From an uncultured bacterium (GTDB lineage Bacteria; Fidelibacterota; UBA2242; JAFGTP01), in NCBI GenBank assembly GCA_964498725.1, contig CAZCHS010000006.1, positions 1,968 through 65,967 on the forward strand: 64,000 nucleotides of DNA, read 5' to 3'. The position numbers were made by a program, and so were the translations under genes. The notes under the pieces were generated by a model that was given only the letters and a program-made list of their open reading frames with translations, was not told the origin of the DNA and did no database searches. Position 1 is the first letter of the stretch, and each line of letters starts with the position of its first letter. This document shows, piece after piece, positions 1 through 64,000 of the stretch.

Positions 1-491
1 GCCGGAATTCGCGTCAAGGGCGTATAAGCATTCATGGAGGAAATATTCAATATCTGTCCCTCTCCCCGCTCGGCAAAATGTTTTGATACGATTTGCGAGG
101 GAATTATTGTTCCCATAATATTAAGGTCAAAGACATGTTTCATGCCTTTCTCCGTCAATTCGTAAAAGGCTTTTTCCGCTGATGTTGTGGCATCAGGATG
201 ATTGCCGCCGGCCGCATTGATCAAGACATCAATTTGACCGAATTTGTCAATGGCTTTGGCAACTGAATCTTCTATTGAATCCTTATCCAGCACATCGGTT
301 TTTATAGCGAAAATATTTTTCTCATCACCATTCAGGCGCTCCATCAGTTCCCTGGCTTTAGGGCAATTTCTGTCAAACAGCACTACTTTTGCGCCGGCTG
401 CGATCAGGCCCTTGGCAATTGCCGATCCCAATACACCAGTGCCGCCGGTGATGCAAATGACTTTATCGTTTAAATCAAACAGGTTATTCAA
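1..491 (-). CDS. uxuB: SDR-family D-mannonate oxidoreductase (fructuronate reductase), truncated at window edge
   Basis: Read by eye (not in ORF track): AAGGAG RBS then TTG start at 491, MNNLFDLNDKVICITGGTGVLG (Rossmann motif), INAAGGNHP, SSMNAYTPLTRIPA; last visible gene of a hexuronate operon. Confidence 0.85.
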   Translation of the reverse strand, partial: MNNLFDLNDKVICITGGTGVLGSAIAKGLIAAGAKVVLFDRNCPKARELMERLNGDEKNIFAIKTDVLDKDSIEDSVAKAIDKFGQIDVLINAAGGNHPDATTSAEKAFYELTEKGMKHVFDLNIMGTIIPSQIVSKHFAERGEGQILNISSMNAYTPLTRIP

Positions 492-585
492 TGATATATC
501 TCCTTTTTGGTTGCGAATTGTAAATCCGCGTTCCTTATTATTTAACATGTAAGGGATCGCGGAATTGTATTCCGCATTATTCTTA

Positions 586-1881
586 TTAATATCCAAATAG
601 TCTTGGCAATGCCAGTGTGATCCATGGAAAATAGGTCACCAGCAGCAGCACAATAAACATGGCGATGTAGAGCGGCAGCAAGGGTTTCACCATTTTTCCA
701 ATTGAAGTTTTCCCGATGCCGCAACCAAGAAACAGCACACTGCCCACTGGCGGCGTCGTCAGACCAATACAGAGATTCATGACCATAATGATCCCAAAAT
801 GCAGCGGTGTAATACCAAGTTCCGTCACCACCGGCAGAAATATCGGCGTAAAGATCAACACCGCCGGCGTCATATCCATAAAAGTGCCTACCACCAACAA
901 AATTAAATTGATGATCAACAGAATAATAATTTTACTATCGGTCAATGCCACCAAAGCGGCGCTGATACTTTGGGGAATATTTTCATAGGACAAAATCCAG
1001 GACATGGCGCTTGAAGTCCCGATCAAAAGCATTACAATTGCGGTGGTTTCTACAGACCTGATGAGAATTTCCGGCATCTGGGTCAATCTTACTTCCCGAT
1101 AAACAAATACCGATAAAATAAAGGAATAGAGCACGGCAATGGCGCTGGCTTCCGTGGCTGTAAATATCCCGGAAATAATCCCACCAATCACAATCACGAT
1201 CAACATCAGGCTGGGAATTGCCGCTAAAAACCTTTTCAGGCTGGTCCACATATCTTCCCGCTGACTGGTAGGATATTTATTGATTATAGAAATGATAGCC
1301 GCCACGATCATCAAACCAAGTCCCATTAAAATTCCCGGTAAATACCCGGCAATAAAAAGAGCGGCAATGGAAACACCTCCGCTGGCAAGGGAATAAACGA
1401 TCAGCACATTACTGGGCGGTATCAGCAAACCGGTTGTCGATGCAGTCACTGTAATGGCGGTATTAAAATTCTTATCATAGCCTTCTTTGTTCATTATCGG
1501 AATCATAAATCCGCCAATGGCCGAAGTGGCCGCTGCCGCTGATCCTGAAATCGCGCCAAAAAACATACAGGCCACAATATTCACAATGGCCAACCCACCG
1601 GGCAACATTCCCACCAAAACCTTGGCAAAATCGATCAGTCGCCGGGCAATGCCACCCCGTCCCATCAGTTGCCCTGACAAAATAAAAAAAGGAATGGCCA
1701 GTAGTGCGAAACTGTCAATACCCGACGCCATACGCTGGGCCACCGTAACAATCGCCGGTTCAAAGGGAATAGTCACCAGCATGGTCAAAAAAGTTGATAT
1801 GCCGATACTCACCGCGATTGGTACACTCAAAGCCAGTAAGATCACAAAGGAAACAATTAAGACAAGTACTGATAATTCCAT
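586..1881 (-). CDS. dctM: TRAP transporter large permease
   Basis: 431-aa hydrophobic protein, LLAIPFFILSG, GLLIPPS, TPPVG motifs. Confidence 0.95.
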   Translation of the reverse strand: MELSVLVLIVSFVILLALSVPIAVSIGISTFLTMLVTIPFEPAIVTVAQRMASGIDSFALLAIPFFILSGQLMGRGGIARRLIDFAKVLVGMLPGGLAIVNIVACMFFGAISGSAAAATSAIGGFMIPIMNKEGYDKNFNTAITVTASTTGLLIPPSNVLIVYSLASGGVSIAALFIAGYLPGILMGLGLMIVAAIISIINKYPTSQREDMWTSLKRFLAAIPSLMLIVIVIGGIISGIFTATEASAIAVLYSFILSVFVYREVRLTQMPEILIRSVETTAIVMLLIGTSSAMSWILSYENIPQSISAALVALTDSKIIILLIINLILLVVGTFMDMTPAVLIFTPIFLPVVTELGITPLHFGIIMVMNLCIGLTTPPVGSVLFLGCGIGKTSIGKMVKPLLPLYIAMFIVLLLVTYFPWITLALPRLFGY

Positions 1882-1882
1882 C

Positions 1883-2362
1883 TCAGGTTTCCTCTGCTTT
1901 TAACGCGGTGACAATAAAATCCAGAGAGTAGAAGATCATCAGCAATCCGGACATGGGTATGACAAAATAGACATACCCTATTTTAATGCCAATAGAGGCA
2001 GATATCTGGTTTAATTGAAAGGTCATCGCCATCAATTTAAATCCACCGATGACCATCACGATCAGGGCAAACAGCGCCACCAATGTATAGATGATCACTT
2101 CGACAATTTGCCTCCTGGTCCCTTTCAACTTGTAGGTCAGAATATCGATACCCAGATGCATGCGGGTGTGGAGTGTATAACTGGCGCCCAACACACCAAT
2201 CCAGATTAACAGAAACCGCGCCAGTTCTTCCGTCCAGGAACTGGAATTCCGCAGCACTAAGCGGGTAAACACCTGCCAGGTGACATCCAGAACGATTAAC
2301 GCCATCAGCAGGATTAAAAACCAACTGAGATATTTCGTCACATGATCCACAATCTTTCCCAT
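1883..2362 (-). CDS. dctQ: TRAP transporter small permease
   Basis: 4 TM segments, SWTEELARFLLIW motif; start re-chosen at MGKIVD. Confidence 0.9.
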   Translation of the reverse strand: MGKIVDHVTKYLSWFLILLMALIVLDVTWQVFTRLVLRNSSSWTEELARFLLIWIGVLGASYTLHTRMHLGIDILTYKLKGTRRQIVEVIIYTLVALFALIVMVIGGFKLMAMTFQLNQISASIGIKIGYVYFVIPMSGLLMIFYSLDFIVTALKAEET

Positions 2363-2372
2363 ACATCCCTCT

Positions 2373-3347
2373 CTATTCAATCTCATTTATTTTTTCAAGT
2401 AATTCGTAAATAGAAGTGCCTTTGTAAGCCAATTTTAACGCCTGCACAGCATCCTGAAAATTCTTTTTGTCCGGATAGATCACCTCCACACCGGCTTTTC
2501 GTACCATCTCCAAAGCATGGTCTGAAGACTCTTTCCACAGTTTGCGTTGATAGGGAACTGATTCATCGACTGCCTCCTGCAACCATTGTTGCTCTTGTGC
2601 AGTAAGATTGTCCCAGACTTTGGTACTGATCAGCAAAATGTCCGGTATCGCTGTGTGTTCATCCAAACTATAATATTTGCAGACTTCGTAATGTCGCGAC
2701 AAGTAGAAACTGGGCGGATTATTTTCCGCGGCATCCACAACCCCTTGTTGTAATGCGGTATAGAGTTCACCCCACGGAATCGGTGTTGCGGAACCGCCAA
2801 GCGCCTGGACCATTTGAACAGCGGTTTTGCTTTTCATGACCCTGATTTTCAATCCTTCCAGATCATCCGGAGTGTTGACCGGACGGTCTTTGGTGTAAAA
2901 ACTACGGGAGCCGGCATCGTAATAGCACATTCCTCGTAAAAAGTAATTTTGTCCGGATAGTAATAGTTTCTTCCCGATATTGCTGTTCAATACTCTCCAT
3001 AAATGCGCTTCACTACGAAATACGTAAGGCAGGCTGAATACTTTCATTTCCGGCACAAAAGATTCCATGGGACTGGCGGAAACCTTAGTCATGCCGAGAC
3101 TGCCGATCTGCAGCAGTTCAATCAGTTCCCGTTCATTCCCCAATTGGCCGCCGGGATAGATGTCCAGTTTCATTTTGCCACCGGATTTTTCCGCCAGTTT
3201 CATGCCCATAAATACCATGGCCTGATGCACGGAGTGGGACTGGTCGAGACTGTGGCCGAGTTTGATGACAGTGACCTGATTATCTTTTTCGCAGGAAAAA
3301 ACCATTATCATAACCAATACCGCAATTTGTATTTTTAAATATTTCAT
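2373..3347 (-). CDS. dctP: TRAP substrate-binding lipoprotein (probably hexuronate)
   Basis: Lipobox-like VFSC, GLKIRVM, ELYTALQQGVVDAAENN. Confidence 0.93.
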   Translation of the reverse strand: MKYLKIQIAVLVMIMVFSCEKDNQVTVIKLGHSLDQSHSVHQAMVFMGMKLAEKSGGKMKLDIYPGGQLGNERELIELLQIGSLGMTKVSASPMESFVPEMKVFSLPYVFRSEAHLWRVLNSNIGKKLLLSGQNYFLRGMCYYDAGSRSFYTKDRPVNTPDDLEGLKIRVMKSKTAVQMVQALGGSATPIPWGELYTALQQGVVDAAENNPPSFYLSRHYEVCKYYSLDEHTAIPDILLISTKVWDNLTAQEQQWLQEAVDESVPYQRKLWKESSDHALEMVRKAGVEVIYPDKKNFQDAVQALKLAYKGTSIYELLEKINEIE

Positions 3348-3378
3348 TTATTCCCCTGTAAAATATAAAACCATCTAC

Positions 3379-4788
3379 TCATCCCAACTTATATGCTTCT
3401 TTCACCAGATCATAAGTCAGCGCTTTAATAATTTTCAGGGCTTCCGGTTTGGAGATGATATGCCGGGCCACTTTTCCCGCCAGAAAATTCGCATCGATAC
3501 GCCGTGCCAGGTCATGACGCGCCGGGATAGACGGAAACGCGCGGGTGTCATCATTAAATCCCACAGTATTATAAAAACCAGCAGTTTCTGTCACCCGCTC
3601 ACGAAACCGGGTCATGCCTTCGATTGAATCGTTAAACCACCAGGCCGGGCCCAATTTCAGCGCCGGATAGTGTCCGGCCAGGGGCGCCAGTTCACGGCTA
3701 TAGGTATCCTCATCCAGTGTAAATAATATTATCGAGAGATCAGGTTCATTACCAAATTTATTCAATAATTCCCGCATATTTCGAGTATATTCGGTTTGTA
3801 CCGGAATATCACAGCCTTTATCCAAACCAAACTTATTAAAAACCATCTGATTGTGGTTGCGCAACACTCCGGGATGGATTTGCATGACCAGGCCGTCTTC
3901 CACTGACATTTCCGCCATTTTCATCAACATGTGGGCGGTGAAAAATTCCGCATCTCTTTGAGTATGCGTCCGGTCCATAGCCTTTTGAAAAATTCGCTCG
4001 GCGTCAATATCACGCAACAAATGAGTATACGGACTAACTACTCCCTGGTCAGTGGCTACCGTACCATTCTCTATAAAATATTGACGCCGCTGCCTGAGGG
4101 CTTCAATCAGGTCGGAATACTTTGTAATTTCTTTTCCTATAATTTCACCCAACTTCTGAATACTGCTCAGCCAATCCGGCCGGGCAATATCAGTCACGGA
4201 ATCAGGCCGGAAACTGGGTATTACATTACCATTCCAGCCGGAATTACGAATATTCTGATGCGCCTGCAAATCATCCTCAGCCGCGTCAGTAGTAGAAATC
4301 AATTCTATATTAAAAGAATCAAATAAATTTCTGGGTAGAAATTCCGGTGAACTTAATTTTTCCTGAACCTCAGCGTATATTTTTGGGGCGTTTTCAGAAT
4401 TCAATTCACAGGAAACATCAAAAACCTCATAAAGTTCATGCGCGAGCCAGACACCGGAGGGCGTTCCGGCAAAAAGATACCAATGATCAGCAAACCGCTG
4501 CCAGATTTTTTCGGGATCAGATTCCACCGGTGAATCGTCAACCGTCGGCACCCCCATAGCCTTCATTGATACGCCCTGTGAATAGAGCATGCGAAACAGA
4601 TAATGGTCGGGAATCAGAAACAATTCCGCCGGATTGGGAAAAGGCCGGTTTTCCGAAAACAATGTCGGGTCCACATGACCGTGAGGACTGATAATCGGCA
4701 TATCCTTGACCGATTCATACAATTCACGGGCAATTTTTCTGACGCCCGGATCAGGATCAAAAAATCTATCAGGATTTAATTTTGGCAT
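3379..4788 (-). CDS. uxaC: Uronate (glucuronate) isomerase
   Basis: PIISPHGH, PDHYLFRML, GPAWWFND, GFNDDTRAF; start at MPKLNP after GGAG. Confidence 0.95.
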   Translation of the reverse strand: MPKLNPDRFFDPDPGVRKIARELYESVKDMPIISPHGHVDPTLFSENRPFPNPAELFLIPDHYLFRMLYSQGVSMKAMGVPTVDDSPVESDPEKIWQRFADHWYLFAGTPSGVWLAHELYEVFDVSCELNSENAPKIYAEVQEKLSSPEFLPRNLFDSFNIELISTTDAAEDDLQAHQNIRNSGWNGNVIPSFRPDSVTDIARPDWLSSIQKLGEIIGKEITKYSDLIEALRQRRQYFIENGTVATDQGVVSPYTHLLRDIDAERIFQKAMDRTHTQRDAEFFTAHMLMKMAEMSVEDGLVMQIHPGVLRNHNQMVFNKFGLDKGCDIPVQTEYTRNMRELLNKFGNEPDLSIILFTLDEDTYSRELAPLAGHYPALKLGPAWWFNDSIEGMTRFRERVTETAGFYNTVGFNDDTRAFPSIPARHDLARRIDANFLAGKVARHIISKPEALKIIKALTYDLVKEAYKLG

Positions 4789-4792
4789 TGGA

Positions 4793-5818
4793 TCACTCCT
4801 TTTTAATGCAGGTTTGACCAATATTTAGTGTTACCGGCATGACAATTTTCTTTTCCTCAATGGGTGATTTTTCTTCAATTTGATCAATGATCAGTTCAAC
4901 CGCCTTGCGGCCAATATCAACAGCCGGCATGTGAATTCCCGTGATTGAGGGATTTAAAAATTGGTTATAGTCCGCGTCACCAAAACAGACAAGATCAATA
5001 TCTTTCGGGATTGAGAGATTTAATTCCCGGGCAGCCTGCAAAACACCCAGGGCAACAGGAAACGTAACTGCAAACAGAAGTTCCGGCAAATTGCTGGTCT
5101 GGTGTAACTGCATAAATCCATTGTAGCCATCTTTCACGGAAAAACCGCCGCAAACAATATAATCGGGATCAACAGTCAACTGATGGGCTTCCAGGGCTTT
5201 TGTAAAGCCTTTGCAACGGGCCGCACCGATATTTGTATTCTTATATCCACCAATGTGCCCCAGTTTGGTGTATCCCTGCTTAATTGCATGTTCCGTGATC
5301 TTAAATGCGCCGGCCTCATCATCTGACATAATGCAGTTAAATCCCAATCCGTTGATAACACGGTCAAAAAATATCAGTGGAATGCCCCGCTTTTTAATTT
5401 CCCGGAAAATAGCAGTATCCTTAGTATCTTCCGTCACTGAAATCAACAAACCATCCACCCGCATGGCCAGTAAATTACGAATATGTGTCACTTCTTCGGC
5501 AGCGCATTCCTGCGACGCAGTCATGATGATTTCATAATTTTTCTGCTGGGCGGCAGCGTAAATGCTTTCGATGGCTTCCGAAAAAAAATGATGATTAATT
5601 TTAGGGATTACCAGGCCGATGGTTCTGGTTTTTTTCGCGGAAAGATTTCTGGCCAGAATATTGGGTGTATATCCCATTTCATTGACCATCTCGCTGACTT
5701 TCTTCTTAGTCTCTGTGGAAATATCAGAGTGATCACGCAATGCTTTGGAGATAGTTACTTTTGATACCCCTAATTTTTCTGCAATATCGGCTAATGTAAT
5801 TTGTTTTTTTGATTTCAA
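4793..5818 (-). CDS. LacI-family transcriptional regulator of hexuronate utilisation
   Basis: ITLADIAEKLGVSKVTISKAL HTH, YTPNILARNL hinge, periplasmic-binding-type core. Confidence 0.95.
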   Translation of the reverse strand: MKSKKQITLADIAEKLGVSKVTISKALRDHSDISTETKKKVSEMVNEMGYTPNILARNLSAKKTRTIGLVIPKINHHFFSEAIESIYAAAQQKNYEIIMTASQECAAEEVTHIRNLLAMRVDGLLISVTEDTKDTAIFREIKKRGIPLIFFDRVINGLGFNCIMSDDEAGAFKITEHAIKQGYTKLGHIGGYKNTNIGAARCKGFTKALEAHQLTVDPDYIVCGGFSVKDGYNGFMQLHQTSNLPELLFAVTFPVALGVLQAARELNLSIPKDIDLVCFGDADYNQFLNPSITGIHMPAVDIGRKAVELIIDQIEEKSPIEEKKIVMPVTLNIGQTCIKKE

Positions 5819-5842
5819 CCTTATTCCCCTTTTCTTAACCGT

Positions 5843-5862
5843 TTACTTTATCGGTTAAGTAA
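5843..5862. promoter_or_regulatory. Putative LacI operator upstream of lacI-uxaC-dctPQM-uxuB
   Basis: Imperfect CG-centred palindrome TTACTTTATCGGTTAAGTAA, identical copy at 7258-7277. Confidence 0.85.
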
Positions 5863-5985
5863 GTTTATAAAATTACCGAAAGAGATGCAATATTTTTTTT
5901 GAATTTTTAGAGTGATGATATGTAGTTTGTTGGTTATACCTAATTACTTTGTAAATTTTGAGATGAACCCTTGCAGATTTTTAGA

Positions 5986-7227
5986 TTATAAAAATAATGG
6001 CGTCACATGCTTTTTAAATAAATTTTCCGTTACATTTTTGCCAATGACTTCTTCATTGATTTTTAGTGCATTCAGGTACTTCTCTCCCATTTTTGCAGCC
6101 ACTTTGTAGGAGATATGCAATAATTGGCGAACATTTTTATCATATTTAGGATTGGTTTGGTCATGACGCAAGGCTTCAGCAAATTCACGACTAGGCCACT
6201 TGTCAACTTCTTCAGGTGTTGGCAAAGCATCAAAATCGATGTCGATTACAGAAGCATAAGGCTTACAAAGGGCTTGCTTTTGAGCGAAACCTTTACGGTA
6301 GATTTCTTTAGCGATTTCCAGCCCTTCACCACCAGCTTCGGCCAGGCCGGTCAATTCTTCCAGCCAACTGGTACCTGCCGTTTTCAAATGAACGCCCATA
6401 TCAAATTTACGAATGGCTTCCCTGATTTTGGGATAGATAGCAAACTTATCACTGCCGGAGTGGACACTGAGTTTGAGATTCTCAGGCAAACCAAATTCTC
6501 TGATGGCATATTTGATAATGGCAAGATCCCTTTCAAATTCTTTGGCGAATTGGGACGTATCGCCTACGTATTCCACACCTTTATAAAAATCACCGGAAAA
6601 TTTCGGCGCAAGGGTATCAATCTGAAGTCCACGACCGGCTATCATTTCCAATATGAAAAATAATTCCACCGGTGTTTGCGGCGAGTCTGTTTCATCCATG
6701 GAGACTTCGATTACCACATCATCCTGGCGTTTTGCTTTAATATAAGCGTAGATTTTAACTGCTTCATTCACAGCGGGAAGATATTTTCTTGTAATATTTA
6801 TGATATTTTCTTCAGTAACAGTTAATTTTTCGTCAATGCCGGGAATTTCCAAAATACCGGTATATTGACGGCAATGATCAACATGATCCAGCACTTTTTT
6901 GTCATCAATTTCCCCCCCAATGGCATCGGCCACATCCAGAGTAAAAAAATTACAATAATCAATAAATAACTCCACATTTTTCAGGCCGATATGATCAGCG
7001 TCCAGAAAATAAGGTTTATTCCACTCAGTTTCTTGAATAGCGGACTCCACAGCTGCTTTAGTCATTGCCGGTGTGCTGCCGATTATTACATGTTCCCGGT
7101 GGGATTTGTTCCAGACCGGTGAAATTTCGATGCCCAATTTCTGTGCTTTTTGCACCACTGCCAACTGCGCTTTTGCCTGATGGCCGAAGCGGTCGCCCAT
7201 GCCTATTGAATATTTGGCTAATTTCAT
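5986..7227 (-). CDS. uxaE: Tagaturonate/fructuronate epimerase
   Basis: YSIGMGDRF, LDADH, EVSMDET, LSVHSGSDKF, HLKTAGTSWLE. Confidence 0.9.
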   Translation of the reverse strand: MKLAKYSIGMGDRFGHQAKAQLAVVQKAQKLGIEISPVWNKSHREHVIIGSTPAMTKAAVESAIQETEWNKPYFLDADHIGLKNVELFIDYCNFFTLDVADAIGGEIDDKKVLDHVDHCRQYTGILEIPGIDEKLTVTEENIINITRKYLPAVNEAVKIYAYIKAKRQDDVVIEVSMDETDSPQTPVELFFILEMIAGRGLQIDTLAPKFSGDFYKGVEYVGDTSQFAKEFERDLAIIKYAIREFGLPENLKLSVHSGSDKFAIYPKIREAIRKFDMGVHLKTAGTSWLEELTGLAEAGGEGLEIAKEIYRKGFAQKQALCKPYASVIDIDFDALPTPEEVDKWPSREFAEALRHDQTNPKYDKNVRQLLHISYKVAAKMGEKYLNALKINEEVIGKNVTENLFKKHVTPLFL

Positions 7228-7257
7228 TTTTTCCTCTTTGTTCATATATTTTATGGA

Positions 7258-7277
7258 TTACTTTATCGGTTAAGTAA
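7258..7277. promoter_or_regulatory. Putative LacI operator upstream of uxaE
   Basis: TTACTTTATCGGTTAAGTAA, identical to 5843-5862. Confidence 0.85.
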
Positions 7278-7402
7278 CCTAATTATTTTTATCTTAAAAA
7301 TGCAACTTTTTTATAAAAATTAATTGCCCGAGGGTGCGAAATTGATTCCAAATATATTTTGGGAACCAGCAGAACCGGAATTAGGGTGTGAAATAAAAGC
7401 AC

Positions 7403-7437
7403 AAAAAAAAGCCGGTACAACGACCGGCTTTTTTTTT
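7403..7437 (-). terminator. Intrinsic terminator (potentially bidirectional)
   Basis: A8-GCCGGT-loop-ACCGGC-T tract. Confidence 0.85.
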
Positions 7438-7458
7438 ACTAATCTATTTTGATAGTTA

Positions 7459-8514
7459 TTACTGCAGTTCTTTTGCTTTCTGGCGGTATTCTTCGGCTTC
7501 TTCTTGTTTACCCTGGTTGTAGAGGGATTTCCAGAGAATGTCATAGCCAATGTATTTTCCCTGGGGTTCGCAAACTTCCAAATATTTTCTGATAAAATAT
7601 TCTGATTTTTCATAATTTTTATTATTAAAGAAAGCTTCCGCGATTCTTACAATTACAGCTGCATCATCGGGATTATTATCCAGTACTTTTTCATATTCCT
7701 GAATCGCTTCTTCGTGACGCCCTACTTTTGATAAAATCTGGGCCAGCAAAAACCTTACATCAATATTGGAGGGATATTTTTCAATCAGTTCCTCTGCTGT
7801 TTTGATTGCTTCATCGTCGCGTTCGAGTTCTGCCAGATACTGAATATAGAGGGATTGTAATTCAATAAAGTCCGGATGTTCGTCCAGAATATCCCTGATC
7901 TTATCCAAAGTTTCTTCTTTGTTACCCGGCTTCCACAGGGCTCTTGTATAGTAATAAACCACGTCTTTGTCAAAAATACCATTATCAATAGCATCTTCAG
8001 CATATTTGATAACATTGGTGGTATCCTCGCTCAGGAAAAAGCATTTGATCATTCCATTATAGGTGGCTTTATCTTTTTTGATTTGCAGCGCTTTGATAAA
8101 TTTTTCACCGGCTAATGTGAATAAAGAGTCTCTCTCATCATCAAAAATCGCTTCGATGGCATCATTAAAATCTTCAACCGCTTCTGTATGCACCTGGGCC
8201 CATACCCTGGTTTTTTCCTGGTCTACTTTTTCTTTATAATTTTCCGGGTCCAGTTCTTTTGCTTTATCCAGTTCTTTCAGTGCTTTTTCCCAGTCACCCT
8301 GAGGCAGGTAAATATGGGTGGCTAATAAAAATGGAACTTCTGCATTATTGGGTTCTTTTTCTTTAGCAATTTCCAGCTGTTCCTTTGCCTTTTCAACATT
8401 GTCTTGCTGAAGGTAAACTTTTGCTGATGTAACTTCAGGACTCTGGCAAGAAGTAACCATTAAAGTTAGTACAACAAAAACAACTAAAATTCCCGTTATT
8501 CTCAAATTTTTCAT
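7459..8514 (-). CDS. TPR-repeat lipoprotein
   Basis: Signal peptide with VTSC lipobox, multiple TPR-like helices; start MKNLRI after AAGGAG. Confidence 0.85.
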   Translation of the reverse strand: MKNLRITGILVVFVVLTLMVTSCQSPEVTSAKVYLQQDNVEKAKEQLEIAKEKEPNNAEVPFLLATHIYLPQGDWEKALKELDKAKELDPENYKEKVDQEKTRVWAQVHTEAVEDFNDAIEAIFDDERDSLFTLAGEKFIKALQIKKDKATYNGMIKCFFLSEDTTNVIKYAEDAIDNGIFDKDVVYYYTRALWKPGNKEETLDKIRDILDEHPDFIELQSLYIQYLAELERDDEAIKTAEELIEKYPSNIDVRFLLAQILSKVGRHEEAIQEYEKVLDNNPDDAAVIVRIAEAFFNNKNYEKSEYFIRKYLEVCEPQGKYIGYDILWKSLYNQGKQEEAEEYRQKAKELQ

Positions 8515-8611
8515 TTTTGTCTCCTTATGAATTAACATTAATTTGACGTAATATATTAAAAATCTTCAGTCATTACAAGTGAATATCTTTGAAATATAAT
8601 CAAGAGGTTTA

Positions 8612-9637
8612 TCATTTCAAATCACTAAAATCATAGGGATATTGATAAATTCTGTCTTCAGTAATAATCCCTGAAATCAGATGACCCGGTGTAATATCAA
8701 AGGCCGGGGTAATTCCCCTGGTTTTATCCGGCGCCAGCTGATAGCCCTGAATATATTTGACTTCCAGTTCCGAGCGGTATTCAATGGGAATGTTTTCCCC
8801 GCTTTTTATGCTTTTGTCAATAGTTGAATTTGGCGCGGCAATATAAAAGGGGATCTTATGATATTTCGCCAGCACGCCCAGCGAATAGGTCCCGATCTTA
8901 TTGGCAGCATCGCCATTGGCGGCAATTCGATCTGCGCCCACAATAACCATATCGACTTTTTTCCGTTGCATCAGAAAACCGGCGGCACTATCGGTACAGA
9001 TTTCATGATGTATATTTTCCTGTTCCAGTTCCCACGAAGTCAGACGCGCCCCCTGCAAAAGCGGGCGGGTTTCATCGACAATGACATTAATAGTTTTACC
9101 CATTTTGTGGGCGGTAATAATAACGCCCAGGGCAGTGCCTAATCCACCGGTGGCCAGTCCGCCGGCATTGCAATGGGTGAGAATACCGGCTTTTTCCGGC
9201 ACTAAGGTATTGCCAAGAGCGCCGATTTTTTGGCAGCGATTGATATCATCGGTATGGATTTCACCGGCTTTTTCCCAGAGCAATTGCCAGATTTTTTCGA
9301 TTGTCAACTCTTTATTCTTCTCAGCCACATTCCTCATCTGGGTCAGCGCCCAACTCAGGTTCATGGCAGTCGGCCGGGTGGCATTGAGAAAACCGGCTAT
9401 TTCATTGAGTTGGCTAAAAAATTCCATTTTTGACCAATTATGGTAGTCTTTCAAACCGAGTGCTAATCCGTAAGCAGCAGCAATCCCAATTGCCGGTGCA
9501 CCCCTGATGGATAGTCTCTTAATTGCTTCCGCCATTTCCAGGTGATCCTTAACAGTAATTTTTATATAGTCACCAGGCAACTTTGTCTGGTCGACAATTT
9601 TAACTTGTCCATCTTCGATGAATAAGGGTTTGATCAT
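8612..9637 (-). CDS. mtnA: S-methyl-5-thioribose-1-phosphate isomerase
   Basis: IRGAPAIG, TRPTAMNL, LTHCNAGGLAT, DETRPLLQGARLT, NKIGTY. Confidence 0.93.
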   Translation of the reverse strand: MIKPLFIEDGQVKIVDQTKLPGDYIKITVKDHLEMAEAIKRLSIRGAPAIGIAAAYGLALGLKDYHNWSKMEFFSQLNEIAGFLNATRPTAMNLSWALTQMRNVAEKNKELTIEKIWQLLWEKAGEIHTDDINRCQKIGALGNTLVPEKAGILTHCNAGGLATGGLGTALGVIITAHKMGKTINVIVDETRPLLQGARLTSWELEQENIHHEICTDSAAGFLMQRKKVDMVIVGADRIAANGDAANKIGTYSLGVLAKYHKIPFYIAAPNSTIDKSIKSGENIPIEYRSELEVKYIQGYQLAPDKTRGITPAFDITPGHLISGIITEDRIYQYPYDFSDLK

Positions 9638-10557
9638 ACATTTACCAATTTTGATAAAGCTTTTAAACGGTCATTCAGAATATCCTGGTTCATTGTATCC
9701 AGGGCGTCATAACTGAAACCTTCGACACACAAAGAGCCCATTATCGCTGCATGAACCAGGGCTTTTTTCATATTTTCAAAAGTAATTTCACCGGTTTGGG
9801 AAAGATAGCCCATAAATCCGCCGGCGAAACTGTCACCGGCGCCGGTAGGATCGATTGGCTCCCAGACCGGATAAGCCGGCACAAAAAAGAGCTCCGGATT
9901 TTTACTTTCATCATTCATACGGCTCAGATAAGCGCCATGTTCCCCTTTTTTGATAATGGCATATTTCAGCCCCCGTTGGTGAATTTTTTTGAGCCCTTTC
10001 AACAAATTAAGTTCACCGGTTAACAGAGTCAGTTCCGAATCATTGATCACCAACAGATCAATATGCCGAATCACTTCCGCCAGGTCTTCACGGGCGGTTT
10101 CAATCCAGAGGTTCATGGTGTCCAGCGCCACAAACTCAGGCTTGTCCAATTGGTTCAAAATATCCATCTGCAAGGAAGGTAAAATATTACCTAAAAAGAC
10201 ATAGGGCGTTTGTTTATATTTTTCGGGAATTATTGGTTTGAAATCGGCAAAAACATTCAAATCCGTATAAAGGGTATCCCGGATATTGATGTCATCGTGG
10301 TATTTACCGCCCCAGCGAAAGGTCTTGCCATCCACCAATTCCAGCCCAAGAGTATCAATTTTCCGTTCTGTAAACTTATCCAGCACAAATTGCGGAAAGT
10401 CTTTGCCTGCAATACCAACAATTCTGACCTGCGTATAAAGAGAAGAAGCGATGGCAAAATAGACAGCTGATCCGCCAATGGAATCATCGCGTTTACCAAA
10501 GGGTGTCTCCACATCATCCAGGGCCACCGACCCCACCACTAATACAGATTTGCTCAT
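9634..10557 (-). CDS. PfkB-family sugar/nucleoside kinase
   Basis: GSVALDDVETPFG, DPTGAGDSFAGG; 4-bp overlap with mtnA. Confidence 0.9.
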   Translation of the reverse strand: MSKSVLVVGSVALDDVETPFGKRDDSIGGSAVYFAIASSLYTQVRIVGIAGKDFPQFVLDKFTERKIDTLGLELVDGKTFRWGGKYHDDINIRDTLYTDLNVFADFKPIIPEKYKQTPYVFLGNILPSLQMDILNQLDKPEFVALDTMNLWIETAREDLAEVIRHIDLLVINDSELTLLTGELNLLKGLKKIHQRGLKYAIIKKGEHGAYLSRMNDESKNPELFFVPAYPVWEPIDPTGAGDSFAGGFMGYLSQTGEITFENMKKALVHAAIMGSLCVEGFSYDALDTMNQDILNDRLKALSKLVNV

Positions 10558-10656
10558 AAAAAATAATCCTTATCATTAATATTTTTAATATACAGGCAAA
10601 AGTACAAAATTCCTGATTTGTTTTCAATAATCTTTATTTATTAATAAATTTCAACC

Positions 10657-11154
10657 ATGAAATACAATTTTTGCTATAACTGCGGAGAAAAAACGGAAAG
10701 CAAAAAAATCGCAGGAAAAAACCGTTCCTTTTGTAAAAATTGTAATCTTATCCTCTACAAAAATCCAATTCCTTCGGTCGCCATAGTTGCTTTTAATTCC
10801 CGAGAGGAAATTTTACTGACCAAACGTGGCATTGAACCCGGCAAAGGTTTGTGGTGTTTGCTCGGCGGTTTTGTTGAAACCGGCGAACTGGTTTCCCAGA
10901 CAGTCAAACGGGAATTAAAAGAGGAAACCAACCTGGATTGCACCAACATCAAAATACTTGGGGCCGAATCCGTCATAAATGGTTATTGGGGTGATATTCT
11001 GGTCCTGGGCTTCTCTGTGAATCTCTTAGCCGGCGAATTGATTGCCGGTGATGATGCTGTTGAGGCGGGCTTCTTTCCCCTGGACAATCGTCCCGGAATT
11101 GTTTTTCCGATCCATGAAGATTTTATGAACCATTATCTGAAAAGTTTACTATAA
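10657..11154 (+). CDS. NUDIX hydrolase with N-terminal zinc ribbon
   Basis: CYNCG...CKNC, Nudix box GGFVETGE...RELKEET. Confidence 0.9.
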   Translation: MKYNFCYNCGEKTESKKIAGKNRSFCKNCNLILYKNPIPSVAIVAFNSREEILLTKRGIEPGKGLWCLLGGFVETGELVSQTVKRELKEETNLDCTNIKILGAESVINGYWGDILVLGFSVNLLAGELIAGDDAVEAGFFPLDNRPGIVFPIHEDFMNHYLKSLL

Positions 11155-11155
11155 T

Positions 11156-12223
11156 ATGCAAAAAAGAAAAAAAATATTGGTAGGAATCAGCGGTGGTGTC
11201 GATAGTTCAGCCGCCCTTTACCTGCTCAAAGAACAGGGCTATGATCCGGTGGGCATTACCCTGAAAGTAATCACGAATACAAAGGACAGTAAGTTTGAGG
11301 GCGAACTGGAAAGAACCCGAAAGCTCTGTCAAAAACTGAGTGTGAAACACATTGTCAGGCATGTTGAACAGGAATTTTATGATAAAATCATCATGGATTT
11401 TGTCAACACCTATCTGCAGGGCGAAACGCCCAACCCTTGTGTCGTCTGTAATAAACAAATTAAATGGAAATTTCTGCTCTCGGAAGCGGATAAATTAGGT
11501 ATTAATTTCGTGGCAACCGGCCATTATGCCCGTATCATAGAAAAAAATGGCCAGTTCGAACTGCATAAAGGAATTGATGAAAAGAAAGACCAAAGTTATA
11601 TGCTGTGGCAACTGGGACAGACAGAACTGTCGCGGACAAAGTTCCCATTGGGTGAATATACAAAAGATGAGATCAGGAAAATTGCCCGCGCTCATTCACT
11701 GGTACCGGATTCACTGGCAGAAAGCCAGGACATCTGTTTCATTCCTGAAAACGACTATCGTAAATACCTGAAAACCAACTTTTTTGATCGGCTGAAAATG
11801 ATCGGCAAAGGGGATTTAGTCGAAACTGACGGTACTGTTGTCGGACAGCATGAAGGGTTTTACAACTTTACCATCGGTCAGCGAAAGGGATTTAAGATCG
11901 GCTTTGGGGAACGCCGCTATGTCAAACAACTGGATGCTGAAAACAACCGTATCGTGATCGCGAAAAATGACGACCTTTACAGCAAAGGCGCGGTAATTCA
12001 AAAAATCAATTTCCCTGTTGGCAATATTCAGAGACAGGTTTCCGGCACCATAAAGATCAGGTACAATCATAAAGGCGTACTATGCCGGGGGGAATTTACA
12101 CACAAAGGATTACTAAAAATCACATTTGATCAGCCGCAGCGGGCGGTCACACCGGGCCAAACAGCAGTTCTTTATAATGAAGATAAAGTAATTTTAGGTG
12201 GTATAATAAAAGAAATCTTATAA
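11156..12223 (+). CDS. mnmA: tRNA 2-thiouridylase
   Basis: SGGVDSS, PNPCVVCN, TGHYAR, KDQSY, ESQDICF, TPGQ. Confidence 0.97.
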   Translation: MQKRKKILVGISGGVDSSAALYLLKEQGYDPVGITLKVITNTKDSKFEGELERTRKLCQKLSVKHIVRHVEQEFYDKIIMDFVNTYLQGETPNPCVVCNKQIKWKFLLSEADKLGINFVATGHYARIIEKNGQFELHKGIDEKKDQSYMLWQLGQTELSRTKFPLGEYTKDEIRKIARAHSLVPDSLAESQDICFIPENDYRKYLKTNFFDRLKMIGKGDLVETDGTVVGQHEGFYNFTIGQRKGFKIGFGERRYVKQLDAENNRIVIAKNDDLYSKGAVIQKINFPVGNIQRQVSGTIKIRYNHKGVLCRGEFTHKGLLKITFDQPQRAVTPGQTAVLYNEDKVILGGIIKEIL

Positions 12224-12234
12224 AAGGTATTACT

Positions 12235-13035
12235 ATGAAAAAAATCAGAATCAATACGCTATTACAAAAAAAAGAAAACAATGAAAAGATCACAGCCCTG
12301 ACGGCTTATGATTATACCTTCGCTTATTTAATGGATGAAGCGGGTTTGGATATTTTACTGGTCGGCGATTCCCTGGGAAATGTTTGCAGCGGCCATGAAA
12401 CCACTCTGCCGGTGACAATGGACCAGATGATCTACCACACCAAGTCAGTTAAACGCGGCGTTAAAAACAGCCTGCTGGTAGCGGACCTTCCCTTTTTGTC
12501 CTATCAGATATCAAAAGATGAAGCGATTTACAATGCCGGCCGTTTGGTCAAAGAAGGTGGCGCGGAAGCGGTAAAACTGGAAGGCAGTGAGTTTAATCTG
12601 CCAACCATTGAACACCTGACAAAAATTGGAATTCCTGTGATGGGGCACCTGGGGCTTACTCCCCAAAGTGTCAACCAATTCAGCGGGTTTGGTGTTCGCG
12701 GCCGTGAAAAGCAAGAAGCCGATCAAATTTACAGCGCTGCCAGAAGTTTGGAACAGGCCGGCGTTTTTGCCATTGTGCTGGAAAAAATACCGGCTCATCT
12801 GGCAGAAGTCATTACGGATGAATTAAGGATTCCAACAATTGGAATTGGCGCCGGTCCCAACTGCGACGGCCAAATCCTGGTTTCCTACGATATGCTGGGC
12901 CTTTTTGATAAATTCAAGCCTTCCTTTGTCAAACATTACCGCAATCTGGGCCAGGAAGTCCGGGACGCGGTGAAAGAATATTGCGATGAGGTAAAAGCCG
13001 GGAAATTTCCTTCCGGTCAAGAGAGTTATGAATGA
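12235..13035 (+). CDS. panB: 3-methyl-2-oxobutanoate hydroxymethyltransferase
   Basis: LTAYD, LLVGDSLG, GHLGLTPQS, IGIGAG..DGQILV. Confidence 0.97.
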   Translation: MKKIRINTLLQKKENNEKITALTAYDYTFAYLMDEAGLDILLVGDSLGNVCSGHETTLPVTMDQMIYHTKSVKRGVKNSLLVADLPFLSYQISKDEAIYNAGRLVKEGGAEAVKLEGSEFNLPTIEHLTKIGIPVMGHLGLTPQSVNQFSGFGVRGREKQEADQIYSAARSLEQAGVFAIVLEKIPAHLAEVITDELRIPTIGIGAGPNCDGQILVSYDMLGLFDKFKPSFVKHYRNLGQEVRDAVKEYCDEVKAGKFPSGQESYE

Positions 13036-13077
13036 TCCATCAATGATAAAACCATTAAGCATTATACGGGAGGTCAT

Positions 13078-13917
13078 GTGAAGGTTATTAAGACAATTGA
13101 TCAACTGAGAAAAGAACTCAAACAATACCGGCCTGATACAACCATCGGATTTGTTCCGACCATGGGCTATTTCCACAAGGGGCACCTGTCATTAATGGAC
13201 AAGGCCCGTGAAGAAGCCGGCATTGTGGTTGTCTCGATCTATGTGAATCCTACACAATTCGGCCCCAATGAAGATATGGAAGTCTATCCCCAGGATTTTA
13301 AGCGGGATGAAAAACTGGCTATTGACCATGGTGTCGATATTATTTTTTATCCCGATAATAATGAAATGTATCCGGAAGGCTACAAAACCTATGTCTATAC
13401 CGAGGATTTATCCCGGAAACTATGCGGAAAAAGCCGCACCAATCACTTTCGCGGCGTCACCACTATTGTGGCCAAATTATTTAATATTGTCCAGCCGGAT
13501 CTGGCGGTTTTTGGTCAAAAAGACCACCAGCAGGCAATTATTCTGCAACGTATGGTGGAAGACCTCAATTTTCCTGTAAAGATGATCGTCGCGCCAATCA
13601 TAAGGGAAAAGGACGGACTGGCGCTAAGCAGCCGCAACAAATACCTCTCTCCCGAAGAACGCCGGCAGGCAACCGTGCTTTACAAAGCCTTACGAAAAGC
13701 AAAAAAACTTGTGGAATGCGGTGAAAAATCCGCGGCTGAAATCAAACGGCAGATTACTGAGAAGATTGAAACTTCCCCCCTGGCAAATATTGAATATGTT
13801 GAGATTGTTAATAATAAAGATTTAAACGCTGCTGAAACAATCAGTAAGGGAACTTTTGCAGCGGTAGCAGTGTTTTATGGACAGACGAGGTTGATTGACA
13901 ATATTATATTGAAGTGA
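13078..13917 (+). CDS. panC: Pantoate-beta-alanine ligase
   Basis: FVPTMGYFHKGH, FGQKD, GLALSSRN, RLIDN. Confidence 0.97.
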   Translation: MKVIKTIDQLRKELKQYRPDTTIGFVPTMGYFHKGHLSLMDKAREEAGIVVVSIYVNPTQFGPNEDMEVYPQDFKRDEKLAIDHGVDIIFYPDNNEMYPEGYKTYVYTEDLSRKLCGKSRTNHFRGVTTIVAKLFNIVQPDLAVFGQKDHQQAIILQRMVEDLNFPVKMIVAPIIREKDGLALSSRNKYLSPEERRQATVLYKALRKAKKLVECGEKSAAEIKRQITEKIETSPLANIEYVEIVNNKDLNAAETISKGTFAAVAVFYGQTRLIDNIILK

Positions 13918-14044
13918 TCAAACAGGCCTTAACTTGTGTTAGGTAAACCCTTACCAAATTATAACAGTTTTAGTCTGAATAATCTTCTTGACATATTGTT
14001 TAAAAACCATTAAAATGGTAGAGAATTTAATATATGGTGAGACT

Positions 14045-14587
14045 ATGAAAACAAAATATTTTTTACTGACAATTTTAGTATTATTACCAATAATCCTTTT
14101 TGGGCAAATCAAAGAAGAAATGCCAATTCCCATCTCAGTTGAAAAAATGATCCAGATTCCGGTACAGAGGAATATAAGTATGGATTTCAAATGGTTTGAC
14201 GCGGACAAATTTACAATGTCACACTCCTACTCAATGTCAGTGGGAAGTTTTGGTAAAACACCCTATTCCCAGGGCATGTATTTAAACCAAATGAATTATA
14301 CGTTTTCTGACAAACTCAATCTGAAAGCCGTCGTCGGATTTACACATGATCCGTTACAATTAGGTAATACAAATTTGCCAGGAAATGGATTTGATCTGGA
14401 TAATATGGTTTATGGCGCGGAAATCGCCTATAAACCTACTAAAAATTCACTGTTCAGGTTTTCTTTTGAAAGAACACCAATGCGTTATGGATACGGCTAT
14501 AACTCCTACGGGTATTCGCCTTATGGTTACAATCGGCATTACACGACACCTTCACTGTTTAACAATCATAACTATATGGGTTTTTAA
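14045..14587 (+). CDS. Exported hypothetical protein with Tyr/Gly-rich C-terminal tail
   Basis: Sec signal MKTKYFLL..., beta-strand-like core, YGYGYNSYGYSPYGY tail. Confidence 0.7.
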   Translation: MKTKYFLLTILVLLPIILFGQIKEEMPIPISVEKMIQIPVQRNISMDFKWFDADKFTMSHSYSMSVGSFGKTPYSQGMYLNQMNYTFSDKLNLKAVVGFTHDPLQLGNTNLPGNGFDLDNMVYGAEIAYKPTKNSLFRFSFERTPMRYGYGYNSYGYSPYGYNRHYTTPSLFNNHNYMGF

Positions 14588-14593
14588 AAACGA

Positions 14594-15121
14594 ATGGCCA
14601 GTAAAAAGACCAGGCAGAAACAAGAAAAATTAAATAGTAAAATTTATAAACTTCAAAAATGGCTACTCAACTTTGCAATTGTCTGTTTAGCCATTATTAT
14701 TTTTAGTTTTATGTTATCATCTACCCGTCGCTTCAGTAGCAATCCTGAGAAAATAGACCTATCCAGACAAACTATTGTCAATGAGATGCCCAAATACGGC
14801 AATATTTGTATTGAGGTATTAAATGGCTGCGGAATTCCCGGTATGGCCGGAAAGTACACCGAATATTTACGACGCCGTGGCTTTGATGTTATCTATACCG
14901 GTAATGCTGATCAGATGAATTATCCGGAAACTTTTGTCTTTGCCAACGATACCAGTGATACCAAACTCACACCACTGCTGAATGCAATGAATTTTACCAA
15001 AAAGAGAATAGAATTTAACAGCGCGATGGACACACACATCAATTACCAAATAATTCTGGGAAAAGACTGTGACCACATACCGGTCTTCGAAACAATCAAA
15101 AATATGGAGAATACGTTTTAA
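14594..15121 (+). CDS. LytR C-terminal domain membrane protein
   Basis: N-terminal TM, IEVLNGCGIPGMA, IILGKD. Confidence 0.85.
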   Translation: MASKKTRQKQEKLNSKIYKLQKWLLNFAIVCLAIIIFSFMLSSTRRFSSNPEKIDLSRQTIVNEMPKYGNICIEVLNGCGIPGMAGKYTEYLRRRGFDVIYTGNADQMNYPETFVFANDTSDTKLTPLLNAMNFTKKRIEFNSAMDTHINYQIILGKDCDHIPVFETIKNMENTF

Positions 15122-15125
15122 TTAT

Positions 15126-15494
15126 ATGACTACGAAACAAAAACTTACAGATGATCAGATCAGGGACCTAGCCCTGAAAGCCGCTCAACTGGCGGATGAT
15201 AAAAAAGCCATTGATATCAAAATATTAGACCTTCGGGAAATGACCACTATGACCGATTTTTTCATTATTTGTACCGGTGAAGTGGACGAACACGTCAAAG
15301 CGATTGTGAAATCCATCGAACGCGGTCTGATAGAATCAGATAATTTTAAAGCATGGCATATCGAAGGCTATAACAATGCCAAATGGGTTGTTATGGATTA
15401 TTTTGATTTTGTGGTGCATATTTTCAACCCCGATTCCAGGGATTATTATAAACTGGAAAAACTCTGGGGCGATGCGCCAATAATTGAAATTTAA
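15126..15494 (+). CDS. rsfS: Ribosome silencing factor
   Basis: DDKKAIDI, WVVMDYFDFVVHIF, RDYYKLEKLW. Confidence 0.95.
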   Translation: MTTKQKLTDDQIRDLALKAAQLADDKKAIDIKILDLREMTTMTDFFIICTGEVDEHVKAIVKSIERGLIESDNFKAWHIEGYNNAKWVVMDYFDFVVHIFNPDSRDYYKLEKLWGDAPIIEI

Positions 15495-15521
15495 ACTTTT
15501 GTCTTGATCGATAAAATGAAG

Positions 15522-15552
15522 AAAGCCGGCTGATTCCAGTCGGTTTTTTTTT
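15522..15552 (+). terminator. Intrinsic terminator after rsfS
   Basis: GCCGGCTG-loop-CAGTCGGT followed by T tract. Confidence 0.8.
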
Positions 15553-15675
15553 ATTTACTTATGGAGAAACACTCCCAAAGGGTCGCAGACATTAAAAAGG
15601 TTGGTTCATGCTCTAGTAAAACACAAAAAAATGGAGTGATTTTCCACATGATTTTCAGGGGAAAATCATGGTGCA

Positions 15676-16194
15676 CTATTCTTCCAAAACAATATTAAAA
15701 GTCACTCTATTCCTCATCACCTGAATTTTATCAATGACATAGTTCTTCACCGGCACATCAGCGTGGTGAATGCCATGAAAATCTGTGGGGAGTTGCTCTA
15801 TTTCGTCAATGATATCCATGCCCTCAACAACTTTTCCAAAGACACAATACCCCCAGCCGAAAAAGGTTTTATCCTCAAAATCATAATTCGGGTTATCAGC
15901 AGTATTGATAAAAAATTCTGATGTAGCGGAATGAGGCTGTCGTTCTCTTGCCATGGCAATAGTCCCGCGCAAATTTTTCAATCCATTATCAGACTCATTG
16001 TGGAGAGGCAGTTTAACGTTTTTGGGTATCATGCCGGGTACATACTTGCCTCCATGGACACGCTTCCCTTTAATTACTCGGTGGAAAATAGTCCCAATAT
16101 AAAAATGATCCCGGCAGTAACCGATAAAATTATCAACTGTACTGGGAGCTTTTTCCCGATCTAATTCTATAACAATTTTGCCAATCTCTTGCAT
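15676..16194 (-). CDS. Cyclophilin-type peptidyl-prolyl isomerase (divergent active site)
   Basis: FHRVI, NESDNGLKNLRGTIAMAR, SATSEFFIN, GYCVFGKVVEGMD. Confidence 0.88.
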   Translation of the reverse strand: MQEIGKIVIELDREKAPSTVDNFIGYCRDHFYIGTIFHRVIKGKRVHGGKYVPGMIPKNVKLPLHNESDNGLKNLRGTIAMARERQPHSATSEFFINTADNPNYDFEDKTFFGWGYCVFGKVVEGMDIIDEIEQLPTDFHGIHHADVPVKNYVIDKIQVMRNRVTFNIVLEE

Positions 16195-16336
16195 TTAACC
16201 AACAGTCTCCTTTTCTAATCATGCATAATGTATACATATCAATAAATTTTTCAAATACAAAGAATTTATCGACCGGTTTTTGGGTCTACTTTAATACAAA
16301 CTAAATTTCTAAAAAAATGTTACTGCCGGAAAAATT

Positions 16337-16361
16337 AAAGCTGCTGATATTCAGCAGCTTT
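16337..16361. terminator. Perfect hairpin / terminator-like element
   Basis: AAAGCTGCTGA-TAT-TCAGCAGCTTT. Confidence 0.6.
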
Positions 16362-16384
16362 ATTTATAATAAAAAAGAAGGAGT

Positions 16385-16541
16385 AAAAAAAAGGCAGGGC
16401 TTAATAATCAATTTCCAATTACCCCGACGTGAATTAAAAATTGAAACCGCCCTGCGCTTAAGGAATAAGGTAAGGATTTCTTTAAACTCAACTTCATTTG
16501 AGGAGGAGTTTAAATCGTTTTGTTAAAAATCTTTATTTAAC
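16385..16541 (-). ncRNA. Candidate stand-alone structured small RNA (~155 nt)
   Basis: Minus-strand TTGGAT-N17-TATTAT promoter (16576-16548), two long hairpins, the second followed by a U8 tract; no credible ORF. Confidence 0.45.
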
Positions 16542-16610
16542 ATACGTATAATAACCAAAATTCATGATTAATCCAACATATTTTTTTAATTATTTTAATA
16601 ATTATTTCAA

Positions 16611-17468
16611 TCAGGACAAAATTCCGGTGGCGCCTTTCACCTGACATACTCTTGCTGAAAGGGTTACGGCATTATTATGAATTTTGTCAAGCATATATTT
16701 TTTTAGATAACCATCAACACAGGCCGATAAAAAGGAATCGCCGGCACCAACTGTATCGATGACCTTAACAGCTAAGGATTTCCGTTTCGAAATATCATTT
16801 AAAGTTATGATTTCACTATTTTTATCACCATTGGTAATAATCAGCATTGCCAGGTCATATTGCTTCAGTAGTCCTTTGACAGACGGACCGTCCTTTAAAT
16901 TAATTTTTAAAATATTTTCTAAAATATTTCTCTCATACTGATTTATCTTAAAAATATCACTCCTATTCAGCAATTGTTCAATTAAATCTTCAGAATAATA
17001 ATTTTTTCGAATATTCAAATCACAAACCTTTAAACATTTTTCCGGCAGTTCACTCAGCACTCTAAAAATTGTTTGTTTTGAATCCTCTGACCGGCTTGAC
17101 AGGGAACCGAAAGTGATGGCATCAAATTGATTAAGACTTTCCTTAATTTTTTCAGAATATAATATGTGATCGCAAGCCCGGTTTTCAACAATTTGGTAAG
17201 ACGGGTTTCTATCACAGTCCAATTTTATATTTACTTCGCCGGTGCGATAGGAAGGGTGCTTTTGGATTAAGTCTGAATGAATTCCCCATTCATTCAGTTG
17301 CCGGATTAATTCGATGCCAGGTTCATCATCTCCTACCGCGCTGATAATATATGCCTCGTGGCCTAAATATTTTGACATAACAGCAAAATTAGCCGGGGCT
17401 CCCCCCAGACGTTTTCCATCGGGAAAATTATCCCATAACAGTTCACCAATAGCAGCTATTTTAAACAT
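16611..17468 (-). CDS. PfkB-family carbohydrate kinase (fructokinase-like)
   Basis: IGELLWD..GGAPANFA, DLNIR, DTVGAGDSF. Confidence 0.88.
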   Translation of the reverse strand: MFKIAAIGELLWDNFPDGKRLGGAPANFAVMSKYLGHEAYIISAVGDDEPGIELIRQLNEWGIHSDLIQKHPSYRTGEVNIKLDCDRNPSYQIVENRACDHILYSEKIKESLNQFDAITFGSLSSRSEDSKQTIFRVLSELPEKCLKVCDLNIRKNYYSEDLIEQLLNRSDIFKINQYERNILENILKINLKDGPSVKGLLKQYDLAMLIITNGDKNSEIITLNDISKRKSLAVKVIDTVGAGDSFLSACVDGYLKKYMLDKIHNNAVTLSARVCQVKGATGILS

Positions 17469-17533
17469 ACATTTCCCCTCATTTGATTATTGTTTTTTTA
17501 CTATTATAAACAATATCAGCCATTTCCCAAAAC

Positions 17534-17568
17534 AAAAAAATCGGCTATGAAAAAATCACAGCCGATTT
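17534..17568 (-). terminator. Intrinsic terminator after htpG
   Basis: AAATCGGCT...AGCCGATTT hairpin with A tract on the + strand. Confidence 0.75.
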
Positions 17569-17590
17569 ACATCATCTATTTTTTTATAAT

Positions 17591-19459
17591 TTATTTTGTG
17601 GCTTTGACCATTAAGTCATTCATGCGGCTGATAAAATCAGTTGGGTTGTTAAGATTTCCGTCAATCAGCAAGGATGCTTCATAAAGTTGATTAACAACCT
17701 TCTCAATGGTTGGATCGGATTTGTCATTCTCATGAATTTTGGCAATATTTTTAATCAGATCATGTCCCGGATTGATTTCCATTATCTTGGGTTGCGACAT
17801 GGCAGCGCCTTCTGGATTCATAGCCCGCATCATCCGTTCCACCTGGGGATCCATTCCATCTTTATCCACCACCAGTGTAGCCGGAGAATCCACCAGTCGT
17901 TTGGACGCCACGACATCTTTGACCTTGTCACCAAGGATTTTCTTGAAGACTTTAACCATGGATTTCATTTCTTTTTTATCCAGTTTTTCTTCAGATTCTT
18001 CACTTTCCTTGTCGGTATCAATTTCTGCTTTTTCAATGGATTCTAATTGTTTTCCGTCATATTCATTCAGATTTGGCAGAATGAATACATCGACAGGATC
18101 AACAAAATAAAGCACTTCAATATCATTTTTCCGAAAATATTCAAGGTTTGGATTGCGGGCGGCAATTTCCTTGCTTTCACCGGTAATGTAATAAATCTTT
18201 TCCTGATCCTCCTGCATATTTTCAACATATTCGTCAAAAGTAACTAACTTGCCCTCTTCTGTTTTGGTAGATTCATAACATAGCAGTTTTTTAATTTTAT
18301 CCTGGTTCTGAAAGTCAGAATTCAAACCGGTTTTCAGCAAGGGCCCGAAATTTTTATAAAAGGTTTCATATTTTTCACGGTCGTCCTTGATCCAGTCGGT
18401 GAACATAGCCAGCAATTTTTTGGTTAGAATTGATTTGATTTTATTCATGACCGGGCTATACTGGGTCGTCTCACGGGAAACATTAAGCGGCAAGTCTTCT
18501 GTATCAACTACACCACGGACAAATCTCAGATATTCAGGCAGCAGGTCTTCGGAAGCATTATCTTCAATAAAAATACGGCTGTTATAAAGATGCAACCCTT
18601 TCTCATTAATATCCTGGAAAAGATGCATGGGCGCTTTTGCCGGCACAAAAAGAAGGGCTTTGAAATTTACAGTCCCTTCCATGCTCAAATGCAAATGATC
18701 CAGTGGTTTCTGAAAGTCATTGGAGACAAATTTGTAGAATTCTTCCAGCTCCTCTTCTTTCATGTCACTTTCTTTTTTGCGCCATAACGCTTCTACAGTA
18801 TTTTCTTTTTCATCATTCACATAGATGGGAAAGTCCACAAAATTTGAATATTTTTTAATAATGGATTTAATCCGGTATTCTTCAGCAAATTCTTCGTGTT
18901 CATCTTTTAAACGAAAAGAAATTTTTGTGCCACGGGATTTTTTATCAATTTCTTCAATCGTATATTTTTCTTTGCCGTCACTGATCCAGCGATGCGCCGG
19001 TTCTCCGGGAATGGCTGACTTTGTTTCTACGATCACTTCGTCGGCAACCATGAAGACAGAATAAAATCCCACACCAAATTTTCCTATCATATCGCCACTG
19101 ACCGTTTCCCCTTTGGCCTGAAGCTCTTTTATGTAATTCAGAGTTCCGGAGTTAGCCACTGTACCGATATTGGTTTTTAATTCGTCCCGGGTCATTCCGA
19201 TACCGGAATCTTCAATAGAAAAGGTCTTCTTATCTTTATCAACATTGATTTTAATGGCAAACTCGGCATCCTTATCAATGATTTCTTTATCAGTTAATTC
19301 CAGAAATCTGGCTTTGTTTAATGCATCGGAAGCATTGGAAATCAATTCCCGCAGGAAAATTTCCGGATGCTTATAAAGTGAGTGGACAATCAGGTCCAGT
19401 AATTGATGTAATTCAGCTTTAAACTTATAATTCGATTTTCTGCCTTTTTGTTCTGTCAT
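17591..19459 (-). CDS. htpG: Molecular chaperone HtpG (Hsp90)
   Basis: YKHPEIFLRELISNASDA, IGKFGVGFYS, DLPLNVSRE. Confidence 0.97.
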   Translation of the reverse strand: MTEQKGRKSNYKFKAELHQLLDLIVHSLYKHPEIFLRELISNASDALNKARFLELTDKEIIDKDAEFAIKINVDKDKKTFSIEDSGIGMTRDELKTNIGTVANSGTLNYIKELQAKGETVSGDMIGKFGVGFYSVFMVADEVIVETKSAIPGEPAHRWISDGKEKYTIEEIDKKSRGTKISFRLKDEHEEFAEEYRIKSIIKKYSNFVDFPIYVNDEKENTVEALWRKKESDMKEEELEEFYKFVSNDFQKPLDHLHLSMEGTVNFKALLFVPAKAPMHLFQDINEKGLHLYNSRIFIEDNASEDLLPEYLRFVRGVVDTEDLPLNVSRETTQYSPVMNKIKSILTKKLLAMFTDWIKDDREKYETFYKNFGPLLKTGLNSDFQNQDKIKKLLCYESTKTEEGKLVTFDEYVENMQEDQEKIYYITGESKEIAARNPNLEYFRKNDIEVLYFVDPVDVFILPNLNEYDGKQLESIEKAEIDTDKESEESEEKLDKKEMKSMVKVFKKILGDKVKDVVASKRLVDSPATLVVDKDGMDPQVERMMRAMNPEGAAMSQPKIMEINPGHDLIKNIAKIHENDKSDPTIEKVVNQLYEASLLIDGNLNNPTDFISRMNDLMVKATK

Positions 19460-19682
19460 AGATGGTATCTCCTTTTATAATTTCATAAATTTTTTCAGGC
19501 ATTTCCAAATGACCATAATCATGCCATTGAAACAAAACTGCCAATATGACATAAACACTGTTATTTTTTTAGAAAATCTCCAAATCAGGAAAAATGTTCC
19601 TATTATTTACAAAAATCTATTTCATAGAAGTGAAAAAATTGATATAATACTCATTGAATCGAACAATTGTTTTGAAATACTT

Positions 19683-21092
19683 ATGAAATATAAAATCTGC
19701 AAACATAAAATAATTTTAATCACCCTATTGATTTTTCCTTCGATAATCTTTGGATGCTTACGTAGAATTCCTGAGGGCATCAGTCTCGCATCGGATTTTT
19801 ACCGGGTAGAAAGCAACCAGGTTCAGTTTCTTCGTGATATGACTTTTATGCAGGATTCAACTCGTATTGTTGATCAGCAGATTTACCCGAAAGTCTATGA
19901 CCTGATTGACAGCGCGGAACAATTTCTGGTTTTGGATATATTTTTATTTATTGAAACTTCCATTGATACGAATCCCGAGTGGATCCCAACAACCACCTTA
20001 TTGACTAATAAACTGGTGCAAAAGAAAAAGAACAATCCGGACATGCCGATTTATTTCATTACCGATGAATTCAATATATTCTATTACAGTCATAAGAATA
20101 AACATCTGGAACAAATGAAAGAGGCCGGGATCGAAGTCATCATGACCAATATGGTCAAATTGCGTGATTCACACCAGCCCTATTCTCTTTTTTGGCGGTT
20201 AATTCCCCGTTGGTTTGGTAATCCAAACTATCAAGGCTGGCTCCCCAATCCCTTTACGGAACCCAAAGAAGATATCGCCATCCGGTCATATTTAAAACTA
20301 CTAAATTTTAAAGCCAACCACAGAAAAATCATTCTATCGGAAAAAGAAGCCATCATCACATCAGCCAATCCTCATTCTGCCAGCAGTTTGCATTCCAATA
20401 TCGGATTTCGAATGGAGGGAGAAATTCTTCAGGATATTCTGTTTTCGGAAAAAGCGATTGCAAAACTTTCAGGATCATCAATTGACATTGAATTTTCTCC
20501 TCAGCCAACAACCGGGCCGATAAAAATACAGTATATTACCGAGCAAAAAATACAAAAAAGCCTGTTATCAAATATTGAACAACTGGATGCGTCGGATTCA
20601 CTGGATATCGGTGTTTTTTATATTTCCGACCGGAAAATAGTCAAGGCTTTGAAAAAAGCCCGTGAACGACAAGCCGGTATCAGAATTCTGCTGGATGCGA
20701 ATAAAGACGCCTTTGGTAAAGAAAAAAACGGCATCCCCAACCGGCAGGTTGCCTGGGAACTGCACAAAGCGGGAATTCCGATTCGCTGGGCTAATACCCA
20801 TGGCGAACAGTTTCACACAAAAATGGCCATTTTTACTGAACCCGACAGTGTGGTCATCATTGGCGGTTCTGCCAATTTTACAAAACGCAATCTGGGCAAC
20901 AAAAACCTTGAAGCAAACATTGCCATCAAAGCCCCCCGCAGGGAATCCATTTCACAGGAAGTAAAACAATATTTTCACAGTCTCTGGCAGCATGAAAAAT
21001 ACTCACTGCCTTTTGAAGCATACAAGGAAACATCCACTTTAAAATACTGGCTATACCGTTACCAGGAATTCACAGGAGCGAGTACCTTTTAA
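19683..21092 (+). CDS. Phospholipase D-family (putative lipo)protein
   Basis: Two HxK motifs (NHRKIILSE...TSAN; HTKMAIFT...GSANFT); IFGC lipobox after start MKYKIC. Confidence 0.85.
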   Translation: MKYKICKHKIILITLLIFPSIIFGCLRRIPEGISLASDFYRVESNQVQFLRDMTFMQDSTRIVDQQIYPKVYDLIDSAEQFLVLDIFLFIETSIDTNPEWIPTTTLLTNKLVQKKKNNPDMPIYFITDEFNIFYYSHKNKHLEQMKEAGIEVIMTNMVKLRDSHQPYSLFWRLIPRWFGNPNYQGWLPNPFTEPKEDIAIRSYLKLLNFKANHRKIILSEKEAIITSANPHSASSLHSNIGFRMEGEILQDILFSEKAIAKLSGSSIDIEFSPQPTTGPIKIQYITEQKIQKSLLSNIEQLDASDSLDIGVFYISDRKIVKALKKARERQAGIRILLDANKDAFGKEKNGIPNRQVAWELHKAGIPIRWANTHGEQFHTKMAIFTEPDSVVIIGGSANFTKRNLGNKNLEANIAIKAPRRESISQEVKQYFHSLWQHEKYSLPFEAYKETSTLKYWLYRYQEFTGASTF

Positions 21093-21850
21093 TGATAGAC
21101 ATAACAGAATTAATCTATTACGGAATTTTAATCATTACCGGAATTCTGGCCGGTATTATCAATACCCTGGCCGGTGGCGGAAGTTCACTGACTTTACCGA
21201 TTCTAATTTTATGCGGACTCCCTTCACCGGTTGCCAATGCCACGAACCGCGTTGGCATTTTCTTTCATAATATTACGGCTACGGCAAAATTTAAAAAGCA
21301 TGGTCAACTTCATGTCAAATCCATTCTCCACATTGCACTGGCTGCAGTTGCCGGTGCCATTATCGGGTCTTTCTTTGCAATAAATCTAAGTTCCGAGGCA
21401 TTTGACATAATACTGGGGTTTTTGCTTTTATTTGTCCTCATTATGATTCTCAAACCCAAAAAGAAAAAAGACAAAGTCGATAAAGAGATCCCTAAATTTC
21501 TGGAAGTGCTGATTTTCTTTGGTATCGGGCTATATGGCGGATTTATTCAGGCCGGTGTTGGATTCCTGTTTTTAGGCGCATTAAATATTCTTTCACACAA
21601 AGATTTAATTAAATCAAATGCCATCAAAGTATTTATTATCGGTTTATATACCTTTTTTACTTTAGTTATTTTTGCAATTGCCGATAAGATAATATGGAGA
21701 TATGGAATCATCCTGGCTGTCGGTAGCAGCATAGGAGCGTTTATTGGAGTAAACCTGGCAATAAAAAAAGGAGAAGTGATCGTGAAAATAATATTAACCA
21801 TTGCTATCATTGCTTCTTTTTTAAAATTATTAGGAATATTGAATTTTTAA
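21092..21850 (+). CDS. TSUP (TauE/SafE) family permease
   Basis: INTLAGGGSSLTLP, ANATNR, GLYGGFIQAGVG. Confidence 0.9.
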   Translation: MIDITELIYYGILIITGILAGIINTLAGGGSSLTLPILILCGLPSPVANATNRVGIFFHNITATAKFKKHGQLHVKSILHIALAAVAGAIIGSFFAINLSSEAFDIILGFLLLFVLIMILKPKKKKDKVDKEIPKFLEVLIFFGIGLYGGFIQAGVGFLFLGALNILSHKDLIKSNAIKVFIIGLYTFFTLVIFAIADKIIWRYGIILAVGSSIGAFIGVNLAIKKGEVIVKIILTIAIIASFLKLLGILNF

Positions 21851-21912
21851 CTAATGATAAATAAAATTGATACAGGATCGTATAAATATATGACTAAACG
21901 GGAAGAAAACGA

Positions 21913-22782
21913 ATGCCATTAAAATTAGAAGAACTCATCAACGAAGTTAACAATTCAAATTTCGCTTCAATCAGAGGAATTATCACTGGTATTTTTGACA
22001 TTATTAATAATTCCCGCAGTTCCGTCAATGATCTGGAAGCCATAATTAAGCTGGACCCGCCTTTAGCTTCCCGAGTGCTAAAAGTAGCCAATTCTGCTTT
22101 CTATGCCTCCCGGGTTGAGTTCAAAGATTTGAAAGAAGCCGTCTTGTGGATAGGCTTTGACGAAATCAGGAATATTGCTATCACCCAGCAATTATATAAA
22201 GTGTTTATGCGGAACAATTATAACTCCTTTTCCAGAAAAGACCTTTGGAAAAATTCCATTGCCACAGCCTTGCTCGCCAAAATGATTTTTCGCAGGGAAT
22301 TCGGTGAAAAAGGTGAAAACCTTTATACCGCCGGACTGATCCATAATATCGGAATAATAATAATCGACCAGTTTCTCAATGATGAGTTTCATGATATACT
22401 GGAATATGCCGAAGAAAATGAAGCTGACCAATGGATTGCAGAAAATAAATTTCTAAACTATGACCACACCACTATTGCCTATGAATTGGGAAAGGCCTGG
22501 AATTTCCCTGAAGAACTCCGTGAAACTGTGAAACATCATCATAATCCCGGGGAAGCAGCGAAAGACTTTCAAAAAAATGCCGCCACAATTTTTATTGCTG
22601 ATTATTATTGTAAAAAATGGGGACTGGGATATTGCGACATCAATAATCCGGATACGGAAATGATCAACTTATTACTGCAAAATAATAAGATAGAGCATGA
22701 ATCTCTGGTATTGATGCGCGCCGACCTGATTGAGCAAATCGTCCATTTTGAAAATATCGGATTACTGTCCAATGGCAAATAA
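21913..22782 (+). CDS. HDOD domain protein
   Basis: DPPLASRVLKVANSAFY, AGLIHNIG, WNFP..HHH. Confidence 0.92.
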   Translation: MPLKLEELINEVNNSNFASIRGIITGIFDIINNSRSSVNDLEAIIKLDPPLASRVLKVANSAFYASRVEFKDLKEAVLWIGFDEIRNIAITQQLYKVFMRNNYNSFSRKDLWKNSIATALLAKMIFRREFGEKGENLYTAGLIHNIGIIIIDQFLNDEFHDILEYAEENEADQWIAENKFLNYDHTTIAYELGKAWNFPEELRETVKHHHNPGEAAKDFQKNAATIFIADYYCKKWGLGYCDINNPDTEMINLLLQNNKIEHESLVLMRADLIEQIVHFENIGLLSNGK

Positions 22783-23629
22783 TAATACTGAACAATATTT
22801 GCAGAAAATAAAGCACCTTGAGAATGAGTTAAAACTTGCTCAATTGGAGAAGGAAGAAACCGCCCGGAAGTTTTATGATCTCTACAATCAAATGGAAGAT
22901 GAAGTCCGGCGCCGGGCATCACAAATCCGGGATCAGAATTTTAAATTGCAGGAAGAAGTCCGCAAACGAAATATAGCTGAAAAAAATTTAAAAAAAGCCC
23001 TTAAGGAGAAAGAATATCTTTTCCGCGAACTCCATCACCGGGTCAAAAATAATCTGCAGTTAATCTCAAGTATCATCAATTTACAAATCAAGGACACAAA
23101 AAACAGTGAGGTCAAAACACTCCTACTTGAAAGCCGGCAAAAACTAAAATCCATGGCATTGATCCATGATTTCGTCTATGACACCGGCACTTCGGATAAG
23201 ATAAATCTCAGTGACTATCTGGATTTTTTATGCAGGGAGGTTTACCGGTCAGCGGTAAAACACTTTTCACAAATTCAATTGCAAAGAGAGATAGAAAAGG
23301 ATATTGTTACCTCTGTCAAAACCGCTCTCCCCTGTGGGTTAATCATCAATGAATTGCTCACTAATTCCGCCAAACATGCTTTCCCCGGAGAAAAAAACGG
23401 CACCATTCACATTGCGTTGCAAGCCGGGGAAAATTCCTTACAATTATTAGTAACTGATGACGGCATTGGTATGACAAAAGAGGAATTTCAAAAACAGGAT
23501 AAATGCCTGGGACTTAACCTGGTAAAACTTCTTGTGGAGAATCAATTAAAGGGAAAACTCAATTTTGATGGCAGTAATGGCACCTCTTTTCAATTTAAAA
23601 TCCCAAATATTTTAGAAAATCATGATTGA
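22772..23629 (+). CDS. Cytoplasmic HisKA_2-type histidine kinase
   Basis: N-terminal coiled coil, ELHHRVKNNLQ, NELLTNSAKHAF, DDGIG, LGLNLV. Confidence 0.9.
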   Translation: MANNNTEQYLQKIKHLENELKLAQLEKEETARKFYDLYNQMEDEVRRRASQIRDQNFKLQEEVRKRNIAEKNLKKALKEKEYLFRELHHRVKNNLQLISSIINLQIKDTKNSEVKTLLLESRQKLKSMALIHDFVYDTGTSDKINLSDYLDFLCREVYRSAVKHFSQIQLQREIEKDIVTSVKTALPCGLIINELLTNSAKHAFPGEKNGTIHIALQAGENSLQLLVTDDGIGMTKEEFQKQDKCLGLNLVKLLVENQLKGKLNFDGSNGTSFQFKIPNILENHD

Positions 23630-24572
23630 AAAAAATGATATTTTAACGGCGCATGCCTTAATAAAAAATTATATTCATAAAACTCCGGTCCTGACCTGCC
23701 GTAGTTTGGATCATATTTTTGGTACAAAAATCTTTTTTAAATGTGAAAACTTTCAGAAAGTCGGGGCTTTTAAAATACGGGGCGCAACCAATGCGATATT
23801 TTCCCTATCCACACAGGAAATGAAACATGGTGTAGCCACGCATTCTTCCGGTAATCATGCCGCCGCCCTGACACTGGCTGCCAAATGGCGAAAAATACCG
23901 GCCCGTGTTGTTATGCCAAAAACCTCCCCAAAAGTAAAAGTAAACGCGGTCAAAAATTACGGCGCTGATATCACCTTTTGCGAACCTAATCAGCTGGCCC
24001 GGGAAACAGCACTGAATAAAATCGTTGAGGATACCGGCGCGAAATTCATTCATCCCTATAACAACGAAAAAATAATTACCGGCCAAAGCACGGCAGCACT
24101 GGAAATATTACAGGAATACAATGATCTGGACTTCCTGATCGCCCCGGTTGGCGGCGGCGGTCTTATCAGTGGCACCGCCCTGACCTGCCACCATTTCTTC
24201 CCGAAAACCAAAGTGGTCGGTGCGGAACCCAAAGGCGCCGATGATGCTTACCGGTCAATGCTGGAAAACCGTATTGTTCCTTCCGAGCATCCACAGACCA
24301 TTGCCGACGGTTTATTAACATCCCTGGGCAGTCTGACTTTCCCCATTATCAAAGACAAAGTTGAGCGAATTTTCACTGCCAAAGAAGCCTTGATCATTCA
24401 GGCCATGCGGTATATTTGGGAAAGGATGAAAATTGTTATCGAGCCCAGTTCAGCCGTTCCTCTGGCGGTGATAATGGAAAATCAGAAGTATTTTCAGGAT
24501 AAACGTGTTGGTATTATTATTTCCGGAGGTAATGTTGAATTAGGCAATTTGCCATTTGAGCCTTCCAAGTGA
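23622..24572 (+). CDS. PLP-dependent serine/threonine dehydratase (serine racemase-like)
   Basis: KCENFQKVGAFKIRGA, HSSGNHA, PVGGGGL, ISGGN. Confidence 0.92.
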   Translation: MIEKNDILTAHALIKNYIHKTPVLTCRSLDHIFGTKIFFKCENFQKVGAFKIRGATNAIFSLSTQEMKHGVATHSSGNHAAALTLAAKWRKIPARVVMPKTSPKVKVNAVKNYGADITFCEPNQLARETALNKIVEDTGAKFIHPYNNEKIITGQSTAALEILQEYNDLDFLIAPVGGGGLISGTALTCHHFFPKTKVVGAEPKGADDAYRSMLENRIVPSEHPQTIADGLLTSLGSLTFPIIKDKVERIFTAKEALIIQAMRYIWERMKIVIEPSSAVPLAVIMENQKYFQDKRVGIIISGGNVELGNLPFEPSK

Positions 24573-25898
24573 GTGTCTGGCCCACAGAAAGGCAATGGAT
24601 ACAGCAGTAAAATTACCAATAATGATCCCCAGCCAAATCCCGGGTAAACCCATTCCGAAATAAACACCCAAAAGATATGTCAACGGCACTTGCAGTATTA
24701 TCGTACGCAGGATAGTTACCACCAGTGATTTTCCACCATAAGTCATGCTCCGGAACAATGAGGAACTCAACATGCCCAAAGGTATCGATGGATAAATGAA
24801 TACCAAATAACGCAGGAATACCACTAATTCATCATGAATTTTTTCCGTGCCTTCGGAATATGTAAAAATGAGGGCCACTTTATCAGCCAGCAGAAAAATT
24901 ATAATTCCGATTACAATTTCGATCAGCAAACCGATTTGTATGGAATAGTAAAAAGCGGTCTTTAACTTTTCTTTATTTCTGGCGCCATAGGCGGCCGCGC
25001 AAACCGTGGTCGCGCCATTGGCCAGCCCCATTAATGGAATGGAACCCAGCATAATAATTCGCCATCCACTGGTAAGAATCGCCACACCGTCAGTGCCTGC
25101 TGTCCAAATAACAATCTTATTCATAAACACCATGGATATTGACATGGAAATCTGGGCAAAAATTGAGGGTATGCCAACATTTAATATCTCGCCAATTATT
25201 TTCGGGCTGTAATGAAAATCTTTCAGAGTTAAGTCCAGATAAGTATTTTTTTTGAAAAACAGCCAATAAGCAAAGATCAGGGAGGTAATAAATATTGAGG
25301 TTAATGTCGCCCAGGCGGCACCTTTCACACCCAGATCGAACCAATAAATAAAAATCGGATCGAGGAATATATTGAGAATGGAGCCAAACATGTGGGCATA
25401 CATCGCTCTTTTGGAGTCCCCTTCCGAGCGTAAAATCGCATTTGCCAGATGATTAAAAATCAAGAGGGCACAACCGCCAACCAGAATTTCCGCGTAATCT
25501 GCCGCCAGTGAACCAACACTTTGACTATTACTGAGAGAAATGAAAATTTCGTCAAGAAAAGGAAACAACGCAATACTAAGCAGTAATGATATACCAACCC
25601 CGCCAATCAATGTATGCAAAGCCGTGTTGTCTGCCTCACTTTTATTATTCTCACCGATTCGGCGGGAAACTGCTGAACCACCGCCGATACCAAGTCCCAT
25701 GCCCACGGCAACCAATATCATAAAAAAAGGGAAAAATAATCCAATGGCTGAGAGTTGGTCTGTTCCCAAACCGGCCACCCAGATACCATCCGCAAGATTG
25801 TATAACGAATGAACCAGCATTCCCAACATCATGGGCCAGGATATTTTTAACAAGGCTTTTTGGGGGTCACCCAGTAATACTTCTACTTCTTTTTTCAT
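24540..25898 (-). CDS. MATE efflux transporter
   Basis: ~12 TM, NIFLDPIFI..LGVKGAAWAT. Confidence 0.92.
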   Translation of the reverse strand: MKKEVEVLLGDPQKALLKISWPMMLGMLVHSLYNLADGIWVAGLGTDQLSAIGLFFPFFMILVAVGMGLGIGGGSAVSRRIGENNKSEADNTALHTLIGGVGISLLLSIALFPFLDEIFISLSNSQSVGSLAADYAEILVGGCALLIFNHLANAILRSEGDSKRAMYAHMFGSILNIFLDPIFIYWFDLGVKGAAWATLTSIFITSLIFAYWLFFKKNTYLDLTLKDFHYSPKIIGEILNVGIPSIFAQISMSISMVFMNKIVIWTAGTDGVAILTSGWRIIMLGSIPLMGLANGATTVCAAAYGARNKEKLKTAFYYSIQIGLLIEIVIGIIIFLLADKVALIFTYSEGTEKIHDELVVFLRYLVFIYPSIPLGMLSSSLFRSMTYGGKSLVVTILRTIILQVPLTYLLGVYFGMGLPGIWLGIIIGNFTAVSIAFLWARHSLGRLKWQIA

Positions 25899-26146
25899 CT
25901 GTTCTGTATTTTAATTTTTACAACAAGACAAAATCTAGGCGAATATAAAAAATTATCCAAAAGATTATATTATTTGCATGATACCTTTTACGGAGGACAA
26001 AATAATCGTTGAATTTATCTACAAATCATTACTTATGGATACAGACCATTACCCATATTTTCAAACCATGACTTTCTGTATTAATTTTTTTCATTTTGCA
26101 AAATTTTTTAATACTTTAATCAGATAAACAAAAATCAGGAGGATGT

Positions 26147-29100
26147 ATGAGAGGAATCAAACTATTACTAATTTCACTGTGTTTAATTATTTCAATTACC
26201 GGCTTGTTTGCGGAAGACTTCAAGGTCCTTCGGCATCCGGCTATAAACAATGATGGAACAACCGTTGCTTTTTCCTACCAGGGTGATATCTGGACAGTGC
26301 CAGTAGAAGGCGGCCGCCCCTTCAGACTGACGGTACATGAAGGATATGAAGGAAATCCAATCTGGTCACCGGACGGCAAGTCAATCGCCTTTTCCGGCAA
26401 CCGGTATGGCAATACTGATATTTTTACAATACCCGCCGGGGGTGGCAAATCAACGCGAATAACTTATCATTCAGCCGGTGATAATATCACCGATTGGACC
26501 CATAACAAGACCATTATTTTCAATTCCAACCGAAATTTTCGCCAGGTGGAATGGGATGAGGAAATTCAGGCTGTTAATGCTGATGGCGGCACACCCTATC
26601 GACTAATGGATGCCTTTGGTTTTGACGCCACCCAATCACCCAGCGGCCGGTTCATCGCCTTTGTCCGGGGAGACTGTCGTGTGGCACGGGAAGACTATCA
26701 GGGTTCCGCCAACAAAGACCTCTGGCTTTATGATCTGGTCAATGACAACTATATACAACTGACCACTTTTAAAGGCCAGGATTATCTGCCGGTCTGGACA
26801 TCTGATGAAGAACTCTATTTTCTGTCGGCCCGTTCCAATGTTTACAATATTTTTAAAATGAATCTTGACAAAGATGGAAATCCTCTGAACGAACCGACTC
26901 AGATCACCAGTTTTGAAAAAGACGGCATTCGGCATTTTGACGTCTCTCCAAAGGGAAAAATTGTTTTTGAACGGATCATGGATATCTATACCATGGATAT
27001 CAATTCCAGGGCAATTGAAAAGATCAATATCGAAGGGGGTACCGACAACCGGTTTTACACTGAAGAAATGAAATCCTATACTTCCGATGTTAATAATTAT
27101 GCCGAATCTCCCGACGGAAAATATTCACTTCTGGAAATACACGGCGAAATCTTTCTCACCGAAAATGACAAAGAAAAGAACAAAACACTGAATATCAGCC
27201 AATCCTCTTTCCGGGACAAAGACCCTGTCTGGATTGATGACAAAACCGTGCTTTATCTGTCGGACAGAAATGGCAATTTTGATATTTATATGACAAAATC
27301 CGGAGAAGATAAACCACTTTTTAAAACCTTAAAGCATGAAACCTTCCAAATAACTAAAACTGAAGACGACGAAAGTTCACTGCTAATATCACCGGATCGT
27401 AAAAAAATCACCTTTGTCCGGGGAGACGGCACCCTGATCGTTGCCGACATTGATGACAATAAGATCAAGAATGAAAACAAATTGCTGAATGGCTGGGCAA
27501 AACCGGAAGGCGTTACCTGGTCTCCTGATAGTAAGTGGCTGGCTTACTCTCTGGAAGATCTCAATTTTAACGCAGAAATTTATATTCACGCCGCAGATAA
27601 CAGCAAAGAGCCGGTAAATGTCTCTATGCATCCCCGTGGTGACTATTCTCCGGTCTGGAGCAGAGATGGCTCAAAACTGGGATTTCTCTCCACCCGTAAC
27701 AACCAAAATTATGATGTCTGGTATGTTTGGCTGACCAAAGAAGATTGGCAGAAAACCAAATCCGACTGGGAAGATATGGAAGAGGAAACACCAGCGGACA
27801 AAGAAGAGAAAAAGGATGACAAAGAAAAAGAAGACAAGAGTGTCAAGCCGGTCACAATAGATTTCGAAAATATATACAAACGCGCAGTCCAACTCACCAG
27901 CCAGCCCGGTGATGAACGGAGCGTTGTCTTTTCTGAAGATGGCAAAACCATCTTCTACACCGGCATTAATCCGGTCAATGAAAAATATGACCTCTATTCC
28001 ATTCAATGGGACAAAACCGAGAATAAAGCGCTCACTTCCAGCGGTTTAAATCCCCGTTTGATCACCCTGAGCAGTGACGGAAAATCTCTCTATATGCTGC
28101 AAAAAGGAAGTCTGAAAAAATTCGATATCAGCAAGAGCAGCACGGAAAATATTGCTTTCAAAGCCAAACTCAATATCAATTACACAAAAGAACGAAAACA
28201 GGTATTGGCCGAAGTTAAACGCACTCTGGGCAGACGCTTTTATGATCCTGAATTTCACGGGCAGGACTGGGAAAAACTGAACAAGCATTACGAAGCAAGA
28301 ATATTGAATGCTTCCACCAAACATGATTTCCGGGATATGGTCAACCGTATGCTGGGACAACTGAATGCCAGCCACATGGGACTTTATGGCAGTGACCGGG
28401 CGGAAACCATTGACGAAGATACAGGGCGCCTCGGTGTAGAAGTTTCACCGGAGAAAAAAGGCGTACGCGTTGTCCGCGTGATCCCTGATACCCCGGTAGA
28501 TAAAAAATTCAGCCGTTTATACAAAGATGACCTGATCGTAGCTGTCAATGGTGTTGCTGTTAATGATGTTGTAAATTATTATTCATTACTCACCAACACC
28601 GCCGGCGAAAAAGTACTGTTGACTGTCAGGAATAAGGAAAAAGGCAACCGCGAAGTTGAAATTCGACCAGCCTCATCAGTTCGTTCGGAATTATACAATG
28701 AATGGGTTGAAGATAGACGTGACCTGGTGGAAAAATACTCCAATGGCAAATTGGGTTATCTTCACATTCAGGGTATGAACTGGGAAAGTTTTGAACGCTT
28801 TGAAACAGAGTTTGCCGCAGCTGCTGAGGGTAAGGAGGGAATTGTTATTGATGTCCGTTACAATGGCGGCGGCTGGACCACTGATTACCTGATGGCGGTT
28901 TTGAATGTCAAGCAACACGCCTACACCATTCCCCGGGGGGCTACAAAATCCCTGAAAAATCATGGTCAATTCGCTGAGAATTACCCCTTTGCGGAAAGAC
29001 TGCCCTTCTTTCCATGGACGAAACCGTCAGTCGCCTTGTGTAATGAAAACAGCTATTCCAATGCGGAGATTTTCTCTCATGCCTATAAAACCCTGGGAAT

Positions 29101-29338
29101 CGGAACGTTGGTGGGCAAACCCACTTTTGGTGCGGTGATCTCAACCGGCGGCCAGGGGTTGATGGACGGCTCTTTTGTAAGAGTGCCTTTCCGCGCCTGG
29201 TACACAAAAGCCACTGGTAAGAACCAGGAATTAGTACCGGCAGTACCTGATGTTATACTGGAAAATGCACCGGATTATAAAGTTAAAAACCAGGATGCAC
29301 AGTTGCAGAAAGCAGTGGAAATTTTGATGAAACAATAA
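26147..29338 (+). CDS. Exported tricorn-like S41 protease (PD40 propellers, PDZ)
   Basis: Sec signal, repeated WSPDG, SHMG, GYLHIQGM, IDVRYNGGG, SYSNAE. Confidence 0.92.
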   Translation: MRGIKLLLISLCLIISITGLFAEDFKVLRHPAINNDGTTVAFSYQGDIWTVPVEGGRPFRLTVHEGYEGNPIWSPDGKSIAFSGNRYGNTDIFTIPAGGGKSTRITYHSAGDNITDWTHNKTIIFNSNRNFRQVEWDEEIQAVNADGGTPYRLMDAFGFDATQSPSGRFIAFVRGDCRVAREDYQGSANKDLWLYDLVNDNYIQLTTFKGQDYLPVWTSDEELYFLSARSNVYNIFKMNLDKDGNPLNEPTQITSFEKDGIRHFDVSPKGKIVFERIMDIYTMDINSRAIEKINIEGGTDNRFYTEEMKSYTSDVNNYAESPDGKYSLLEIHGEIFLTENDKEKNKTLNISQSSFRDKDPVWIDDKTVLYLSDRNGNFDIYMTKSGEDKPLFKTLKHETFQITKTEDDESSLLISPDRKKITFVRGDGTLIVADIDDNKIKNENKLLNGWAKPEGVTWSPDSKWLAYSLEDLNFNAEIYIHAADNSKEPVNVSMHPRGDYSPVWSRDGSKLGFLSTRNNQNYDVWYVWLTKEDWQKTKSDWEDMEEETPADKEEKKDDKEKEDKSVKPVTIDFENIYKRAVQLTSQPGDERSVVFSEDGKTIFYTGINPVNEKYDLYSIQWDKTENKALTSSGLNPRLITLSSDGKSLYMLQKGSLKKFDISKSSTENIAFKAKLNINYTKERKQVLAEVKRTLGRRFYDPEFHGQDWEKLNKHYEARILNASTKHDFRDMVNRMLGQLNASHMGLYGSDRAETIDEDTGRLGVEVSPEKKGVRVVRVIPDTPVDKKFSRLYKDDLIVAVNGVAVNDVVNYYSLLTNTAGEKVLLTVRNKEKGNREVEIRPASSVRSELYNEWVEDRRDLVEKYSNGKLGYLHIQGMNWESFERFETEFAAAAEGKEGIVIDVRYNGGGWTTDYLMAVLNVKQHAYTIPRGATKSLKNHGQFAENYPFAERLPFFPWTKPSVALCNENSYSNAEIFSHAYKTLGIGTLVGKPTFGAVISTGGQGLMDGSFVRVPFRAWYTKATGKNQELVPAVPDVILENAPDYKVKNQDAQLQKAVEILMKQ

Positions 29339-29370
29339 ACAAGGGACTGCAAGCTCCCAGCCCAAAATAA

Positions 29371-29410
29371 AACCCTGGCAGGTCTTCATTTCCTGCCAGG
29401 GTTAATTTTT
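29371..29410 (+). terminator. Intrinsic terminator after tricorn gene
   Basis: AACCCTGGCAGG...CCTGCCAGGGTT plus T-rich tail. Confidence 0.8.
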
Positions 29411-29492
29411 TATTCCAGCCAATAGATTAATAGTGAGATACTTTTCAAAAGCACTTCCAACTATTACAAAAATATCAGAAAAGGGTCAATAT

Positions 29493-29530
29493 AAAAAAAC
29501 CCGCCCCCAAATTTTTTCAGGAACGGGTTT
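29493..29530 (-). terminator. Intrinsic terminator after pmbA
   Basis: Minus strand AAACCCGTTCC...GGGGCGGGTTTTTTT. Confidence 0.75.
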
Positions 29531-29549
29531 GGTATAAAACAGCAGAAAA

Positions 29550-30893
29550 TTATTTTCCGCTAATGGTCATTTTGGATATTTTAAAGGTTGGCGCGTTGGT
29601 ACTGCCGCGGAATTTCAGATCATTGCCAATCATTTCAATATTTTTCATCATATCTTTCATGTTGGAAGCCACCGTAAATTCCTGCACCGGCTGATCCAGT
29701 TTACCCTCTTTGATCCAGACTCCTTCCGCGCCACGGGAATAATCGCCGGTAATATAGTTGATACCGGTCCAGTGGACATTGGTCAGATAGAGGCCGTTTT
29801 TCACTGATTTAATGATCTCTTCCGGAGTGTATTCTCCGTTTTTCATATAAAAATTACTGACAGCGGGCGATGGATTTGAGCTGACACCGCGGGAAGCATT
29901 ACCGGTTGATTTCATATCCAACTTTCGACCGGTATAGGTATCAGTCAGCCAGGTTTTCAATACACCATTGTCAATGACAACATTTTTCCGGCTGGGCAAC
30001 CCTTCATCATCAAATAAGCGTGAACCCAAACCATTTTTCATAAGGCCATCATCAACAATATTCAGTTCATCAACCGCAACCTTTTCATTCAGATTATCCA
30101 GCAAAAAGGATTGTTTGCGATAGATTGCGCTGCCCAGGATAACCGATGAGATAATGCTCAAAAAATCTCGTCCCACCTGAGGATCAAAAACCACCGGAAC
30201 AGATTGTGTTTCAGGCTTGATTGATCCCAGTTTTTGCAAAGTTCTTTTAGCCGCTGTTTCGGCAACTTCTTCGATGGAATCCAATTGCTCAAAAAATCGT
30301 TTATGGGTAGACCAGTAATTGGTCTGCTTAACGCCATTTTCTTTAGCCAGCAGACTCAAACTCAGTCCACAACTGGTGAACTTCTGCTCACCGTAAAATC
30401 CATTGGAATTGGCTAAAGCAAAGGTGGAAACCCGATCAGTCCAACTGGCCCCGTCGGAATTGACAATGCGCTTGTCAAAATCCATCCCGATGGTTTCCAT
30501 CTTCTTCACCAATTCGATTTTTCTCTCCGTGGGTATTTCCGGTATTTTTGCATCAAACAATTGGAGATCGACATTTGCCATTCCCTGCATTTCTTCCTCA
30601 GGTAACCCGGAAAATTCGTCACGACTGGTAATTTTTGCCATTTCAACGGTTTTTGAAATCAAATCATTAATTGATTTCTGACGGAAATCACTGGTTGAAG
30701 TGATTGCTTTTTTCTTATTTTTGAAGACTCTGATTCCCAGGCCTTTCGGACTGGCGGAACCGAGTTTTTCTATTTCTCCCAGGCGCAGGTTAACCTCATG
30801 GGTTGTGGAGTTTACAATCACCACATCCACTTCATCAGCACCTTCTTTTTTAGCCTGTTTAATGATATATTGAGTTAGTTTTTTTATTTCCAT
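29550..30893 (-). CDS. pmbA: TldE/PmbA family protein
   Basis: FDDEG, STGNASR, GDYSRGAEG; no HExxxH. Confidence 0.92.
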   Translation of the reverse strand: MEIKKLTQYIIKQAKKEGADEVDVVIVNSTTHEVNLRLGEIEKLGSASPKGLGIRVFKNKKKAITSTSDFRQKSINDLISKTVEMAKITSRDEFSGLPEEEMQGMANVDLQLFDAKIPEIPTERKIELVKKMETIGMDFDKRIVNSDGASWTDRVSTFALANSNGFYGEQKFTSCGLSLSLLAKENGVKQTNYWSTHKRFFEQLDSIEEVAETAAKRTLQKLGSIKPETQSVPVVFDPQVGRDFLSIISSVILGSAIYRKQSFLLDNLNEKVAVDELNIVDDGLMKNGLGSRLFDDEGLPSRKNVVIDNGVLKTWLTDTYTGRKLDMKSTGNASRGVSSNPSPAVSNFYMKNGEYTPEEIIKSVKNGLYLTNVHWTGINYITGDYSRGAEGVWIKEGKLDQPVQEFTVASNMKDMMKNIEMIGNDLKFRGSTNAPTFKISKMTISGK

Positions 30894-30905
30894 GATTCTC
30901 CCCTC

Positions 30906-32435
30906 TTATGAATTTGTTCCGCCAACAGTAATTTCACTGACTTTTGTGGTTGGAATACCAACACTTACAGGAACACGCTGGCCACTCTTACCGCAGGTCC
31001 AGGTGCCCGGTGAAAAAGTCGGATCATTGGCCACCATGGTAACTTTCCGCATGACATCAGGGCCATTACCGATCAGAGTGACATCTTTGAGTGGCGCTGT
31101 TAGTTTACCACCTTCGATCAGATAGGCTTCTGAAACGCCAAAAGTAAAATCACCTTTGGTAATGTCAACCTGTCCGCCACCGAAACGTTTGGCATAGACA
31201 CCGTATTTTACCGAACCGATCACTTCTTCCGGCGCGTATTTACCACCGCGCATATAAGTATTGGTCATGCGAGGCAGAGGTGGATGTTTGTAGGACTGAC
31301 GGCGTCCGTTACCGGTCAATTCCGCTTTCATGGCTTTGGAGGATATTTCATCATGCATATAGCCTTTTAGAATGCCCTTTTCAATCAGGGTTGTTTCTTT
31401 GGGCAAATTGGCTTCATCATCCACATTGATCGAACCACGCAGATCAGGATAGATACCACCGTCCACGATGGTACAATATTCTGAAGCAACTTTATTGCCT
31501 ACCTGCCCACTGTAATTGGAGAGGTCTTTTCTGTTAAAATCCGCTTCCAGCCCATGTCCCACAGCTTCATGAAGCAGCACACCGCTTTCACCGGGCCCCA
31601 GCACTATTGTCTGCGGGCCTGATGGCGCCGGTACAGCTTCCAGATTCTTAACAGCAATTTCAGCCGCTTCCCGGGCGATGATTTCAGGCGTATTATCAGG
31701 TCTGGCAAAAAGATCAAGACCTTCGCGTCCGGCCCTGGCAGAACCGGCGCCCTGACGCTTGTCACCGTCTTTGGTCACCACATAAGTCCGCATGATTGTC
31801 ATAGGCTGAATATCTTCAAAATATTTTCCTTTGGAATCAAAATACATGATATGCTTCATTTCATCGGATAGGGTTACATATGTTTTGACCACTTTGGGAT
31901 CAAATTCCTTTGCTGTTGTATTTGATCGTTCAATCAATTTCAATTTTTTCTGCAGGTCAGCATCCACAGCCAAATTTGTCGTCATGTAAAGGTCCTTTTT
32001 CGGGACGGGATTAATGCCGGCGACTTTGACTTTGCCCGGATTTTTAGCGATGAATGAAGCGGTTTTGGCGGCTTCTGCCATTTTTCCATAGGACAGGTCA
32101 TCAGTATGCGCATATCCGATCTGGTCACCTTTGATCACTCTCACTCCCATACCCAGGGATATGCTGCGGGATACATCCTTGACAATATCTTCTTCCATTT
32201 GCAATGAAGATGAAATATTGTATTCAAAAAACAAGTCAGCATGTTCACCGCCATTGGACAGGGCGACTTGTACAAGTTTTTTCATATCTTCTTTAGAAAT
32301 TGTGAACACTTCTGGTAATACCACATTGGCTCCTTGTACTACTTTTTTGGAATCGCACTGTGACAGCCACATGGGAATAGTTGTTATTCCGGCAGTTACA
32401 GCGCTTCCGGTTTTAATGAATTCGCGTCTTTTCAT
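30906..32435 (-). CDS. tldD: TldD metalloprotease with Tat signal
   Basis: MKRREFIK twin-arginine motif, HEAVGHGLEAD, TGNGRRQSY, PRMTNT, TCGKSGQ. Confidence 0.93.
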   Translation of the reverse strand: MKRREFIKTGSAVTAGITTIPMWLSQCDSKKVVQGANVVLPEVFTISKEDMKKLVQVALSNGGEHADLFFEYNISSSLQMEEDIVKDVSRSISLGMGVRVIKGDQIGYAHTDDLSYGKMAEAAKTASFIAKNPGKVKVAGINPVPKKDLYMTTNLAVDADLQKKLKLIERSNTTAKEFDPKVVKTYVTLSDEMKHIMYFDSKGKYFEDIQPMTIMRTYVVTKDGDKRQGAGSARAGREGLDLFARPDNTPEIIAREAAEIAVKNLEAVPAPSGPQTIVLGPGESGVLLHEAVGHGLEADFNRKDLSNYSGQVGNKVASEYCTIVDGGIYPDLRGSINVDDEANLPKETTLIEKGILKGYMHDEISSKAMKAELTGNGRRQSYKHPPLPRMTNTYMRGGKYAPEEVIGSVKYGVYAKRFGGGQVDITKGDFTFGVSEAYLIEGGKLTAPLKDVTLIGNGPDVMRKVTMVANDPTFSPGTWTCGKSGQRVPVSVGIPTTKVSEITVGGTNS

Positions 32436-32658
32436 GGTCCCTCCTTTTAATTACGCTATATCACAATTTATGATGACAACTTTTAATTCCAAATAGTTGT
32501 CTATCAAATGCAATTATTTGTAATTAATGGTAGAATTCGGGCTTTTTGTGAAATATTATTGCAGATAAATCCATTTATTTTTGAATAGATTTTGATTTTC
32601 GTAACTTCTGCCGGATAATTTAGTTACTTTTTAAATCAATCGCTTATCGAGGGTATTA

Positions 32659-35067
32659 ATGAAACGAACGTTATTTTTTATGATTCTCTTATTTTGGTTC
32701 AATTTGCCGGCAAAATCTTTTGAAACCAAAGAATATGAACCCCAAAAATTCAATAAATCACCTAAAATAGACGGCATCATCAATGAACCATTATGGCAAC
32801 AAATCCCGGAACTGACCGGGTTTATTCAATATTATCCGCAGAATGGCAGCGCTCCCAAATATCAAACACGGGTAAAAATATTTTATTCCGACAATTCTAT
32901 TTTTGTTGCGGCGGAAATGCACGATGAATATCCCGATAGCATTAACCGTGAATTAGGCCCCAGAGACAGTTTTGAATCTGTGGAAGCGGACCTCTTTGCC
33001 ATTAATATTTCACCCTATAACGACGGAGTAAATTCCTATGGATTCATGGTGTCAGCTGCCGGAGTTCAATCAGATATTAATTTTATATCCAGCAGAGAAG
33101 ATAAAAACTGGGATGCGGTCTGGAACAGCGCTGTACAGATCCATGACAATGGCTGGTCAGTAGAAATCGAACTTCCCTATTCCGCCCTACGCTTCCCAAA
33201 ACAGGATAATCAAACCTGGGGCATTAATTTTTTCCGTATGATCAAGCGGGAAAATCAATGGTCCACCTGGAACTACCTGGATATCAACGATGATATCTGG
33301 TGGGCCAATATGGGACAATTGAAAAATCTGCGCGACATTGATCCGCCGCTGCGCCTCTCCTTTATTCCATATATTTCCTCTTATCTGGAACACAATACTG
33401 ATAATGAATGGGGAACCATTTACAATGGGGGCCTGGATTTAAAATACGGGATCAACGAGAGTTTTACCCTGGATATGACACTGATACCGGATTTTAAGCA
33501 GGCCCAATCGGATAATGTGGTGCTGAATCTCTCCCCTTTTGAAATTCAATATGATGAAAAACGACAATTTTTTATCGAGGGGATGGAACTGTTTAACAGA
33601 GGATCGATTTTTTACACCCGCCGTGTAGGCGGCAGTCCGGTTGGCCTTGGTGATGTGGAGAATACACTGAGTAATTCCGAGGTGATTACCAACAATCCCA
33701 CCAGTGCGCGGCTGATCAATTCCACAAAATTTTCCGGCCGTACAAAAGGGGGTTTAGGCATCGGGATTTTTAACGGATTGACCGATTACACCACCGCCAT
33801 AGTCAAAGATACACTGACAGGAGAAAAACGGGAAATCACGACCCAGGATATGACCAACTACAATATGGTGGTTCTGGATCAAACATTACCCAACAAATCC
33901 TATTTTAGTATCTCCAATACCAATGTCCTTCGTAAAAAATACTGGGCCGACGCCCTCTCCACAGAGTTTAAACTGAACTCCAAAAATATGCAATACAGCC
34001 TGGAAGGACTGGCGACATTTAGTAACAAGTTTTTTGAAGACTCAACCAATCACGGGCAACGCTATCGGTTTGAAGCCGGCAAGATGAGCGGCAAACTTCA
34101 GTATGAATATCAAATAAACCTGGAGACCGATACCTTTGATATCAATGACATGGGCTTTGTTCGACAAAATAATGAAATCGAAAATGAAATATCCCTGGAC
34201 TACAATATTTATCAGACATCAAAATATTTTATCGAACAACACTATTCCATTGAAGCCACCTATGTTGAACTTTACAAACCCAAAAAATTCAGGAATTTCC
34301 GAATCGACCAATCCTTCAGCGGTACTTTCAAAAACCTCAATCAATGGAGTTACCATGCCGCCTGGCAGCCGCAACCGGAACATGATTATTTTGAAGCCCG
34401 TGAAGAAAACCGCCTGTTTATAAAACCAGCCCTCTTACATATCTGTTCACGCTATTCTACCGCTCAAAAGCGCCGGTTTCGCTACACCATATTTGGTGGA
34501 TATAATTATTTTTACTCGGATTTTCACGATTATATTGGCTTCGGTCTGATGTTCTCGCCAAAATACCGGATCAATACCAAAGCCTCACTGGGTTATGAAA
34601 TATATTACTGGAACAATGGGAAAGAGCGTGGCTTTGTCGAAAAACCGGAGAGTACCGGTGAAATTATTTTTGGACAGCGAAGAACCACGGAAACCACTCA
34701 TACCGTCAATGCCAAATACACGCTAAATGAAAAATCCAATATCGACTTCCGGTTGCGCCATTATTATTCCAATGCCGATTATAATCAATATTTTACTTTG
34801 AAAGATAATGGTTATCTGAAAAACAATCCCAATTATGCGAAAAATGCTGATATCAATTACAATGCTTTTAATATCGATTTTGTTTATTCCTGGAATTTTG
34901 CGCCCGGGAGTTTTCTGAATATCGTCTGGAAAAATTCCATCTATCAGGATGGTGAACGCATCTATCATCGCTGGTATGATAATTTAGAAAATACCCTCCA
35001 ATCCTCTCAAACCAATAGTTTTTCCATGAAATTGCTCTACTATTTTGATTATGGTAAAATCCTGTGA
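32659..35067 (+). CDS. Exported CBM9-like / DUF5916 protein (probable outer-membrane barrel)
   Basis: Signal peptide, PKIDG..EPLW, WDAVW, PYSALRFP, LDMTLIPDF, EKRQFF. Confidence 0.8.
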   Translation: MKRTLFFMILLFWFNLPAKSFETKEYEPQKFNKSPKIDGIINEPLWQQIPELTGFIQYYPQNGSAPKYQTRVKIFYSDNSIFVAAEMHDEYPDSINRELGPRDSFESVEADLFAINISPYNDGVNSYGFMVSAAGVQSDINFISSREDKNWDAVWNSAVQIHDNGWSVEIELPYSALRFPKQDNQTWGINFFRMIKRENQWSTWNYLDINDDIWWANMGQLKNLRDIDPPLRLSFIPYISSYLEHNTDNEWGTIYNGGLDLKYGINESFTLDMTLIPDFKQAQSDNVVLNLSPFEIQYDEKRQFFIEGMELFNRGSIFYTRRVGGSPVGLGDVENTLSNSEVITNNPTSARLINSTKFSGRTKGGLGIGIFNGLTDYTTAIVKDTLTGEKREITTQDMTNYNMVVLDQTLPNKSYFSISNTNVLRKKYWADALSTEFKLNSKNMQYSLEGLATFSNKFFEDSTNHGQRYRFEAGKMSGKLQYEYQINLETDTFDINDMGFVRQNNEIENEISLDYNIYQTSKYFIEQHYSIEATYVELYKPKKFRNFRIDQSFSGTFKNLNQWSYHAAWQPQPEHDYFEAREENRLFIKPALLHICSRYSTAQKRRFRYTIFGGYNYFYSDFHDYIGFGLMFSPKYRINTKASLGYEIYYWNNGKERGFVEKPESTGEIIFGQRRTTETTHTVNAKYTLNEKSNIDFRLRHYYSNADYNQYFTLKDNGYLKNNPNYAKNADINYNAFNIDFVYSWNFAPGSFLNIVWKNSIYQDGERIYHRWYDNLENTLQSSQTNSFSMKLLYYFDYGKIL

Positions 35068-35147
35068 AAATTTTCACTGTTTTAATCAATATTTTTTTGT
35101 ATTTTTGCTGTTAAAATTGACACAATAAAATTGATAGGTGAGGTATT

Positions 35148-36602
35148 ATGAAAGAAATTAATCTGGACTTGAGTAATCTTAACGAAGTATTTCCAAAAGA
35201 ATTTAGCGAAGAACAAATCGCCAATGCAAAAACCTTGTTCTTAAAAAATCTGGCTGTACAGACCCATAAATTTTATGGCGGCAAAATACAAACCGCCCCA
35301 AAAGCCGGTGTCTACGGTTTTAATTGGTTTAATGTCTGGTACACACCGGGTGTATCTAAAATTTCCACAACCATTCGTGACAACAATGAAGCTTCTTTTG
35401 AACTTTCAAACCGCGGTAATACTGTTGGTGTTGTCAGTGATTCCACCCGCGTACTGGGCGATGGCGACGTAACCCCGCCGGGCGGTCTGGGCGTTATGGA
35501 AGGAAAATCCTTTCTTATGAAATACCTGGGCGGCGTGGATGCTTTTCCCCTTTGTATTGACAGCAAAAATGACAAGGGTGAAAACGATCCCCAAAAGATC
35601 ATTGATTTTGTCAAACAATGCCAACACAGTTTTGGCGCTATCAATCTGGAAGATATTTCTCAGCCCAATTGCTATAAGGTTCTCGACACGTTGCGTGAAG
35701 AATGCGACATTCCGGTTTGGCATGATGATGCCCAGGGAACAGCCTGTGTAATTTTAGCCGCCCTGATCAACGCCTTGAAATTGGCGGACAAAAAAATCGA
35801 AGCCAGCAAAATTATTTTGTACGGTGCCGGCGCGTCTAATTCCACCATGGCCCGCTTTCTCATCCAGTATGGCGCCGATCCCAAAAATATCATTTTATTC
35901 GACAGCAAAGGGCCTTTGCACAGCGACCGTGATAAATATAAAAATGATCCCCGCTTCTATCTCCAGTGGGAATTGTGTCAGCAAACAAATCCGGAAAAAA
36001 TTTCCGCCACTGAAGAAGCTTTTAAAGATGCCGATGTCCTCATTGCATTATCTAAACCCGGCCCGGATACCATCAAGCCGGAGTGGATTAAACTCATGGG
36101 AACAAAACCTATTGTATTCACCTGCGCTAACCCGGTACCGGAAATCTATCCCTATGCCGCCAAAGAAGCCGGCGCCTTCATTACTGCAACCGGCCGCGGT
36201 GATTTCCCCAACCAGGCCAACAATTCCCTGGGATTTCCCGGAATATTGAAAGGCGCCCTGACTGTTCGCGCCAAAAAAATCACCGATAATATGGCGATTC
36301 GCGCGGCAGAATCTTTGGCTGAATTCGCCGAGAAAAAAGGTATTTCCACCAATTATATTATTCCGACAATGGATGAATTTGAAGTTTTCCCCCATGAAGC
36401 GGCTGACGTGGCGATGCAGGCGATCAAAGATGGTGTGGCCCGTAAAGAACTGACCCGTGAAGAAGTCTATGAAATTGCCAAAAGAGATATTGAATACGCG
36501 CGAAATCTGGCCAGCAATATGCAGGAGTCCGATTTCATCAATAAACCCGATCAGTCTATTCTGAATGAAGCGCTCAGAAAAGCTATCAACGCAGTAAAAT
36601 AA
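35148..36602 (+). CDS. NAD(P)-dependent malic enzyme
   Basis: YTPGVS, VMEGK, INLEDI, WHDDAQGTA, GAGAS, ATGRGDFPNQ. Confidence 0.92.
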   Translation: MKEINLDLSNLNEVFPKEFSEEQIANAKTLFLKNLAVQTHKFYGGKIQTAPKAGVYGFNWFNVWYTPGVSKISTTIRDNNEASFELSNRGNTVGVVSDSTRVLGDGDVTPPGGLGVMEGKSFLMKYLGGVDAFPLCIDSKNDKGENDPQKIIDFVKQCQHSFGAINLEDISQPNCYKVLDTLREECDIPVWHDDAQGTACVILAALINALKLADKKIEASKIILYGAGASNSTMARFLIQYGADPKNIILFDSKGPLHSDRDKYKNDPRFYLQWELCQQTNPEKISATEEAFKDADVLIALSKPGPDTIKPEWIKLMGTKPIVFTCANPVPEIYPYAAKEAGAFITATGRGDFPNQANNSLGFPGILKGALTVRAKKITDNMAIRAAESLAEFAEKKGISTNYIIPTMDEFEVFPHEAADVAMQAIKDGVARKELTREEVYEIAKRDIEYARNLASNMQESDFINKPDQSILNEALRKAINAVK

Positions 36603-36610
36603 AGTCTGTT

Positions 36611-36646
36611 AATCAGCAGCATTATTTATTCTTAATGCTGCTGATT
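36611..36646 (+). terminator. Hairpin after malic enzyme
   Basis: AATCAGCAGCATTA...TAATGCTGCTGATT. Confidence 0.7.
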
Positions 36647-36761
36647 CTATTTATATCTTCCATATTTAAATAATTTCCCACAAAAACAATATAAGCTGAC
36701 AACTAAAACCAAACAGATTGGTCTATAGGTTAATTGTTTATTAACCGGAGGAGAAAAAATC

Positions 36762-37325
36762 ATGAAAAAATTAACCATCATCGCTTTAATCTTTTTAATG
36801 ACTGCTAGTCTGTCATTTGCACATGAAGAATCTTTTTGGGACAAAATTGAAGGATCACCATTTCAAATGAATGATAAAAAATATGAATTTAAAGATGATT
36901 ACATAAAAATTTTTGACAAAGATTATTCCAGAGACGATATTTATATTACTGACACCTATGATCTTTACATCAATAATAGAAAAATTAATCTGGACAGGCG
37001 GTCCCGCAGTTTAATCAAAAGCTATTATAAAGAGTTATTTGATATTCGTGAAAAAGCCATTGAAATTGGTATTGAAGGAGCAAAAATCGGACTTTCCGGT
37101 GCTAAACTTGGCCTGACAGCTGTCGTAAGTCTACCACTATTGCTGGTCGGTGGTTCTGATGAATATGAAGAAAGAATGGAGAGATCCGGAGAAGAACTGG
37201 AAAGAAAAGGAGAGCGACTGGAAAAACGTGGTGACAGGCTGGAAGAACAGGCTGAAGACCTTGAAAACATTGAATGGGAATTGAAAGAAAGAATAGCTGA
37301 GTTAGACCATATCGACTGGTTCTGA
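36762..37325 (+). CDS. Exported coiled-coil protein (YggN/DUF2884-like)
   Basis: Signal peptide, LYINNRKINL, IGIEGAKIG, C-terminal heptads. Confidence 0.7.
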   Translation: MKKLTIIALIFLMTASLSFAHEESFWDKIEGSPFQMNDKKYEFKDDYIKIFDKDYSRDDIYITDTYDLYINNRKINLDRRSRSLIKSYYKELFDIREKAIEIGIEGAKIGLSGAKLGLTAVVSLPLLLVGGSDEYEERMERSGEELERKGERLEKRGDRLEEQAEDLENIEWELKERIAELDHIDWF

Positions 37326-37348
37326 CCCGGCTATCTGATAATAGATTA

Positions 37349-37387
37349 GGAAGATGCATTTTCTACTGTGGCATCTTCCTTTTTTTG
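37349..37387 (+). terminator. Terminator between convergent genes
   Basis: GGAAGATGC...GCATCTTCC-T8. Confidence 0.75.
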
Positions 37388-37389
37388 TG

Positions 37390-38967
37390 TCAATTTTTTA
37401 TCACATCCTGAAATTCATCAACAACGGCGGCTCCGACGCTGTCCCCCCAAACATTCACAGTTGTGCGAAACCGGTCCAGAAGCCAATCCACAGTCAGAAT
37501 GATCCCAATACCCTCTACCGGCAGATTAACAGCCTTCAAAACAATGACCATTGTCACCAAACCCGCCTGGGGAATTCCCGCTGCTCCAATCGCGGCCAGT
37601 GTCGCAGTGAGGAAAATAATAACCTGCTGGGCAAAACTCAGATCAATACCATAAATTTGGGCAATAAACATCGCTGCCACCGCTTCATACAGCGCTGTTC
37701 CGTCCATGTTGATCGTCGCCCCAAGGGGCAGGACAAAGCCGGCTGTTTTGGCGGAAACACCATTATTTTTTTCCACACTAGCGATAGTCAGCGGAAGCGT
37801 GGCTGAACTGGAAGCTGAAGAAAAAGCATTCAGCAAGGGAGTAACCACACCTTTAAAGTATTCCCAGGGATTTTTTTTGGCAAGAATCAGCAGGATCAAT
37901 GGCAAAACAATGAACCCATGAATAGACAGACCGACGATTATAGTTAAACTGTATTTGCCTACTGCCAGCAATTCGGGAATAAAATTCTGAAAGCCGCCTT
38001 CACTGCCGATTTTCGATCCGATCAGGCCAAGAATACCAAAAGGGGCAATTTCCAGAATCCATCCGGTTAAAATCATGAAAGCATCATTCAGTGATTCAAA
38101 CAGTTCGGATAACATTTTCCCCTTCTCACCCATCACAGTAATGACACTGCCAAGGAGCAGGGAAAAAACAATCAGGGGCAAAATGTCCATATTGATCATA
38201 GCATTAAAAAGATTACGCGGAATCAGGCCCTCCTGTCCTGTTACTTTGTCGCCGACAAAGACTGTTCTTAAAGTGGAAAAAACATTGCCTTCATTTTGGG
38301 TGATTTCACTTTGGTAGTGCAGTGAAATTGCAATACCTTTTCCCTGTGTTTCTATTTTTGGCTCAGCAGATATCAATTTTTTTTCAGTAATTTTAAAGGG
38401 ATATTTATAATCATTATTGCTTTTTATGAAAAGAATATTTTCAGCATCTTCCGGAATCCAGTAGGAAACGATGATTTTATTATCCGCAATTCTGTCAATG
38501 ACACCAACAATCTCCTGATCCAGCAGGGTCACGGTATATTTTTCATCATAATCTTTTTTCTGCAATTGAGTCGATCCCAAATGAACCTCATGCGTGTTGT
38601 CCTGAATTATTTTATAAGTCGCCTCTTGATGAATTTCGCCGGTGATGACATTGCTTCCCGGTTTGATAATATTGACCAAAATCAAACCGATTGTAACAGA
38701 AATAGCTGTGGTAACTACGTAATAAATCATGGTGTTTTTGCCCAGGGAGCCTAATTTTCGGAAATTACCTATACCGGTAATGCCGGTAATAATGGAGAAC
38801 ATGACAATGGGTACAACGATCATCATTAAGGCATTAAGAAAGACATCGCCCAAAATTTCCAGATTAACTGCAAAATCAGGAAAAAATCCACCTAAAATCA
38901 CACCAATGACAATACCTATAATAATTTCAATCAAGATTCGATTGTGAGCATTTTTTTTACGACTCAT
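37390..38967 (-). CDS. Dicarboxylate/amino acid:cation symporter (DAACS/SLC1)
   Basis: AFSSASSSATLP, GATINMDGTALYE, DRFRTTVNVWGD. Confidence 0.93.
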   Translation of the reverse strand: MSRKKNAHNRILIEIIIGIVIGVILGGFFPDFAVNLEILGDVFLNALMMIVVPIVMFSIITGITGIGNFRKLGSLGKNTMIYYVVTTAISVTIGLILVNIIKPGSNVITGEIHQEATYKIIQDNTHEVHLGSTQLQKKDYDEKYTVTLLDQEIVGVIDRIADNKIIVSYWIPEDAENILFIKSNNDYKYPFKITEKKLISAEPKIETQGKGIAISLHYQSEITQNEGNVFSTLRTVFVGDKVTGQEGLIPRNLFNAMINMDILPLIVFSLLLGSVITVMGEKGKMLSELFESLNDAFMILTGWILEIAPFGILGLIGSKIGSEGGFQNFIPELLAVGKYSLTIIVGLSIHGFIVLPLILLILAKKNPWEYFKGVVTPLLNAFSSASSSATLPLTIASVEKNNGVSAKTAGFVLPLGATINMDGTALYEAVAAMFIAQIYGIDLSFAQQVIIFLTATLAAIGAAGIPQAGLVTMVIVLKAVNLPVEGIGIILTVDWLLDRFRTTVNVWGDSVGAAVVDEFQDVIKN

Positions 38968-39096
38968 TGATAACCTCTTATTTATGTGCCTGATTAATAA
39001 AATTAAAAATAGTAAAAACTGAGGTAAAATAAAAATATGGCAAGACTATTTAATTTTATTTATATTTCGCTCCTAAACAAATAAGAAGGGAGACAT

Positions 39097-39645
39097 ATGG
39101 AATTTTTAAATAAAAATAATACCGCCCTGGTTTTGATCGATGTCCAGGAAAAACTTTTCCCCCATATCGCGGAACATGAATTATTACTGGAAAATCTAAC
39201 AAAAATGATCAAAGGCGCGAAAGTTCTCGATATTCCCATCATTGTTACCGAGCAATACCGCAAAGGGTTGGGGCCCACCTTACCACAATTAACCGCTTTG
39301 CTTGATGATTATAATCCCCTCGAAAAAAATAGCTTTTCCTGTTGCGGAGAAAAAAGTTTTACCGAGGAATTAGCCAAACTTGATCGCAATCAGTTACTGG
39401 TTTGTGGGATTGAAACCCATATTTGTGTTTACCAAACCTGCCGGGAACTGGACAACAGCGGATATTATGTACACTTGGTAACAGACTGCGTGAGCAGCAG
39501 GGATTTAAAAAATAAAAAAATCGCCATTAATAAATTACACAATGAACGTAATATTTTCATAACCAGCAGTGAAATGGCGCTTTTTGAAATTTTGAAATTC
39601 GCCGGTAGTGAAGAATTCAAAGAAATATCAAAAATAATTAAATAA
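39097..39645 (+). CDS. Isochorismatase-family hydrolase
   Basis: IDVQEKL, TEQY..GLG, GIETHICVYQT. Confidence 0.92.
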   Translation: MEFLNKNNTALVLIDVQEKLFPHIAEHELLLENLTKMIKGAKVLDIPIIVTEQYRKGLGPTLPQLTALLDDYNPLEKNSFSCCGEKSFTEELAKLDRNQLLVCGIETHICVYQTCRELDNSGYYVHLVTDCVSSRDLKNKKIAINKLHNERNIFITSSEMALFEILKFAGSEEFKEISKIIK

Positions 39646-39680
39646 AAGCAGCCTGCCAATTGCTCAGCAGGCTAAAAAAT

Positions 39681-40142
39681 TTAGTCGTCATCTTCCGCAA
39701 TTGCCATTTTCAATGTGCCGGTGAAATCGTCAAACTCCAAAATCACCTGTTCAGGATAATCATCTAGTGTTATGACTTCACTATAAATGATATTGCTGGT
39801 AATTTCTTTTGAGAACAGTTCCTCATTATAGTCACTTTTAATTTTTATATCACAACTGCCCTCACGATGATTTTCCAAATTAATGGCTATTACAATATTC
39901 TCAGTATTAAACTGCACAGTCTCACTGGATGTGCCGCTAAAATCATCGCCCTTTAATCCAAAGGAAAAACTCCCGTTTTCCTTTACAATTCTGGGTGAAT
40001 TTTCATTTTCAATCGTAATGTCGATGATCTTATCATTATCAACAGAGAGAATACTATCTTCAGTCTCACAGGAAAAAAGTCCTAATTGGAGAATAACTCC
40101 CAACAAAATCATTACTTTCTTATGCATATCTTTTCCTTTCAT
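39681..40142 (-). CDS. Hypothetical lipoprotein
   Basis: LFSC lipobox, acidic beta-rich mature part. Confidence 0.7.
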   Translation of the reverse strand: MKGKDMHKKVMILLGVILQLGLFSCETEDSILSVDNDKIIDITIENENSPRIVKENGSFSFGLKGDDFSGTSSETVQFNTENIVIAINLENHREGSCDIKIKSDYNEELFSKEITSNIIYSEVITLDDYPEQVILEFDDFTGTLKMAIAEDDD

Positions 40143-40400
40143 GTTTCTTTTAATTTTAACAGAAGTTAAATGATTTTTAAAAGTTAATCAGTGATTCAAA
40201 TCATTTGGAAGCCACTGATTCGAACAGCGTTAAATGTTTAATTTAAAATAGTTTAAGTCAATTCCAAGCACTCCAAAAGATAAAATATTTTTTTATTTCT
40301 GAAATAGTTTTAAATTGCCAAATAGTGCCTTTTGGCGCTCAATTTTACTGTTAATATTTGAAAAATATTTAATTACAACATTAAAAGGGAATTTATAAAT

Positions 40401-43400
40401 ATGTCTGCCAAAAATTTTGGAACCACCTGGTGGGGCAAAGCCTGGCTGGACGCATTAAGAAAAATAGACTATGGCAATAAGCTGAGTGAAGGAATTCAGT
40501 ATGCAGAAAACGGTGCGGTTGCCGACATAGAGATCGACAATAATATAATACGCGCAAAAGTCCAGGATGAAGCGCGCATGACTCCTTACCAGATTTCCAT
40601 GGAATTTTCAGAATTTGATGAATATGACATGGAGGAAATCGAAAATATCATTGAATCCAATCACTATTATATTTCCAAGTTGGAATCAAAAATTCTTCCC
40701 CCGGCCCTGCTGGAAGAATTGGAAAAGGAGATGATATCACTATTTCCAAAATCCTTCCAGGAAATTAAAATGTCCTGCCGGTGTACCAAATTCGCCCATC
40801 CCTGCAAACATGTATCAGCCCTCTTTTTTATTATGGCCAATGAAATTGACAAAAATCCCTTTATAATTTTCTCGTTACATGGATTTAATCTTCTGAGTAT
40901 TACCAATCCTGAAGAGGATTCTTCTAATGATGTTTCCAGTATACCGGGCATTGATAATTTTCTCACCGGAAGCCAGGTATCGGAAGGAACAAACACAGCG
41001 ATTTCAATTGTGAACACCCGTGAATTGAAAGATATCGATTTTTCTGAAATTCCCGATCTGAGTAAAAAAATTGATAAGTTACTGACACCCGTCCCGCTTT
41101 TCTACAATGAAGGCAATTTTAAGAAAAAGATGATTGACCAGTATATTAAATTGCAGAAAAGAGTGAACAGTTTTATCAAAAAAAGCGAATTTACAGAAAC
41201 TCCTGATACCCATTATTATTCCCTGAAGATTAAAATCATTAACAGCAGTTTTGATTTTGAAGGAAAATTATTTGGTTATGAAGATATCAAGTTATTCAAT
41301 TTGGATGAAATGGATGATTTTATTGACTTTTTGCAAAATCACACCCTGAATAACATTTCCAAACACTCCCTGGAGATCAAATATATTTCCCAGATCTATT
41401 CCTTTACGTTGAAACTAATTCAGCAATGTGCCTATATTCCGGAAATTTTCTCTTCGGCCAAGGATGAGTACATGGTGCGTTGGATTCCGGCTATTTTTGA
41501 TACAAAAATTAATAATATTGTCCAGATTCTTTGTGATAATATCCCCTCGGATATCGTGGTTTATAAAAATCAGCAAATGGAGAAAAAAGACCAGGTTTAT
41601 TTCCTGATTTCATTTTTTATTAGTTATTTTCAAAAATATTTTGATCTGCTTCCCAAGCGTGGAATGGTTCGGATATTGTCTTTATTTTATAATTTTGATG
41701 TATTCACCCAGGTAAAGTTTGAAGATCAACAGATTCCCAATACAATCCACCTCTGGCTGAGCCGCTTTTATATTACCAAAGGCGATTGTATTCCGGTAAT
41801 TAAAATTGACGAATCAACCCGACATGGCGACCGGGTACTATTTGAAATATTGATCTCTGACAAAAAAGATTCTTCCAATCACTTAATACCTTTAAAAAAG
41901 TTTATATCCCGCAACCATCCTGAAAAAAACAGAATTTTGAAAGACTTGTCCCTGCTCTCCAGCTATCTGCCGCAAGTCAATGACTTTTTAAAATTAAAGA
42001 ACGGGCCCCCTCATATTACAATCCGGTCCAACGACTTTGTGGAAGTATGGTTCGATGCCTTGCCGATCCTGAATACCCTGGGTATCCAGACAATTCTGCC
42101 CAAATCTTTAAAAAAAGTATTCAGTCCGTCACTAAGTTTGAGTTTCGACATCAAGGAAGATGTGGATTACAATGCGGTCAGTTTTTTTAATATCAATTCC
42201 ATGCTGGAATTTAAATGGAACATTGCGATCGGCTCAAAATTTATATCGCCGGATGATTTCCGTAAATTGCTGAAGAAATATTCCGGCATTGTAAAATTGA
42301 AAGACAGTTATGTTTACATCGATGATAAAGAAGCCCGGAAAATTCTTAACCAACTGGATAAAGACCCGGAACTGTCAAAAAATGAACTGCTCAAAATAAA
42401 CCTGGAAAAAAAATTCAAAGGCGTACCCATTAACATCAATAAAGATGTGGAACAGTTATTTGATCAAATGTTTACCAAATATGATCCGCCAATTCCTAAA
42501 ACATTACAGGCGAAATTACGTCCCTACCAGGTGAAAGGCTATAAATGGCTCTACAATAATATAAAATCCGGGCTGGGTTCATTGATCGCCGATGATATGG
42601 GACTGGGAAAAACCATTCAGGTCATTACATTGCTGCTAAAATTAAAAGAAGAGCAAATCCTCGGCAAGAAAAAATGTCTAATTGTTGTGCCGGCGACGCT
42701 ATTATCAAACTGGCAGCATGAATTTGAAAAATTTGCACCGAAAATTAATGTTCTCATATATCATGGTCAACGCCGGAAATTTGATATAGAAGATGTTGAT
42801 GTTGTGGTGACAACCTACAGCCTTTCCCGCAGCGAAAACGCCACTTTTCAAAAACGAAAATGGCTGATACTCATCACCGATGAAACGCAAAATATTAAAA
42901 ACCCATCCAGCAATCAGACCCGGGCGGTAAAATCCCTGCGTTCAGAAACAAAAATAGCCATGACCGGAACACCGGTTGAAAACAGATTAATGGATTACTG
43001 GTCCATTCTGGATTTCATCATGAAAAAATTTGTCGGGTCACAAAATTCATTTCGGGAAAATTTTGCCACCCCAATAGAAAGATTTCGCAATCAGGCTAAA
43101 CTGGAGGACTTCCGGAAAATAACCGCTCCTTTTATTTTGCGCCGTGAAAAAACCGATAAATCCATCATCAATGATCTTCCCGACAAGATTGAAATTGAAA
43201 AATATAATCAATTGACTCCGCAACAGACCGCGCTTTACCAGGAGGTCATTGATTCCGCTGATTTTCAGCTGCAGGAAAGCAAGGGCATTGCCCGTAAAGG
43301 TATTATATTCAAACTGTTTACAAACCTGAAACAGATATGTAATCATCCCTCCCATTATCTGGGTAAAAGATTTGGAAAAATTAATGACTCCGGGAAAAGT

Positions 43401-43916
43401 GCCCTGTTAATGGAATTGCTGTACCAAATACTGAATATGGACGAAAAGGTTTTAATTTTTACGCAGTATACTAAAATGGGGAATCTGCTGACCACAATGG
43501 TTGAGGAACAGTTTAAGATGACCCCACTTTTTTTGCACGGTGGTCTCAGTCGGAAAAAACGGGATAATATCATTGCTTCCTTCCAGGACAATCAGACCCG
43601 GCAAATCCTTATTTTATCCCTGAAAGCCGGTGGAACCGGACTCAATCTGACCGCTGCCAATAATGTCATTCATTATGACCTCTGGTGGAACCCTGCTGTT
43701 GAGACCCAGGCAACGGACCGGGCTTTTCGTATCGGTCAGAAAAAAAATGTCACCATTTACCGCATGATCACAAAAGGTACTTTTGAAGAAAAAATCAATG
43801 AAATGCTGCAAAAAAAGAAAGAATTAGCCGATCTGACGATCAATGTCGGAGAAAAATGGATTACCGAGATGAGCAATGATGAATTGAAAAAACTTGTTGA
43901 GATTTCCGGCAAGTAA
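40401..43916 (+). CDS. SWIM zinc-finger SNF2/DEAD-like ATPase
   Basis: FGTTWWG, CRC...CKH SWIM, ADDMGLGKT, DETQNIKN, SLKAGGTGLNL, QATDRAFRIGQ. Confidence 0.93.
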   Translation: MSAKNFGTTWWGKAWLDALRKIDYGNKLSEGIQYAENGAVADIEIDNNIIRAKVQDEARMTPYQISMEFSEFDEYDMEEIENIIESNHYYISKLESKILPPALLEELEKEMISLFPKSFQEIKMSCRCTKFAHPCKHVSALFFIMANEIDKNPFIIFSLHGFNLLSITNPEEDSSNDVSSIPGIDNFLTGSQVSEGTNTAISIVNTRELKDIDFSEIPDLSKKIDKLLTPVPLFYNEGNFKKKMIDQYIKLQKRVNSFIKKSEFTETPDTHYYSLKIKIINSSFDFEGKLFGYEDIKLFNLDEMDDFIDFLQNHTLNNISKHSLEIKYISQIYSFTLKLIQQCAYIPEIFSSAKDEYMVRWIPAIFDTKINNIVQILCDNIPSDIVVYKNQQMEKKDQVYFLISFFISYFQKYFDLLPKRGMVRILSLFYNFDVFTQVKFEDQQIPNTIHLWLSRFYITKGDCIPVIKIDESTRHGDRVLFEILISDKKDSSNHLIPLKKFISRNHPEKNRILKDLSLLSSYLPQVNDFLKLKNGPPHITIRSNDFVEVWFDALPILNTLGIQTILPKSLKKVFSPSLSLSFDIKEDVDYNAVSFFNINSMLEFKWNIAIGSKFISPDDFRKLLKKYSGIVKLKDSYVYIDDKEARKILNQLDKDPELSKNELLKINLEKKFKGVPININKDVEQLFDQMFTKYDPPIPKTLQAKLRPYQVKGYKWLYNNIKSGLGSLIADDMGLGKTIQVITLLLKLKEEQILGKKKCLIVVPATLLSNWQHEFEKFAPKINVLIYHGQRRKFDIEDVDVVVTTYSLSRSENATFQKRKWLILITDETQNIKNPSSNQTRAVKSLRSETKIAMTGTPVENRLMDYWSILDFIMKKFVGSQNSFRENFATPIERFRNQAKLEDFRKITAPFILRREKTDKSIINDLPDKIEIEKYNQLTPQQTALYQEVIDSADFQLQESKGIARKGIIFKLFTNLKQICNHPSHYLGKRFGKINDSGKSALLMELLYQILNMDEKVLIFTQYTKMGNLLTTMVEEQFKMTPLFLHGGLSRKKRDNIIASFQDNQTRQILILSLKAGGTGLNLTAANNVIHYDLWWNPAVETQATDRAFRIGQKKNVTIYRMITKGTFEEKINEMLQKKKELADLTINVGEKWITEMSNDELKKLVEISGK

Positions 43917-44090
43917 GGGTTGATTTATTAAGACTGCAAAGATTCACAATGAAAAATTATAAAGTCCGATCATTGGCAACATAATAATTTGAACTGAATG
44001 ATTTTACATTATTATTTTTAAAATTTTTTCCTTGAAATTAGATAAATAATAGATTAAGTTTACACCGTTATTTGAGACAAAGAAAATGAT

Positions 44091-44163
<73 letters not shown>

Positions 44164-44169
44164 CAAATC

Positions 44170-44196
44170 AAACCCACTTTTTCAAGTGGGTTTTTT
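44170..44196 (+). terminator. Terminator after tRNA-fMet
   Basis: AAACCCACTT-loop-AAGTGGGTTTTTT. Confidence 0.85.
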
Positions 44197-44221
44197 ATTT
44201 CCCGTCTAAAATAAATATTAA

Positions 44222-44237
44222 TGGTATAATTTTTGTC
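44222..44237 (+). promoter_or_regulatory. Sigma-54-like promoter
   Basis: TGGTATAATTTTTGTC (GG-N10-GT), ~40 bp upstream of hybrid kinase. Confidence 0.4.
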
Positions 44238-44274
44238 ACTCGTTTACTGTTCTTTATAATCAGGGCAGGATAAA

Positions 44275-47115
44275 ATGAAAGATATTAACAATAATATTTT
44301 ATTAATTGATGATGAATCCTCCATTCTGGATCTCTATAAATTAATTTTTACTTATGGCAAAAAGGATGAAAATTCTTCCGAATTGCTGACCAGTTTTAAC
44401 ATTGAAAGATTCAAAACCGGCCAGGAAGCTTATCAGCACACCAGGGAATCCCTGCAGGAAAAGCGTCGTTACTCGGCGGCTTTTATTGATTTTTTTATGG
44501 AACCGGGTTGGAATGGTCTGGAAACCGCCTTAAAATTACGTGAAGTGGATCCGGATATCTATATCGTTATTGTCACAGGTTTTTCCAATATCTCGGTTGA
44601 TGATATTCAAAAAGAGTTGCAGCATGACATCTTCTTTGTTCGTAAACCTTTTAACTCCGACGAAATATTTCAGCTGGCCCGTAACCTCTGTATTTCCTGG
44701 ACCAGAGACCGTCAATTCAAAGCGACAGCGATCTCAAAAAATTACTTTAACAGCATTTTACTCGCAATCCATGATTCACTTTTTGTAATTGACGAAAACG
44801 CGACGATCGTCAAAATTAATCGCGCAACAGAAAAATTACTAAAAGGCACTGAACAGAATATTGTGGGTAAAATAATATATGACTTTTTTGATCAAAACCT
44901 GTTCGAGAGTTTGATTGAAAATTTACATCAAATGTCCGCAAAAACTTCTATTGAAAAACAAATAATATCAGAAATTTCCAACATTAATGGTAAGAAAATT
45001 CCGGTAAATTTATCTTTTTCATCAATCCACGATCCGGACATGGGAAATAAAATCATTTGCCTGGCTAAGGATATAACCCAGGAAATAGCCACGAGAAATC
45101 AGATCGAACGGCAAAATCAGGAACTGAAAGAATTTAATATCCAACTTGAAAAGGCTATTGACAAGGCCAATAAAATGGCCACCGAAGCGGAGCTGGCAAA
45201 TGTAGCCAAAAGTAGTTTTCTCGCCAATATGAGCCACGAAATCCGAACACCCATGAATGGTGTTGTTGGTTTGCTTGATATGTTAATGGAAACAGAGTTG
45301 GATGACGAACAAAAAAACCTCGCCAGCACCATTAAAACCAGTGCAAATACTTTATTGCGCATCATCAATGATATTTTGGATTTCTCCAAGATCGAATCCC
45401 AAAAAATAGAATTGGAAAAATTGGAGTTTGATTTCCTGGCTGCAATGGACGATATCATAAGAATATATCATAACCGTTCCGTCAGCAAAGGACTGAATTT
45501 CAATTATTTTATTGGCAGTGACGTTCCCTTCACTATTATCTCTGATATGGTAAGAATTAAACAGGTCCTCAGTAACATATTGAACAATGCCTTGAAATTT
45601 ACTGAAAAAGGCCATATTACCTTCACTATTGAAAAAATTGACCGCCAAGATGTCCTTAAATTTACAATTGCCGATACAGGCATTGGCATCCCTGAGGACA
45701 AACAGGAAAATGTATTTTCACCCTTTTCACAGGCTGATGCTTCAATCAACCGCAAATATCAGGGAACCGGTCTGGGACTTCCTATTGCAAAGGAGATCAT
45801 TAAACTCCTGGAAGGTCATATTCAACTGGAATCAGAGGTTCAGAAAGGCAGCAAATTTTCTTTTACGATTCGGTATACACCGGCTAGTCCCCCTGATTTT
45901 ATCAAAAAACTGATTAACCAGGAGAAAAATATTCTGCTCCTCAATGAACAAAATGCAACCGGTAAAGCATTATATACTCACTTGGAACGCCTGAATGTAA
46001 AATCCCGGCAGATTGAGAATACCCATTCTATAAGAACATCTATCGATTCGCTACCGGTCATTAACCATCTGATCATCAACAAAAATATTACTGACGAAGA
46101 ATTGCTGGACTATTACTCATTGCTGGAATCAGAAAAAAAACTGCAGATTATTTTTATTCAGAATCCTTCATATAATAAAAAAGTTTTGAATTTTTCGGAA
46201 TTTGACAATGTTACAATTTTAAAAGAACCGATCATTTTCAACGAATTGGTAAAATTATTATTCAAATTCGAACAAAACCTTCAAAAGACAGCCAGGGGTG
46301 GCAAGTTTAATAAATTAAACAAAAAAATCCTTATTGCCGAAGACAATGAGATCAATCAAATTGTTGCCAAAAAACTTTTTTCAAAATTTTCCGATAATCT
46401 GGATATTGCCAACAATGGTAATGAAGTGATCAGTCTCATGGAAAATAATATATATGACATCATTTTCATGGATATTCAAATGCCTGTGATGGATGGTTTT
46501 CAGACAACAGCAGCCATTCGCAAAGCGCCAATCGGCGATAATCCCATCGATATTCCGATTGTCGCATTGACAGCCCACGCCTTAAACGGATACAGGGAAG
46601 AATGCATTGCCATGGGCATGGATGATTATCTGCCCAAACCAATTGATATTGATAAAGTAATCAAAGTATTTGATCGCTTTTTTGGACTTGATAAACCAGG
46701 AAGAGAGAAATTAACCCTTGATACGCAGTTAAAAAAAGGCAATAATATATCGGAAAATGAAAAAAAATCCCTACCTTTCAGTGAAAAAATACTACTGGAA
46801 AGAATTGATAATGACCAGGAACTGATGATCATGCTGTTACGGGAATATTTAAAACAAGGGAAAAAGCTTATAACCGCCATGGAAAATGGGTTTAAGGATA
46901 AGGATTTGGAAAAAACCCGGATCGATTCTCACTCCTTTAAAGGCGCTTCGGACAATATTACTGTTGAAAAAATCAGGCATCTTTGTGAAATCATCGAAGA
47001 TTCCAGTCATGACGGTCTGTATGACAAAGCCTATAATACTTATAAAAAATTAATCAGTGAATTTGAAATAACAGCTACACAAATTGAACATTATTTAGAA
47101 AAGGTAAGCTCATGA
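44275..47115 (+). CDS. Hybrid histidine kinase REC-PAS-HisKA-HATPase-(pseudoREC)-REC-HPt
   Basis: [46 protein letters not shown]. Confidence 0.93.
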
Positions 47116-47507
47116 AAACTTTAGTTGTAGACGATGAATTAACGACGAGATTAATGCTGAAGAAAATCCTTTCTCCCTACGGCCCTTGCGATACGATCTC
47201 AAACGGCAAAGAAGCCCTTGAGGCCTTTTGGATGGCAATTAAAGAAAATGATCCTTACGATCTTATTTGCCTGGATATTTTAATGCCTGAATTAAATGGA
47301 AAGACTGTGCTGAAAAAAATCCGTGAAATTGAAAATAAGGCCCAAATTCCTAAAAATAAAATTGCCAGTATTTTTATGGTAACCTCACTAAACGATTCAA
47401 AAACAATTATGGATACGATTGTCAAATACAAATGTGACAGTTATATCTTGAAGCCAATCAGCAAACCAAAGGTAATCAGCAAGCTAAAGCAGTTTGAGTT
47501 GATTTAG
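47112..47507 (+). CDS. Single-domain response regulator
   Basis: LVVDD, CLDILMP, YILKP. Confidence 0.92.
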
Positions 47508-47521
47508 CAGTATTTAGTCAT

Positions 47522-47570
47522 AAAAAAACGCCCATGATTAATAAACAATGTATTATTCATGGGCGTTTTT
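47522..47570. terminator. Bidirectional terminator
   Basis: AAAAAAACGCCCATGA...TCATGGGCGTTTTT between convergent genes. Confidence 0.85.
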
Positions 47571-47581
47571 CAGTTTAGCGG

Positions 47582-49975
47582 CTAATCCATTATTTCCCGG
47601 ATAGTCCTGGCAATTTCATGAATTCGTACCGGTTTCATGAAAAAGGCACTTATCAATTGTTTATCTTCCTTACTGAGTGTTTCACTAAATCCGGTATGCA
47701 GGATTATTGGAATATCGGCTCTGATTTCTTTTATTTTTCGAGCCATATCCAATCCGGTCATAACCGGCATGATTTGATCGAGTATGACCACATCATATTC
47801 CTGGGGATTTTTTTGAAAATTATTAAAGGCTGCCATACTTTTTTGAAAAGCGTTGACTTTGTATCCTAAAATATTCAGACCGGTCTGAAGCATTCGTAAC
47901 ACATTTGCTTCATCGTCGACAACCAGAATTTTTTCATTACCGGTGACATCTTCCGGTTCTTTTTCAATTGTAACTTTATTTTCAATGACCTTGTCAGGCA
48001 CAGGCAAATATATGGTAAAAGTGGTTCCCTTTCCGGGCTTACTATCACAAAATATATAGCCATTATGATTTTTGATAATGCCATGCACGGTTGCCAGCCC
48101 CAAACCGGTTCCTTTGCCCTTTTCTTTGGTGGTGAAATAAGGCTCAAATATATGTTCCTGGGTTTCCGGGTCCATGCCACAGCCATTATCTTTGAATATG
48201 ATCTTATTGTATTTTCCATTATTAATTCTGACGACATCATTGACTTTATTATTTTGAATATCAACTTCTGTCTGAATAATTTCCAAAATACCGTCGGCAC
48301 CTTCAAGGGCCTGATAGGCATTGGTACAGATATTCATGATCACCTGATGCATCTGGGTCGGGTCAGCAGAAATGGGATGGCAATTTTCATCGATACTGGT
48401 TTTGATTTGTACATTGGGGGGTATCGAACCTCTTAATAATTTCACAGCCTCTTTCAGAATTGTATAAAAATAAAGGGTTTCTCTCTGTTTTTCCTTTTGA
48501 CGGCTAAAGGTTAAAATTTGTTTAACCAAATCAGCCGCGCGTGAGGCGGCATTCTGGACTTCAAGTAATCCCTTATAGGCGAAGGAGCCTTTTTTAAATT
48601 CATTTTTCAAAAGATCGCTGTAGCCCAGAATTGGCGTCAGCATATTGTTAAAATCATGAGCAATACCACCGGCCAGTGTGCCAATGGCTTCCATCTTTTG
48701 GGCTTGTCGTAATTGTTTTTCCAGCTCCAGGTTCTTTTTCTCATTTTCCATACGTTCTGTAATATCACGGCCATAGGCTAACAAAAATTTATTTTCATTC
48801 AGCAAAATGGTGCCGACTTTCATTTCCACCGGAATAATCTCACCATTTTTTGTATGCATTTTGGTTGTGAAAGTTATACTGTTTTCACCGGGTTCAAAAT
48901 CCCATAAATTATGCTTATCTATCTTTTCATAGAGTTCAGGACACAATTTATGAATATCCATATTTAGAAATTCTTCTTTGGAATATTCCAGTTTGTGGGA
49001 TGAAAATTTATTGACCTGAACAATTTTCCCTTTTTCATTCCAGATTTGGATCATATCCGGTGCATATTCGGCAAGGGTACGAAACCGTTCTTCACTGGCT
49101 TTCAATTTTTTTTCTGCTTCTTTTCGTTGTGAAATATCCCGCAGTATTCCCTGAGTGCCGACAAATTGTAATTTACCGTCATTCTGCTCACTGTACAAGC
49201 CCTCGGCCTCTACTTCAAAGGTGCTGGTAAAAAAGAGGTCGCGGTACTTTATTTCAAAGGGTACATAATTGCTATTTTTAGTTAAAATGACAACTTCCAG
49301 TTCCCTGGTTCTTCTATCTCCGGTTCGTCTTTCATTAATTCGATGTTTTACTTTTTCCAGGTAGCCGGGATGGATGATGGAAAATATATTCGTACCGATC
49401 AGTTCCTCCGGCTCATATCCGTAATTGCCGACAGAATCACTCAAAAAAGTGATATATCCTTCATTGTCAAGACGATAGATTATATCCGGGACTGTTTTGA
49501 TGATAGAATCAAGTTTTTCATTGGATCGTTTTAATTCGGCTGTTTTCTGGGCCACCATTAATTCAAGATGGTCTTGATATTCACGATTTTCAATTCTTAG
49601 CCGGGACTTTTCAAGATTGTTTTCAATCACATGAACCAGTTCATCCAATTCTTTTACCGGCTTTAGTAAGTAATCCCAGGCGCCACGATGAAGCGCTTCA
49701 ATCGCGTCGGTAATAACACCGGTGCCGGACACAACAATGATAGGGGTATCTGGGGATTCCTCGGTCACTACTTTGAGAACTTCAAGCCCATCAACTTCAG
49801 GCATACGTAAATCAACTAATATCAGATCAGGACTATATTCACGAAAGGATTCGATCCCTTTTTTTCCATCTTCCGCTTCGATTACATCATAATTGTAATC
49901 TTCCAGATGTTCCCTGAAACTGGACCGAATGGCTTCTTCATCATCTATTGTTAAAATAAGGGGCAATTTTTTCAT
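47582..49975 (-). CDS. Hybrid histidine kinase REC-PAS-PAS-HisKA-HATPase-REC
   Basis: QAQKMEAIGTLAGGIAHDFNN, FEPYFTTK..GTGLGL, two receiver domains. Confidence 0.93.
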   Translation of the reverse strand: MKKLPLILTIDDEEAIRSSFREHLEDYNYDVIEAEDGKKGIESFREYSPDLILVDLRMPEVDGLEVLKVVTEESPDTPIIVVSGTGVITDAIEALHRGAWDYLLKPVKELDELVHVIENNLEKSRLRIENREYQDHLELMVAQKTAELKRSNEKLDSIIKTVPDIIYRLDNEGYITFLSDSVGNYGYEPEELIGTNIFSIIHPGYLEKVKHRINERRTGDRRTRELEVVILTKNSNYVPFEIKYRDLFFTSTFEVEAEGLYSEQNDGKLQFVGTQGILRDISQRKEAEKKLKASEERFRTLAEYAPDMIQIWNEKGKIVQVNKFSSHKLEYSKEEFLNMDIHKLCPELYEKIDKHNLWDFEPGENSITFTTKMHTKNGEIIPVEMKVGTILLNENKFLLAYGRDITERMENEKKNLELEKQLRQAQKMEAIGTLAGGIAHDFNNMLTPILGYSDLLKNEFKKGSFAYKGLLEVQNAASRAADLVKQILTFSRQKEKQRETLYFYTILKEAVKLLRGSIPPNVQIKTSIDENCHPISADPTQMHQVIMNICTNAYQALEGADGILEIIQTEVDIQNNKVNDVVRINNGKYNKIIFKDNGCGMDPETQEHIFEPYFTTKEKGKGTGLGLATVHGIIKNHNGYIFCDSKPGKGTTFTIYLPVPDKVIENKVTIEKEPEDVTGNEKILVVDDEANVLRMLQTGLNILGYKVNAFQKSMAAFNNFQKNPQEYDVVILDQIMPVMTGLDMARKIKEIRADIPIILHTGFSETLSKEDKQLISAFFMKPVRIHEIARTIREIMD

Positions 49976-50010
49976 TTATTTTCCTAAATAATGGTGCAAG
50001 GTACTTTTTT

Positions 50011-50026
50011 TACAACTGTTGTGCCA
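50011..50026 (-). promoter_or_regulatory. Sigma-54-like promoter
   Basis: Minus strand TGGCACAACAGTTGTA (GG-N10-GT), 35 bp upstream of the kinase start. Confidence 0.6.
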
Positions 50027-50180
50027 AAATTATTATTCAAAATTTATCAATAATCATCTTATTTGGGTTTGTGTGATTGTACAAATATAAAATAGCATTA
50101 ATTATCGTCAGAAACAAAAAATTTTATTTTGAATTCCCTACAATATATGATATAATTGGTAAAAATTCAAAGTAAGGAAA

Positions 50181-50597
50181 ATGGAATATCTCGCGGAATA
50201 TAAAACTTTACTGATTATCGGATCATCTGTCTCTATTTTGACTTTTGTAGTCAGCCTGGCTGTCATACCGGTTGTTATTATTAATCTTTCACCTGATTAT
50301 TTTTACGGCCGGAAAAAATCTATGCTTCCTTACCGAAATAATATACTGCGGTATACTATGCTAATATTAAAAAATCTGCTGGGATACATTCTTATATTGC
50401 TGGGTGTGATTATGCTGTTTATTCCCGGCCAGGGCTTATTATCCATCACACTGGGAATTATTTTGATAAATTTCCCCGGCAAAAAAAAGTTGGAATACAA
50501 ATTCTTTTCGAATAAAAAAGTATTGCGTTTAATTAATTCCATACGCCGCCGGGCGGGTAAAGAAATTATCGTTTTCAAAAAATCAGATAGACTTTAG
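50181..50597 (+). CDS. PGPGW-type membrane protein
   Basis: LGVIMLFIPGQG..FPGK. Confidence 0.8.
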   Translation: MEYLAEYKTLLIIGSSVSILTFVVSLAVIPVVIINLSPDYFYGRKKSMLPYRNNILRYTMLILKNLLGYILILLGVIMLFIPGQGLLSITLGIILINFPGKKKLEYKFFSNKKVLRLINSIRRRAGKEIIVFKKSDRL

Positions 50598-51059
50598 GAA
50601 AATACTTGACGTTCCATTCAGTGTCAGGCTCAAAGCAGTAACAATAATGCCGGCTATTAAAACGCCAATAATATTTGCCACAAAAAATTTCTTTTCATCC
50701 AGACCAATTAAAAATGCAGCCACCGCACCCGTGTAGACTCCGGAGCCTGGTAAGGGAATGCCAATAAAAACTGCAATTGCCCATTCGCCGTATTTTTCAA
50801 CACCCTGCTTTATTTTTCGCTGTGTGCGTTCAATGTATTTTTGCCATAGTTTATCAATGAACGGGACTGCTGTAACAATTTTTATGATCAATTCTAAAAA
50901 AATAAAAACAACCATACCCAGGATTATGTTCGTTATGACCGCAACCAAAAATACAGTTATCCAGTTCATATCCATCTTTATAATGCCAAGGGGAATTGAA
51001 AGTCGTAATTCCATTGCCGGTACCAAAGTCCAAAAAATTATTTGTGCTATCTTCCACAT
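50583..51059 (-). CDS. COG2426 small multidrug-export-like membrane protein
   Basis: ELRLSIPLG, FIGIPLPGSGVYTG; start MWKIAQ after AGGAG. Confidence 0.85.
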   Translation of the reverse strand: MWKIAQIIFWTLVPAMELRLSIPLGIIKMDMNWITVFLVAVITNIILGMVVFIFLELIIKIVTAVPFIDKLWQKYIERTQRKIKQGVEKYGEWAIAVFIGIPLPGSGVYTGAVAAFLIGLDEKKFFVANIIGVLIAGIIVTALSLTLNGTSSIFLKSI

Positions 51060-51769
51060 TTGCGTCTCCTGTGTTTTTTCCAAAAAATACTATGAAGCAA
51101 CAATTTAATAAATTTCAAGGTATCTGACGCATGATTTATTGAACTTTTTTCACTACTGTAGATCGTTGGAATTTTTACCTCTTCAATGGCAAGTCCCTTA
51201 TCCACCTGTCTGATCAGAAATTCACTCTCAAACTGAAAGCCATCATAAATAAAAGAATCTAAATCAATGCGATCCAGGCGCACCAGCCGGAACCCACACT
51301 GACTATCATATATTCGCCTGCCAATTCTGGCGGAAATGATCAAAGAAGTGGTATAGTTTGATATAACTCTGGCAACCGGCATATTCCTTAAGTTAAAATC
51401 ACGTCTTCCTAAAATAATATCCGCATCTGATTCTTGCTGTTTTTGAATAAAATCAATGATTCTGGCCGGATCGTGCTGTAAATCGGCATCAAGGCACAGA
51501 GCGTAGTCAAAGTTTTCTTGCTGGGCTTTCTTCAGGCCGGTTTTTAGGGCCGTTCCTTTCCCTTTATTATTGCTATGGGATAATATTTCCGTATCAGGAA
51601 GCGGAACAAGGTAATTGGCTACATTGTTATCCGAGCCGTCATCAATGACATATAAATGAATATTTTTATATAATTCTTTTAATTTACCCAAAAGTAGTGG
51701 TAATGTATGATCGGCATTATAAGCCGGTATAATGACACAGTACTTGCTTAAATCCATTCTAAAACTCAC
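51047..51769 (-). CDS. Glycosyltransferase family 2
   Basis: IIPAYN, IDDGS, NKGKG, DADLQH, DSQCGFR. Confidence 0.92.
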   Translation of the reverse strand: MSFRMDLSKYCVIIPAYNADHTLPLLLGKLKELYKNIHLYVIDDGSDNNVANYLVPLPDTEILSHSNNKGKGTALKTGLKKAQQENFDYALCLDADLQHDPARIIDFIQKQQESDADIILGRRDFNLRNMPVARVISNYTTSLIISARIGRRIYDSQCGFRLVRLDRIDLDSFIYDGFQFESEFLIRQVDKGLAIEEVKIPTIYSSEKSSINHASDTLKFIKLLLHSIFWKKHRRRKCGR

Positions 51770-51899
51770 CTGTTAAATTTTCCGTGACTTAATATAAGCT
51801 GTTTTTCTAAATTTTATAATGATTGTTTATAAAATATTTGAGTTTTTTATTGGACAAAGATATTTTATCTGCTAAATTTATTCGCTTTTTAAAATTCAT

Positions 51900-51971
51900 G
51901 CGAGAGTAGCTCAGTGGTAGAGCTCCACGTTGCCAACGTGGTTGTCGCGAGTTCAAGTCTCGTCTCTCGCT
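51900..51971 (+). tRNA. tRNA-Gly (GCC)
   Basis: GCGAGAG acceptor stem, GCC anticodon, GTTCAAGTC T-loop; CCA not encoded. Confidence 0.96.
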
Positions 51972-51972
51972 C

Positions 51973-52009
51973 AAAAAAAAGATAAAGGATTTCCTTTATC
52001 TTTTTTTTT
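51973..52009 (+). terminator. Terminator after tRNA-Gly
   Basis: A8-GATAAAGG-loop-CCTTTATC-T9. Confidence 0.8.
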
Positions 52010-52012
52010 ACC

Positions 52013-52423
52013 ATGACAAAGCATAAAAATATATTAACCATCCTTATATTATTGATTCCTATCGGTCTCGGTACAAAATATTATTCAGGTATCTGCTATA
52101 GATGGGTAAATAATTCCTTTAGTGATATTTTATACATCATTTTCTGGTCACTTCTGTTGTTTCTATTTGTTCCAAAACTGAAAATTCATGTTAATGTCAT
52201 AACCATTGTCCTGATCACTTCCCTGCTGGAAATACTACAATTGGTAAAAACAGATTTTTTAATTCAAATCCGACAAACTTTTCTGGGTAAGCTCTTGCTG
52301 GGTACCACATTTGTTTGGTCTGATTTTTTATATTATTTGATTGGCGGGCTGATCAGCTATATGATATTAAAAATTTATTCCAAAAATGAGTCTCCGGCTA
52401 AACATTCCCGGACGGCACACTAA
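52013..52423 (+). CDS. DUF2809-like membrane protein
   Basis: EILQL, LGKLLLGTTFVWSDFLYY. Confidence 0.75.
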   Translation: MTKHKNILTILILLIPIGLGTKYYSGICYRWVNNSFSDILYIIFWSLLLFLFVPKLKIHVNVITIVLITSLLEILQLVKTDFLIQIRQTFLGKLLLGTTFVWSDFLYYLIGGLISYMILKIYSKNESPAKHSRTAH

Positions 52424-52494
52424 AAATCATATTTTTAAAAGGCCAATACAACCTCCTACTCTAAAATTTCAATTTATTTTCAAAAAACAAATTC

Positions 52495-52510
52495 TGGCAA
52501 AGATTTTGCT
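52495..52510 (+). promoter_or_regulatory. Sigma-54 promoter (-24/-12)
   Basis: TGGCAAAGATTTTGCT, exact GG-N10-GC. Confidence 0.7.
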
Positions 52511-52566
52511 TGATAATATCGCATAAAATTTGATAAAAAATGATAAAATTCAATAAAAGAGAACAA

Positions 52567-54123
52567 ATGATGCTTACAAAAACTTTAAAATTACAAATCG
52601 TGCTATCAGTTTTAATCACCCTTTTCCTGGTATTACTGTCCTGTGATCAAGCTATCCTTAATTCCGAACCATTGGTTGAGTTGGTATTTGAGCCGGACAC
52701 TGTTTTGCCGGGGTCAACAAATATTTTAAAAGCCGTAGTCAGTGATCCGGACACAGATAAAGTAGAGATTACCTGGACCACCACCAGCGGAACCTTAAAC
52801 AGGAATACCGGAACAGAGGTCAAATGGACAGCACCGGATTTTTATACTGATGTTTTCATCACTGTTACAGCAGTAGATGAACATGATGCGGAAACTTCTG
52901 TAGAAAAAATTGTCTATGTTCGCAATATTAAACCTTTTATTCAAAATTTTTCTGCTGATGCTGATATTGTGTTAATTGGCAATCGGGTTAAGTTAAGCTG
53001 CGAGGCCAGGGATGAGGAAGAGTCAAAACTCACCTACAATTTTATTTCACAAAATGGCAAAGGCACCTTTTCTGAATTGGATGGAAAAGAAAACACAAAA
53101 ACCTGGAATGCTCCCTCTAATCAGGAGGACGCCGGCGATTATAATCTGATCGTAAAAGTCAGTGATTCCAATGGTGAAAGCGATTCTGATACCCTGAGTG
53201 TTTTGGTTTATTCTGATTATTCATCAGTTTGGGTGGTGGATAGTGAAAAACAAACATTAGAAAAATTTGGAAAAAATGGCGATAAAATATTGACAGCTGA
53301 GCAGGAATTGATCAAACCGATTTCTATCACAAACAATACAAATGAGTTTTACGGATGCTGGGTTGCGGATTATGAAGCGGCTAATATCTACAAAATCAGC
53401 GCAAAGGGTAAAACATTATCCACAATCGAAAATATCGGCAGAATCAGGGATATAAAAATTCATAAAGAATCCAATAAAATGGCGGCTTTAAATGTTGACA
53501 GCAACTATGTAGCAATCATCAATACCTATAACAATCGTATTGTAAAAAAAATAAAGGGTTTTACCGAGCCTAAATCCCTAACAGTTAATCAAATCAACGG
53601 AGATGTTTGGATATGCGAGCCCAATATCGACCAGGTTGTTAAATTTAATATCAATAATCCCCCTGACTCCGTGATGGCAAGTGATAAATGTACCATTATT
53701 ACAGAAAATCTTAATAACCCGGTAAATGTCCAAATCGGTTACAAAACGCCTACTATTATATATATAGCGGATAAAAATGATCACGAAATCGAACGAATCG
53801 ATTTTGCAACAGGAACCAGATTAAGTGCTGTAACCGGTTTTTTTCTGCCGGAACAAATCGAAGTTAGTTCACAGCAAAATGTCTGGATAATTGACCAGAA
53901 CGGCCTTTATTTTTTTCCCGAAGACAATATAAATGATGTGCAGCCTTCCAATATGCTGGCCCCGACAGAATTTTTCGATCCTCATGTTATTGACATCGAT
54001 GATAATGGCAATGTTTGGGTTGGTGACAACGGAAGCAAAAAATTGATCCGGATCAATCCGGTGGGCCAGGAAATATCCATATCCGGTTTTCAGTTTATCA
54101 ACGATATCATTGTTAATAAGTGA
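52567..54123 (+). CDS. Lipoprotein with two Ig/PKD-like domains and NHL-like beta-propeller
   Basis: LLSC lipobox, repeated WTAP/WNAP Ig motifs, VWVVD/CWVAD/VWICE/VWVGD blade repeats. Confidence 0.75.
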   Translation: MMLTKTLKLQIVLSVLITLFLVLLSCDQAILNSEPLVELVFEPDTVLPGSTNILKAVVSDPDTDKVEITWTTTSGTLNRNTGTEVKWTAPDFYTDVFITVTAVDEHDAETSVEKIVYVRNIKPFIQNFSADADIVLIGNRVKLSCEARDEEESKLTYNFISQNGKGTFSELDGKENTKTWNAPSNQEDAGDYNLIVKVSDSNGESDSDTLSVLVYSDYSSVWVVDSEKQTLEKFGKNGDKILTAEQELIKPISITNNTNEFYGCWVADYEAANIYKISAKGKTLSTIENIGRIRDIKIHKESNKMAALNVDSNYVAIINTYNNRIVKKIKGFTEPKSLTVNQINGDVWICEPNIDQVVKFNINNPPDSVMASDKCTIITENLNNPVNVQIGYKTPTIIYIADKNDHEIERIDFATGTRLSAVTGFFLPEQIEVSSQQNVWIIDQNGLYFFPEDNINDVQPSNMLAPTEFFDPHVIDIDDNGNVWVGDNGSKKLIRINPVGQEISISGFQFINDIIVNK

Positions 54124-54277
54124 AAAAAATTCACATAATGGAATAATTTTCCAATAGAAACGATTAAAAACAATAAAAAACGATAAAATTAAATAAAATA
54201 TGATAAAATTTAAAACTATATTAAACACCTTTAAAACAAGTAACTTAACCAAAATTTGATAAAGTTTGATAAAAGAC

Positions 54278-54293
54278 TGGCATTATGATTGTC
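54278..54293 (+). promoter_or_regulatory. Sigma-54-like promoter of fliK operon
   Basis: TGGCATTATGATTGTC (GG-N10-GT) after an AT-rich upstream region. Confidence 0.55.
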
Positions 54294-54325
54294 ATTTAAT
54301 AGAAAAAAGTAAAAAGAGAATATTT

Positions 54326-57300
54326 ATGATAACTTTAATAAAAAATACAGAAAACAGTAAACAGCAACTCTTCCCCTTTCATGTTGATAAAAACAACAGT
54401 AATGAAGAATCAGCACTTTTTGCAAATCTGCTCGGTATGGCAAAAAAAACCGTTGACAATGAAAGTAATGCATCAAATGAAAACCGGGAAGCCGCGGAAA
54501 AAGGCAATCTTTTCAAGTCCGTCGAATCACAAAAACAAGAGAACAAAGATACTGATAATATTGCCAGTGATGATAACGGAACCAGTGTCAATTTAAATGA
54601 AAACTTACCAGCACCGGGAGAGCAAATTGGTTTAAATTTAGTTATGCCGGAAAACACAGGCGCGGAAAAGCATGGTGCCGATAGTAATGAAATGATTACC
54701 GGTATCATTTTACAAGACGGTAAGATCATTAAAAATATAGTCTTTACAGCATCCTCTGCCGCTTCCGGTGATTTGCCTTCAGCTAATACGAATTCAGTGG
54801 ACAATAGCAATTTAACCGTTGCTGTGAAAGAAGTGAATGCTGATAAATTGAATTCCGAAAATATTATCTTTGCTAATGGAAAGGGTATCAGCGTATCAGA
54901 ACTGGAAAAACTCGGCTTTCAAAAATTAACAGATCAGTCATCTTTAGTGGATACGGAACTCAAAAAAATTGAAGCACAAATTCAGACCCTGATCAATAAA
55001 AGTCTTGCAAAAGATGACAATATTAATCTCAATGAGCAAATCAGTTCCGCTAATACCGCAAAAAATCAGAATACATCGGAAAATATAGATCAGGAGATAA
55101 AGCAGAATAGTAATCAGGAAACTCAAACAGATGGAAAAAATATTTACCATCAACAAGCAACAATAAAACCGGGAAATGCACAATTCTCCGAAAGCGTTAT
55201 TGCGAAAGATAATCTCGAATCAGGGATTAACTATAAAAATTCTCAATCCGGTGAAACCGGTACAGAAATTCTCAACAAATCAGCATTAGGTCAAAAAAGT
55301 GGAGACATCCAAACAAATAATCAATCCACAAAGAATGATATGCAAAATGCAGATGACAAATCATTCCAAAACCAGCAAAACAATCCGGTATCCGATAAAG
55401 CGGCAAACCTGGAAAATGAAACAATTGCCCAGGTGAATAAATCCAATCAAAATTCCAGTGCTGAAAATAGCAGTGTTAACCACACTACCGCCAAACCCAA
55501 TGATGCAGAACTGACAATGGCTTTTTCTAAAGAAGAAACGAATCTAAAAGAGAAATTGGGAGAAAATATTGCAACCGGTAGAAACAATGGTAATGAAAAT
55601 AATAAGGAAGCAGGCTTCAATGATACACAGTTGAAGAATAGCGAAAGTGTGTTTGGAAATAAAAATATAAAAGGTTCTGAAGTAAACACTCATTCAGATC
55701 AAGCACAAAATACTTCTTCAACAACTATTGGTAAAGAAGAAAACAAAGTAAATTCATCCGGAGTTAACAGCCGCAACCAGGTATCAAATGAAACTATTAG
55801 AGCAGAGCAAAACACAGGAAAATCATCCGCCAATATTAACGAAAACAACTCAAGCAAAACCAATCAATTTGCCAATGACCAGATCAATATCAAGCAAATA
55901 AATGACAATAAAGCCCGGAATGAATCACCGGATATATCAGAAAATTCACAGCAGGCTGCAAAAAACGAATCAAAAGGCCAAATAAAAGAAACCTTTTTTA
56001 AAAGCAGTTCTCTTAAAGCCAATCAAAACACTAACGAGCATGTTAAGACCCAGGATAATTCAGGCACTTTTGTGACCAAATCCGCAGAAGCAAATACAAC
56101 AAAAACTATCGCAACTGAGAACCCATCTGTGCAGGATAAAGATATCAGCAAAGACCCTAATTTGAACATCTCAAATCCGGAACCGGCAAAAGCTGCCATT
56201 AAAAACAATCAACAGCAAACAACAACCGCGAAGGTGGATAGTGAATCCTTTCAAGTTTCCAACAAAAATAATCAGTCGGCAAATACTGATAATTCCAATG
56301 CATTAAAAAACTCTTTTAATAGGGATATTGCAGAAAATAAATTCCAATTTACTAACAACAAGCCGACAATTGAATCCGGGAATATGAATATTGATAAAAC
56401 TGAAAAGACAGCAAATACAAATCCGGAGAACACATTCATAGGCCTTAACAACACCAATAAAAATAGTAATAAAAATCATAAAACTGACGGATTGGACAAT
56501 AGGGAATTGAAACCCACTATTCAAACCAATTCGATGAAATCCGAAAAGGATGATAATTTTTCTGCAACCACAGAAATTAAAAGTAAAAAAGTAAATACCG
56601 ATAATTTTAATGGGGAATCACGAACCATCAACCAAAACCAGGCAACAACAAAATCAGGCCCTGCAATGGCCTCAAACACAGAACAGGAAAGTAAAAAAGT
56701 AACTGCTGACCTCTTTAATGCGGAATCACGAACTGTCAATCAGAATCAAACAAATCTGAAGAATGAGGTAAAACAGTCATCCGAGCAAATTATTACAACA
56801 GAATCAAATACAAAACAGGACAGCAACCCGGATTTCTCACAATCCTCCCGTGACAGTTATGGAAATAATGATGCAAACGAAACTGTCCATAACAAATTCA
56901 CACCGGAGAAAAAATCCGACCGGAATGATAGCTTTGCTGATAAAGTATCTCAAAAGGATGAAGAAAAACAGAACAAAATCAACCCCTTAGCCGAGGCCAA
57001 CCCAACCCAAAAAATTCAAACACCCACACCTGAAACACGCCCGCTGGGCTATACCGATATCAGAGGTGTCATTCAAAAAATCGAAAGAATGGTGACAGAA
57101 GCCTCCCAAAATAAACTGAACAATACAAGTTTTTCATTAGACAGCAAAGACTTCGGCAAAATGGAAATTCGTATCCGCCAAAACAGTAAAGAAGATCAGG
57201 GTGTGATATTGGTGGAAAATCAAACAATCAAAGAACAAATCCAGAAATTTATTCCGGATATCCAGGAAAATTTAAATCAAAAGGGCGCTATGATTTCAGC

Positions 57301-57481
57301 CATTAATGTTGAAGTCAACAGCCAGAATGAAAACACTGATCCGCAAAGCCGGTTCAGTGGCAAAAAAAATAACCGTAAAGTGGATTCAACCAACAACAAT
57401 TATGCTTCCGCTTCGGAAATTGATACAAGAACAACTAAAACGCGAAGCTATGGTTACAATACCATGGAAGTCTTAGCGTAA
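54326..57481 (+). CDS. fliK: Flagellar hook-length control protein, very long (~1050 aa)
   Basis: Long N/S/Q/T-rich low-complexity region, C-terminal LDSKDFGKMEIRI T3S4-like domain, YNTMEVLA end; directly upstream of flgD. Confidence 0.85.
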   Translation: MITLIKNTENSKQQLFPFHVDKNNSNEESALFANLLGMAKKTVDNESNASNENREAAEKGNLFKSVESQKQENKDTDNIASDDNGTSVNLNENLPAPGEQIGLNLVMPENTGAEKHGADSNEMITGIILQDGKIIKNIVFTASSAASGDLPSANTNSVDNSNLTVAVKEVNADKLNSENIIFANGKGISVSELEKLGFQKLTDQSSLVDTELKKIEAQIQTLINKSLAKDDNINLNEQISSANTAKNQNTSENIDQEIKQNSNQETQTDGKNIYHQQATIKPGNAQFSESVIAKDNLESGINYKNSQSGETGTEILNKSALGQKSGDIQTNNQSTKNDMQNADDKSFQNQQNNPVSDKAANLENETIAQVNKSNQNSSAENSSVNHTTAKPNDAELTMAFSKEETNLKEKLGENIATGRNNGNENNKEAGFNDTQLKNSESVFGNKNIKGSEVNTHSDQAQNTSSTTIGKEENKVNSSGVNSRNQVSNETIRAEQNTGKSSANINENNSSKTNQFANDQINIKQINDNKARNESPDISENSQQAAKNESKGQIKETFFKSSSLKANQNTNEHVKTQDNSGTFVTKSAEANTTKTIATENPSVQDKDISKDPNLNISNPEPAKAAIKNNQQQTTTAKVDSESFQVSNKNNQSANTDNSNALKNSFNRDIAENKFQFTNNKPTIESGNMNIDKTEKTANTNPENTFIGLNNTNKNSNKNHKTDGLDNRELKPTIQTNSMKSEKDDNFSATTEIKSKKVNTDNFNGESRTINQNQATTKSGPAMASNTEQESKKVTADLFNAESRTVNQNQTNLKNEVKQSSEQIITTESNTKQDSNPDFSQSSRDSYGNNDANETVHNKFTPEKKSDRNDSFADKVSQKDEEKQNKINPLAEANPTQKIQTPTPETRPLGYTDIRGVIQKIERMVTEASQNKLNNTSFSLDSKDFGKMEIRIRQNSKEDQGVILVENQTIKEQIQKFIPDIQENLNQKGAMISAINVEVNSQNENTDPQSRFSGKKNNRKVDSTNNNYASASEIDTRTTKTRSYGYNTMEVLA
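56581..56750 (+). repeat. Imperfect tandem duplication (108-bp period) within fliK
   Basis: SKKVNTDNFNGESRTINQNQ (56581) vs SKKVTADLFNAESRTVNQNQ (56689). Confidence 0.8.
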
Positions 57482-57492
57482 AGGAGTAAAGT

Positions 57493-58191
57493 ATGCTAGA
57501 CACAGGCTCCATAACAGGCGATTCATTTGTTGGACAGGGAGAATTTGATGTTGAAAAATCAAGTAATGAAATGGGACGGGACGAATTCCTAAAATTACTG
57601 ACAGTTCAACTTCAAAACCAGGATCCTATGAGTCCAATGGAAAGTCAGGACTTCTCTGCTCAGATTGCACAGTTCAGTCAGGTGGAACAATTGGAAAATA
57701 TGTCCAATGGTATGACCAAGAGCAATGAGATCGACCTGATGCTTACACAGGCAATTACTAACACGATGTCCACAACACTTGTTGGGAAACGGGCGAAAGT
57801 TGCCGGTGACCAGGTAATGATTACAAAAGACGGAACTGCCGATGTATCCTTCAAACTTGACCGCAGCGCCAGTGCTATCAAAATCAACATTCGTGATGCC
57901 AAAGGAAATACCATCAGAACCATCGAAAAAACCGGAATGGTGGAAGGTAACCACACGGTGAACTGGGACGGCCTCGATAAAAATGGTGAGAAAATTTCTC
58001 GTGATAAGGAATATACCTTTGAAGTCGAAGCTATGGATTCCGATGGCAATTCTGTTCCAGTCACTCCCTATATGGTTGGTGTAATACAAGGCGTTGAGTA
58101 TGCGGATAACTCAACACTTTTGATCATGAACACAGGGCAGAAAGCACCCTTTTCAACCGTGCTGGAAGTCATTGCACCTGAGGATTTTTAA
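57493..58191 (+). CDS. flgD: Flagellar hook capping protein
   Basis: FLKLLTVQLQNQDPMSP, AQFSQVEQL, WDGLD. Confidence 0.96.
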   Translation: MLDTGSITGDSFVGQGEFDVEKSSNEMGRDEFLKLLTVQLQNQDPMSPMESQDFSAQIAQFSQVEQLENMSNGMTKSNEIDLMLTQAITNTMSTTLVGKRAKVAGDQVMITKDGTADVSFKLDRSASAIKINIRDAKGNTIRTIEKTGMVEGNHTVNWDGLDKNGEKISRDKEYTFEVEAMDSDGNSVPVTPYMVGVIQGVEYADNSTLLIMNTGQKAPFSTVLEVIAPEDF

Positions 58192-58210
58192 TTAAACCGG
58201 TGAGATTACT

Positions 58211-58615
58211 ATGAAGATAAGTGATTTACAATTCAACAGAAATTTACAGAATATTGATGCTACCAGAAAGCATCAGAATATTCCGCAATCGAATTCATTC
58301 AAACCTGCTGAGAAAAATGAACACCGGAAAAATTTTGCAGAAGTTCTGGGCAATCAGTTACAACCCCAAAAAGAGATTGTATTTTCTGCCCATGCCAAGC
58401 GAAGAATTACTGACAGAAATATCACTGTCGATCTTGAACGGTTGGAATCCGGTATCGAGCAGGTCAATAAAAAGGGATCAAACAATTCATTGGTAATGAT
58501 TGACAAGGATGCCTTTATCGTGAATGTAAAAAACAAAACCGTTATTACTGCTGTCGACCAGCAGTCAATGCAGAACAATGTTTTCACAAACATTGATAGT
58601 GTTGCAATAGTATAA
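58211..58615 (+). CDS. TIGR02530-type flagellar operon protein
   Basis: FSAHAKRR, KGSNNSLV, VKNKTVITA, VFTNIDSV; between flgD and flgE. Confidence 0.88.
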   Translation: MKISDLQFNRNLQNIDATRKHQNIPQSNSFKPAEKNEHRKNFAEVLGNQLQPQKEIVFSAHAKRRITDRNITVDLERLESGIEQVNKKGSNNSLVMIDKDAFIVNVKNKTVITAVDQQSMQNNVFTNIDSVAIV

Positions 58616-58628
58616 AAATGAACAATAC

Positions 58629-58681
58629 AGGGCTGGCCCTCGCAGAGGAGGCCCTTCATCCGCCGAATGATTGACGCGGAT
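58629..58681 (+). ncRNA. Two-hairpin structured leader upstream of flgE
   Basis: GC-rich island in AT-rich DNA: AGGGCT/GGCCCT enclosing CCTC-GCA-GAGG, then ATCCGC-CGAATGATTGAC-GCGGAT, just before the AAGGAGG RBS. Confidence 0.55.
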
Positions 58682-58701
58682 ATTAAAACAAGGAGGTCAC
58701 A

Positions 58702-60609
58702 ATGGCTTTATCATTTCAAATTCCGGTTTCTGCTTTATCACAACATCAAAACAGAATCGAATTACTCAGTAAAAACATTTCCAACTTAAACACCTTTGGT
58801 TACAAAGGCAGCCGGTTAACTTTCATGGAAACATTGGGAAGTGTTTCCGGCGTCAGCCAGTTTCAATTCAAACAAGGTAATATTACCGCCACCGGCCGTA
58901 CCACAGATATGGCAATTGACGGCGACAGTTTCTTTGTATTAAAAAATTCAAACAGTGAAAACACTTATTCCCGACTTGGTGCTTTCAATATTAATGAACA
59001 GGGACGTTTAGTAAATACTGATGGCGATGTTGTACAGGGATGGCTTCGCGATATCTCACTGAATAATCCAACATTATCAAAAACCATGAGCGATATTGTT
59101 GTTGATCCCAATCTGAAAAAACCCGGCCAGGCAACGGAAAATGTGTTCCTTTCAGGCAACCTTAATTCGGGTATTGAATCTGTCAAAGAGGTGTGGGAAT
59201 CAGCCACAGGCTTCGCGGCCAATGATAATATTATTGAAAGTAGCGGCGTTACACTTCCTTTAACAGTTACCAGTGGTGTAAATGATCAATTCAATGTCAG
59301 TTTTAATGGTGGTGTTGACGAAACCGTAACCCTGTCAGCCGGTAATTACAACTCGCTGGATAGTTTAGCGGCGGAGATCAATGCAAAAATAAGTACCAAT
59401 GCCAATCTTTACGGCAAAATTCAGGCTTTCAATGCAGGTGGTGTCCTGCAGATTAGAAACACTGCCGGCACAAATGGCGATGTTATGACACTTTCTGCCG
59501 GTACCAATGATTTGCTTTCCAGCATCAATGTCACACCGGATTCTTCAACCTATCAGGAACCTACAACCAATACTGAACTCAATTCCCTGCTACAGGTAAC
59601 CAAAGCATTACAAGATGACGATACAATTGAAATTACCGGAAAAGATTCCTCCGGTGAAAGTATATCAGCGACCTTTACCTATGGTACCGACGGAACAACT
59701 GTAGAGGATTTATTGAGCACTATAAATACTGCTTTTTCCGGTAGCGCAGAAGCGACCTTTGAAGATGGGAAAATTATTCTCACTGATCTTGAATCAGGAG
59801 AAAGTAATTCCACAATCAGTATGGTGACTTCCAACTCCAGTGCCGGGCAGATCACAATCCCGAGCTTTACCAATAGCGCCGAAGGGTATACGGCAAGAGT
59901 TACCACTTCTGTCATTGCTTATGATAGTTTAGGCAACAGCCATAATGTTACCCTCGATTTTATTAAACCAGATAACAGCAGTGAAAATTATGGTAAATGG
60001 GACTGGGAAGCTTCAGTAGGCGGAAATGAAAATATCATTAACGGTGGCTCCGGTTCAGTCGAATTTGACGCCGATGGTAATCTAATCGCTTTCCGGTATG
60101 ACGGCGGCGTGGACTCACTTTCCATTGATCCGCAAAACGGCAGTGAGTCCATCAAGATGAAACTACAGGTTGGCGCCCAGGGTGAATACTCAGGCTTAAC
60201 TCAATTTAATACTGTCAGCAGTGTAGAAGTCAGAGACCAGGATGGAAATGCAGCGGGTAAAATAAATGGTATAAAAGTTGAAACTGATGGAAGCATTGTT
60301 GCTTCTTTTACAAATGGAACCGAAGATATGATCGCTCAGTTAGCCATGGCTAAATTCTCTAATCCTAACGGGTTAACTAACATGGGATCAGGAAATTTCA
60401 AAGAAAGTGCTGATAGTGGCGTGGCCAATATTGGAAAAGCCGACAGCCAAAATTCTGAAATTATTTCCGAATCTCTGGAAAGTTCTACCATGGACCTGGC
60501 TGACCAGTTTTCAAAATTGATTGAAGCACAGAATGCCTACCAGGCTTCTGCCAGGGTTGTCAATACAATTCAGGAAATTGCTGACCAGGCAGTAAGTTTG
60601 AAAAGGTAA
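58702..60609 (+). CDS. flgE: Flagellar hook protein (635 aa, inserted domain)
   Basis: NISNLNTFGYK, TGRTTDMAIDGDSFF, YDSLGNSH, LESSTMDLADQFSKLIEAQNAYQASAR. Confidence 0.93.
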   Translation: MALSFQIPVSALSQHQNRIELLSKNISNLNTFGYKGSRLTFMETLGSVSGVSQFQFKQGNITATGRTTDMAIDGDSFFVLKNSNSENTYSRLGAFNINEQGRLVNTDGDVVQGWLRDISLNNPTLSKTMSDIVVDPNLKKPGQATENVFLSGNLNSGIESVKEVWESATGFAANDNIIESSGVTLPLTVTSGVNDQFNVSFNGGVDETVTLSAGNYNSLDSLAAEINAKISTNANLYGKIQAFNAGGVLQIRNTAGTNGDVMTLSAGTNDLLSSINVTPDSSTYQEPTTNTELNSLLQVTKALQDDDTIEITGKDSSGESISATFTYGTDGTTVEDLLSTINTAFSGSAEATFEDGKIILTDLESGESNSTISMVTSNSSAGQITIPSFTNSAEGYTARVTTSVIAYDSLGNSHNVTLDFIKPDNSSENYGKWDWEASVGGNENIINGGSGSVEFDADGNLIAFRYDGGVDSLSIDPQNGSESIKMKLQVGAQGEYSGLTQFNTVSSVEVRDQDGNAAGKINGIKVETDGSIVASFTNGTEDMIAQLAMAKFSNPNGLTNMGSGNFKESADSGVANIGKADSQNSEIISESLESSTMDLADQFSKLIEAQNAYQASARVVNTIQEIADQAVSLKR

Positions 60610-60634
60610 GCGCTAGTTGAAATTATAACCAATA

Positions 60635-60663
60635 ATCCGCCCGGGCATGATTCCCGGGCGGAT
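60635..60663 (+). other. Strong intercistronic stem-loop (no U tract) between flgE and motA
   Basis: ATCCGCCCGGG-CATGATT-CCCGGGCGGAT, 11-bp perfect stem. Confidence 0.7.
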
Positions 60664-60683
60664 ATACAAATTAGAAGAGTGAT

Positions 60684-61472
60684 ATGGATATTGCTACAAT
60701 TCTCGGTATTGTTTCAGGTCTTACATTAGTTGCGATGGCGATTTTAGGTAATGGTGAAATCACAACCTTTTTACATTTGCCATCGCTAATGATTGTTGCC
60801 GGCGGAACCGGCGCTGCCATTTTTGTCAATTTTGCCATGAAAGAAGTTTTCGGTGTTATGAAAGTCGTTCGAAAGGTCTTTACCGATGACGGGCGTTCAG
60901 AAGTGGAAACTATTGAAGTTTTTGAAGAACTAGCCAAGCGCTCAAGACGTGAAGGTATACTGGCAATTGATAAATACCTGTCAAATGTAGAAGATGAATA
61001 TATGAAAGCGGGGCTTGAGATGGCAGTCGATGGAACTGAGCCCGAAACAATCAGAGAAATTATGGAATCAGAATTAAATTACTTAATTGAAAGACATAAA
61101 AAAGGACAGCAAATATTTATATCATTAGGGACCTATTCGCCGGCTTTTGGAATGATTGGTACATTGATAGGTCTTATTAATATGCTCCAGGGGCTGGAAG
61201 ACCCTTCATCTTTGGGTGAAGGAATGTCAGTCGCCCTGATCACTACTTTTTATGGTGCCTTCATGGCCAATTTGTTGTTTTTGCCGATTGCCGGTAAACT
61301 CAAGATCAGATCAGATCATGAAGTTGTCCACAAAGAAATGGTCATAGAAGGAGTTTTGGCAATCCAAATGGGTGAACACCCGAAAAATCTGGTCAGAAAA
61401 TTACTCAATTTCCTGCCGCCCAATGTCAGGCAGGAATTTCTAATGGACGAAAGTGATTCGGAAAATGAGTAA
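60684..61472 (+). CDS. motA: Flagellar stator A subunit
   Basis: RREGIL, PAFGMIGTLIGLI, VALITTFYG. Confidence 0.95.
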   Translation: MDIATILGIVSGLTLVAMAILGNGEITTFLHLPSLMIVAGGTGAAIFVNFAMKEVFGVMKVVRKVFTDDGRSEVETIEVFEELAKRSRREGILAIDKYLSNVEDEYMKAGLEMAVDGTEPETIREIMESELNYLIERHKKGQQIFISLGTYSPAFGMIGTLIGLINMLQGLEDPSSLGEGMSVALITTFYGAFMANLLFLPIAGKLKIRSDHEVVHKEMVIEGVLAIQMGEHPKNLVRKLLNFLPPNVRQEFLMDESDSENE

Positions 61473-62148
61473 GCGAAAAAGAGGAAACAATGATTTTGAA
61501 GAGCCATCATCGCCGGCATGGATGACCACCTATGGCGATATGATGACATTGTTGCTTTGTTTCTTTATACTGCTTCTCTCTTTTGCCAATGTTGATGAAG
61601 TTAAATTTTCTACAGCCATGTATTTTTTACAAGGCGCCCTTGGGATTTTACCGGAAATGGATTCCACTAACGAAAGTTCCAAAATACAAAAAATGAAAGA
61701 AATTAAACTGGAAGAAAATGTCAAAAAAATTGATGAAATCAGCCAGGAAATGGGACTTCAGAACGATGTTACCGTAGAGATAACGGAAGGCGGCATGCTT
61801 ATTCGACTCGGCAGTAAAATCTTATATAAATCCGGCAGCAGTGTCTTAAAAGAAGAGTCTTACCCCGTTTTAGATGTTGTTGGAGAAACCATTAACAGCG
61901 GGGTCCGGGAAGTCATGATAGGAGGACACACCGATGACATTCCCATTAGCACGGGAAAATACAGATCAAACTGGGAGCTGTCTGCAGAAAGAGCCATATC
62001 AGTCGTCAAATACCTGGTAGATTATGTCGATGTTGATCCCCAAAAATTAGTGGCCGCCGGATACTCTGAATATCGTCCACTGGTTCCAAATACCTCTCCG
62101 GAAAACCGTGCGGAGAACCGGCGTGTTGAATTTCTTATTAGCTGGTAA
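61465..62148 (+). CDS. motB: Flagellar stator B subunit
   Basis: WMTTYGDMMTLLLCFFILL, GHTD, NWELSAERA, NRRVEF. Confidence 0.95.
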   Translation: MSKRKRGNNDFEEPSSPAWMTTYGDMMTLLLCFFILLLSFANVDEVKFSTAMYFLQGALGILPEMDSTNESSKIQKMKEIKLEENVKKIDEISQEMGLQNDVTVEITEGGMLIRLGSKILYKSGSSVLKEESYPVLDVVGETINSGVREVMIGGHTDDIPISTGKYRSNWELSAERAISVVKYLVDYVDVDPQKLVAAGYSEYRPLVPNTSPENRAENRRVEFLISW

Positions 62149-62542
62149 AGTTCACTAGGAAAAATATTCCTTATCTCTTTCGAAGCATCTTATCTTTTTA
62201 ATAAAATCCTTCCTGGTTTACAAACACAATATTTTTCCTGTTTCTAAAATGAAATTACTCCGGGTACGAACAAAAACTATTATTTTTTATTTTAATTATC
62301 CTGTTTATAATATTCCATATAAGGAATGCCTGATAATATTATAGATATTACAACAGTAACCCTAATTGTTGACAATAAGTTACGGAATCTGAAAAAATCT
62401 TTCAGTTTGTTTAAATTGGGAATTCATAAAACTATAATTACAACATTTTATTATTGTTTTGTCACCCTGATAATTTCATTCCCTATAATTCAAAGAAATA
62501 AAATTTCGTCCGCCACCATCTTATTCTAATTCGTCGAATATG

Positions 62543-62558
62543 TGGCACAAATTTTGAA
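62543..62558 (+). promoter_or_regulatory. Sigma-54-like promoter of fliL-fliM
   Basis: TGGCACAAATTTTGAA (GG-N10-GA) downstream of a ~390-bp AT-rich intergenic stretch. Confidence 0.55.
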
Positions 62559-62625
62559 AAAATCAAAAAGTATCAAAAATTGAGAGCGAAAACTAAAATT
62601 TCATAAAAAGGAATAATTGGTAGTT

Positions 62626-63135
62626 ATGGCAAAAGTAAAAAAAGAAAAAAAGAAAAAAACCAGCAAAAAAAGTGGTAGCAAAAAAGGCGCAATTATTATC
62701 ATCATAATAGCAATTTTAATTTCCATTGCTACTATCATTATGACCAAATTAGTACTCTGGCCCAGATACCAGGACTACAAAGCCAATAAGAAAAAAGCCC
62801 AGGTTGAACAGATCGAACCATCAAAAAGAGAAGTTGGCGATATTTATGAAATGGATAGTTTTACTGTCAATACCTATCAGAGTGCCGGCCGGAGATTCGC
62901 AAAAATAAAGGTATCTTTGGCGACTTCGGATAGTGACGTTATTGATGAATTAGAAAAACGCAATCCCCAAATTCGTGATCTTCTCATTAAATATTACCGC
63001 TCCAAAACAGTTGCCGATCTCACTCATCCCAGTTTTTCCGATTCATCCGCCGCTGTACTGGTGGAACAAATCAATGACATAATATCCAAAGGAAAGGTTA
63101 CCCATTTATTTTATCAGGAACTATTAATCCAATAA
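62626..63135 (+). CDS. fliL: Flagellar basal body-associated protein
   Basis: Lys-rich N-terminus, single TM, FTVN, PQIRD, LFYQELLIQ. Confidence 0.9.
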   Translation: MAKVKKEKKKKTSKKSGSKKGAIIIIIIAILISIATIIMTKLVLWPRYQDYKANKKKAQVEQIEPSKREVGDIYEMDSFTVNTYQSAGRRFAKIKVSLATSDSDVIDELEKRNPQIRDLLIKYYRSKTVADLTHPSFSDSSAAVLVEQINDIISKGKVTHLFYQELLIQ

Positions 63136-63150
63136 ATAAGAAATTAACAA

Positions 63151-64000
63151 ATGGCTAAAATATTATCACAGGAAGAAATTGACAATCTATTAACGAATGT
63201 CATAGAAGGGAAGGACGAAGACGAGTCGGCGGCGTTGGAGCCGAAAAAAAAGGTTACCACTTATGACTTCAAACGCCCTAACCTGATTTCCAAAGAACAA
63301 TTAAGACTGCTGAGCAACATTCACGAGGCCTTTGTTCGCAGTATTGCTGTTTTCTTATCAGCACAATTGAGGATGATTGTGGAGATGGAATTGATCGGTA
63401 TTGACCAGATCATGTATTCGGAATTTGTAATGTCAATCTCCTCCCCGGGAGCAATCTATGTTGGTGAAATCGATGAACCCTATTCAAAACTGATTTTGGA
63501 AATGAGTCCGCAGCTGGTGGCGCTGACAGTTGAGAGATTATTTGGCGGCGAGGGCACCTATACACCGGCCACGCATACTGTCTCTGTTATCGAATTAAAA
63601 ATCATGCGCCGGATTGTAAATAAAATTGCCGAAGAGATCAGTCATAAATGGGAAACAGTAAAAAAGTTCAATTGTGATTTCAACCGTTTTGAGCACAATG
63701 CCGAATTTGTTCAGATCGTACCGGCTTCCGAACCGGTCATTGTCGCTTCCATCGAGGTGAAAGTAAGGGGTACCAGTACTATGCTGAATATTTGTTATCC
63801 CTATGTCTGGATTTCCAATGTCATTTCCAATCCCGAAGTTCAGCAAAAAATTATGTTTGGTAATGTGGAAAGGAACCAGGAACACTCAAAATTGGTCAAT
63901 GAAAATGTTCACAATACGGATATTGATTTACAGGCCATTTTGGGAAAAAGTAAATTAACAATCTCAGATTGTCTCAATTTAAAAATTGGGGATGTTATAA
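63151..64000 (+). CDS. fliM: Flagellar motor switch protein, truncated at window edge
   Basis: Read by eye: MAKILSQEEIDNLL, YDFKRPNLISKEQLR, LNICYPY. Confidence 0.95.
   Translation, partial: MAKILSQEEIDNLLTNVIEGKDEDESAALEPKKKVTTYDFKRPNLISKEQLRLLSNIHEAFVRSIAVFLSAQLRMIVEMELIGIDQIMYSEFVMSISSPGAIYVGEIDEPYSKLILEMSPQLVALTVERLFGGEGTYTPATHTVSVIELKIMRRIVNKIAEEISHKWETVKKFNCDFNRFEHNAEFVQIVPASEPVIVASIEVKVRGTSTMLNICYPYVWISNVISNPEVQQKIMFGNVERNQEHSKLVNENVHNTDIDLQAILGKSKLTISDCLNLKIGDVI

What the first reader, a model, noticed from the sequence alone, without database searches (positions are those of the whole stretch)
58211..58701. TIGR02530-type protein plus structured flgE leader: candidate RNA-protein switch for hook synthesis
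Seen: the 86-nt spacer after the TIGR02530-type gene is a GC-rich island folding into two adjacent hairpins. P1 (58629-58655) has an internal loop and a CCUC-GCA-GAGG cap that sequesters a GAGGAGG SD-like run. P2 (58658-58681) has a GA-rich loop CGAAUGAUUGAC. The true AAGGAGG RBS of flgE follows immediately, and there is no U tract, so this is not a terminator. The upstream protein has FSAHAKRR...TVITA, which resembles small RelE/DUF4258-like RNA-binding or RNase folds (inference). From memory, unverified, similar GGCTGG..CC..GGAGGCC / GCCGA.TGA..GA spacers follow this gene in other phyla. Hypothesis: the uncharacterised protein binds or cleaves this leader to tune translation or stability of flgE mRNA, a post-transcriptional flagellar checkpoint that I do not know to be described.
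Basis: partly seen in the sequence, partly recalled or inferred. Interest (0 to 1): 0.8.

Follow-up and report, generated by a model that had tools for sequence, protein, structure and literature searches.

The report
Conserved folded RNA before hook gene
The short stretch between a small uncharacterised flagellar gene and the flagellar hook gene is a widely conserved folded RNA that no database lists, and it probably helps set how much hook protein the cell makes.

Summary
The 86-nt spacer (58616-58701) forms hairpins P1 (58629-58655) and P2 (58658-58681). Alone the fold is unremarkable (z -1.58), but comparison is decisive. All 21 same-order relatives keep both hairpins. On 59 loci from many phyla, 14 of 15 pairs show changes on both sides. 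The P1 GG bulge is invariant, and three GA steps in the P2 loop are nearly so. Rfam 15 has no match, and five literature searches found no description. Earlier notes of this scan (e1-4276758, e1-4276759) reported the same leader on other DNA.

New here:
- In Clostridia the motif also sits between flgF and flgG (17 of 20 extra copies).
- Genome-wide it tracks TIGR02530 (102 of 105 genomes; 0 of 15 flagellated genomes lacking the gene).
- The protein models confidently, with a weak RelE/ParE-like fold match.
- Metatranscriptome contigs of two studies start at the TIGR02530 stop codon, 16 nt before P1. This is a weak hint.

Best reading: a new cis-acting leader RNA of flgE/flgG, recognised by a trans factor, most likely TIGR02530. 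Binding and cleavage are untested.

The parts
57493..58191 (+). flgD (hook cap), the gene upstream of the pair
   Evidence: Pfam FlgD, FlgD_ig and FLgD_tudor; NCBIfam FlgD models
58211..58615 (+). TIGR02530-family flagellar protein, 134 aa. The N-terminal ~40 residues are variable. The C-terminal ~95-residue domain has the conserved F-S-x-H-A-x-x-R-x-x-x-R, K-G and VFTNIDS motifs
   Evidence: TIGR02530 87.9 bits against cut-off 83.2. PF12611. Alignments A2 and A5. AF2 model of residues 38-134: pLDDT 91.4, pTM 0.76. RelE/ParE-like top matches at Z 4.3-5.7
58612..58613 (+). Possible 5' end of the flgE RNA, at the TIGR02530 stop codon (TAA 58613-58615), 16 nt upstream of P1
   Evidence: Metatranscriptome contigs start at 58613 (X1), 58612 (X3) and 58613 (X5), from two studies. 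In X1 and X3 the letters before are sequencing adapter. Contigs of a 95-99% identical strain; weak hint only
58616..58701 (+). flgE leader (spacer) that holds the RNA motif
58629..58655 (+). P1: outer helix 58630-58634 with 58650-58654 (plus A58629-U58655), invariant GG bulge 58635-58636, inner helix 58638-58641 with 58645-58648, loop 58642-58644
   Evidence: Fold. Pair counts. GG invariant in 59 of 59 sequences. P1 is kept where P2 is lost
58658..58681 (+). P2: stem 58658-58663 with 58676-58681, and a 12-nt loop 58664-58675 with GA at 58665-66, 58669-70 and 58673-74 (period 4)
   Evidence: Fold. All 6 stem pairs change on both sides in A4. Each GA step is kept in 56-58 of 59 sequences
58690..58696 (+). 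Shine-Dalgarno site AAGGAGG of flgE, left unpaired by P1/P2
58702..60609 (+). flgE (hook protein, 635 aa), the gene served by the leader
   Evidence: NCBIfam FlgE models and TIGR03506; Pfam FlgE_D2, Flg_bb_rod and Flg_bbr_C
60635..60663 (+). 11-bp G+C-rich hairpin between flgE and motA, with no U tract on the + strand. It may mark the 3' side of a stable flgE segment. Its conservation was not tested

Best explanation
The spacer is one member of a previously uncatalogued family of structured mRNA leaders. Its core is hairpin P1, a helix interrupted by an invariant GG bulge. Most members also have hairpin P2, whose 12-nt loop shows three GA steps four bases apart. The element sits just after the stop codon of the upstream gene and ahead of the ribosome-binding site of flgE. 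In Clostridia it also sits ahead of flgG, and now and then ahead of a flagellin gene. I read it as a cis-acting post-transcriptional element that a sequence-specific trans factor recognises. The most likely factor is the TIGR02530 protein encoded next to it, a small basic alpha/beta domain with a RelE/ParE/DUF4258-like fold. The most likely outcome is that the polycistronic flagellar mRNA is cut, or its 5' end is defined, just upstream of P1. The hook (and distal rod) message is then headed by the protein-bound hairpins and is expressed at a level uncoupled from the low-copy genes upstream. Shown: the structure, its conservation, its positions, its genome-wide co-occurrence with the gene, and absence from Rfam. 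Weakly hinted: an RNA 5' end at the stop codon, and the RelE-like fold. Inferred: that the protein is the partner, and that the effect is processing or stabilisation.
For: Structure:
- All 21 of 21 same-order relatives keep P1 and P2 in a 79-94 nt spacer.
- On A1, 94.9% of cells pair and 10 of 15 pairs change on both sides; 0 of 500 shuffles reach this.
- On 59 loci from many phyla, 95.7% of cells pair, 14 of 15 pairs change on both sides (195 cells), and slid controls give 41-57%. That alignment was fitted to the model.
- Specific recognition is suggested by an invariant GG (59 of 59) and by three GA steps, each kept in 56-58 of 59, while the stems are rewritten.

Linkage to the gene:
- 59 of 80 cross-phylum TIGR02530 loci hit at E <= 2e-5, directly downstream of the gene.
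- Own-phylum sample: 36 of 36 TIGR02530 genomes carry the motif beside the gene.
- G065, which is flagellated and lacks TIGR02530, has a 28-nt flgD-flgE spacer and no motif.

Unlinked copies:
- In a 151-genome Clostridia-phylum sample, 43 of 103 motif-positive genomes have 2 or more copies.
- 17 of 20 extra copies fetched precede FlgG, and 16 of 20 follow an FlgF-like gene.

Genome-level association in that sample:
- TIGR02530 is in 105 genomes and the motif in 103, with 102 holding both. The three gene-only genomes give 28.5, 17.8 and 11.3 bits with filters off.
- 15 flagellated genomes lack TIGR02530 and none has the motif. 13 flgE or flgG upstream regions from 12 of them gave nothing above 10 bits with filters off.
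- On an FlgF tree the 5 gene-less genomes sampled need 4 changes. Well-supported branches force at least 2.

Bdellovibrionota-phylum sample: all 25 motif hits are in TIGR02530 genomes. In 19 of 20 'missed' loci P1 is visible after the gene.

Protein:
- Confident model, pLDDT 91.4.
- The top 17 VIA rows are nearly all RelE/ParE/HigB/YafQ toxins at Z 4.3-5.7.
- DUF4258 hits weakly in 4 of 21 members.

RNA end and position:
- Contigs from two studies start at 58612/58613.
- P1 starts a median of 12 nt after the upstream stop codon, and within 20 nt in 49 of 61 loci.
Against: - No binding or cleavage data exist.
- The fold match is weak: Foldseek's best E is 0.37, and VIA Z <= 5.7 lies under the tool's stated background of 7-8. 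A PDB sequence profile search found nothing.
- Known RelE-type nucleases act on ribosome-bound mRNA, not on hairpins (from my own knowledge), and no antitoxin-like partner gene is present.
- At flgE the motif and the gene are neighbours, so their co-occurrence there is partly plain linkage.
- The unlinked evidence comes from one phylum sample, and only 2 or more independent changes are firmly supported.
- One genome, G187, has the flgG copy but no TIGR02530. It also lacks any FlgD hit, so its hook operon is probably unassembled.
- P2 is missing in many Chloroflexota and in about half of the Bdellovibrionota loci examined, while the protein stays conserved.
- The 5' end rests on assembled contigs of a related strain. 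Adapter-tagged contig ends occur elsewhere too, and two runs also share a start at 60028.
- A 16-nt single-stranded tail is long for a classical 5' stabiliser (recalled, not tested).
- The variable N-terminal ~40 residues would also suit an exported or assembly protein with no RNA role.
- CsrA is encoded in this genome.
Confidence: 0.5

Rival explanations
1. The hairpins are a processing and stability element read only by housekeeping RNases (RNase Y, E or J type). A cut in the A-rich single strand after the upstream stop codon leaves flgE/flgG mRNA with protective 5' hairpins, as in other operons with differential segment stability. TIGR02530 has an unrelated flagellar role.
For: RNA contigs start 16 nt before P1 in two studies. 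The region before P1 is A-rich and unconserved. The motif precedes the high-copy axial genes flgE and flgG and follows low-copy genes. A second strong hairpin lies just after flgE. The distance to the RBS varies, which suits a stability element better than an occlusion switch.
Against: A generic protective hairpin would not keep an invariant GG bulge and three GA steps across phyla while its stems are rewritten. The motif is missing at the unlinked flgF-flgG spacer exactly in the genomes that lack TIGR02530 (0 of 15, with at least 2 independent changes). This model does not predict that.
Confidence: 0.2
2. The motif is the binding site of a different regulator, either CsrA or an unidentified RNA-binding protein, that represses or activates translation of flgE/flgG. 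This would resemble the CsrA-FliW control of flagellin leaders or FlbT on Caulobacter flagellin mRNA.
For: CsrA is encoded in this genome, on the contig that holds flgF/flgG. In this order P2 ends about 8-12 nt before the SD, so a bound protein could affect initiation. An earlier scan note (e1-4276759) proposed CsrA.
Against: The base after the invariant GG is A in only 32 of 59 sequences, so a GGA is not conserved, and the GG sits in a helix bulge rather than a hairpin loop. The P2 loop bears no GGA. Among the tool's named control genomes CsrA rings in E. coli, B. subtilis and T. maritima, while TIGR02530 rings in none of the 14. The motif itself could not be searched in the controls.
Confidence: 0.12
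3. The RNA acts alone, as a small ligand-sensing riboswitch or a self-cleaving ribozyme.
For: There are conserved unpaired nucleotides in a compact two-hairpin fold and a possible defined 5' end nearby.
Against: There is no conserved alternative pairing with the RBS or a terminator, and the distance to the RBS is variable. P2 is dispensable in whole lineages. The hinted end lies in the unconserved A-rich flank, not in the conserved core. No Rfam riboswitch or ribozyme family matches, even at E <= 10.
Confidence: 0.05

Closest known systems
Termite-flg (Rfam RF01729) and flg-Rhizobiales (RF01736) RNA motifs (Weinberg et al. 2010, PMC2864571; I saw passages of table 1 only)
   Same: Candidate cis-regulatory structured RNAs found by comparative genomics. 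By their names and from my own recollection they lie upstream of flagellar genes; the passages I read did not state this. Their function is unknown.
   Different: Neither covariance model matches this leader at E <= 10, nor 11 Clostridial and other copies at E <= 1. Table 1 restricts them to termite hindgut and to Rhizobiales, whereas this motif spans many phyla. Their consensus drawings are in supplements I could not open.
CsrA-FliW-controlled flagellin leaders (B. subtilis hag, C. jejuni flaA; PMC6529632 and PMC4894983, seen as search listings and abstracts)
   Same: Post-transcriptional control of a high-copy flagellar structural gene through hairpins in its leader, bound by a small protein encoded among flagellar genes.
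   Different: The defining GGA-in-loop sites are not conserved here. The targets are hook and rod genes, not flagellin. The associated gene is TIGR02530, not csrA/fliW.
Segmental mRNA processing with 5' stabilising hairpins inside operons, such as B. subtilis cggR-gapA cut by RNase Y or E. coli papBA (recalled from my own knowledge; no paper read)
   Same: The element lies between a low-copy upstream gene and a high-copy downstream gene. A possible cut lies in a single-stranded A/U-rich stretch just upstream of stable hairpins.
   Different: Those hairpins are not sequence-conserved families shared across phyla. Here the loop and bulge bases are invariant, and the element tracks one specific small protein.
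RelE/ParE toxin superfamily, including BrnT/DUF4258 (PDB 9g12_B, 2khe, 8c24_B, 3u97 and others)
   Same: The best structural matches of the TIGR02530 domain (two helices packed on a small antiparallel sheet) are at Z 4.3-5.7. DUF4258 hits weakly in 4 of 21 members. The family includes sequence- or context-specific mRNA endonucleases.
   Different: Scores are below secure levels. There is no antitoxin gene. The gene is fixed inside the flagellar operon in 2252 family representatives. No toxin-type catalytic residues could be checked.
C. jejuni sRNAs acting on flgE mRNA (PMC11187230, seen as listing and abstract)
   Same: They show that flgE is a target of post-transcriptional control in another lineage.
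   Different: Those are trans-acting base-pairing sRNAs in Epsilonproteobacteria, with no shared structure or protein.

Membership tests
NCBIfam TIGR02530 / Pfam PF12611 (protein) | Score above the curated cut-off of the family model | tested here: met
   87.9 bits against cut-off 83.2. PF12611 45.2 bits against 21.1.
NCBIfam TIGR02530 / Pfam PF12611 (protein) | Position in the flagellar operon between flgD and flgE | tested here: met
   The order in the window is flgD-TIGR02530-flgE. flgE lies downstream in 21 of 21 and in 80 of 80 loci.
Rfam Termite-flg RF01729 / flg-Rhizobiales RF01736 | Match to the family covariance model | tested here: not met
   There was no hit at E <= 10 in window 57400-59400, and none at E <= 1 in 11 other loci that carry the motif.
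Any Rfam 15 family | Match to one of the 4227 models | tested here: not met
   The only hits were unrelated low scores elsewhere, and a T-box and a SAM riboswitch in neighbouring regions.
Intrinsic terminator | G+C-rich hairpin followed by a U tract | tested here: not met
   No T run follows P1 or P2. One Clostridial copy (L116) does have a T run after P2.
CsrA-binding leader | Conserved GGA presented in hairpin loops, one site overlapping the SD | tested here: not met
   The GG lies in a helix bulge and is followed by A in 32 of 59 sequences. The P2 loop has no GGA.
RelE/ParE superfamily (incl. DUF4258/BrnT) | Shared fold | tested here: inconclusive
   The top VIA rows are RelE/ParE/HigB/YafQ at Z 4.3-5.7, rmsd 2.4-4.5 A, with 58-84 residues aligned. 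Foldseek's best E is 0.37.
RelE/ParE superfamily (incl. DUF4258/BrnT) | Sequence-profile match | tested here: inconclusive
   DUF4258 in 4 of 21 members, best E 0.03, below threshold. A PDB profile search gave 0 hits at E <= 10.
RelE/ParE superfamily (incl. DUF4258/BrnT) | Adjacent cognate antitoxin gene | tested here: not met
   The neighbours are flgD and flgE in every locus examined.
RelE/ParE superfamily (incl. DUF4258/BrnT) | Ribonuclease activity and catalytic residues | not testable with these tools
   Needs biochemistry. The conserved H, R, R and K residues are only suggestive.
Riboswitch | Conserved aptamer coupled to an expression platform by alternative pairing | tested here: not met
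   There is no conserved alternative pairing. The motif-to-RBS distance is about 8 to about 190 nt. P2 is lost in whole lineages. Ligand binding itself cannot be tested here.
Operon-internal processing site with 5' stabiliser | Defined RNA 5' end just upstream of the hairpins | tested here: inconclusive
   Contigs from two studies start at 58612/58613. These are contigs, not raw reads, and no 5' chemistry is known.

The most novel reading that the evidence does not exclude
TIGR02530 is a domesticated RelE/BrnT-type endoribonuclease dedicated to the flagellum. Guided by the P1/P2 hairpins that begin within a ribosome footprint of the upstream stop codon, it cuts the polycistronic mRNA at or next to that stop codon. 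This includes the stop codon of its own gene. It then stays on the hairpins, releasing and protecting separate flgE (and in Clostridia flgG) messages. A toxin-type nuclease fold would thus have become a stoichiometry device, possibly a checkpoint, for hook and distal-rod synthesis in a large share of flagellated phyla.
Probability: 0.2. Interest if true: 0.9.

Novelty: new variant of a known kind. Interest (0 to 1): 0.78.

Why it matters
How cells make about a hundred hook subunits but only a few copies of the proteins encoded just upstream in the same operon is poorly understood outside enteric models. This leader is a concrete, conserved handle on that question.

It occurs in Marinimicrobia/Fidelibacterota, Calditrichota, Clostridia, Bdellovibrionota, Ignavibacteria/Bacteroidota, Chloroflexota and other phyla. 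It marks both hook and distal-rod genes.

It is tied to a flagellar protein family that a 2026 survey still lists as 'Function unknown' (PMC13277936, table passage). That family has 2252 representatives at 50% identity.

If the protein is the partner, the result would assign a function to the family, add a new RNA family to the catalogues, and show a toxin-like fold reused for gene-specific mRNA control. The hypothesis can be tested directly in culturable carriers.

Tried and rejected
- **Single-sequence thermodynamics.** z is -1.58, which is not significant on its own.
- **Repeat or mobile element.** The spacer is unique in the 3.56-Mb genome; other matches are 14-22 nt at E about 1 or more.
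- **Sigma-70-type promoter.** The site at 58583-58611 is one of 9 found against 8.8 expected. It ends 2 nt before the hinted RNA end.
- **Bacteroidetes-type or extended -10 promoter.** I read this by eye in the last codons of the gene. Its bases sit at freely varying synonymous sites in relatives, so no conserved promoter is supported there.
- **Sigma-54 and sigma-28 promoter consensus.** Checked by eye from recalled consensus sequences; neither fits.
- **Weak model hits (18-24 bits) in non-flagellated genomes.** The best, in G064, lies inside a long ORF and has no Rfam match. I treat these as false.
- **P1-like hits about 2 kb upstream in four Chloroflexota loci.** They lie inside a ~500-aa ORF at homologous positions and score 9-11 bits. 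I treat them as a coding coincidence.
- **First AF2 run.** With 21 sequences it was unusable (pLDDT 46) and was replaced by a 150-sequence alignment.
- **ESM Atlas.** It returned only the family itself.
- **SRP-RNA resemblance of P1.** Considered from memory and not pursued.
- **K-turn or K-loop reading of the P2 loop.** Rejected because there is no 3-nt bulge next to the GA steps. Tandem sheared G-A pairs closing a hexaloop remain an untested inference.
- **Read laying.** No contig of the four runs bridges 58185-58611.
- **Literature.** Searches found no description of this RNA and no function for the protein. The library omits most subscription journals.
- **Supplements.** They were closed, so the Termite-flg consensus in Weinberg 2010 could not be compared by eye.
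Full report
**Locus.** The window carries a flagellar operon segment in this order:
- fliK (54266-57481; Pfam Flg_hook at its C-terminus)
- flgD (57493-58191)
- a 134-aa TIGR02530-family gene (58211-58615; 87.9 bits against cut-off 83.2; PF12611)
- an 86-nt spacer
- flgE (58702-60609)
- motA, motB, fliL and fliM

Titles of related contigs place the organism near the Marinimicrobia/Fidelibacterota and Calditrichota lineages.

**Observation.**
- P1 is 58629-58655, with an internal GG bulge and a CCUC-GCA-GAGG tip.
- P2 is 58658-58681, with the loop CGAAUGAUUGAC.
- An unpaired AAGGAGG follows, and there is no U tract.
- The spacer is a local G+C peak, 0.62 against about 0.30-0.45.
- It is unique in the 3.56-Mb assembly.
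- The fold energy alone is not significant: z -1.58, and 14 of 200 shuffles do as well.
- No Rfam 15 family matches, even at E <= 10.

**Conservation in relatives.** Among 41 genomes of the same order, G000 included, 21 encode a TIGR02530 homologue.
- All 21 have flgE 79-94 nt downstream.
- All 21 spacers fold into the same two hairpins.
- On their MAFFT alignment (A1), a 15-pair structure pairs in 94.9% of cells.
- 10 of the 15 pairs change on both sides. 0 of 500 shuffles reach this, and slid partners give 40-56% pairing.

**Other phyla.** A scan of species genomes with the protein alignment found 521 confirmed relatives. The best 80 loci span these groups: Marinimicrobia, Calditrichota, Bacillota (including Clostridium prolinivorans and Natroniella), Chloroflexota, Armatimonadota, Ignavibacteria/Bacteroidota, KSB1, Lentisphaeria, Oligoflexia/Bdellovibrionales, Poribacteria and Kryptoniota.
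- All 80 have flgE downstream of the gene.
- The order-level model R1 hits 59 of the 80 at E <= 2e-5, each directly after the gene.
- Five loci (L066, L070, L072, L079, L089) had no hit at E <= 1.
- With the broader model and filters off, L070 gives 16.6 bits with a long insert in P1 and L072 gives 10 bits. L066, L079 and L089 give nothing.
- On the 59-sequence alignment, 95.7% of cells pair and 14 of 15 pairs change on both sides (195 cells). Slid controls give 41-57%. That alignment was fitted to the model, which favours the structure.

Column counts on the same alignment:
- The P1 bulge GG is invariant, 59 of 59.
- The flanking CC/GG pairs are essentially invariant.
- The P2 loop reads N-GA-NN-GA-NN-GA-N, with each G or A kept in 56-58 of 59.

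Variation in the motif:
- P1's tip tolerates inserted hairpins in Calditrichota and Bacteroidota loci.
- Several Chloroflexota keep only P1.

**Distribution in the window's own phylum.** In a 151-genome sample:
- 38 genomes have FlgE/F/G-family genes and 36 have TIGR02530.
- 35 of the 36 have a model hit of 40 bits or more next to the gene. The 36th (G057) has one at 42.5 bits with filters off.
- G065 is 100% complete and flagellated but lacks TIGR02530. It has a 28-nt gap between a 224-aa ORF (presumed flgD, not checked) and flgE, and no motif.
- Hits of 18-24 bits in non-flagellated genomes look false. The best lies inside a long ORF.

**A second site in Clostridia.** In a 151-genome sample of the phylum around C. 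prolinivorans:
- TIGR02530 is found in 105 genomes.
- The motif is found in 103 at E <= 1e-5.
- 102 genomes have both.
- 43 of the 103 have two to four strong copies.

I fetched 20 copies that are not next to TIGR02530. Their flanking genes are as follows:
- The downstream gene is FlgG in 17 (TIGR02488 above its cut-off).
- It is a flagellin in 1 (L118).
- It is a WecB/TagA glycosyltransferase in 1 (L116; here P2 is followed by a T run).
- It is unassigned in 1 (L119).
- The upstream gene is FlgF-like in 16 of 20.

So the element is not confined to the TIGR02530-flgE junction. It heads genes for the high-copy axial proteins. Rfam finds nothing at these copies either.

**Does it track the protein across genomes?** In that same sample:
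- The three TIGR02530-only genomes do carry diverged copies after the gene: 28.5, 17.8 and 11.3 bits with filters off.
- One genome, G187, has the flgG copy but no TIGR02530, even at E <= 10. It also lacks any FlgD hit, so its hook operon is probably missing from the assembly.
- Fifteen genomes have FlgE/F/G genes at E <= 1e-40 but no TIGR02530. None has the motif.
- In 13 regions upstream of flgE or flgG from 12 of these genomes, a filters-off search found nothing above 10 bits. G169, G216 and G307 were not examined this way.
- Their flgF-flgG spacers are 7, 16, 52, 95 and 179 nt, without the motif.
- A flgD match lies upstream of the flgE match in 5 of 7 loci.

I built an FlgF tree of 21 rows.
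- 16 rows come from genomes with the flgF-side copy. One of these is G187, and one is L116, which has no flgG after the motif.
- 5 rows come from gene-less genomes.
- L115, L117, L118, L119 and L145 were left out because no FlgF ORF lay in the fetched piece.
- The gene-less rows are scattered. The fewest changes needed is 4, and well-supported branches force at least 2.

Loss of the gene and absence of the unlinked flgG-leader copy therefore coincide more than once. This is the best argument that gene and RNA work together. It rests on one phylum sample.

**Bdellovibrionota.** In a 121-genome sample TIGR02530 is in 87 genomes. The strict-filter search found the motif in only 25, all of them TIGR02530-positive. 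One of these hits (G337) lies on a different contig from the gene. I fetched 20 'missed' loci.
- A filters-off search gave 21 bits or more in 12 of them, and weaker hits in most of the others.
- By eye, P1 with its GG bulge follows the gene in 19 of 20.
- The GA loop of P2 is present in 10 of 20.

P1 is therefore the universal core and P2 is an accessory.

**Position relative to translation.**
- P1 begins a median of 12 nt after the TIGR02530 stop codon. It is within 20 nt in 49 of the 61 loci (of 80) where simple patterns located both hairpins, at 21-40 nt in 4, and beyond 40 nt in 8.
- At flgG copies, P1 often starts 0-10 nt after the flgF stop codon.
- A terminating ribosome would therefore cover P1.
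- Downstream, the distance to the RBS ranges from about 8 nt in this order to about 190 nt in some Clostridia.
- The GAGGAGG run in P1 of this genome is not conserved.

A simple SD-sequestration switch is thus unlikely.

**RNA evidence.** Eleven salt-lake metatranscriptome runs from three studies hold parts of the stretch, as assembled contigs only. I laid four of them.
- Contigs 95-99% identical to the window start at 58613 (X1), 58612 (X3) and 58613 (X5). That is two studies.
- In X1 and X3 the preceding letters are sequencing adapter, so these are true fragment ends.
- This places an RNA end on the stop codon of TIGR02530, 16 nt before P1.
- It is only a weak hint. Adapter-tagged ends occur at other contig ends, two runs also share a start at 60028, and contigs cannot show 5' chemistry.

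The nearest sigma-70-like site ends 2 nt before this position. The promoter-like words I could read in the last codons fall on synonymous sites that vary freely among relatives. A conserved internal promoter is therefore not supported, and processing is the simpler reading.

**The protein.**
- The family is large: 2252 representatives at 50% identity with E <= 1e-3, nearly all of them 125-140 aa.
- Conserved positions are F-S-x-H-A-x-x-R-x-x-x-R, K-G, N..T-V-x-T and F-T-N-I-D.
- With 150 sequences, AlphaFold2 gives a confident model of residues 38-134 (pLDDT 91.4, pTM 0.76). It has helices packed against a small antiparallel sheet, plus a C-terminal strand.
- Foldseek finds nothing below E 0.37, though RelE, ParE and HigB2 toxins crowd the top of its list.
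- The exhaustive aligner ranks RelE/ParE/HigB/YafQ/YoeB-type toxins in nearly all of its first 17 rows, at Z 4.3-5.7. That is below the tool's stated background of 7-8.
- DUF4258 appears weakly in 4 of 21 members, best E 0.03.
- A PDB sequence profile search is empty.

No antitoxin-like neighbour exists.

**Literature.**
- 'TIGR02530' occurs only in a megaphage paper (listing only).
- A June 2026 preprint on flagellar gene content lists 'Flagellar_put ... Function unknown' (PMC13277936, table passage).
- A Roseburia/Eubacterium annotation paper merely names it 'flagellar operon protein' (PMC3720852, passage).
- Searches for flgE or flgG leaders, flgE mRNA or transcripts and structured-RNA surveys found no description of this element.
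- They did find sRNA control of flgE in C. jejuni, a different mechanism (listing and abstract).

Two earlier notes of this scan (e1-4276758 and e1-4276759) reported the same flgE leader on other genomes. They called it undescribed and named Termite-flg as the closest known. I tested that lead. RF01729 does not match, and table 1 of Weinberg 2010 restricts it to termite hindgut. Its consensus is in supplements I could not open.

**Verdict.**
- The finding is a genuine, strongly covarying and widely distributed RNA motif that is absent from Rfam. It sits in the leaders of flgE and, in Clostridia, flgG.
- Its sequence-invariant bulge and loop point to a specific reader.
The grounds are universal adjacency, genome-level co-occurrence that includes unlinked copies, repeated joint absence, and a weak nuclease-toxin-like fold.
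- Processing or 5'-end definition at the upstream stop codon is hinted, not shown.
- The rivals remain open: housekeeping-RNase stability element, another regulator such as CsrA, or an RNA-only function.

Noticed in passing
window 60635-60663: An 11-bp G+C-rich hairpin (9 G-C pairs) lies between the flgE stop codon and motA, with no U tract on the + strand. Together with the leader hairpins it brackets flgE. I did not test whether it is conserved.
   Followed up: no
window 54266-57481: The FliK-like ORF is very long (1071 aa). It is dominated by N/Q/S/T/K-rich low-complexity sequence, and only the C-terminal ~80 residues match Pfam Flg_hook.
   Followed up: no
window 58598-58600 and the same codon in L009-L029: The Ser codon of the conserved C-terminal D-S-V is AGT in 21 of 21 relatives, while neighbouring synonymous sites vary freely. 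This may be codon bias or shared ancestry.
   Followed up: partly
L116 (G262:C56), L117, L118 and the flgE locus of G262: One Clostridial genome has four copies of the motif: before flgE, before flgG, before a flagellin gene, and after an flgF-like gene. In the last case P2 is followed by a T run, like a terminator, and the next gene is a WecB/TagA glycosyltransferase.
   Followed up: partly
L045, L052, L057, L068, L074, L100, L106, L108: In Calditrichota, Kryptoniota and Bacteroidota-labelled loci the tip of P1 carries an extra inserted hairpin of 20-40 nt, while the GG bulge and P2 stay unchanged.
   Followed up: no
L071:1334-1354, L072:1189-1209, L085:1192-1212, L086:1242-1262: Weak P1-like hits (9-11 bits) recur about 2 kb upstream in four Chloroflexota loci. 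They lie inside a ~500-aa ORF at homologous positions, so they are probably a coding coincidence.
   Followed up: partly
G000 contig C14:7458-7613 (outside the window): The genome encodes CsrA about 6 kb from its flgF/flgG-type genes (C14:13774-15211). No motif copy was found there.
   Followed up: partly
window 52540-54123: A 527-aa ORF just upstream of fliK has an N-terminal membrane or signal segment. By eye its body looks repeat-rich. It is not a recognised flagellar gene and was not analysed.
   Followed up: no
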